A stretch of DNA of 32,682 bases from positions 1 to 32,682 of IMG/VR virus record IMGVR_UViG_2974514734_000001; one strand, written 5' to 3'. This stretch comes from a virus. Lineage: Duplodnaviria; Heunggongvirae; Uroviricota; Caudoviricetes; Ackermannviridae. A model generated the notes under the pieces. That model made no database searches, was not told where the DNA came from, and was given only the letters and a program-made list of their open reading frames with translations. The position numbers and the translations under genes are program-made. Shown piece by piece: positions 1 through 32,682 of the stretch; position 1 is the stretch's first letter; every line of letters begins with the position of its first letter.

Positions 1-167
1 CACACCCTCCCGCCTATTTTTAGTGCGCCGAATTTGGTGATGAGGAATCGGAAGACCTCACTGGTGTATGGCTGTTAAGCTACTGCCAGGAACGTGTTAT
101 CATTAGCGATTATTTTTGTGGTCAGTTTCTAAAAACCCGCAAAGTCACACACAACGAAAACGAAAAC

Positions 168-232
168 CTGTTTGAGTCCTAAACCTACCTGTCTTGGTCT
201 CACATCGCTATGAGTGGCCAGGACTCAAACAG
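168..232 (-). ncRNA. Putative structured RNA: perfect 13-bp stem enclosing an inner hairpin
   Basis: CTGTTTGAGTCCT (168-180) and AGGACTCAAACAG (220-232) are exact reverse complements. An inner CTCA/TGAG stem is present. It lies ~20 nt downstream of the - strand promoter-like motif at 252-277. Confidence 0.45.
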
Positions 233-251
233 CTTGCCGTTCAGTGAGTTA

Positions 252-277
252 ACTATACTTTGTAACCCGTTATTGAT
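252..277 (-). promoter_or_regulatory. Promoter-like motif ATCAAT-N14-TATAGT
   Basis: Near match to the TTCAAT-N14-TATAAT motif at 1624-1649, with the same 14-nt spacing. Confidence 0.6.
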
Positions 278-294
278 AAAACCTTTTATTTTGT

Positions 295-361
295 TGGCGA
301 GGGTGTGGAATCGAACCACACTTCTGAGCGCTACCCCGTGTCACCAATGCACCACCTCACC
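295..361 (-). ncRNA. tRNA-like RNA / pseudo-tRNA with truncated anticodon arm
   Basis: The - strand reads GGTGAGG-TG-GTGCATTGGTGACAC-GGGGTAGCGCTC-AGAA-GTGTGG-TTCGATT-CCACAC-CCTCGCC-A. It has a 7-bp acceptor stem, a D arm with GG and a canonical TTCGATT T loop. The anticodon arm is only ~11-12 nt and there is no encoded CCA. Confidence 0.7.
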
Positions 362-369
362 ATCGATTT

Positions 370-465
370 GCCGGAACTTACGCATCCGGCCTCGTCCTGT
401 CGGTGTTCTTCTGAATCCGGGAAGATCAGCAGGAACCATGAATCAAGTTAATTCAACCAACAGGA
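370..465 (-). ncRNA. Putative structured RNA (multi-branch junction plus GNRA-capped hairpin)
   Basis: On the - strand TCCTGTTGGT (456-465) pairs with ACCGACAGGA (395-404) over 10 bp with one G-U, enclosing two hairpins. It is followed by GCCGGA...GC-GTAA-GT...TCCGGC (370-390). Confidence 0.5.
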
Positions 466-484
466 ACCTTGTTGCCCTTTGACG

Positions 485-521
485 CAACATTATGAACCCT
501 CTATGAAGACTCATAATGTTG
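485..521 (-). other. Long hairpin (11-bp perfect inverted repeat, extended by G-U pairs on the - strand)
   Basis: CAACATTATGA (485-495) and TCATAATGTTG (511-521). The interior continues pairing through G-U pairs only on the - strand. Confidence 0.6.
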
Positions 522-523
522 TC

Positions 524-613
524 GGCGTGATGGAGATTAGCGCCCCCGACCTCCCCTTATATGTTGGTGTCAACTTGCCGACGGGGTGCTCTCTGATTCT
601 GAGCTAATCACGC
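524..613 (-). ncRNA. tRNA-Ile-like RNA with an expanded anticodon loop and non-canonical T loop
   Basis: The - strand reads GCGTGAT-TA-GCTC-AGAATCAGA-GAGC-A-CCCC-[26 nt]-GGGG-AGGTC-GGGGG-CGCTAAT-CTCC-ATCACGC-C. Acceptor and D stems are perfect. The GCACCCC...ATAAGGG.AGGTCGG context resembles enterobacterial tRNA-Ile. No encoded CCA. Confidence 0.7.
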
Positions 614-619
614 TACAAC

Positions 620-760
620 AGGGAGTTTCGTTCTCCGACGGTCAAGTGCGTCCACTGACACCAGCGAGGTGGATATTGACTTATGGAGCCGGAGTCCTCG
701 TCCTAGGACTGTGCTTGGCCTCAGCCTTTACACCGCTGGTCGCCCGACTCTTTACACCAT
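620..760 (-). ncRNA. Putative pseudoknotted RNA
   Basis: Nested stems CTCCGGC/GTCGGAG, GTCAA/TTGAC and TCCAC/GTGGA. The terminal loop contains CGCTGGT, complementary to ACCAGCG at 734-740. It begins just downstream of the promoter-like motif at 768-794. Confidence 0.55.
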
Positions 761-767
761 AAAATTT

Positions 768-794
768 ACTATACTACAGCCCAGCTAATTTGAA
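768..794 (-). promoter_or_regulatory. Promoter-like motif TTCAAA-N15-TATAGT
   Basis: Resembles TTCAAT-N14-TATAAT and shares its -10 hexamer with the motif at 252-277. Confidence 0.5.
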
Positions 795-813
795 AAGTCC
801 TCTCCCCTTTGAG

Positions 814-960
814 CTACACTGCCCACAGCAGTGCGGACGAACCTTCACTCAAAACCGGATGCGCCGAAGTGGGCAACTGTTTACCGGACTGATCGGGTAG
901 ACCCAGGAGAGAGCAGGTAATCCCGATCAGGAGGATGAGGAGTAACATCATGTAAAACAT
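814..960 (-). CDS. Small hydrophobic protein, 48 aa (MFYMMLLLILLIGITCSLLGLPDQSGKQLPTSAHPVLSEGSSALLWAV), not in the ORF track
   Basis: ATG at 960 and TAG at 816-814. GGAGG sits 7 nt upstream (972-968). The N-terminal ~21 residues are uncharged and hydrophobic. A TTCAAT motif lies at 1010-1005 upstream. Confidence 0.7.
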   Translation of the reverse strand: MFYMMLLLILLIGITCSLLGLPDQSGKQLPTSAHPVLSEGSSALLWAV

Positions 961-1017
961 AGTGTTCCCTCCCTTCCATGCAACTAACTTTACTACAATT
1001 ATTTATTGAATAAAGCG

Positions 1018-1587
1018 TTATTTTAACACTTCTAACTTCACAACACGACGCAGAAGGTAAACATATTCGCCAGCAGCTTCATGCGTCATATAATGGGTAG
1101 AAGGTGTGGAATGATTGTTCTGGGTTTCTTTTAATCCAACACGTTCTGCCCAACCATTAATAGAGTTCCCATAGAAACCGATAATCGCGCCAAAATAAAT
1201 GCGCTGGCTTTCTGGCTCTAAAACATAGTTGACAGTGAAGCAAATATCAGAACGAATAGACTCCAGTTTCATACCAACACGACCTTCGGAGAATTCGTTA
1301 CGAACATATAAATGACGGAAACGATCGCGCCGCGCTTGTGATGATTCTTCCAATTCTTGTCGAAGTGAAGAAGTTACGTCAATATTAAATGAAAATGTTG
1401 GATTCTGTAAATCGGAACGGGCCAACTCTAACGCAGATTCAACAACGCGACGGAAATTGATACTTTTACCTGTCAGGCGTTTCACTTCATCTGTGATTGT
1501 TCCAAAAGGGATTTTCGTGGCGCGTTCCCCTTCGTATTTTGCCAATAAAGGAATAATGTGTTTCATAATTGCTGTGTTAATGTGCAT
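1018..1587 (-). CDS. Hypothetical protein, 189 aa, probably early-expressed
   Basis: Long ORF with GTGAGG SD, directly downstream of TTCAAT-N14-TATAAT. No motif recognised. Confidence 0.8.
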   Translation of the reverse strand: MHINTAIMKHIIPLLAKYEGERATKIPFGTITDEVKRLTGKSINFRRVVESALELARSDLQNPTFSFNIDVTSSLRQELEESSQARRDRFRHLYVRNEFSEGRVGMKLESIRSDICFTVNYVLEPESQRIYFGAIIGFYGNSINGWAERVGLKETQNNHSTPSTHYMTHEAAGEYVYLLRRVVKLEVLK

Positions 1588-1623
1588 TCCGGAGCCTCAC
1601 CGAATTGATTAAATGTCTCCATT

Positions 1624-1649
1624 ATTATATTGGAGATACGTTTATTGAA
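1624..1649 (-). promoter_or_regulatory. Early-type promoter TTCAAT-N14-TATAAT
   Basis: Exact motif on the - strand. It matches the consensus I recall for ViI-like phages. Confidence 0.8.
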
Positions 1650-1903
1650 TATAAACACAGGAATGGCCAATAAAATAATGACAGTGATTATTAATAGGTA
1701 AAAACTACTTTTCTACAACATCAAGAAACTGTATCTTAACGCGGTGCCCTTCGAGTTGTGAGTGTTAACGAACAACGAGAAGCAGCCTCCATGGCTGTGG
1801 AATGGGACTGCCTGTCAAGGCGGTGTTACGAGCGAGGGCGTCAGCCCCCTCGCGAGTATATTCGAATAAATTAAACGCGCGCGAGCGTTTTGATTCCCGT
1901 TGG

Positions 1904-1910
1904 CTAAATA
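1904..1910 (+). promoter_or_regulatory. Late promoter motif CTAAATA (gp6) with downstream SD-sequestering hairpin
   Basis: CTAAATA is followed by ATCTTCA...TGGAGAT and CACC/GGTG pairing that covers GGAG. Confidence 0.75.
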
Positions 1911-1950
1911 TCTTCAACACCATATTCAAACTCAGGTGATGGAGATTATC

Positions 1951-3732
1951 ATGGCCACGCAAACAGTTCCTTCACTCGACGTCAGAGCCTTTGAGTACAT
2001 TATCAAACAGCGAATGAAAGCTGATCCCACCTTTAAAGATTATGACTTTGAAGGTTCTGGTCTTAGTGCGATTATTCGTTTGTTGGCATCTGACGCGAAC
2101 GCCATAGCCTTTATGCAAAACATGCTTAATGGTGAAGGCCATTTGAAGACAGCAAATCAACGTTCAAACGTCGGTTTATCTGCTGCATTTCTTTCCTACA
2201 CGCCTGACAACTATCGGGCAGCATACATGTATGTCAACATCAAAGTTACGCCTTATGACGCCAGCACAGCGCCCAATGAGATCATCATGGATCGGCGTGT
2301 GATGTTCGTTGGGGCAAAAGATGGCAGTTCCTACAACTTTACTGTTGAGAAACCAGTGTCGGCAACGTTGACTGCAGACGGTTATTACATGTTCAACAAT
2401 GTAAAGTTGGTACAGGGGAATTGGTTGTACAAGACATATGATGTTGAAGGAAGCGCGATTTCAACATATACGATTCCTTCTGGGAATGTCGATATCAATC
2501 ATATGGTCGTGCAAGTACAAGAATCAGAGTCTTCCGACGTTTCGACGACATATCAACGTTACAACAGTCCATTTGATCTGAGCCAATATGCCTACCTGTA
2601 TTTCGTGGAATTGGGTATTGACGGTCTGTATGTGTTTGAATTCGGAGATGGTTATCTTTCGCGTCGAGTAGAAGATGGGAACGTCATATTCCTTCAATAC
2701 TTAGAAACTTCTGGTGCTGATGGGAATGATATTACAAGCCTGTCATCAGCGTCATCCATAGGCGGGTTTAACCAGGTCGATGTAGAATTAGTTTCCGAAC
2801 GTAGCGCAGGTGGAGACGATCCAGAATCTATTGAGGACACTAAACGGTTGGCTCCTTTAGCTTATCAGGCTGATGGTGCTGCGGTTACAGAAACAGATTA
2901 TGGTGTATTGACTGAAAGGTTATTCTCCAACGTCTCCCGAGCTAAATCATATGGTGGTGACACGCTGTCTCCTCCTGATTCTGGCTATGTTTACATCGCT
3001 GTTATACCTTCTGTTGGTGAGACACTTTCGGACGCTGAGAAGGCCGATATCGTTGCTGCTCTGGACAAGTATAATGTGGGATCTATTACCCCCAAAGTGG
3101 TAGACTCCGAGATCACATATATCCAAGTCTCAACGACTATATTTTGGGATCCTACTTCTACAGTCTACGTTGAAGAACAGATGAAAGTTGTTGTTGGAAA
3201 CAGTATCGTTAAATGGGGTGAAAATAATCTCGGCGGATTTGATCAATTGTTTGACAAAGAAATATTGCAGGAAGCAATTACAAAAATGGAGCGTTCTATT
3301 AACTCGAATATTACTTCGGTTGGTTATAAACGCCATTTCAAACCTGATTATGGAGTCTTAGACAGTTTCACATTCAGTTATGGACGAAGTATCAAACCTG
3401 GTTCTGTGAAAATAACGGGGTTCAAACCGCTTCCTGCCGAGGTGGATTTCACTTACTACATGCGCGACAATAATGGCGATTTGAACATGTATAAAGTGAA
3501 TAACAATGACACGACAAAAGAGTTTTTAGTTCAAAAAACAGGGGTTGTGGATTATGCAAATGGGGTTGTAGACCTTCAGCAGATCACGGTCTCTAACTAT
3601 AACCCTGAAGGGGTGACCATAGTCGTGTTACCGGATGGACTGAACCAGAACATACAGGCTACACAAAACCAAGTATTCAAGATTGGTGATGTGGTTGTTA
3701 CGCCAGAGGTGCGCTATGTCCAAAGATCTTAA
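1951..3732 (+). CDS. gp6: Baseplate wedge subunit, T4 gp6-like (593 aa from ATG 1951)
   Basis: N-terminal LDVRAFEYIIK...FKDYDFEGSGLSAIIRLLA and the ESIEDTK/AVTETDY motifs are typical of gp6. GGAG SD precedes 1951. Confidence 0.92.
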   Translation: MATQTVPSLDVRAFEYIIKQRMKADPTFKDYDFEGSGLSAIIRLLASDANAIAFMQNMLNGEGHLKTANQRSNVGLSAAFLSYTPDNYRAAYMYVNIKVTPYDASTAPNEIIMDRRVMFVGAKDGSSYNFTVEKPVSATLTADGYYMFNNVKLVQGNWLYKTYDVEGSAISTYTIPSGNVDINHMVVQVQESESSDVSTTYQRYNSPFDLSQYAYLYFVELGIDGLYVFEFGDGYLSRRVEDGNVIFLQYLETSGADGNDITSLSSASSIGGFNQVDVELVSERSAGGDDPESIEDTKRLAPLAYQADGAAVTETDYGVLTERLFSNVSRAKSYGGDTLSPPDSGYVYIAVIPSVGETLSDAEKADIVAALDKYNVGSITPKVVDSEITYIQVSTTIFWDPTSTVYVEEQMKVVVGNSIVKWGENNLGGFDQLFDKEILQEAITKMERSINSNITSVGYKRHFKPDYGVLDSFTFSYGRSIKPGSVKITGFKPLPAEVDFTYYMRDNNGDLNMYKVNNNDTTKEFLVQKTGVVDYANGVVDLQQITVSNYNPEGVTIVVLPDGLNQNIQATQNQVFKIGDVVVTPEVRYVQRS

Positions 3733-4570
3733 TAATGGACACAACGGGGTTAAGTATGAAACTCCGTTGTTCTACCAGAATGATTTCCCTCTGTTCATAG
3801 AATTTATGGACACGTTCTTCAATTGGCTGTATAGACAGCAGGGGTTCACTCAAGAAGAGATCTTGGCATATCTGGCAGATACGTCTAGTTGGATGAATCC
3901 CGAGAGTGAAGATTCTCCAGTTAAACAGCTGATTGATTTAAAGGCTGACAAGACCCCAGGCTCAGAGGCCAAGGATTATTTGTCTGATAAATTCTTGGTT
4001 CGTACCTTTGAGAACATGATGGCTCTGGATGCCGAAGAACTTTTAGATGCCGACGGAAGGCCGCTACTGTCAATAGAAGATAAGAACAAACAGATAGATG
4101 ACTGGTATAATGATTTTGGTTTCCAACGAACTGTTGATAAATCATTTCAGGAATTTGGTCATTTTATCCCAGTTGGTTCGGATTCTTTATTGACGGCCAC
4201 GGGCGATACGTTCTCTGTTTACATTGAAGGAACGAAACGGAGAACGCTAGATCATCCACGTTGGTTGAAACTGTTAAAACATATCTATAAAATCCGCGGA
4301 ACCAAGAAAGCAATTGAATTGTTCTTTTGGATATATTTCGGTTGTCCAGTCAGCGTCTATTTTACGAAAGAAGACATAGGCGGTCTGGACGGAAATTTTG
4401 AATGTGACGGCACGACAGGGATGCGTGATGATTACTATTATGATGAATACACTTATGTTATAGGAGTCCCAGGCGACGTATCTGATTTTGAAGGTGTGTT
4501 TGAGCGCGTCTTCCGTCAGCATTTCCATCCTGCTGGATTTACTGTATTCCTAGAAAGCACAAGGAGCTAA
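3716..4570 (+). CDS. Baseplate wedge protein, gp7/tail-sheath-initiator-like
   Basis: FPLFIEFMDTFFNWL and LKHIYKIRGTKKAIELFFWIYFG motifs, and ...FHPAGF at the C-terminus. Start re-assigned to the ATG after GAGGT, overlapping the gp6 end. Confidence 0.8.
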   Translation: MSKDLNNGHNGVKYETPLFYQNDFPLFIEFMDTFFNWLYRQQGFTQEEILAYLADTSSWMNPESEDSPVKQLIDLKADKTPGSEAKDYLSDKFLVRTFENMMALDAEELLDADGRPLLSIEDKNKQIDDWYNDFGFQRTVDKSFQEFGHFIPVGSDSLLTATGDTFSVYIEGTKRRTLDHPRWLKLLKHIYKIRGTKKAIELFFWIYFGCPVSVYFTKEDIGGLDGNFECDGTTGMRDDYYYDEYTYVIGVPGDVSDFEGVFERVFRQHFHPAGFTVFLESTRS

Positions 4571-4572
4571 AA

Positions 4573-5763
4573 ATGGCCGATTTCCTGAGTCAATATACAG
4601 GTCAGCAGATAGATCAGATATTGGGTTCTGTTGACGACAAAGTAAGTAAAAATGACGTTATTAACGATTTTGAAGTTAACGACCCATTGTTTCCACCATC
4701 TGCTCGCCTGACATACGAGTTGAAAAGATCTGTTGACACAATCAATGATACTTTGGCCAACAAAGTTATTCGGACAGATAGTGGTGAACAAACAATCAAT
4801 GGCAAAAAGACTTTCAATGCGTTGTTGGTGACCAATGGGGGCATACAAGTCCCTGCTGGAAAATCCGTTTCAATCACAGATGAACCAACGAACTCGACAG
4901 ATGGTGTTAACCTGAGCATGTTGAGAAAGCATGGCGTCAGTGAAGACACTACCCCGCCTGGTTCTGGTTTGGCTGGGGAGTTGTTGACATCCGGATATTA
5001 CAAATTCAATTTGGATTTCACCAGATTGTCTGCGTATACCGGACCAACGTTGCCGACTTCAGTTCCAGTACAAACAGATTCTGGAGCGCGTTATTGGGCA
5101 ATGACTGCATTTTTTGATGCGTTGTTTGCAGATAACCGATTTAATGGATATGTGACAACGACAGCGTATGATGCAGATATGCTGAGTTTAGAGTCTCAAA
5201 TTAATAACATCAACACGTCGTTGAACGGGAAAGTCAACACCTCGACTTACAACACTAAGATGGCGTCGTTGGATTTGAGTATCTCCAATATCAACACGTC
5301 TCTGGGTAATAAAGTCGAGGTCAGCACATATAATACGAAGATGACTTCCTTGGACGGCAGTATCAGTTCTCTCACGACTGGTAAGGTCGATGTATCAACG
5401 TATAATGCCAAAATGACCACAATTGATAACAGTTTAGGGAACGCAGTTTATCGCACAAAAACAAACTTGTCGTCATATACGGTTTCGGCTTCTGGAACGA
5501 CGGCTCTTCCAGATTTTGATTTGGTGAACCTTTGTCAAATACTGGTAACTGCGCAATGGGGGACGGGTAACGTTGTTGACACATATCGAGTAACCATAAC
5601 TCGTGACGGAACGATCAAAACAGAGTTGTTGGTTCAGAAAAGTACGAGCGGTACAGTGACGTTCACAGGGGCTGTGGTGGGTGGTAAATTGAGAATTTCC
5701 GTTGTTAATGCAAATACGACAACTGCTTGTTCTGTCGACTATTCTATTGCAGCTTCTTTCTAA
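4573..5763 (+). CDS. Trimeric fibre-like baseplate/tail protein (396 aa)
   Basis: GEQTINGKKTF fibre motif, PTNSTDGVNLSML neck-like motif and three ~27-aa coiled-coil repeats. It lies immediately before the tailspike cluster. Confidence 0.75.
   Translation: MADFLSQYTGQQIDQILGSVDDKVSKNDVINDFEVNDPLFPPSARLTYELKRSVDTINDTLANKVIRTDSGEQTINGKKTFNALLVTNGGIQVPAGKSVSITDEPTNSTDGVNLSMLRKHGVSEDTTPPGSGLAGELLTSGYYKFNLDFTRLSAYTGPTLPTSVPVQTDSGARYWAMTAFFDALFADNRFNGYVTTTAYDADMLSLESQINNINTSLNGKVNTSTYNTKMASLDLSISNINTSLGNKVEVSTYNTKMTSLDGSISSLTTGKVDVSTYNAKMTTIDNSLGNAVYRTKTNLSSYTVSASGTTALPDFDLVNLCQILVTAQWGTGNVVDTYRVTITRDGTIKTELLVQKSTSGTVTFTGAVVGGKLRISVVNANTTTACSVDYSIAASF
5209..5445 (+). repeat. Three imperfect ~81-bp in-frame tandem repeats
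   Basis: ATCAACACGTC starts at 5209 and 5290. Units are INTSLNGKVNTSTYNTKMASLDLSISN / INTSLGNKVEVSTYNTKMTSLDGSISS / LTTGKVDVSTYNAKMTTIDNSLGN. Confidence 0.85.
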
Positions 5764-5765
5764 AA

Positions 5766-5805
5766 CTAAATACCCCTAGATGACATGAATACATTTAGGG
5801 GTATT
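5766..5805 (+). promoter_or_regulatory. Late promoter CTAAATA overlapping a 14-bp SD-sequestering hairpin (TSP4)
   Basis: AATACCCCTAGATG (5769-5782) pairs with CATTTAGGGGTATT (5792-5805). ATG at 5810. Confidence 0.85.
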
Positions 5806-5809
5806 ACAA

Positions 5810-8800
5810 ATGGCCAACAAACCAACACAGCCTCTTTTCCCTTTGGGTTTAGAAACTTCTGAGTCTTCGAACATAAAAGGCTTCAACAACTCCGGCACTA
5901 TTGAGCATTCCCCTGGTGCCGTAATGACATTTCCTGAAGATACTGAAGTTACAGGTCTTCCATCTTCTGTACGTTACAATCCTGATAGTGATGAATTTGA
6001 AGGTTATTACGAAACCGGTGGTTGGTTGTCTTTGGGGGGTGGTGGAATACGCTGGGAAACGCTCCCTCACGCTCCCTCTAGCAATTTGTTAGAAGGTCGT
6101 GGCTATCTCATTAATAATACCACAGGGACATCTACAGTGGTTCTCCCTTCCCCTACGCGTATTGGGGATTCTGTTACTATTTGTGATGCTTATGGGAAAT
6201 TTGCCACTTACCCATTGACCGTGTCTCCTTCTGGAAATAATTTGTATGGCTCCACTGAAGACATGGCTATAACAACTGATAATGTTTCAGCAACGTTCAC
6301 TTGGTCTGGACCTGAACAAGGTTGGGTTATCACATCCGGCGTCGGTCTTGGTCAAGGCCGTGTCTACAGTCGTGAAATCTTTACGCAAATTTTGGCGTCT
6401 GAAACAAGTGCTGTTACTCTCAATACTCCACCAACAATCGTGGACGTGTATGCTGACGGAAAACGTCTTGCGGAATCCAAATATTCACTAGATGGAAATG
6501 TAATCACTTTCAGTCCTTCTTTGCCAGCCAGCACAGAACTTCAGGTGATTGAATATACTCCTATTCAATTGGGTAATGGCGGTGGTTCTGGTTCTTCTAC
6601 GATTACCTGGGTCTATAATGGGGGTTCAGCGATTGGCGGTGAAACCGAAATCACGTTAGACATCGTTGTTGATGATGTTCCGGCCATTGATATAAACGGA
6701 AGTCGCCAGTATAAAAATCTGGGGTTCACATTCGATCCATTAACCAGTAAAATCACTCTTGCGCAAGAACTGGATGCGGAGGATGAAGTTGTTGTAATTA
6801 TCAATGGAACGCCAAACATCTATAATCAAATTGATTATACTTTGCGGGAAGTGGCTCGTGTAACCAATGTTAAAGATACAGAGGTCATTTATTTTAGTGT
6901 TGGTGCTGTGTTAAGTGGATATAAAGTTATCTATGATAAAGTAACACAGAGATCATATTTTATTCCAGAGCTACCGACTGGAACCACGGCAGTCAGCCTT
7001 AGTTCTTCGGCTGTACTTGTGCATTCTGCTGGTAGTGTTGATCTGGGCGCATTAGCTGTATCTCGTGAAGAATATGTTACATTGTCTGGTTCATTTGATT
7101 CTGGTGCTGTCATCAATGTTAAAAATGAATTACTTACTCATACAGATGGTAAGTATCGTTGGGATGGGGCATTACCTAAAACTGTCGATGCTGGATCAAC
7201 GCCTGCATCAACTGGTGGCATCGGCGTAGGGAAGTGGTTAAGCGTTGGCGATGCGGCATTACGAACTAATTTAGCTTCTTATAATGGTTTTTCCCTGATT
7301 GGTGTGTGTCCTGATGTAATCACGTTGCGAACGCTTTCCGTACCAATTGGTAAGAAAGTATTGTTGCTCGGATATCATTCAGATCATCCTGGCACTGGCG
7401 GCGGAACCCTTTACGCCTCAAGTGATACATCACTAGCTGATGATGGTGTACGTGTTTTTGTCACATCAGATGGAACCCGTTTGGTAAGAGAGACTAATGG
7501 GGAGTTATATGCCTCATGGGCAGGTGCTGTTGGTGACTGGAACGGAACTACTGGCACAGATAATAAGGAAGCAATAGAACGGCTTATCACAGCATCAGGG
7601 ACTGAATTTAAATGGGTTATTGATTTAACGAATATTGGCGTAAGTTCTGTCGTTATTGATAACAAAAATAACTGGAATGGGCATATAAACGGCAGTGTAA
7701 TCAATATTTCAGCTAAGCCAGCTGCCGGTGCCGTAGACAGAAAAGATCAGGATGGTGGATTGCTACCAACCATTAAAATTACAAACTCTGATGGCTGGAA
7801 ATTAACAGGTTCTTTTGTCGACAATCGTTATCGTGAGGCTTTCTATGTAGAATACTGCGATAACTTTGAACTAGGCTGCGCAAACCTTGGTAGTGGAATT
7901 AACAATAATCTTGCGGCTAACCATTTCAGATACTGTAACCATTTTAAGTTAAATGGATGGAAGGTTGAAAAGTCGGGGGTTATTCCACTTGCAGGTTATT
8001 ACGATTGGGTTCAAGCTATAAGGATGTGGGACTGCTCTGGATTTATCATTGATGGATTAACATCACACATGAATGCAGGTAATGGTATTTATATCGCCAG
8101 TAACTGCAAAGACTATGTTGTTACTAACTTTGACATAACAGAAAACGCCATGTCAGGAATACAGCTCGCTTGGTCAGGTTTTGGTGTAATGCCAATTAGA
8201 GGTGTTATCTCTAACGGAACCATCACTGGAAACAGGGCTGACAGTATAGACGTTAACAATACCAGCGGTATCAAAGCGAGACTTGATCTGATAATTTCCG
8301 GTGTTATAAATGCAAACAATGGTTACAACTCTGACGGAACGGTAACTGCCGACGGTTCTGGTTTGGGTACATTTATTAATGTTTCCCATTTCATAGTTGA
8401 CGAGTGCTCTTCAACATCGCCAGCCCGCTCTGGAGTAGCTATAAGTAACTGCTCCAATTTCAGAGTAAAAGGTATTATAAAAAAAGACCAGCCATCTAAT
8501 AGTGATGGACATGGGGTATACATTGAAAACAGCGCTGATGGTGAAATAGACGTTGACTGTATTACTGACTCTGCTAACGCAAACATGTACTCCATACGAA
8601 CTTACGGGGCGCTTGAAAACATACACCTTTCAGGCAAATATGTTGGATATACCTTGTTTGGAGATGATGCAACTTATGTTAACTGCTCTCTTGATAAAGC
8701 GTCAATAATTTCCCCGACTACAGTCGCAAATCGTTTCCCATGGGAAAATGTGAACGTAGTTGTTTCTGGTTCAAATGCTGTTGATATCAAATCAACAGTG

Positions 8801-9139
8801 AATAGTTGCCGATTTGTTTCTAACAATGGTCATGGGGGTGTGTTGTCTTCAGGTAACAACGATATTTCTGACTCAGAATTCTATGGAACAGATGGTGGAC
8901 TTTACTGTGCTGACAACATTGGTCAGGTTAGGGTTAGAGGTGGTGTAGCCCAGGGTGGCTCAGCAGCAGGACTACGAATTAGTGGTGGTGAAAAGCATAT
9001 CATTGAAGGGTTAACCACAAAATCAACATCAGGCAACTCCTGTGTTATCACCAATGCTTCCAAAGTGATATACATTGGAAATGATGACTCTGCTAACCCA
9101 ACAAACTTTACAGGAACAACATTTACACTTCAGAACTAA
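5810..9139 (+). CDS. tsp4: Tailspike protein TSP4 (hub with XD domains, TD tandem domains, beta-helix receptor-binding domain)
   Basis: The N-terminus MANKPTQPLFPLGLETSESS... is recognised as kuttervirus TSP4-type. It contains the YRWDGALPKTV..GSTPASTGG box and a beta-helix-like C-terminal region. Confidence 0.92.
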   Translation: MANKPTQPLFPLGLETSESSNIKGFNNSGTIEHSPGAVMTFPEDTEVTGLPSSVRYNPDSDEFEGYYETGGWLSLGGGGIRWETLPHAPSSNLLEGRGYLINNTTGTSTVVLPSPTRIGDSVTICDAYGKFATYPLTVSPSGNNLYGSTEDMAITTDNVSATFTWSGPEQGWVITSGVGLGQGRVYSREIFTQILASETSAVTLNTPPTIVDVYADGKRLAESKYSLDGNVITFSPSLPASTELQVIEYTPIQLGNGGGSGSSTITWVYNGGSAIGGETEITLDIVVDDVPAIDINGSRQYKNLGFTFDPLTSKITLAQELDAEDEVVVIINGTPNIYNQIDYTLREVARVTNVKDTEVIYFSVGAVLSGYKVIYDKVTQRSYFIPELPTGTTAVSLSSSAVLVHSAGSVDLGALAVSREEYVTLSGSFDSGAVINVKNELLTHTDGKYRWDGALPKTVDAGSTPASTGGIGVGKWLSVGDAALRTNLASYNGFSLIGVCPDVITLRTLSVPIGKKVLLLGYHSDHPGTGGGTLYASSDTSLADDGVRVFVTSDGTRLVRETNGELYASWAGAVGDWNGTTGTDNKEAIERLITASGTEFKWVIDLTNIGVSSVVIDNKNNWNGHINGSVINISAKPAAGAVDRKDQDGGLLPTIKITNSDGWKLTGSFVDNRYREAFYVEYCDNFELGCANLGSGINNNLAANHFRYCNHFKLNGWKVEKSGVIPLAGYYDWVQAIRMWDCSGFIIDGLTSHMNAGNGIYIASNCKDYVVTNFDITENAMSGIQLAWSGFGVMPIRGVISNGTITGNRADSIDVNNTSGIKARLDLIISGVINANNGYNSDGTVTADGSGLGTFINVSHFIVDECSSTSPARSGVAISNCSNFRVKGIIKKDQPSNSDGHGVYIENSADGEIDVDCITDSANANMYSIRTYGALENIHLSGKYVGYTLFGDDATYVNCSLDKASIISPTTVANRFPWENVNVVVSGSNAVDIKSTVNSCRFVSNNGHGGVLSSGNNDISDSEFYGTDGGLYCADNIGQVRVRGGVAQGGSAAGLRISGGEKHIIEGLTTKSTSGNSCVITNASKVIYIGNDDSANPTNFTGTTFTLQN

Positions 9140-9143
9140 ATAA

Positions 9144-9236
9144 AACGGGACGTTAGCTTTTTATTTTGAGGCAGGTTCCCTTAAAGTTTTGTATAAAAGA
9201 CCAGACGGAACATATAATAGAGTAAATATAGGTTAA
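9144..9236 (+). pseudogene. Orphan relic of a tailspike C-terminus (NGTLAFYFEAGSLKVLYKRPDGTYNRVNIG*)
   Basis: Start-less frame, +1 relative to TSP4, that aligns without gaps to the TSP3 C-terminus INTMSLYLDAGALWALIRLPDGSKTRMKLSV*. Confidence 0.75.
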
Positions 9237-9237
9237 A

Positions 9238-9260
9238 AACCCCGCTTTGGCGGGGTTCTT
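9238..9260. terminator. Intrinsic terminator-like hairpin
   Basis: AACCCCGC-TTTG-GCGGGGTT, flanked by an A-run and T-rich sequence. Confidence 0.8.
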
Positions 9261-9329
9261 ATTATACCTTTGTTCATATTTGATTAGTTCAGACTAAATA
9301 CCCCATATTGGTCATCCTTTATGGGGTAT
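9240..9329 (+). repeat. Inter-tailspike cassette copy 1 (terminator, CTAAATA at 9294-9300, SD hairpin)
   Basis: Near-identical to 11474-11566, differing at only three short patches. Confidence 0.92.
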
Positions 9330-9333
9330 TATC

Positions 9334-11460
9334 ATGATTTCTCAATTCAATCAACCACGCGGCTCCACTTCCGTAGAAGTTAACAAACAATCTATCGCTC
9401 GAAATTTCGGTGTCAAAGAAGACGAAGTCGTTTATTTCTCTTCTGGTATTGATCTCAGTGGATTTAAAGTAATTTATGATGAGTCTACCCAACGGGCTTA
9501 TTCTCTTCCTTCGGGTATTGTTTCAGGAACGACTGCGATAAGCCTGAACGAACAAGCCATCCTCACTCATTCCGCTGGCTCTGTTGACCTTGGGGAATTA
9601 GCAGTAAGTCGCGAAGAATATGTGACTTTACCTGGTTCTTTTAATTTCGGCCATACCATTAATGTGAAAAATGAACTTCTTGTTCACGATGATAAAAAAT
9701 ATCGATGGGATGGTGCATTACCTAAAGTTGTTCCTGCTGGTTCAACGCCTGCATCAACTGGTGGCGTTGGCTTAGGTGCTTGGGTTAGTGTTGGTGATGC
9801 TGCATTTAGGCAGGAAGCTAATAAGAAATTCAAATATTCAGTAAAGTTATCTGATTATTCTACATTACAGGATGCAGTTACTGATGCCGTTGATGGATTG
9901 CTTATTGATATCAATTACAACTTCACAGATGGTGAGTCTGTAGATTTTGGTGGTAAGATTTTAACCATTAACTGTAAGGCTAAGTTTATTGGAGATGGGG
10001 CTTTAATCTTTAATAATATGGGGCCAGGCTCGGTAATTAATCAACCATTCATGGAGAGCAAGACTACTCCATGGGTCATTTTCCCGTGGGATGCTGATGG
10101 TAAATGGATTACAGATGCTGCCCTTGTTGCTGCAACGCTGAAGCAATCAAAGATTGAAGGCTATCAACCTGGGGTAAATGACTGGGTTAAATTCCCTGGA
10201 TTAGAAGCATTACTCCCACAGAACGTTAAAGACCAACATATTGCAGCCACTCTAGATATTCGCAGTGCCAGCCGAGTAGAAATAAGAAATGCTGGTGGTC
10301 TTATGGCTGCTTACCTTTTCCGTAGTTGTCATCACTGCAAGGTAATTGATTCAGATAGCATCATTGGTGGTAAAGATGGAATCATTACCTTTGAGAACCT
10401 TAGTGGTGATTGGGGATTAGGTAATTATGTTATTGGTGGACGTGTTCATTATGGTTCTGGTAGTGGTGTTCAGTTCCTGAGAAATAATGGTGGTGAATCC
10501 CACAATGGTGGAGTTATTGGTGTTACATCATGGCGAGCGGGTGAGTCTGGTTTCAAGACTTATCAGGGTTCCGTTGGTGGTGGTACTGCACGTAACTATA
10601 ATCTACAGTTCAGGGATTCTGTTGCATTGTCTCCTGTTTGGGATGGTTTTGACTTGGGTTCTGACCCAGGTATGGCACCAGAACCGGATAGACCTGGGGA
10701 TTTACCTGTATCTGAATACCCATTTCACCAACTGCCTAATAACCATTTGGTTGATAATATTCTTGTTATGAACTCACTTGGTGTTGGTTTAGGTATGGAT
10801 GGTAGTGGTGGGTATGTTTCTAACGTTACCGTACAGGATTGTGCTGGTGCAGGTATGCTTGCACATACTTACAACCGTGTATTTTCTAACATTACAGTTA
10901 TTGATTGTAACTACCTTAATTTTGATTCTGACCAAATTATCATTATAGGTGATTGTATTGTTAATGGGATTAGGGCTGCTGGGATTAAACCACAACCATC
11001 AAATGGTCTGGTTATCAGTGCACCAAACTCCACAATAAGTGGGTTGGTCGGTAATGTTCCTCCAGATAAAATTCTTGTTGGTAACTTACTTGACCCAGTA
11101 TTAGGTCAGTCTAGAGTCATCGGGTTCAATAGTGATACTGCTGAGTTGGCTCTACGTATTAACAAGCTGTCAGCTACTCTGGATAGTGGTGCTTTACGTT
11201 CCCATCTGAACGGTTATGCTGGTTCTGGTTCAGCATGGACTGAGTTAACTGCACTCTCTGGTTCAACCCCTAATGCTGTATCTCTCAAGGTTAACCGAGG
11301 AGATTATAAGACAACTGAGATACCTATTTCTGGTACAGTATTACCGGATGAAGGTGTGTTGGATATTAATACAATGTCCTTGTACTTAGATGCGGGTGCA
11401 CTGTGGGCTTTGATACGACTCCCTGATGGAAGTAAAACACGTATGAAGTTATCTGTGTAA
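9334..11460 (+). CDS. tsp3: Tailspike TSP3 with P22-like endorhamnosidase domain (708 aa)
   Basis: The MISQFNQPRGSTS N-terminus is TSP3-type. KFKYSVKLSDY.TLQDA...VDGLLID.NYNF..GE.VDFGGK.LTI.CKAKFIGDG matches the start of the P22 tailspike beta-helix as I recall it. Confidence 0.92.
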   Translation: MISQFNQPRGSTSVEVNKQSIARNFGVKEDEVVYFSSGIDLSGFKVIYDESTQRAYSLPSGIVSGTTAISLNEQAILTHSAGSVDLGELAVSREEYVTLPGSFNFGHTINVKNELLVHDDKKYRWDGALPKVVPAGSTPASTGGVGLGAWVSVGDAAFRQEANKKFKYSVKLSDYSTLQDAVTDAVDGLLIDINYNFTDGESVDFGGKILTINCKAKFIGDGALIFNNMGPGSVINQPFMESKTTPWVIFPWDADGKWITDAALVAATLKQSKIEGYQPGVNDWVKFPGLEALLPQNVKDQHIAATLDIRSASRVEIRNAGGLMAAYLFRSCHHCKVIDSDSIIGGKDGIITFENLSGDWGLGNYVIGGRVHYGSGSGVQFLRNNGGESHNGGVIGVTSWRAGESGFKTYQGSVGGGTARNYNLQFRDSVALSPVWDGFDLGSDPGMAPEPDRPGDLPVSEYPFHQLPNNHLVDNILVMNSLGVGLGMDGSGGYVSNVTVQDCAGAGMLAHTYNRVFSNITVIDCNYLNFDSDQIIIIGDCIVNGIRAAGIKPQPSNGLVISAPNSTISGLVGNVPPDKILVGNLLDPVLGQSRVIGFNSDTAELALRINKLSATLDSGALRSHLNGYAGSGSAWTELTALSGSTPNAVSLKVNRGDYKTTEIPISGTVLPDEGVLDINTMSLYLDAGALWALIRLPDGSKTRMKLSV

Positions 11461-11473
11461 TAAGTAACTTATG

Positions 11474-11566
11474 CCCCGCTTTGGCGGGGTTTTTATTATA
11501 CCTTTGTTCATAAATTTTATTAGTTCAGACTAAATACCCCATATTGGCAAATCCTTTATGGGGTAT
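11474..11566 (+). repeat. Inter-tailspike cassette copy 2 (terminator, CTAAATA at 11530-11536, SD hairpin)
   Basis: Near-identical to 9240-9329. Confidence 0.92.
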
Positions 11567-11572
11567 CTTCAA

Positions 11573-13969
11573 ATGACCAGAAACGTCGAGAGCATCTTTG
11601 GAGCGGTTGTAACAGCCCCGCACCAGATTCCATACACTTATACCGCAACGGGCGGAGAGACGTTTATCTCCCTCCCGTTCTATCCTGTTACGGGCTTCAT
11701 CACCATCAACGGCGGCGTCCAGGTTCCTGTTGACAACTATGAAATCGATGGTAACACTGTCAACCTCGGTCGAGCTCTAGAGGCTGATGATGTAGTGTAC
11801 TGTCTGTTTGACAAGATCCTGTCCCCAGAAGATTATGAAAACGGGATTCGAATCTACAAGTTCCAGGCCGTTGGCAACGAAACAACGTTCACTCCCGACT
11901 TCACCACATACGGTGTACAGACCCTGTATATCGATGGTAAGTTCCAGGTTCCTGGGGTTGACTACAATTACAACAGCGCGACTGGTGTAGTGTCATTCCT
12001 GAATGGATCTCCGACTGCTGGTGTTTGGGTTGTGGCTGAGATGTCCATTAAACAGAATTACCTGGCGCTCTCTTCCGATAGTGGAGCCAGCTTGGTGGGG
12101 ACTTCTTCAGGTAACACCGTTCAAGAAGTTCTTAATTCACATTCTGGCTCTTTCCAGACTGGGGTAAAACTCCTTAGTTCTAATGACTTAATCGTGGATC
12201 AGTCTGTTATCCCTAACCAACTTTATCGTTGGGATGGTGCATTTCCTAAAACTGTAGCTGCTGGCTCATCACCCGCATCAACTGGCGGCGTTGGCAATGG
12301 TTCTTGGGTTAGTGTTGGTGATGCGACATTAAGAGGTGAGTTAAATAATGAAGGGGTAATCAATTTCTCCCATGCTGATACGTATGGTAATGACAGTGTA
12401 GGAGCGCATCTTCAAAATGTCGTATACCCAACAGACGCCCCTTTCAATGCCGCTACAGATGGTACTACAGACACAACAGTAGCTATTAAAAGTGCAATAG
12501 CGCACTGTATATCAAAGGGTAAAAAATTAGTATTAAATCATTTGTTCATGATTACAGATACTCTGGTAATCAGTGATGGGTTGCATGTTGAGTGTCTTAC
12601 TAGTGACTCAGGTGTTAAGTCTGATGTACCAGCAGGTAAATTTGCAGTAAAAATAACGGGGGCCAATTCTGGTTGGTTTGGGGGTAAAATCCTGGGTAAA
12701 AACTTACCAGAATCTACAACAGTAAGGCAGGATGGCGTACTCTTTGATGAGAATGCTGAATACTGCTTTATTACTGGTACAGAGGTTACTGGCTTCTTTG
12801 CAAAAGGTTTGCATACCTCAGATGCTGATGGTGTAGGCTATGGTATTTACGATAAAGGGTATGGTACTCTCATCTCTAAATGTTATGCAAACTCAAAGTT
12901 CTGTGTAGCTCTGGGTGGTACTGAGGGTCGCGTACTTAAGAACCGTATAACCAATAACTACCTTACATCCGGGGAGGCTAAACCATGGAGCTGGGCTAGC
13001 AACTATTGGGATGGGATAGTATCCGAGAATGCTCACAGATATGTCATCGCTTTTAATGATGTATCAGCCTGTGGACAGAGTGGAATTTACTTTGGTGGGA
13101 ATGGTGGTTATTCAACAGATAACATCATCGTAAATAACACTGTTTACGCCTGCTGGAACCGTGGTATTGATATGGGTTTGTTTTCTGAAAAATCGGCAAC
13201 AAATGACGTACTCAGAAATATCATCAAGGGTAACAATACCTATAACAACCGAGAAAATAATATCTGGCTTGCAGGTGTTAGTAACTGCTCAGTAGTTGGT
13301 AATACATCGTGGTTTGACACCAATTATGATGTAATTTTTGCAGGTTATCCAGGCGGTCATATTTGTATTAGTCTAGCTTCTGGTGCAAATGGGGAAGCTT
13401 GTGTAGGGAACACAATCGACTCTAATACTTGTATTGACCCTAGAGGTAATGCAGGTATAACAGTACCTACTGGGGCAACTGGTAATGTTTTTGGATCAGG
13501 TAATAATCTATCTCAAGCTGGGGCTATTTATATAGCTTCACCTGACTTGATTACGTCTAACAGATTTGAACTGGCAGTCACTGGTTCGTTCACACCAGTC
13601 CTGCTTCCTGCAAGCGGAAGTATAACCCTGTCGTCATCAAGTACAGGAGTCTTTAGGGCAACCGGCAATAGAATAGATTTTTCCGTAACAGTAAATGTAT
13701 CTTCAATATCATCGCCAAGTGGGAATTTAAATATCGCCTATCTTCCAGGAATGAGTGGGAAAACAAGCTCAACATCAATGTTTATTATTGACTATTGGAA
13801 TGATTTAACGTTATCAAGTGGTGTAATTCCATTGGCATCATTAAATTTAGAAAATCAAGATCAAATAACAGTCTACCGAACTGATGGGGGAAGGGTTCTC
13901 TATGACTTTTCTTCATTGATGAAATCAACATCATCGTTTATATTAAAAGGTTTTGTTGATTTTAACTAA
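11573..13969 (+). CDS. tsp2: Tailspike TSP2 (798 aa from MTRNV), beta-helix depolymerase
   Basis: The MTRNVES.FGAVVTAPHQIP N-terminus is TSP2-type (XD domains). It has the YRWDG box and beta-helix N/D-rich coils. The ATG at 11558 lies inside the SD hairpin, so 11573 is preferred. Confidence 0.9.
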   Translation: MTRNVESIFGAVVTAPHQIPYTYTATGGETFISLPFYPVTGFITINGGVQVPVDNYEIDGNTVNLGRALEADDVVYCLFDKILSPEDYENGIRIYKFQAVGNETTFTPDFTTYGVQTLYIDGKFQVPGVDYNYNSATGVVSFLNGSPTAGVWVVAEMSIKQNYLALSSDSGASLVGTSSGNTVQEVLNSHSGSFQTGVKLLSSNDLIVDQSVIPNQLYRWDGAFPKTVAAGSSPASTGGVGNGSWVSVGDATLRGELNNEGVINFSHADTYGNDSVGAHLQNVVYPTDAPFNAATDGTTDTTVAIKSAIAHCISKGKKLVLNHLFMITDTLVISDGLHVECLTSDSGVKSDVPAGKFAVKITGANSGWFGGKILGKNLPESTTVRQDGVLFDENAEYCFITGTEVTGFFAKGLHTSDADGVGYGIYDKGYGTLISKCYANSKFCVALGGTEGRVLKNRITNNYLTSGEAKPWSWASNYWDGIVSENAHRYVIAFNDVSACGQSGIYFGGNGGYSTDNIIVNNTVYACWNRGIDMGLFSEKSATNDVLRNIIKGNNTYNNRENNIWLAGVSNCSVVGNTSWFDTNYDVIFAGYPGGHICISLASGANGEACVGNTIDSNTCIDPRGNAGITVPTGATGNVFGSGNNLSQAGAIYIASPDLITSNRFELAVTGSFTPVLLPASGSITLSSSSTGVFRATGNRIDFSVTVNVSSISSPSGNLNIAYLPGMSGKTSSTSMFIIDYWNDLTLSSGVIPLASLNLENQDQITVYRTDGGRVLYDFSSLMKSTSSFILKGFVDFN

Positions 13970-13973
13970 CAAA

Positions 13974-13999
13974 AACCCCGCTTCGGCGGGGTTAGTTTT
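13974..13999 (+). terminator. Intrinsic terminator-like hairpin with C(UUCG)G loop
   Basis: AACCCCGC-TTCG-GCGGGGTT followed by AGTTTT (interrupted U tract). Confidence 0.8.
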
Positions 14000-14043
14000 G
14001 TTATAGTTAAGTGACACTTGAGAATAACAACAGGAGATTCTTT

Positions 14044-16044
14044 ATGAAACCGCAGTTTTCACAGCCAAAAGGCTCTGTCTCCAAAGAGACAAACAAGGAC
14101 TCTATTGCTCGCAAGTTCGGATGCAAGAAGTCCGAGGTTCTGTATGCTAAACCAGGATCCACCCTGACTGGTTATAAGGTGATCTACGATAAGGTCACTC
14201 AGCGCTCCTATGCACTGCCTTCTAACCTGCCTGCTGGCGCTACCATCACCAGCCTGACAGACGGCATTCTCGTACACAATACGGGCACCGTAGACCTGGG
14301 TGAACTCGCGGTGCTTCGGGAAGAGTTCGTTACTCTGGTTGAGAACTTTACTTCCGGGTTTACGATTCGGGTCAAGAACGAAGTTGTGAGTGATGGGACA
14401 TACCTGTATCGTTGGGGTGGATCATTACCAAAGATCGTACCTCCTTCTTCTACGCCTTTGAATTCTGGTGGGATCGGAGTTGGTAAGTGGGTTCTTAGTG
14501 ATAGAACGAAGGCCGAACTTGGAAGTTCTTCTGGAGCCGGGATGAGTGGGTTTGACCCATTCTATACGTACCCTGATAAAACAGTTGGGAATTATTTGTC
14601 ACAAGTGCCAGGGTCAGATAATACAGGCATGAATAATTCTTTGGATTCGTTTAATGCAGCCATCTTGAAACTCGCTCTTAAAGGTGGGGGTGTCCTTCAC
14701 CCAGAGCCGGGAATTTACAAAATATCCGGCGGGTCGGTTTTACTCCCATCATATGTTACTTTGGATCTTCGTGGGTGTGAACTTCGTGGCGATGGGAAAG
14801 GGACAAACACACTCATAGCTTCTGGGTGGGTCGAAAATGGGACTCTGATAGATATTACGCCAGAATATGGAACCGGCGGCGGTGATGGCAATGGAACTCA
14901 CTTCGTTATACAAGCCCGCGTGTTTGGTGGCAAGCTGACCAATGCCGGGATAGGCATCCGAGGCCAACGTTTTAACTACGGCACCACCATAGAGGGTGTA
15001 TGGTTCGAAAATTCGCTTTCTCAGGGTTGGTTTACAACTCATTCATGGGGGTTAAAAGTAACACGTTGTTTGGCTCGAGCGACTTGTAAGATGCTGGACT
15101 TTGTTGATTGGACCGAGGTTTCAAACAATGATTTTGAAGGTCTTGCATATTTCGTTTCTGGTTACGTGGGCCTGATCATTGGAACTGGTGGATACGGGGG
15201 TAGTTACAGTTGCCGTATTATATCCAATGGGTTCCACCAAATGGAGACAGCCATAAAACTTGAAGGTGAAATAGACGATTTAGTTATTGAAAGTAACCAT
15301 TATGAACGTACCGTATACCATGTGGTGGGTGATCAATACACGAAGACTAATTTCCGAATCAAACATAACTGGATGAAAGCAAACCTTGCACACCCAGATG
15401 ACCCGAGTCTGGAACCACCAACCAAACCTGGTGTTATCCCTATGGTTTTCCAGAACCTGAAAGATTCAGACATCGGGCCAAACAGATTTACGAATGATTC
15501 CGGCTCTACTTATTCAGCACACATTGTGGCCACTGGTGATGAATGTTACGGTAACCGCTACTATGTTGGTTACAAAACAGATGTTGATAACGATTTTTCA
15601 AAAATCCAGATGTCTAATGCAAACGCGTTGTATGTTATGCGTGGTTCTAACAACTCCACGATTTCCCAACCTAGCATTGAATTACGATCTGGTAGTGCGG
15701 CATATACTGTAGAGAAGTACAAAGCTAGCTACAACATGCAACTAAACAAGATTCCACTTTGTGATGTTTATCTAGATGGTTCTGGAAACGCGACCGTCAC
15801 CACTTGGTTCCAACAGAGCGACCAATTACTTGGAGCCTTCAGTTTCAGGTTTGTTGGTAGTTCAGCAACTGCGGTCGTTGCTGGAACATTCTGCTATGAT
15901 ACAGCGAATGTGACTATCAACAAAATATCCTCCGGTGGGTCGTTACCAATCGCTATTGGTGCTGCCGGAGATGGGAGATTAACCATATCTTTTGCACAAG
16001 TCCCGGTCGGCGCAAGCATTACAGGTTGGGTTAAACAATTGTAA
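14044..16044 (+). CDS. tsp1: Tailspike TSP1 (666 aa from ATG 14044), pectate-lyase-like beta-helix
   Basis: AGGAG SD precedes 14044. TD-type N-terminus (GYKVIYDKVTQRSY, VDLGELAV.REE), YRWGG box, and SFNAAI...GGGVLHPEPGIYKI beta-helix start. Confidence 0.88.
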   Translation: MKPQFSQPKGSVSKETNKDSIARKFGCKKSEVLYAKPGSTLTGYKVIYDKVTQRSYALPSNLPAGATITSLTDGILVHNTGTVDLGELAVLREEFVTLVENFTSGFTIRVKNEVVSDGTYLYRWGGSLPKIVPPSSTPLNSGGIGVGKWVLSDRTKAELGSSSGAGMSGFDPFYTYPDKTVGNYLSQVPGSDNTGMNNSLDSFNAAILKLALKGGGVLHPEPGIYKISGGSVLLPSYVTLDLRGCELRGDGKGTNTLIASGWVENGTLIDITPEYGTGGGDGNGTHFVIQARVFGGKLTNAGIGIRGQRFNYGTTIEGVWFENSLSQGWFTTHSWGLKVTRCLARATCKMLDFVDWTEVSNNDFEGLAYFVSGYVGLIIGTGGYGGSYSCRIISNGFHQMETAIKLEGEIDDLVIESNHYERTVYHVVGDQYTKTNFRIKHNWMKANLAHPDDPSLEPPTKPGVIPMVFQNLKDSDIGPNRFTNDSGSTYSAHIVATGDECYGNRYYVGYKTDVDNDFSKIQMSNANALYVMRGSNNSTISQPSIELRSGSAAYTVEKYKASYNMQLNKIPLCDVYLDGSGNATVTTWFQQSDQLLGAFSFRFVGSSATAVVAGTFCYDTANVTINKISSGGSLPIAIGAAGDGRLTISFAQVPVGASITGWVKQL

Positions 16045-16049
16045 ACGAG

Positions 16050-16077
16050 AAGCCCCTTGATTGGGGCTTATTTCTTT
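16050..16077 (+). terminator. Intrinsic terminator after TSP1
   Basis: AAGCCCC-TTGATT-GGGGCTT followed by ATTTCTTT. Confidence 0.75.
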
Positions 16078-16099
16078 CTATTCCTCGGTTGGCTGTATA

Positions 16100-16106
16100 C
16101 TAAATA
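16100..16106 (+). promoter_or_regulatory. Late promoter motif CTAAATA (VriC)
   Basis: Motif 35 nt upstream of ATG 16141, with GGAG SD. Confidence 0.75.
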
Positions 16107-16140
16107 TCTCTATAATGGCACCTATCGTTGGAGCATCAAA

Positions 16141-19100
16141 ATGCAATCTACAAATTTAAACCGTCGCCCGTATTGGGATGACTGGAATCCTGGGAAACGT
16201 TTTTCACGGATTCTTTTTCGTCCGATGCCTATCAAGGTTCAGACTCGCGAACTGAACCAGATGCAGACTATTCTTCAGGATCAAATTGAAAAACTAGGCA
16301 ACCATTTGTTCAAAGATGGTTCTATGGTTATCCCTGGCGGTCTGACGATTACCAATGCCGCAGTCTCTTTGAAATTCACTTTGGCTGGCGGTACTGAATT
16401 CACTGATCTGGAAGGTATTTCTGAACTCTACGTTTTGGGGAAGGACAATAATGCCAAAGCGCGTGTGTTGTCTCTTGAACGTGATCTGTCTGCTCCTGAT
16501 ACGATGCTGGCTATCCTTGAGATGACTGAAGCGGGTAATGCTGACGGATTCCATGTTAACGATAATCTGTATTTCCAGACTTACGACGTGAATGATAATT
16601 TCATTCGTATTGGTTATGGTATCGCAGCTGCGGTGACTGGTTCTATCGTCGCTCGTATGACGAAAGGCGTTTACTTCATTCGTGGGATGTTCCTAGACGT
16701 TGATGACGCAACTCTTATCGTTGATAAAACTTCTAACATCACTTCCCACCGCATCGGATTTAAAGTCACCGAAACTATTGTCACCGAAACAGAAGATGAA
16801 TCCCTTTATTCAAATGCTCAGGGAACGATTAACTCCAAAGCCCCAGGCGCTCATCGTCTTCGAATAGATCTGGTCTTATCTCGATTTGATTATGATGCTG
16901 TGGTTGAAGACTTTGTTGAACTGGCCAAAGTTCGTGATGGTAAAATCCAGTCTATGGTGACTCAGTCCACCTATAATATTCTGGAAGACACGTTAGCCCA
17001 ACGGACGTATGAAACCAACGGCGATTACAACGTTTCAACGCACCAGATCGACATCCGCGAACACCTGAAAGTCAATAACAATGGTGGTGTATTCAATGCT
17101 GCTGATGGCGGCGACGAAAGTAAATTCGTGTCTGTAATGAAACCAGGTATTTCCTATGTTCGCGGTCGCCGTATCGAAAACGTCGGGGAAGAGTTGGTGA
17201 TCGTTGATAAGGCGCGGGATACCGATGTCCTGAATAACACCCCTGTTGCGGTGGCCACAGGCAATTATCTGGTCACCAAGAATTCTAAAGGTGTGCCAGT
17301 GATATCCCGCACCGTTCGATACAAATTACTGAATGCTTCAGGCGTTACCCAGGCTACAGCACTTTGTATATCAGCTGAACGTAATTCAACAGAATTTCGT
17401 CTGTATATGCGCGACCTGGTCGTTACTGGCGATGCATCCACTATCACCAAAGTGTCTTACGAAGAAAGCGGTATCACCATGTTCTCTGCTGAACTTGAAT
17501 CCAATCAGTTTAACCAGAGTTCTATGATAGATCTGATCTTCTCTCTTCCGGTATTCGGTGTCAAGACTTTAGCACCAACTGGCTCCGTGGATATCAACTA
17601 CACTGTTCTCAGAACGTATAAAGTGACGTTGGACAACAGCGGCGCGGGTTCTATTTCTGCTCCATTGGGATATAGTTTTTCCCCAGAATTTTCGTTGTAC
17701 TCTGCAGCGAAATCAGATGGTTCGGAAGCGCAGTTCGATATCTCTGGTTCTTTGTCTTTGACTGGTTCTCCGGTCGGTTCGGCGCTGCAGATTTCTCTGG
17801 GCAGTGGTAATGCTAACCAGTCAATCAATTTGCTGGCGCTGATGATTCGTACCACGGCCACAATCAAAACGAAGACCATCACTGAAACAACTGAAACAGT
17901 GACGTTCACCTCGCAGACTAGCCGTCCTTTGGCGAATCACGATGGTTGGAAATTGGTATCGGTCAAAAACGATACTGGCGCAGACGTGACCTCCAGCTTC
18001 GTCCTAGATGGCGGACAGCGTGATGCAGGGTATTACAAGTCTAACTTGTTATCCAGCGCTGGAGCAATCTCAGGGACGTATACAGTGGTGTATCAATACT
18101 TCGCCCACAGTTCCGGTGATTTCTTCTCTGCTGATTCGTATACTTCGATGGATTATAAAGATATCCCGAATTATACATCATCTACATCAGGCGCGGTGTA
18201 CGGCCTGGCAGATAGTTTGGATTTCCGTCCGAAAATTACCAACGGAACTTCTGACACAGATATGGTTCGTCCAAACACTGCAGTTATTCTGGACACAGAA
18301 TATTATCTGCCGCGTATTGACGCGATTTATCTGGCAGACAACGGTGTGTTTGGTGTGGCTCGAGGCATTAGTTCTAATAATCTGGCTTCTCCAGCAATCC
18401 CAGCGAACGCCATGCGTTTGTATGAATTGTTGATCCCGCCGTATACGCCGAATATTGATGATATCCAAATTCGAACTATTGATAATCGTCGTTATACGAT
18501 GCGCGATATCGGTAAACTGGAAACCCGTATTTCCAATGTTGAATACTATACCTCTTTGTCACAGCTGGAATCTTCAGCGATGACACAGCAAGTGTTCGAC
18601 CCCATCACGGGTAATCCCCGTTTCAAAAATGGTATTGCGGCTGATCCGTTCAAAGACTTCCGGTTGATTGATGACTTGTCTGAAGATTGGATGGGTTCTA
18701 TCGATACCGAAAACGGACGTCTGCGCCCGTTTGTACAACAGAACGTTGTTGACATGACTCCTGTTGGCTGGAACAAAGTGATGGATGGAATGGTGGTTTG
18801 TAATTACACGCCTGAAATCTCGGTGAACCAAGAATATGCGACGACGACGATCAACGTTAACCCGTATGCTGTATTCAATTGGGAAGGTTTCTTGAAGATT
18901 AACCCGACCACAGACTACTGGTTCGAAAACTATTATGTTGCACCGCGTATTATCAATGAAACGATCAACACCCGTGGTACTGTACAAGAAGGTTCAGTGT
19001 ACGGAACATGGCGTACTGTTTCTGTTTCTGATCGTGTTTGGGAACCGCATGGTGCTGGTGGTGTGTGGTGGGGATATCGTTACCGCACGACTGTTTCTGC

Positions 19101-20979
19101 CCGTGATGTCACCACATATACATACACGGACAAAACAACCACGACCATGACTGGCGAACAGATTGTGGAGACGCAAGTTATCCCATACATGCGCGAGATC
19201 GATATTTCTTTCGACGCATCTGGGCTGCGACCTTTCACTCGTATGTATGCGTTCTTCTCTGGTCGTGACGTCAATCTGTATTGCAAACCGAATGGTGGTA
19301 ATTTCGGTGACCCAATCACCACTGATGCCAATGGTGCTGTTAAAGGTGTATTCCGCGTTCCACAGAACGATACAATCAAGTTCAACACAGGCGACAACGT
19401 GTTCCGCTTAACGGATAGCCCTGTTGACAGTAAATCTGCGGATGATACACTGACCAATGCAGAAATTGTTCATAAATCTTTCGGTAAGAAACAAGGTATT
19501 CAAAAGACCTTTGTCAACACTCGTGTCCTGGGTTACACTGCTAGTACTCGCACCGAAACTTCTACTTCTGAAGTGGTTGTTGATCAATGGCGTGATCCGA
19601 TTGCCCAATCGTTTATGGTGGCGACTAAGATTGGCGGCGAGTATATTGAAGGCGTGGAAGTATTCTTCTCTACCAAGTCACGTGATGTTCCGATCACTCT
19701 GGAAATTCGCGAGATGGAGAATGGCTTACCTTCTCATACAGTCATTACTCGTAAAACTTTGAACCCGTCTGAAGTGGCGATCTCTACAGACTCTTCCGGC
19801 GGTACGAAGTTCACCTTTGATTATCCGGTGTATCTGCAAGCATCGACTGAGTTTGCTATCGTTTTGTTGGCGAATACTCAGGATTACAACGCGTATATCG
19901 CGGAAATGGGCAAGAAAAACCTTCTGTCCAACGAATATATCGCCAAACAACCGTATACAGGGGTGTTCTTCACTTCTTCAAACGGTTCTACATGGTCTCC
20001 AAACCAAATGGCTGATATGAAATTCCGCATATATCGTTGTAACTTCGCTGCGGGACAGAACGTTGTAACATTTGATCCGAAGCTCGGGCCAAAACAACGT
20101 CCGTTGGGATTGAACACTCTGAACTGCGTAAGCGGGTCTTCTGTTGTGACTGTGTTTGCACCTGGTCATGGTTTGGTTGCTGGGAACAATGTTACTCTTT
20201 CTGAATTGACAGGCGGTTGTGGCTTTACTCCTGAACAACTTAACAAAACGTTTACTGTGACAGATGCGAGCTATACTTCATTCAAGATTGACGTCGGTAC
20301 GGCAGCAGACAGCAATGGACAAATCGGTGGGGATAATGCTTCTTTCTTGGGCAATTATCTGGTTGATATGTTCTATGCCAGCGTTACCAATTCGGCTCTG
20401 GAAGGTTCAATTCTGAAATTGGAATACCGTTATCGCGATGCCACTTCAAATTCTATGTCTGATTGGGCTGAGTTTGAAACTGACACTGACGTGGCGTTAC
20501 CGACTGAAGGTATCTATCGTCAGGTTGGTGACTTCCAGATTCGTGCTACTATGACTCGTAGTGAAAACAACGTGTACACTGCTCCAATGATTGATGGCGA
20601 TGACCTGAGCGTAATCTTCAACTCATACGGTGTGGATCCATTTGAAGATGTCTTCAAATACGTGACAAAGGACATCGGATTTGATAATCCGTGTTCTACT
20701 GTGAAGTTGTTCTTTGGTGCAATGCTCCCATCTCAGTCTTCGATGAAGGTGCAGGTGAAACTTCTACGAGCAGGGCAAGAGATGGATAGTGTGGCTTGGG
20801 AAGACGTCGCCCCAACTTCGCCTTTGGTTAACGACGGTTCCACATTCTTTGAATATGAGTATGACAAGACTGTGGCAAGCAACAATCCGTTCGTTGGACT
20901 AAAAGTCAGAGCACTTGTAAGGGGGAACCGAGTTGCTCCTCCATCATTCAAAGACTTCCGTCTTATTGCTCTGGCATAA
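16141..20979 (+). CDS. vriC: VriC/VrlC-like large virion/baseplate protein (1612 aa)
   Basis: N-terminal NRRPYWDDW.PGKRFSRILFRP..VQTRELNQMQ.ILQ.QIEK.G..LFKDGS.V, and DPIAQSF / FKNGIAADPF motifs typical of the VrlC-like family. It follows the TSP cluster as in Ackermannviridae. Confidence 0.88.
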   Translation: MQSTNLNRRPYWDDWNPGKRFSRILFRPMPIKVQTRELNQMQTILQDQIEKLGNHLFKDGSMVIPGGLTITNAAVSLKFTLAGGTEFTDLEGISELYVLGKDNNAKARVLSLERDLSAPDTMLAILEMTEAGNADGFHVNDNLYFQTYDVNDNFIRIGYGIAAAVTGSIVARMTKGVYFIRGMFLDVDDATLIVDKTSNITSHRIGFKVTETIVTETEDESLYSNAQGTINSKAPGAHRLRIDLVLSRFDYDAVVEDFVELAKVRDGKIQSMVTQSTYNILEDTLAQRTYETNGDYNVSTHQIDIREHLKVNNNGGVFNAADGGDESKFVSVMKPGISYVRGRRIENVGEELVIVDKARDTDVLNNTPVAVATGNYLVTKNSKGVPVISRTVRYKLLNASGVTQATALCISAERNSTEFRLYMRDLVVTGDASTITKVSYEESGITMFSAELESNQFNQSSMIDLIFSLPVFGVKTLAPTGSVDINYTVLRTYKVTLDNSGAGSISAPLGYSFSPEFSLYSAAKSDGSEAQFDISGSLSLTGSPVGSALQISLGSGNANQSINLLALMIRTTATIKTKTITETTETVTFTSQTSRPLANHDGWKLVSVKNDTGADVTSSFVLDGGQRDAGYYKSNLLSSAGAISGTYTVVYQYFAHSSGDFFSADSYTSMDYKDIPNYTSSTSGAVYGLADSLDFRPKITNGTSDTDMVRPNTAVILDTEYYLPRIDAIYLADNGVFGVARGISSNNLASPAIPANAMRLYELLIPPYTPNIDDIQIRTIDNRRYTMRDIGKLETRISNVEYYTSLSQLESSAMTQQVFDPITGNPRFKNGIAADPFKDFRLIDDLSEDWMGSIDTENGRLRPFVQQNVVDMTPVGWNKVMDGMVVCNYTPEISVNQEYATTTINVNPYAVFNWEGFLKINPTTDYWFENYYVAPRIINETINTRGTVQEGSVYGTWRTVSVSDRVWEPHGAGGVWWGYRYRTTVSARDVTTYTYTDKTTTTMTGEQIVETQVIPYMREIDISFDASGLRPFTRMYAFFSGRDVNLYCKPNGGNFGDPITTDANGAVKGVFRVPQNDTIKFNTGDNVFRLTDSPVDSKSADDTLTNAEIVHKSFGKKQGIQKTFVNTRVLGYTASTRTETSTSEVVVDQWRDPIAQSFMVATKIGGEYIEGVEVFFSTKSRDVPITLEIREMENGLPSHTVITRKTLNPSEVAISTDSSGGTKFTFDYPVYLQASTEFAIVLLANTQDYNAYIAEMGKKNLLSNEYIAKQPYTGVFFTSSNGSTWSPNQMADMKFRIYRCNFAAGQNVVTFDPKLGPKQRPLGLNTLNCVSGSSVVTVFAPGHGLVAGNNVTLSELTGGCGFTPEQLNKTFTVTDASYTSFKIDVGTAADSNGQIGGDNASFLGNYLVDMFYASVTNSALEGSILKLEYRYRDATSNSMSDWAEFETDTDVALPTEGIYRQVGDFQIRATMTRSENNVYTAPMIDGDDLSVIFNSYGVDPFEDVFKYVTKDIGFDNPCSTVKLFFGAMLPSQSSMKVQVKLLRAGQEMDSVAWEDVAPTSPLVNDGSTFFEYEYDKTVASNNPFVGLKVRALVRGNRVAPPSFKDFRLIALA

Positions 20980-21031
20980 ATAATGTTGAAAGGTGGGCGT
21001 AAAGCCCACCAAACCAATAGAGGATAAAGAT

Positions 21032-21280
21032 ATGCGTGGAGTGAAAGTACAGGGGCACGCATCCATGTTGAGAAGCAGTTCTTGCCCTGGCGCGATTATT
21101 TGCACCGATCACGCCGCTGGCATGGCTGCATTGCAAGCCCGTCAACGCAATGAAACCCGTGAAGCCACCATTGTTGAACAATCAAACCAGATATCTAATC
21201 TGGAGGCGACAATCAAAATGATGGCCGAAAAGTTGGGGATCGAAATCCCCGAAGGAGGTCAGAATGGCGACGCAAGCTGA
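21032..21280 (+). CDS. Small conserved hypothetical (probably virion) protein, 82 aa
   Basis: GAGGA SD precedes ATG 21032. VKVQGH..MLR....GAIICTD resembles small proteins found after VrlC in T4-like phages (recall). C-terminal coiled coil. Confidence 0.75.
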   Translation: MRGVKVQGHASMLRSSSCPGAIICTDHAAGMAALQARQRNETREATIVEQSNQISNLEATIKMMAEKLGIEIPEGGQNGDAS

Positions 21281-21605
21281 AAGAACGGGGCTTGACATCC
21301 GTGGTATCTTAACCGCTGTCGTGGCTTCTGCATTGGTCTCGGCAGCATCGTTCCTTTGGTTCATGGGCGGGATGGAAACGCGCGTGAATGTATTGGAACG
21401 AGATTCCAACAAGATGGATCAAGTTCTTCAGAAAGTGAATGACATGAGTGAACGTATGGCGATCATGAATACTGACCTCGCATATGTCAAACAAAACATG
21501 GCTGAGTTAAAACTCAATAGCAGCAGTCTTTCAGATGATGTTCGCACACTGCGGATTACTGTATCTGATTTGCAGCAAAAGGGGAATAACAATGGCCGTC
21601 AATAA
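21264..21605 (+). CDS. Hypothetical protein with N-terminal hydrophobic helix and long coiled coil (113 aa)
   Basis: GGAGG SD. ILTAVVASALVSAASFLWFMGG is hydrophobic and is followed by heptad repeats. It overlaps both neighbours. Confidence 0.8.
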   Translation: MATQAERTGLDIRGILTAVVASALVSAASFLWFMGGMETRVNVLERDSNKMDQVLQKVNDMSERMAIMNTDLAYVKQNMAELKLNSSSLSDDVRTLRITVSDLQQKGNNNGRQ

Positions 21606-22344
21606 GATTCGAGACAAAAAATCTTTTATGAATTATGTCTTGCGTAAATTGGGCGCTCCTGTGATCCAAATTAACCTTGACAGTTCACAAGTCGAAGATG
21701 CAGTCGATGATGCTCTGCAGAAATTTTGGGAATATCATCGTGATGGTAGCCAAGATGCGTTCTTCCTGTACCAAGTTAAACAAGAAGATATCGACAAGGG
21801 ATATATAGAATTTCCCGATGATATTGACGATGTGATTGAAGTTATCCCTGGACCTCCGATTGAGTCAATCGGAAACTGGGCAACTCCTCAATGGCAAATG
21901 GCTCAAGCAATGCTTGTCCCCAAAGCAGCGCTGGTTTCTATTCGTCTCATTGATTATGTTTCCATGCAACAACGCCTGTCGGATATCACAAGCGTCTTAA
22001 ATGTTCGCCGTAATTTTGTGTACAAGAAGTTCCAGCGACGCCTTTACCCGCAGTTTGCTGCCATTGTTGATGAAACTCTGGCTTTTCGTTGTTATCAAAA
22101 TATCGACCCCGAATCGGAAGAAAACGCTGAAGCATGGAATGATATGTGGTTGAAAGCGTATGCGACTGCATTGGTCAAGCGCCGTTGGGCAGAGGTGCTT
22201 AAGAAGGCAAGAGGCATCCGTCTCCCTGGTGGTATCGAACTGGATGGTGATAGTATGTTCAGTGAGGCCGAGACCGAGATAGAGCGGCTGGAGGAAGAAT
22301 TGCGTACTGGTCAGCAATACCCTATCGATTTTATGATGGGATAA
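21592..22344 (+). CDS. gp13: Neck protein, T4 gp13-like
   Basis: YVLRKLGAPVIQINLDSSQVEDAVDDALQKFWEYH.DG and LPGGIELDG..MFSEA..EIERLEEEL motifs. Confidence 0.93.
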   Translation: MAVNKIRDKKSFMNYVLRKLGAPVIQINLDSSQVEDAVDDALQKFWEYHRDGSQDAFFLYQVKQEDIDKGYIEFPDDIDDVIEVIPGPPIESIGNWATPQWQMAQAMLVPKAALVSIRLIDYVSMQQRLSDITSVLNVRRNFVYKKFQRRLYPQFAAIVDETLAFRCYQNIDPESEENAEAWNDMWLKAYATALVKRRWAEVLKKARGIRLPGGIELDGDSMFSEAETEIERLEEELRTGQQYPIDFMMG

Positions 22345-22347
22345 GAG

Positions 22348-22374
22348 AAGGCGGGTTATCCCGCCTTTCTTTTT
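22348..22374. terminator. Terminator between convergent genes
   Basis: AAGGCGGG-TTAT-CCCGCCTT followed by TCTTTTT. Confidence 0.85.
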
Positions 22375-22585
22375 ATAACTTGATGTCGCGTCCGGAAGGA
22401 TCTGAATTTGCTAGAATATAACCATCAACCACGTTCTTTTCGTCCCACCATTCAATAAAATCATTACCCTTTTCGCCTTTGATAAGACCCACAATGTTAT
22501 ATGAACCATCGGCGATTTTAGCATCTACACAGATAATTCTCACACGCCTTCCGTCACGAGTTTCTTTAATATCTTCAACCTTCAT
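22373..22585 (-). CDS. Hypothetical protein, 70 aa
   Basis: GAGGA SD on the - strand. It fills the gap between gp13 and the endonuclease gene and has protein-like composition. Confidence 0.75.
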   Translation of the reverse strand: MKVEDIKETRDGRRVRIICVDAKIADGSYNIVGLIKGEKGNDFIEWWDEKNVVDGYILANSDPSGRDIKL

Positions 22586-22616
22586 TTATCAATTCCTCAA
22601 AAGAATTAATGATTGA

Positions 22617-23333
22617 CTAAATACCTTCAAAGGTATTTCTGATAAATTCGATAATTCTACTTTCATGTTTAAACCATTCAGTCGCACCGTCAAATCCCTT
22701 GTAACCCATACTAATTGACATCGCATGAGCCTTTCTTTCCATTTCTAACACGAATTGCCCATCATTTGACTTAAAAACTTCCAGGACATTGAATTCAAAT
22801 GGAGTTGATCTTCTTAAAGATTTAAATCTATTATTTGGTGAATTGGATATCCCGATTTTCATACAGCCTTCTTCGCTGGACAATATGTACAAATAACCGA
22901 CTTTAAAAGGATTGTATCCAGAAGTCGCGCAGTAGGGGCACCAACTTTTACTATTCACCAAATTACCGTATCTTGACTCCCAACGATGTCCTTCTGAACA
23001 TTCCATGAGGCAAACTGTCACATTATCTTTATACTTTCCACCAATAAATTCTATGAATTTACCGCCGTTGGTTTCAGCATGGTCAGTTATTCTCTTTTTA
23101 GATCCTTGCTGGGTATTTCTCTTGTTACCATTACATGTTGGACACCAACTGCCTTTATTGATCAAATTTCCATAAGATGCTGAACTCCATTGATGTCCTT
23201 CACCGCACTGTAATATACATTTTGTCTGATTAGTGATAAATTTACCACCAACGAATCCCTGGAACAAACCACCTTTAGATAAGGCATATTTGTAAAGATT
23301 TTGAATAGCAGTTTCTTCCGTCAGGACGATCAT
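22617..23333 (-). CDS. Putative homing endonuclease: two Zn-ribbon repeats plus C-terminal GIY-YIG-like (T5orf172-type) domain
   Basis: C.EGH.W.S.YGNL.N.K.SWCP.C-type repeat occurs twice, then GYLYIL...MKIGIS..P..RF..L and E.ERK.H...DGATEWF. AAGGTG SD. Confidence 0.82.
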   Translation of the reverse strand: MIVLTEETAIQNLYKYALSKGGLFQGFVGGKFITNQTKCILQCGEGHQWSSASYGNLINKGSWCPTCNGNKRNTQQGSKKRITDHAETNGGKFIEFIGGKYKDNVTVCLMECSEGHRWESRYGNLVNSKSWCPYCATSGYNPFKVGYLYILSSEEGCMKIGISNSPNNRFKSLRRSTPFEFNVLEVFKSNDGQFVLEMERKAHAMSISMGYKGFDGATEWFKHESRIIEFIRNTFEGI

Positions 23334-23360
23334 ATTGATTCACCTTAAAAACAAATTCAA

Positions 23361-23367
23361 CTAAATA
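23361..23367 (+). promoter_or_regulatory. Late promoter motif CTAAATA (gp14)
   Basis: Motif upstream of GAGG SD and ATG 23392. Confidence 0.7.
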
Positions 23368-23391
23368 TATTTAAATCTTGAGGAAAATATT

Positions 23392-24033
23392 ATGGCTACT
23401 TCTCGATACTTCAATTACACAGCACACCAAGGTACTCAAAAATTAATTGATGACTTGGTGGTCGAGATGATACAATTGCGTGGGATTGACGTCAAGTATA
23501 TCCCACGTTCTATTGTTGAAAAATACCCAATTTTAAACGAGGCTGAACACAAATTCGACCAAGCGTTTGACATCGAAGTGTACATGCAGGATTATCAAGG
23601 CTTCAACACACAGATGTGGGAAAAGTTCGGCGGTATCCAATTACAAGATGAAGTGACATTCACTATTGCTCGTCGTCGTTTTTCAGAAGTTATTGGTAAT
23701 GGTCCAGGCCTTGAACAAATGCCTCAAGAAGGTGATTTGATATATCTGCCTATGGCTAACAAAATATTTAAAGTGAATAACCCGAATAACGATGAAGAAT
23801 TCATGCAATTTGGGAAATGGTACACATATTCTCTACCATGTACGTTGTTCCAATACGGTAACGAAGATTTCGATACAGGTGTATCTGAAATAGACGATAT
23901 TGATAAACGATTGCAGGATCTGGAAGGAGACGGTGTGTACAAAGACGCCAGCCTGCAAACGGATAACCAATTTGCGGACGAAATAGAGAAAGATCTTTCG
24001 CCCAATAAAATGAAGATAGACTTCGGGGAATAA
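23392..24033 (+). CDS. gp14: Neck protein, T4 gp14-like
   Basis: Q.LIDDLVVEMIQLRGIDVKYIPR, KFGGIQLQDEVTFTIARRRF and PQEGDLIYLPM motifs. Confidence 0.93.
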   Translation: MATSRYFNYTAHQGTQKLIDDLVVEMIQLRGIDVKYIPRSIVEKYPILNEAEHKFDQAFDIEVYMQDYQGFNTQMWEKFGGIQLQDEVTFTIARRRFSEVIGNGPGLEQMPQEGDLIYLPMANKIFKVNNPNNDEEFMQFGKWYTYSLPCTLFQYGNEDFDTGVSEIDDIDKRLQDLEGDGVYKDASLQTDNQFADEIEKDLSPNKMKIDFGE

Positions 24034-24035
24034 TC

Positions 24036-24734
24036 ATGGCCAGACCATTTGAAAAATATTTCTATCATGAATCATTGTTGAAATACATACATGTGTTCAA
24101 CGCTATCATGTCAGATTTAAAAGTCAAAACCGAACGTGGCTTGATGGAAATCCCGCTGCATATGGCCATTGGCCGCCGTAATGACCTCAACAGGAACGTG
24201 CCAGCCAATATGCTGCCATTTGCAACAATGTCCTTTGGTCAGTTCGAAATCAATAAACAGGTGACCAAGTCGTATCATAATCAGATATCGACTGTAACTG
24301 CGCGGTCCAAACAACGAATTCCGATCATTATAGATTTTGAATATAACATCAGAACGAAGAAACTGGTCGAAATGCTACAGGTGTTGGAACAAATTTATTC
24401 TGTGTTCACTCCTTCTATTGATTGTCAGATAAAAGACAACGATACGTTATCTCAAGATCAGAACGTGAAGATAATGTTGGTAAATCACACGATTTCTGAC
24501 AACTGGGAAGGAGACGCAACAGAATCACCACACATAGATTGTTCATTCAATTTTCAATTACATGGTCACATCTATGGAGAAGATTATTGGGTTGATGATG
24601 GTTCGGGCGGTGGGGATCCAAACGTCATCAAAGAGATAATTATTGAAATGTCTAATGATTTGAACATGCCATGGTCGGAACTCCCTGAGTGGTTCCGAGT
24701 TGATAAAGACGGCATACATCATCCGGAGGATTGA
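24036..24734 (+). CDS. gp15: Tail terminator / sheath stabiliser, T4 gp15-like
   Basis: YFYHESLLKYI.VFNAIMSD, LPFATMS and LQVLEQIYSVFTP motifs, plus synteny. Confidence 0.88.
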   Translation: MARPFEKYFYHESLLKYIHVFNAIMSDLKVKTERGLMEIPLHMAIGRRNDLNRNVPANMLPFATMSFGQFEINKQVTKSYHNQISTVTARSKQRIPIIIDFEYNIRTKKLVEMLQVLEQIYSVFTPSIDCQIKDNDTLSQDQNVKIMLVNHTISDNWEGDATESPHIDCSFNFQLHGHIYGEDYWVDDGSGGGDPNVIKEIIIEMSNDLNMPWSELPEWFRVDKDGIHHPED

Positions 24735-24736
24735 TC

Positions 24737-25420
24737 ATGAGCAATATGTCAGAAAGGTTACTCGCCACGCTTGATGCAGTGACCGCCCGAGACGAAGTCG
24801 GGAAGGAGGCGATGGAGGCTGTCGCCCCTCGTCCAGGTATTGACTTCGATGAAAATACAGGTGAATGGTTTGGTGAACGTCCGGAAGGGTATCAGCCGAT
24901 TCCTGAACCGCCTTCATTGGAGGATATTGCTTCCAAGGAATCCAAAGTACCTGAGTTTGCGGACACTGATGCTACAACGGATTACAAACGGATACGCGAC
25001 ACAACATATGCCATGCAAGAAGCCACAATGTTCATGATGGGACAAGCCGCTAAATTGGCTGCATCCACAGAAGCTCCGCGAGCATTTTCTGTTTTCCGTG
25101 AATTGGGTGAACTCATGCGCGGTCTGAATAAAGACCTGATGGAAAACCAGAAAACCATCAAGGCAGTGACAGGTGATAAAGAACCACCTGTTGATGACAC
25201 GACAGTGGATGTTACAACTTCACCAGACGGAACAACAACAGTATCGGTTGGGAAAAAGGCGCGATCTTCTCGCGATTTATTGAAGACGATCGAAGATGCA
25301 CGCCGCCGCGCTGAAGAAAGATCACAAGCAAAGGCCGCACAACAACCAGAAGATGAAATCATTGATGGTGAAACAGTTGATGTGAAGGAAGAAGACGATG
25401 GCGTATCAGAAGGTAATTGA
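24737..25420 (+). CDS. terS: Terminase small subunit, T4 gp16-like
   Basis: DYKRIRDTTY and EAPRAFSVFRELG motifs. GGAGGA SD precedes ATG 24737. It lies upstream of terL. Confidence 0.82.
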   Translation: MSNMSERLLATLDAVTARDEVGKEAMEAVAPRPGIDFDENTGEWFGERPEGYQPIPEPPSLEDIASKESKVPEFADTDATTDYKRIRDTTYAMQEATMFMMGQAAKLAASTEAPRAFSVFRELGELMRGLNKDLMENQKTIKAVTGDKEPPVDDTTVDVTTSPDGTTTVSVGKKARSSRDLLKTIEDARRRAEERSQAKAAQQPEDEIIDGETVDVKEEDDGVSEGN

Positions 25421-26279
25421 TATTTTAGAAAAGGGTTATCCAGATATGTATCGCCTGATTAGGCGATACAATTTTGTTATCCAAAAAGGTTCTGTGAACA
25501 CAGGAGGGGAAGTCCATCACATTCTTCCTAAATCCTTGTACCCTTCTTTCACACAAGATAAGGATAACTTGGTTAGATTATCCCCCAAAGCGCATTTCAT
25601 TTGCCATTTACTTCTTTGGAAAATAACTAACACCAGAGAGATGCTGTTCGCGTTCAGTTGTATGAAGAACACTATGGGTGTTTTGAGAACATCTAGATTA
25701 TACCAAGAATCTAAACAAGAATTTTATTCTAAAATAAGCGAATTATCTTCAGAAAGAATGAAGTCAGACAATCCAATGTTCAGGAAGGATGTTAGGGAGA
25801 AACTTTCGAAACGAAACAAAGGGTCTGTAATCAGTCAAGAGCAGAGATTGAAGGCTTCTGCATCTTTAAAGAAAAGATGGAAGGAACAAGGACATCCTCG
25901 TTCCGGAGCCATTATATCCAAAGAGACAAGGGATAAAATTTCTAAGTCTAACACAGGGAAAAATTTGCGTGAATTAAATCCATTTTATGGTAAATCCCAT
26001 ACAGAAGAATCCAAGAAGGCCATGAGTGAAAAGAAACTTGGATTAATGCCTTGGGAGATGAATAGATTTAATGAAGAAAATATCCCATTCTATTTGAAAT
26101 CTGATATTCTATATTCCGCTTGGTTGTCTGGATCCAAAGGGGTTGTGTTGTGTAGAATGGTCTTTGGTAATGATCGATACATAAATTCCATACAACCAAT
26201 AATCGCTAGATTCAAAGGCGGTTGGAATCCTTCTGAATGCCCTAAGTGGTTGAAGTGGAGAAGCCATCATGGCCTATAA
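25398..26279 (+). CDS. Free-standing HNH homing endonuclease with NUMOD3 repeats
   Basis: EVHHILPKSL...DNLVRLSPKAHFICHLLL HNH core. NUMOD3-like ISKETRDKISKS and NPFYGKSHTEESKKAMS repeats. Confidence 0.9.
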   Translation: MAYQKVIDILEKGYPDMYRLIRRYNFVIQKGSVNTGGEVHHILPKSLYPSFTQDKDNLVRLSPKAHFICHLLLWKITNTREMLFAFSCMKNTMGVLRTSRLYQESKQEFYSKISELSSERMKSDNPMFRKDVREKLSKRNKGSVISQEQRLKASASLKKRWKEQGHPRSGAIISKETRDKISKSNTGKNLRELNPFYGKSHTEESKKAMSEKKLGLMPWEMNRFNEENIPFYLKSDILYSAWLSGSKGVVLCRMVFGNDRYINSIQPIIARFKGGWNPSECPKWLKWRSHHGL

Positions 26280-28476
26280 AAAAGAAATAGATTGGGCACC
26301 TGAGAAAACGGGGTTCAAAATAGACGATGTGAAATTGCGTATGGACCAAACGTTCATGCGCAAACCTTCTGTGCGTGCTCCTCGAGTCGAGTTAATGCTG
26401 ACAGATGAACAAGAAGACGAATTCGTTGAATGTTCAATGGACGCGCATTACTTCGCCGCCAACTATTACAAGATAACCACGATCGATAAAGGCTTTATCC
26501 TTTTCGATATGCATGATTATCAGAAACAATTGTTCCATGACTTTCAGGACTATCGATTCAATGCGGTCGTCCAGGCTCGTCAGTCCGGTAAATGCGTCCG
26601 TGGTGATACTCTTGTTTATGTCTATGATACAATCAGTCAACAAGAGTTGCATCTCACCATAGAAGAGCTTCACAAGCGCTTCGAAGGACCGAACCATGCT
26701 GTGCCACTGAATACCATTGGCAACCACAATAAGTTTGTAGACAGCCGTTTCGGGAAACGATATTTTGTTGAGTCCGACACTGGCTGGGTTCCGGTTATTG
26801 CCGCTCATAAAACGAAAGAATACGCTGAATACGTTGTCAGGACTGAAACCGGACGCACAATTCATGTCGCAGATGAGCACATGTTCTTCAATGAATATGG
26901 GCGCGAAGTATTTGCTAAAGACATGGAGGCCGGAGATGCCATAATGACCCAGGAGGGAATAGAATTCATCTCTGAGATCTGGGAGACTGGTGAGTACCAC
27001 CACATGTATGACTTGCAAGTCAAGTCCAGCGATCAACGTTATTACACGAATGGGTTCCTCAGCCATAATACCACGGTCGTGGCTGCGTTTCTTCTTTGGT
27101 ATGCGATGTTCCACTCAGACAAAGAAATCGCGGTACTGGCAAACAAAGAGAAACAAGCGATTGAAATTCTTGACCGTATCAGGAAGGCGTATCAGGACCT
27201 CCCATTCTTCCTTCAGCAGGGTTGTGAGAAGTTTGGTTCTACACTGATAGAGTTTGAGAACGGCTCTAAGATATATGCTTATGCAACGTCTTCGGACTCT
27301 ATTCGTGGTCGTTCTGTATCTCTCTTGTACGTGGACGAAGTAGCGTTCATCGAAAATGACTTTGAATTTTGGGAATCAACATTCCCAGCCATTGCGTCTG
27401 CCGATACATCACGCTGTATTTTGACAAGTACTCCGAAAGGTCAGCGAGGGTTGTTCTATGATATTGTCACCAAAGCAGATCCACGCCATCCACAATACAA
27501 CGACTTCCACCTAACTGAAGTCCCATGGTATAAGGTTCCGGCATATACCAAAGATCCAGATTGGGAAACCAAACAACGTGCCCGTCTGGGGGATGCTCGT
27601 TTCGATCAAGAATTTGGCATTAAGTTCCGTGGTTCCGTGGGTTCATTGATTCCGGCCAAATGCTTAGATAAAATGACGTCCAAGTTGTATCGGGAACCTA
27701 ATGAATTCACCAAGATTTATAAGGAATACGACCCGCAACGCATCTACTTCGGGATTGCAGATACGGGGAAAGGTGTTGAAGGAGATTATTCGGTTCTGAC
27801 AATTCTGGATATAACTGAATATCCGCATGTCATAGCAGCCAAGTACAGGAATAATACGATACCTCCTATGATGTATGCATACACGATAGCTGATATGTGC
27901 ACCGAATACGGGGAATGTCCTGTCCTTGTTGAAACAAACAACGACGTCGGCGGTCAGGTTATTACAATTCTTTATCAAGAGATAGAATATCCAGAAATCA
28001 TATTCACATCAACAGATAACAAAGGGACGGGGAAACGGATTGGTGGGCGTAAACCGGAACCTGGTATCAATACCAACAGAAAAGTCCGATCTATCGGTTG
28101 TGCTAACCTGAAAGCGCTCATTGAGAAAGAAATGTTGGTGATAGAAGACCAGGACACGATAGATGAACTCAGTACATTTGTGTTCAAAGGCGCTCGGTAT
28201 GAAGCCGATGACGGTTGTCACGATGACTGTGTCATGCCGTTGGTCTTATATTCATGGGCGGTAAAACAAGAATGGTTCAGTGACTTGACGTCTACAAGTA
28301 TTTCTCAGGACATGAGAAACCGAATGTCTTCAACTGAATCTCAGCAGGTATTCCCATTTGGTGGTTTAGTCGTTGGAGACACCCCATCCGAAACTGAGCA
28401 TTTGCCTGGTTTCGGGGGCATTCAAGTTTTCAACGAAATGTCAGGGATGACCATGGATGAGTGGTTTAAGAATTGA
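26269..28476 (+). CDS. terL: Terminase large subunit (T4 gp17-like) precursor containing an intein
   Basis: Walker A ARQSGK|T is split by the intein. Walker B LLYVDEVAF, ILTSTPKG, RFDQEF and nuclease DDCVM motifs are present. Confidence 0.95.
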   Translation: MAYKKEIDWAPEKTGFKIDDVKLRMDQTFMRKPSVRAPRVELMLTDEQEDEFVECSMDAHYFAANYYKITTIDKGFILFDMHDYQKQLFHDFQDYRFNAVVQARQSGKCVRGDTLVYVYDTISQQELHLTIEELHKRFEGPNHAVPLNTIGNHNKFVDSRFGKRYFVESDTGWVPVIAAHKTKEYAEYVVRTETGRTIHVADEHMFFNEYGREVFAKDMEAGDAIMTQEGIEFISEIWETGEYHHMYDLQVKSSDQRYYTNGFLSHNTTVVAAFLLWYAMFHSDKEIAVLANKEKQAIEILDRIRKAYQDLPFFLQQGCEKFGSTLIEFENGSKIYAYATSSDSIRGRSVSLLYVDEVAFIENDFEFWESTFPAIASADTSRCILTSTPKGQRGLFYDIVTKADPRHPQYNDFHLTEVPWYKVPAYTKDPDWETKQRARLGDARFDQEFGIKFRGSVGSLIPAKCLDKMTSKLYREPNEFTKIYKEYDPQRIYFGIADTGKGVEGDYSVLTILDITEYPHVIAAKYRNNTIPPMMYAYTIADMCTEYGECPVLVETNNDVGGQVITILYQEIEYPEIIFTSTDNKGTGKRIGGRKPEPGINTNRKVRSIGCANLKALIEKEMLVIEDQDTIDELSTFVFKGARYEADDGCHDDCVMPLVLYSWAVKQEWFSDLTSTSISQDMRNRMSSTESQQVFPFGGLVVGDTPSETEHLPGFGGIQVFNEMSGMTMDEWFKN
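26593..27069 (+). mobile_element. Mini-intein (159 aa, no endonuclease domain) in the TerL P-loop
   Basis: It begins CVRGDTLV after GK and ends MYDLQV...YYTNGFLSHN, with Thr at +1. Removing it restores RQSGKTT. No LAGLIDADG motifs. Confidence 0.95.
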
Positions 28477-28479
28477 TCA

Positions 28480-28486
28480 CTAAATA
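28480..28486 (+). promoter_or_regulatory. Late promoter motif CTAAATA (gp18)
   Basis: Motif followed by AATATC...GATATT pairing that flanks the AAGGA SD. Confidence 0.75.
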
Positions 28487-28528
28487 TCTTTCAAATTGAG
28501 CGAAACTCTACCGAGAAGGAATGATATT

Positions 28529-30424
28529 ATGGCAACTCAAAGCTTCAGCGTTGCGCCGTCCGTTCAGTGGACTGAGCGTGATGCCACGCTTCAGACGTCC
28601 CCGTCCGTTGTTGTTCAGGGCGCGACCGTCGGCAAATTTCAATGGGGTGAAGTTGAACTTCCAGTGCTGGTGACTGGTGGTGAGACAGGTTTGGTGAAGA
28701 AATTCTTCAAACCCAACGACAGTACTGCGACCGATTTTCTCGTAATCGCGGACTTTTTGTCTTACAGCTCTATGGCATGGGTGACCCGTGTTGTTGGTCC
28801 TCTGGCCAAGAACTCTGTTACCAAAGGTCAGACAGCGATTGCGATCAAAAACAAACTGGATTTTGAAACAGCAAGTCCTTCGGCGTCCATCACTTGGACT
28901 GGTCGTTATCCAGGTTCCCTGGGTAATGATATTGCTATCAATGTTTGTGATGCTGCTGGGTTCTCAACTTGGGAATTCCGTAATAACTTTGCATACGCAC
29001 CTCAGTCTGGTGAATTCCATGTAGTTGTCGTAGACAAAGTTGGCCGCATTACCGACTCTGCTGGCGCAGTCGGTCAGGTTGACCGTATCTCCGTTTCTGG
29101 TACGGCTACTGCTGCTGGCACCATCAGTGTGGCGGGTGAAGATATCGCATATCTGGATACTGATACTCCAGCCGATTTGGCAACCAAAATCGGTACAGCA
29201 CTAACTTCCCTGACAAGTGTTTATTCTTCTGTTGTCGTGAAGTCCAACACTGTCATCGTGACACATAAAGCTATCGGTCCTCAGGCCGTTACAGCTATCG
29301 TTCCTGATGATAAAGGACTGACTGCAACAGCCGTAATCACTACTGTTGGCGCTTCTGGTTCCATCATCGAAAAATACGAACTCATGCAGAACACCCAGGG
29401 TTCTAAAAAATCCGATGGCGCGAATGCGTACTTCAAAGACGTGATCAACGATACTTCAAATTGGGTGTATACCTTCGCGAGCGAACTGGTTGCAGGTGTC
29501 GTTGAATTAGAAGGCGGCGTAGACGATTATAACATCAACCGCGTGGCGGCTATCCAAGTCTTGAACAATGCTGAAGCATATGATGCGAAGCCAGTATTTG
29601 CGTACTGTGAAGAACTGATTGAGCAACAAGCATTGATCGACTTATCTACTGAGCGAAAAGATACGGTATCTTTCGTATCCCCGCTCCGTGATACGGTTGT
29701 TGGCAACCGTGGTCGTGAAATGGATGATGTCGTTGCTTGGCGTGAAAGCCTTGTTCGCGACTCTTCTTATTTCTTCATGGATGATAACTGGGTATATGTG
29801 TACGACAAGTACAACGACAAAATGCGTTGGATTCCGGCTTGTGGCGGCACCGCAGGTGTTTGGGCGCGAAGCATTGAAATCGCGGGTATCTACAAATCTC
29901 CGGCGTTCCACAACCGTGGTAAATACAACAACTATAATCGAATGGCGTGGTCTGCATCTTCTGATGAACGTGCTGTGTTGTACCGCAATCAGATCAACAG
30001 CATCGTAACCTTCTCCAATGAAGGCATCGTCCTGTATGGTGACAAAACTGGCCTGACCCGCCCGTCGGCGTTTGATCGCATCAACGTTCGTGGCCTGTTC
30101 ATCATGGCTGAGCAGAACATCGCCGCAATCGCCAAATACTATCTTGGTGAGAACAATGACGCGTTTACACGTGGTCTGTTCAGCAATGCGGTTCGTCCAT
30201 ATATCCGCCAGCTGGCAAATATGGGCGCGATTTACGATGGTAAAGTCAAGTGTGATGAAGATAACAACACTGCTGATGTCATTGCAGCGAACCAAATGGT
30301 TGCTGGTATCTGGTTGAAGCCCGAGTACAGCATTAACTGGATATTTTTAGATTTCGCCGCCGTTCGACCGGACATGGAATTCTCAGAAATTGAATCTGGT
30401 GGTGGTATCGTCGCCGCGTCCTAA
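28529..30424 (+). CDS. gp18: Tail sheath protein, T4 gp18-like (631 aa)
   Basis: APSVQWTERD, GKFQWG.V, SPAFHNRG, LYGDKTG...PSAFDRINVRGLF and KPEYSINWI.L.F motifs. Confidence 0.95.
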   Translation: MATQSFSVAPSVQWTERDATLQTSPSVVVQGATVGKFQWGEVELPVLVTGGETGLVKKFFKPNDSTATDFLVIADFLSYSSMAWVTRVVGPLAKNSVTKGQTAIAIKNKLDFETASPSASITWTGRYPGSLGNDIAINVCDAAGFSTWEFRNNFAYAPQSGEFHVVVVDKVGRITDSAGAVGQVDRISVSGTATAAGTISVAGEDIAYLDTDTPADLATKIGTALTSLTSVYSSVVVKSNTVIVTHKAIGPQAVTAIVPDDKGLTATAVITTVGASGSIIEKYELMQNTQGSKKSDGANAYFKDVINDTSNWVYTFASELVAGVVELEGGVDDYNINRVAAIQVLNNAEAYDAKPVFAYCEELIEQQALIDLSTERKDTVSFVSPLRDTVVGNRGREMDDVVAWRESLVRDSSYFFMDDNWVYVYDKYNDKMRWIPACGGTAGVWARSIEIAGIYKSPAFHNRGKYNNYNRMAWSASSDERAVLYRNQINSIVTFSNEGIVLYGDKTGLTRPSAFDRINVRGLFIMAEQNIAAIAKYYLGENNDAFTRGLFSNAVRPYIRQLANMGAIYDGKVKCDEDNNTADVIAANQMVAGIWLKPEYSINWIFLDFAAVRPDMEFSEIESGGGIVAAS

Positions 30425-30433
30425 TCTACTTTC

Positions 30434-30456
30434 ATGCCCTCTTCGGAGGGCATTTC
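30434..30456 (+). terminator. Hairpin with C(UUCG)G loop after gp18
   Basis: ATGCCCTC-TTCG-GAGGGCAT followed by TTC (short U tract). Confidence 0.65.
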
Positions 30457-30506
30457 AATGGTCTCTTGTGAGTTACAATAGAACAATTTACTGAGAGAAC
30501 ATCGAA

Positions 30507-31220
30507 ATGATCGGAAGTGTATACAAAATTACAAATCTCGTCAACCAGAAAGCCTATATCGGGATCACCACACGCGACCCCATGCAAAGGTGGTGGGAAC
30601 ATTGTAACAGTGCTCAGAATGGTTCTGATTACTTTATCCATCAGGCTATTCGTAAATATGGGGAAGAAAATTTCTCCGTGGCCGTCGTAGCCCAGACAAA
30701 ATCCTTGGAAGACTTGAAAGAATTAGAGATTATATCGATTAAGCAACATGGCTCCCACATGTCCGTGAAAGGGTACAACAAAACTTGGGGTGGTGACGGT
30801 GCGACATTCTACGGGAAGACAGGTGCCATTGATGCGTCAACAGGAGAGCGTATTGGTCTTGTAGACTGTGGTGACCCAAGATGGGCCACAGGGGAACTGA
30901 TACATTGCAAGACCGGAGTCAAACGTTCGTTCTCGAAGAGCTTATCTGTATTTGCAAAGAGCAGAACCGGCTCCAAGAACTCTAACGCCAAAAGATTCAA
31001 ATTGGTATCTCCTTCCGGCGAAGAACACGAAATCCACGGGAATTGTCGTGAATACGTTGAAAGTTTGGGGCTTAAATATTCAGCATTGTATGATTACATC
31101 GACAAGGGTATTCCAGTTCCACCACCGTCTGTGTATCATAGGAAAACTGCAACCAATGAGCGTTTGAATACGACGGGTTGGCAACTAATTAGAATTGTGT
31201 ACTCTTATTTGGAGATATAA
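30507..31220 (+). CDS. Free-standing GIY-YIG (Seg-like) homing endonuclease
   Basis: GSVYKITN...KAYIGIT...RWWEH, AIRKYGEENF, LE...I and GYNKTWGG catalytic motifs, with a C-terminal DNA-binding module. Confidence 0.9.
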   Translation: MIGSVYKITNLVNQKAYIGITTRDPMQRWWEHCNSAQNGSDYFIHQAIRKYGEENFSVAVVAQTKSLEDLKELEIISIKQHGSHMSVKGYNKTWGGDGATFYGKTGAIDASTGERIGLVDCGDPRWATGELIHCKTGVKRSFSKSLSVFAKSRTGSKNSNAKRFKLVSPSGEEHEIHGNCREYVESLGLKYSALYDYIDKGIPVPPPSVYHRKTATNERLNTTGWQLIRIVYSYLEI

Positions 31221-31222
31221 AA

Positions 31223-31756
31223 ATGGCGACAGTCAATGAGTTTCGCGCAGCCATGTCACGAGGGGGCGGCGTACAACGCCAACACCGCTGGCGTGTGACT
31301 GTAAACTTTCCTTCCTTTGTTGCTGGTTCCGACACAATTCGTGACGTGTCCTTGCTGGCTGTAACCACCAACACCCCAACAGGTCAGCTGGGCGAAATTC
31401 TGGTGCCCTGGGGTGGTCGTGAACTTCCGTTCCCAGGGGATCGTCGTTTCGAAGCGCTTCCTGTGACGTTCATTAACGTGGTGAACAACGCTCCATACAA
31501 TGCTTTTGAAGTGTGGCAGCAATTCATCAACGGTAGTGAAAACAACCGCGCCAGCGCGAATCCAGATGATTATTTCCGTGATATCATCATGGAACTTCTG
31601 GACGCGAATGACAACGTGACTAAGACATGGACTTTACAGGGCGGCTGGCCTCAAAACCTCGGCCAACTGGAACTCGATATGTCGGCAATGGACTCTTACA
31701 CACAGTTCACTGTCGACTTGCGTTATTTCCAAGCCGTTTCTGACAAGTCATTGTAA
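31223..31756 (+). CDS. gp19: Tail tube protein, T4 gp19-like
   Basis: WGGRELPFPGDRRFE and TWTLQGGWPQNLGQLELD motifs. Confidence 0.93.
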   Translation: MATVNEFRAAMSRGGGVQRQHRWRVTVNFPSFVAGSDTIRDVSLLAVTTNTPTGQLGEILVPWGGRELPFPGDRRFEALPVTFINVVNNAPYNAFEVWQQFINGSENNRASANPDDYFRDIIMELLDANDNVTKTWTLQGGWPQNLGQLELDMSAMDSYTQFTVDLRYFQAVSDKSL

Positions 31757-31823
31757 TGTCCTCGGTGCTGGGGGAATCATATTCCCCCTCACTAATTACA
31801 AGAAAATGTTGAGGACTTAGATC

Positions 31824-32682
31824 ATGGCTGGATACGGCAGAGGGTTCTTCGGTTTGTTTGGTGGCGGCGGTTTAGTCAATGCCAAAGTCGACACCGATAA
31901 GTTAGCCCAAAAACAAGATGAATTGTTGCTCACCAAGGCGACAGTTGTTGCTCTGGACGATGCTCAAGACGGTTCTATAATCCTTCAGGGCGGTGCAAAC
32001 ACCTACAACTATGTTGGCGTTGAGAGTGAACTTCTCAGCGTTAAAACAGTTGTGGAAGAATATCAGTCCATGGCTCAACAGCCTGAAATTCGCAAAGCTG
32101 TGGACATTATTGTCAATGATGTTGTCACCTGTGAGGAAGATGAAACTCCAGTGACAGTAAACCTTGACAAAGTTGAAGGGATATCTGATACTGTTAAAGA
32201 ATCTATCACCGAATGCTTCAAAGAAGTTATGCACTTGATGGACTTTGACAATACAGCATATCAGAAGATCCGGAAATGGTATGTTGACGGTCGACAAGCA
32301 TATCATGTCATCGTTGATCCCACGAATAAAAAAGGCGGGATCAAGAAATTGGTTATGCTTGATTCTCGTTGCATTCGTCCTGTCTATATCGTTGAGAAGG
32401 CGATGCGTGAAGGCGGTATTGAAGCAATAGAATCTGTAACATTGAAGTATTATTACAACCCGAATTATAATCGAAACCAATTCACTGGCCAATCTGGTAC
32501 TTCCCAGAACTTCCAGCCTTCACAGCAAGAACTCGTATTCGATGACGAAAGCATTGTTTACATCGATAGTGGTGAAGAGCCATTGGCCAATGGTATTGTC
32601 CCAGGCCTTTTAAATCCTGCTATCCGTCCGTTGAACAACCTGGTTACGACTGAAGATGCGACTGTAATTTATGCCATCACTC
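31824..32682 (+). CDS. gp20: Portal protein, T4 gp20-like (5' part, runs off the window; absent from the ORF track)
   Basis: Hand translation from ATG 31824 (GAGGA SD) gives MAGYGRGFFG...EYQSMAQQPEIRKAVDIIVNDVV...IRKWYVDGRQAYHVIVD...GIKKLVMLDSRCIR. The WYVDGR motif is typical of gp20. Confidence 0.92.
   Translation, partial: MAGYGRGFFGLFGGGGLVNAKVDTDKLAQKQDELLLTKATVVALDDAQDGSIILQGGANTYNYVGVESELLSVKTVVEEYQSMAQQPEIRKAVDIIVNDVVTCEEDETPVTVNLDKVEGISDTVKESITECFKEVMHLMDFDNTAYQKIRKWYVDGRQAYHVIVDPTNKKGGIKKLVMLDSRCIRPVYIVEKAMREGGIEAIESVTLKYYYNPNYNRNQFTGQSGTSQNFQPSQQELVFDDESIVYIDSGEEPLANGIVPGLLNPAIRPLNNLVTTEDATVIYAIT

Follow-up and report, generated by a model that had tools for sequence, protein, structure and literature searches.

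The RNA encoded on the minus strand at the very start of the window (the whole 32,682-nt stretch of DNA analyzed here) is, judging from its sequence, probably derived from tmRNA, with a translated tag. The source genome is that of a Kuttervirus, a Salmonella ViI-type phage that shares 99% identity with Salmonella phage GG32. Positions 1-1010 (minus strand) would form the head of an RNA-gene island with three units: a small membrane-protein gene (unit 1), a conserved structured transcript of ~430 nt from a promoter designated P2, containing the tRNA look-alikes tRNA-like B and tRNA-like A (unit 2), and an RNA from a second promoter, P3, that may be regarded as a 'headless' tmRNA (unit 3).

Organization and conservation of the RNA island

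Minus-strand positions 1-800 of the window are the upstream portion of an RNA island of ~2.5-2.6 kb, which spans the record junction and includes tRNA-Met, tRNA-Asn, and tRNA-Tyr at its far end. The initial annotation had described the first kilobase as a single-strand array of promoter-driven structured RNAs and tRNA mimics, placed beside a membrane peptide and devoid of any long credible ORF. This general picture was supported, with conserved, structured non-coding RNAs on one strand and only one supported ORF, of 48 aa (960-814), between the 189-aa ORF (1587-1018, minus) and position 1. ARAGORN called zero tRNAs in the window, and an Rfam scan returned no match above threshold, none of the array RNAs being in Rfam 15. 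Compensatory changes were observed in tRNA-like A, tRNA-like B, the 13-bp stem of unit 3, and the hairpin at 61-40. The assignment to the minus strand from G-U pairs was likewise upheld: of 70 sequences, 58 had G-U as the closing pair of hairpin 61-40, and 49 had it at one pair of stem S1, which lies in a pseudoknot downstream of the tag. Non-coding blocks were near-invariant between genera whose flanking protein was only 62-70% identical there, and close relatives differed by indels in the island. The elements of the array are very probably real RNA genes under selection.

Promoters and the small membrane-protein gene

A promoter scan returned four sites in all, compared with 1.2 +/- 1.0 in shuffled sequences. 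Two sigma-70-like sites on the minus strand, P2 (796-768; TTTTCA-17-TATAGT), which heads the upstream structured-RNA unit, and P3 (279-252; TTATCA-16-TATAGT), which heads the tmRNA-like RNA, agreed with the promoters previously drawn at 794-768 and 277-252. Both blocks were conserved across Ackermannviridae genera, and P3 was kept in every member of the family compared, including LIMEstone1 and Serratia 3M; transcription from P3 would start near position 245. The promoter drawn at 1010-987 (TTCAAT/TAAAGT) is doubtful, as its spacer is 12 nt and the scan preferred TTAAAA-17-AATAAT at 1026-998. The block at 1026-987 (minus) was conserved across genera and may hold a promoter for the small ORF, its hexamers being uncertain.

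The small ORF (960-814, minus) is preceded by the SD sequence GGAAGGGAGGG (977-967). Its 48-aa product gave a full-length profile match to phrog_8415 (function unknown; residues 1-48 of 48, E 2.5e-33), so that the proposed membrane peptide corresponds to a catalogued small membrane protein, whose gene is already annotated in several relatives. At 50% identity, a Taipeivirus homologue still has the hydrophobic helix at the N terminus as well as the motifs LLGxPD and AHxVLS.

Upstream structured-RNA unit and tRNA look-alikes

Unit 2 begins with a variable 5' module (760-665, minus), which was common only to CECAV_050 and was swapped for unrelated sequence in close relatives (SeKF_64, CRW-SP2, P46FS4, Taipeivirus). 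The pseudoknot RNA that had been proposed at 760-620 was not supported, as this module forms its 5' half and the pairing of the ACCAGCG loop was not retained. The following segment (664-615, minus), with two small hairpins (GUGG...CCAC-type and GGAG...CUCC), was nearly invariant in Kuttervirus, Agtrevirus, and Taipeivirus.

tRNA-like B (613-524, minus) comprises a 7-bp acceptor stem and a D stem; its 'anticodon' arm is extended, consisting of a CCCC/GGGG stem with an inner hairpin of 5 bp, and its T region is non-canonical. It proved to be a conserved element with some covariation. The acceptor stem showed compensatory changes from C-G to U-A, and both the CCCC/GGGG stem and the inner hairpin also carried compensatory changes; in Taipeivirus, the D loop of tRNA-like B includes an 18-nt insert. 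Two further elements of the earlier description, a long hairpin of ~19 pairs (521-485, minus) predicted in the consensus fold and a 'junction' RNA (484-366, minus), were also conserved. Covariation speaks neither for nor against the long hairpin, because its sequence is almost invariant. The junction RNA consists of a long-range helix (CCUGUUGG/CCGACAGG), whose double changes stem from two Taipeivirus rows and may reflect an alignment offset, and a conserved terminal hairpin (391-370) with some covariation.

tRNA-like A (361-295, minus) combines the acceptor stem GGUGAGG/CCUCGCC with a D stem and a T arm of canonical form (GGUUCGAUUCC); its discriminator is A. A 4-bp stub replaces the anticodon arm, leaving no anticodon loop, no CCA is encoded, and position 3:70 is occupied by U-G or C-G rather than by G-U. 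The element was substantiated by seven covarying, compensatory pairs among only six sequences. Menlow and P46FS4 lack it, most of it is deleted in CECAV_050, and it is dispensable in close relatives. Neither ARAGORN nor the Rfam tRNA model (RF00005) made a call for tRNA-like A or B. In the SeKF_64 record, tRNA-like A is labeled as tRNA-Ala. Both look-alikes are non-decoding; their most likely use would be as folded RNA modules or as handles for processing by RNase P/Z.

A tmRNA-type tag frame

The mRNA-like domain of unit 3 (116-75, minus) includes a resume context (AAAAAUAAUC), the resume codon GCU (107-105), a tag (107-78), and the stop codon UAA (77-75). The frame at 107-75 encodes ANDNTFLAVA* in 10 codons, in a tmRNA resume context and without a start codon. 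From the upstream stop to the resume codon, the frame contains none of ATG, GTG, and TTG in the present phage, MK54, wV8, or the Cyrano-type phages, and the reading of the tag as an ordinary ORF was rejected on this basis; a lone in-frame CTG in the present phage and MK54 was the one exception. Relative to the resume codon, positions -6 to -4 are conserved as A-U-A in the different families as well as in E. coli ssrA.

With the anchor placed outside the tag, the frame was intact in 172 of 172 instances. Codons 6-10 varied synonymously only, and the stop alternated among TAA, TGA, and TAG. Seventeen tag variants were identified, which follow the pattern AN[DE]xx[YFV]L(AVA or MAA)*; the tag of the present phage differs from that of wV8 by five synonymous differences and one replacement. 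The +1 frame was rejected as coding, as it reads MITRSWQ* here and MQTTMFFWQ* in wV8, differing between phages in both length and sequence.

The Rfam models tmRNA_permuted and beta_tmRNA aligned the tag region to window positions 27-225 without reaching the curated score (for RF04321, 20.7 bits where the gathering score is 47; for RF01850, 14.4 where it is 84), and a search of the genome with RF00023 gave no match. The ARAGORN tmRNA search was equally negative for the window, for the genome as a whole, and for 14 representative loci. The stand-alone promoter-to-terminator units (L073, L077) included no tRNA-like domain, and an SmpB gene was not found in the phage.

The array of the initial annotation did not include the tag frame at 107-75. 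Its '13-bp-stem RNA' and 'CCA-ended hairpin', listed as separate, are one RNA, with a tag template and an anti-tmRNA arm.

Structures flanking the tag

The 5' hairpin of the tmRNA-like RNA (232-168, minus) is Ackermannviridae-specific and is the strongest element of the single-sequence fold. Its 13-bp stem, noted earlier, was corroborated by co-changes from U-A to C-G and from C-G to A-U between Kuttervirus and Agtrevirus/Taipeivirus. In the stretch ahead of the resume codon, which is only loosely paired in the single-sequence fold, a conserved cis pseudoknot was not found.

The downstream structure (61-1, minus) consists of hairpin 61-40 and two pseudoknots, all showing covariation. In the first pseudoknot, the loop CCGA (51-48) pairs with UCGG (31-28). 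The second is formed by S1, which pairs GCAC (26-23) with GUGU (5-2), and by S2, which pairs GGCGGGAG (14-7) with CUCCCGCC, located beyond position 1 at the record's end; the record junction was checked in the whole genome. For this structure, 90.3% of cells were paired, compared with 78.9% in shuffles, 12 of 22 pairs had changed on both sides, and the observed covariation score was reached by 0 of 500 shuffles.

A hairpin and two pseudoknots with support from covariation are hence present after the tag, with no sequence similarity to E. coli ssrA in that region, and they are at most candidate counterparts of helix 5 and pk2-pk4. A placement of the stop codon inside a helix-5-like loop was rejected, as candidate pairings around the stop were inconsistent across families. 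The hairpin initially drawn at 60-35 stands as the covarying hairpin 61-40; its CCA end at ~37-35 does not, since relatives carry CAAUGAAU, CAAAGAAU, or CAACGAAU at this site. The 'CCA' lies within a larger pseudoknotted RNA and is therefore no signal of a 3' terminus.

An arm antisense to the host tmRNA

Upstream of the mRNA-like domain, an arm (167-130, minus) carries the conserved blocks GUUUUCGU, G(U/C)GACU, and UUGCGGGUUUUUA. By blastn, it gave an antisense match to E. coli ssrA nt 68-104; the complementarity, placed at nt 67-106, spans the 3' side of host pseudoknot 1, the resume codon, and the tag up to codon 5. The host target in this comparison was the ssrA of E. coli. The duplex of the arm with ssrA had an energy of -48.5 kcal/mol (z -4.6); whole-arm energies that include promoter DNA have inflated backgrounds, and the test was repeated on transcribed arms only. 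In all 68 of 68 cases, the arm paired better with host ssrA than with the corresponding stretch of its own phage, and 39 of 43 arms shared one pairing register. Elements of the Felix-O1 and CGUUUUCGGCGG types have short arms whose duplex energy was no better than in shuffles; the case for their pairing is made by the shared register and the invariant GUUUUCG.

The target stretch was nearly invariant in 30 Enterobacteriaceae ssrA genes, a set obtained from a family-wide RF00023 search and used only for target conservation. One Enterobacteriaceae ssrA (L314) has GAAACU in place of the GAAAAC of E. coli, which would bulge the GUUUUCG pairing. On these comparisons of sequence, we lean toward an arm that pairs with the host tmRNA; such pairing would need host pseudoknot 1 to be opened.

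Distribution of the tag RNA

The tag RNA was matched in 614 phage records, ~380 of them only over window positions 22-161. Carriers included Felixounavirus, Suspvirus, Buchananvirus, and Schitoviridae, as well as 46-kb Klebsiella siphoviruses and 108-kb Cyrano-like phages (Cyrano being unclassified). The literature yielded only ARAGORN citations and a 2014 survey (PMC4131195) when a published description of a phage tmRNA-like or antisense RNA was sought. The element was unannotated in the phage records, and the families are unrelated. Among E. coli genomes, 143 of 5426 contained the tag element, and in the single prophage locus examined it was located between an antitermination-protein gene and a holin gene. 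The tag RNA is thus not specific to Ackermannviridae, as many enterobacterial phages and prophages unrelated to one another carry it.

Proposed mechanism and alternative explanations

Trans-translation is the main ribosome-rescue route of bacteria, and it affects the growth of some phages. The tag RNA would keep the resume context, a 10-codon degradation-type tag, and downstream pseudoknots, without an alanine-accepting tRNA-like domain. The best reading, which we hold at even confidence, is a headless tmRNA that would dock on the host tmRNA. The arm would pair with the host tmRNA and mask the host tag template, and the phage template would be placed beside the host tRNA-like domain and SmpB. 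With the host template masked and the phage template adjacent, rescued ribosomes would therefore add the phage tag; the minimum outcome would be a block of host tagging. Since the RNA joins a copy of the tag half to an arm complementary to the host tmRNA, the phage probably interferes with or rewrites host tagging. Replacement of the tag, as opposed to mere blockade, is a tentative suggestion, and it is with slightly greater reserve that we propose a hybrid two-piece tmRNA, composed of the phage RNA and the host tmRNA, that would give rescued proteins a phage tag (...LAVA/...LMAA) instead of the host degron. We know of no precedent for a ribosome resuming on a template given in trans to an intact one-piece tmRNA.

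The same arm complementarity would also serve a pure antisense inhibitor or sponge, whose tag is never translated and whose action is to pair with the host tmRNA or to titrate SmpB or S1. Trans-translation would then only be shut down, with the tag frame as mimicry or an inherited relic. Partial tmRNAs as inhibitors have a precedent, because mycobacteriophage DS6A encodes little beyond the tRNA-like domain and a molecule of this type strongly inhibits tmRNA (PMC4131195). However, an untranslated frame should not give purely synonymous variation, interchangeable stops, and 172 of 172 intact instances across unrelated families, and we consider such an inhibitor unlikely.

A role of the tRNA look-alikes, and maybe of the whole array, as decoys or substitutes against tRNA-targeting defences (anticodon nucleases, PARIS, retron effectors) appears quite improbable. 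It would fit their location in the phage tRNA cluster, the tRNA shape kept without a decoding loop, and the presence/absence polymorphism of tRNA-like A, typical of accessory counter-defence cargo. Nevertheless, without an anticodon loop the usual target of anticodon nucleases is missing, no defence-related gene or motif was found, and the tag frame and the anti-ssrA arm would be left unexplained. The array had initially been interpreted as a counter-defence or translation-modulating module; the role in translation was a good guess for the 3' unit, and the part concerning tRNA defence found no support.

A two-piece phage tmRNA, in which a phage acceptor (tRNA-like A or a downstream tRNA-like unit) would complete the tag RNA, seems a little more improbable again. 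The order of a tRNA-like element followed by the tag RNA recalls permuted ssrA, the top Rfam match was a permuted model, and in wV8-type Felixounaviruses a tRNA-like element with G3:U70, A73, and CCA occurs 120 nt past the tag. Yet a custom search identified a nearby G3:U70 tRNA-like element in just 9 of 176 instances, tRNA-like A holds both strands of its acceptor stem and has U3:G70 or C3-G70, and Menlow and P46FS4 keep the tag RNA without it. A 3' element of GG32 (a T arm plus AAACGGC-U-CCA) was considered as the missing tRNA-like end, paired with the 5' GCUGUUU, and was rejected: together with a 5' partner of its own, GCCGUUA, it forms a 122-nt tRNA-like unit with C3-G70, GCUGUUU is already used in the 13-bp stem, and the segment is deleted in the present genome.

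Decaying remnants, as functionless pseudogenes of tRNAs and a captured ssrA fragment, would account for the non-canonical folds, the indels between close relatives, and the sub-threshold Rfam scores, but are very hard to reconcile with compensatory changes in many stems, near-invariant non-coding blocks between genera with 62-70% identical flanking protein, and a tag frame intact in hundreds of phages.

Relation to known systems

As in E. coli ssrA (L130:312-674; RF00023), an Ala resume codon follows an A-rich AUA context without a start codon, and a 10-residue tag that starts with AND and has a small hydrophobic end is followed by a stop and then by a hairpin and pseudoknots. In contrast to one-piece tmRNAs, the phage RNA is without a tRNA-like domain, and hence without a G3:U70 acceptor, T arm, or CCA at its ends; it seems to have an anti-host arm in place of pseudoknot 1, its tag ends in LAVA or LMAA and not in the ALAA of ssrA, and it is missed by ARAGORN and by Rfam at the gathering score. 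The permuted two-piece tmRNAs (RF01849-RF01851, RF04321) gave the top, weak Rfam match (RF04321, 20.7 bits), and their coding part is likewise a separate RNA that needs base-paired joining to an acceptor. In those systems, one organism encodes both pieces, which pair via the acceptor stem and helix 2, whereas the phage encodes no cognate acceptor piece and its complementarity targets the host tag region.

To our knowledge, the phage-borne tmRNAs reported so far are complete copies in a few large phages, the tRNA-like half of DS6A apart. Phage-encoded tmRNAs are found in mycobacteriophages Bxz1, Cali, and others and in Bacillus phage G (Hudson and Williams 2014, PMC4131195), and the same survey did not find ssrA in enterobacterial phages. 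These phages likewise carry all or part of the trans-translation RNA; theirs are complete or, in DS6A, the tRNA-like half alone, whereas the RNA described here corresponds to the other half, to which an antisense arm has been added.

The suggested likeness to T4 stable RNAs C and D (species 1 and 2; L338:1409-1672) held for the context, as these are small stable non-coding RNAs within a phage tRNA cluster, and rnaC likewise has a T arm and an acceptor-like stem at its end. It did not extend further: the T4 RNAs have no tag frame, and the similarity detected by blastn against the 2.6-kb island was limited to an 11-nt T-loop motif. In the trans-acting antisense sRNAs of phages and prophages, too, a seed-like arm near the promoter is complementary to a host RNA, although here the target would be tmRNA and not an mRNA, and the regulator bears its own translatable template.

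The candidate tag-template RNA is unannotated in well-studied groups, including ViI-like, Felix O1-like, and N4-like phages and lambdoid prophages. It would partly explain the 'gene deserts' beside phage tRNA clusters and is a concrete feature that annotators can call. The tRNA look-alikes point to selection on tRNA shape without decoding, a question dating back to T4 RNAs C and D. If the proposed reading is true, the tag RNA would represent a new viral takeover of host quality control, with trans-acting reprogramming of trans-translation in hundreds of enterobacterial phages.

Genomic setting of the RNA island

Base 1 of the window is also base 1 of a phage record of 157,920 bp, which is 99% identical to Salmonella phage GG32 (Kuttervirus, Ackermannviridae). 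On the minus strand, no long ORF occurs for about 1 kb past a 189-aa ORF (1587-1018; phrog_3788), and this ORF-poor stretch runs on over the record junction into the tail of the genome, stopping at tRNA-Met, tRNA-Asn, and tRNA-Tyr (genome positions 156,167-156,831). The junction is real, as a hairpin spans it and agrees with GG32. Hence, the array at window 1-1010 makes up the upstream third of a roughly 2.5-kb RNA island. The initial annotation had described the first kilobase as structured RNAs without a long credible ORF, and only one 48-aa ORF held up there. Many short ORFs are annotated across the island in the SeKF_64, Menlow, and CECAV_050 records.

The 48-aa ORF (960-814, minus strand) is a real gene that is already catalogued: it has a strong Shine-Dalgarno sequence and a full-length match to phrog_8415 (E 2.5e-33), and the Taipeivirus version, at 50% identity, retains two motifs and the hydrophobic helix of the proposed membrane peptide. 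A promoter scan returned four sites, where 1.2 were expected. Two minus-strand sites, 796-768 and 279-252, share the form TT(A/T)TCA...TATAGT and were kept in every Ackermannviridae genus compared; these were two of three promoters initially annotated, and the third, ahead of the small ORF, was less clear. An extended motif, TTaTCAAtaa ... GTAtAGTTA, is common to the promoter-like sites at 252-279, 768-796, and about 987-1013, pointing to a single class of phage promoter for the island.

Upstream RNA elements

On the minus strand, compensatory changes were seen in tRNA-like B (613-524), and conservation is high in this element as well as in the long hairpin (521-485) and the junction RNA, terminal hairpin included (484-366). 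The tRNA-like A (361-295), composed of an acceptor stem, a D stem, a 4-bp stub, and a canonical T arm, has both-sided changes at seven pairs, in just six sequences. It lacks an anticodon loop and an encoded CCA, its 3:70 pair is U-G or C-G, and it is absent from Menlow and P46FS4 and largely deleted in CECAV_050. The tRNA-Ala name that it carries in SeKF_64 (L001:2794-2860) is probably wrong, since both the anticodon loop and G3:U70 are missing. The fold of a proposed pseudoknot RNA was not supported, its 5' half (760-665) being replaced by unrelated sequence in close relatives. A suggested likeness to the T4 RNAs C and D came down to the T-loop, the only sequence in common. Neither ARAGORN nor Rfam scans recognized any of the promoters, the ORF, the tRNA-like A and B, the hairpins, or the junction RNA. 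The two tRNA look-alikes and the upstream hairpins are clearly under RNA-level selection, possibly as processing handles or protein-binding decoys.

A conserved tag reading frame

A further element was absent from the initial annotation. The sole Rfam signals were weak matches to tmRNA_permuted (20.7 bits) and beta_tmRNA (14.4 bits) at window 27-225. The tag regions of both models fall on window 116-75, which reads AAAAAUAAUC, then GCU AAU GAU AAC ACG UUC CUG GCA GUA GCU UAA (the tag, 107-75). The encoded peptide, ANDNTFLAVA*, is close to the E. coli ssrA tag ANDENYALAA. In frame upstream there is a stop and none of ATG, GTG, or TTG; without a start codon, the only route to translation known to us is a tmRNA-type resume.

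To avoid selecting for the tag, instances were gathered by matching an anchor placed in the hairpin downstream of it. The 10-codon frame was kept in all 172 instances (46 distinct upstream sequences), one of which has a mutated stop that lengthens the tag by one residue. All changes in the last five codons were synonymous (CUG/CUA; GCA/GCU/GCC; GCC/GCU/GCG/GCA), the stop codon alternates among UAA, UGA, and UAG, and between the source phage and phage wV8 there are five synonymous differences and one replacement. Synonymous-only variation, an intact frame, and interchangeable stops are the sequence signature of a translated frame. Taken together, the instances encode 17 tags, which fit AN[DE]xx[YFV]L(AVA|MAA). 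The class ending in LMAA (ANDSEVLMAA, ANDEKFLMAA, ANDDVVLMAA, and ANDNAFLMAA; L131, L132, L006, L007, and L009) occurs in the Aglimvirinae phages CECAV_050 and CRW-SP2, Miltonvirus, Buchananvirus, and one Schitoviridae phage.

Downstream of the tag, the minus strand is predicted to form a hairpin (61-40), a pseudoknot from its loop to downstream sequence (51-48 with 31-28), and a second pseudoknot with stems S1 (26-23 with 5-2) and S2 (14-7 with a strand beyond window position 1). This structure, derived from the first row of an alignment of 70 distinct sequences, was subjected to a covariation test. Paired cells made up 90.3%, compared with 78.9% in shuffles, and 12 of the 22 pairs changed on both sides (125 cells versus 36 in shuffles). 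The covariation score was reached by none of 500 shuffles, and slid controls were all far lower. The hairpin initially placed at 60-35 covaries as 61-40, and the CCA noted after it is not conserved.

Distribution of the tag element

In a sensitive blastn search of phage records, window 1-1010 matched 614 records, about 380 of which had similarity confined to window 22-161 and belonged to unrelated phage groups. These matches included Buchananvirus, 46-kb Klebsiella siphoviruses, one Schitoviridae phage, and 108-kb Cyrano-like phages, as well as Felixounavirus and Suspvirus, whose copies are located within the tRNA cluster. It was also found in 143 of 5,426 complete E. coli genomes; at the single locus inspected, in a lambdoid prophage, it sits between the antitermination-protein and holin genes. 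The element is almost never annotated, and a sigma-70-like promoter lies directly upstream wherever flanks were read (wV8, SUSP1, MK54, and the source phage).

Search for a tRNA-like domain

ARAGORN found no tmRNA in the window, the genome, or representative tag loci, and no SmpB gene was found in the phage genome. A custom search from -400 to +700 nt of the tag for a T arm with a 7-bp G3:U70 acceptor succeeded in just 9 of 176 instances, every one wV8-like. The compact promoter-to-terminator units of the 46-kb phages (L073, L077) have no such domain. In wV8 (L003:1352-1435, minus strand) and eight other Felixounavirus loci, an unannotated tRNA-like RNA lies 120 nt past the tag, with acceptor CGGGGCG/CGCCUCG, discriminator A, encoded CCA, an anticodon-like loop CUUCUAA, a long variable region, and no D arm. 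By the acceptor-stem rule, G3:U70 should make it an alanine acceptor.

Several other segments flank the tag RNA. About 245 nt present in GG32 (L002:2255-2500) and likewise in SeKF_64, and absent between the source-genome end and window 1, hold two further non-canonical tRNA-like units (65 and 122 nt), each ending in an encoded CCA. One GG32 unit was considered as a tmRNA 3' end and rejected, being a self-contained tRNA look-alike with C3-G70. CECAV_050, UPM2146, and Menlow retain different parts of this segment, which marks the island as modular. After the tmRNA-like RNA, a long-range stem AUCUnnGAGGGCA...UGCCCUCnnAGAU (genome record about 157,790-157,875, minus strand; L002:2120-2250) is kept between the source genome and GG32 around wholly different interiors. 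In siphoviruses and Taipeivirus, a repeated module CACAACAGGUAAG...CUUUCCGUUGUGG with swappable interiors lies past the tag RNA (L004:1290-1370, L010, L073, and L024, the last with two copies).

An arm antisense to host tmRNA and its possible role

Between the 5' hairpin and the tag lies an arm (167-130), loosely paired when the phage RNA is folded alone. By blastn, a segment within the arm (window ~154-123) matched the reverse complement of E. coli ssrA nt 68-104 (76% over 37 nt), and arms of related phages matched at 78% over 41 nt and 81% over 27 nt. The target covers the 3' side of pseudoknot 1, crosses the resume codon, and reaches codon 5; it is nearly invariant among 30 Enterobacteriaceae ssrA genes. 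For the source phage, the predicted duplex has an energy of -48.5 kcal/mol (z -4.6), a value reached by none of 200 shuffles. Among 68 distinct arm/template pairs, host ssrA 60-125 was always predicted to be bound better than an equal-length stretch of the phage's own RNA (mean -27.1 versus -13.0 kcal/mol), and when the whole 363-nt ssrA was considered, 39 of 43 distinct transcribed arms had their best site in the same register (starting at nt 67 or 85 and ending at nt 106). For the short Felix-O1-type arms and one other arm type, predicted energies did not reach significance. Kuttervirus arms carry an invariant GUUUUCG in tandem duplicate at window 156-167 (GGUUUUCGUUUUCG), where Agtrevirus and Taipeivirus have GUUUUCGUUCUCG. 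One of the 30 ssrA genes (L314; tag ANDETYAVAA) has GAAACU where GAAAAC is expected, which would bulge the GUUUUCG pairing.

In an exhaustive 2014 survey, mycobacteriophages and Bacillus phage G were the only phages reported to carry ssrA, apart from a TLD-only RNA in phage DS6A (PMC4131195). Our literature search found no published account of the tag element.

Simple inhibition of host tmRNA by the phage RNA would explain the antisense arm, while it leaves the coding selection on the tag unexplained. Replacement of the host tag would explain both. Under tag replacement, the phage RNA would dock on host tmRNA through the arm, the duplex would mask the host tag template, and the phage resume context, about 22 nt past the duplex, would be brought beside the host tRNA-like domain and SmpB.
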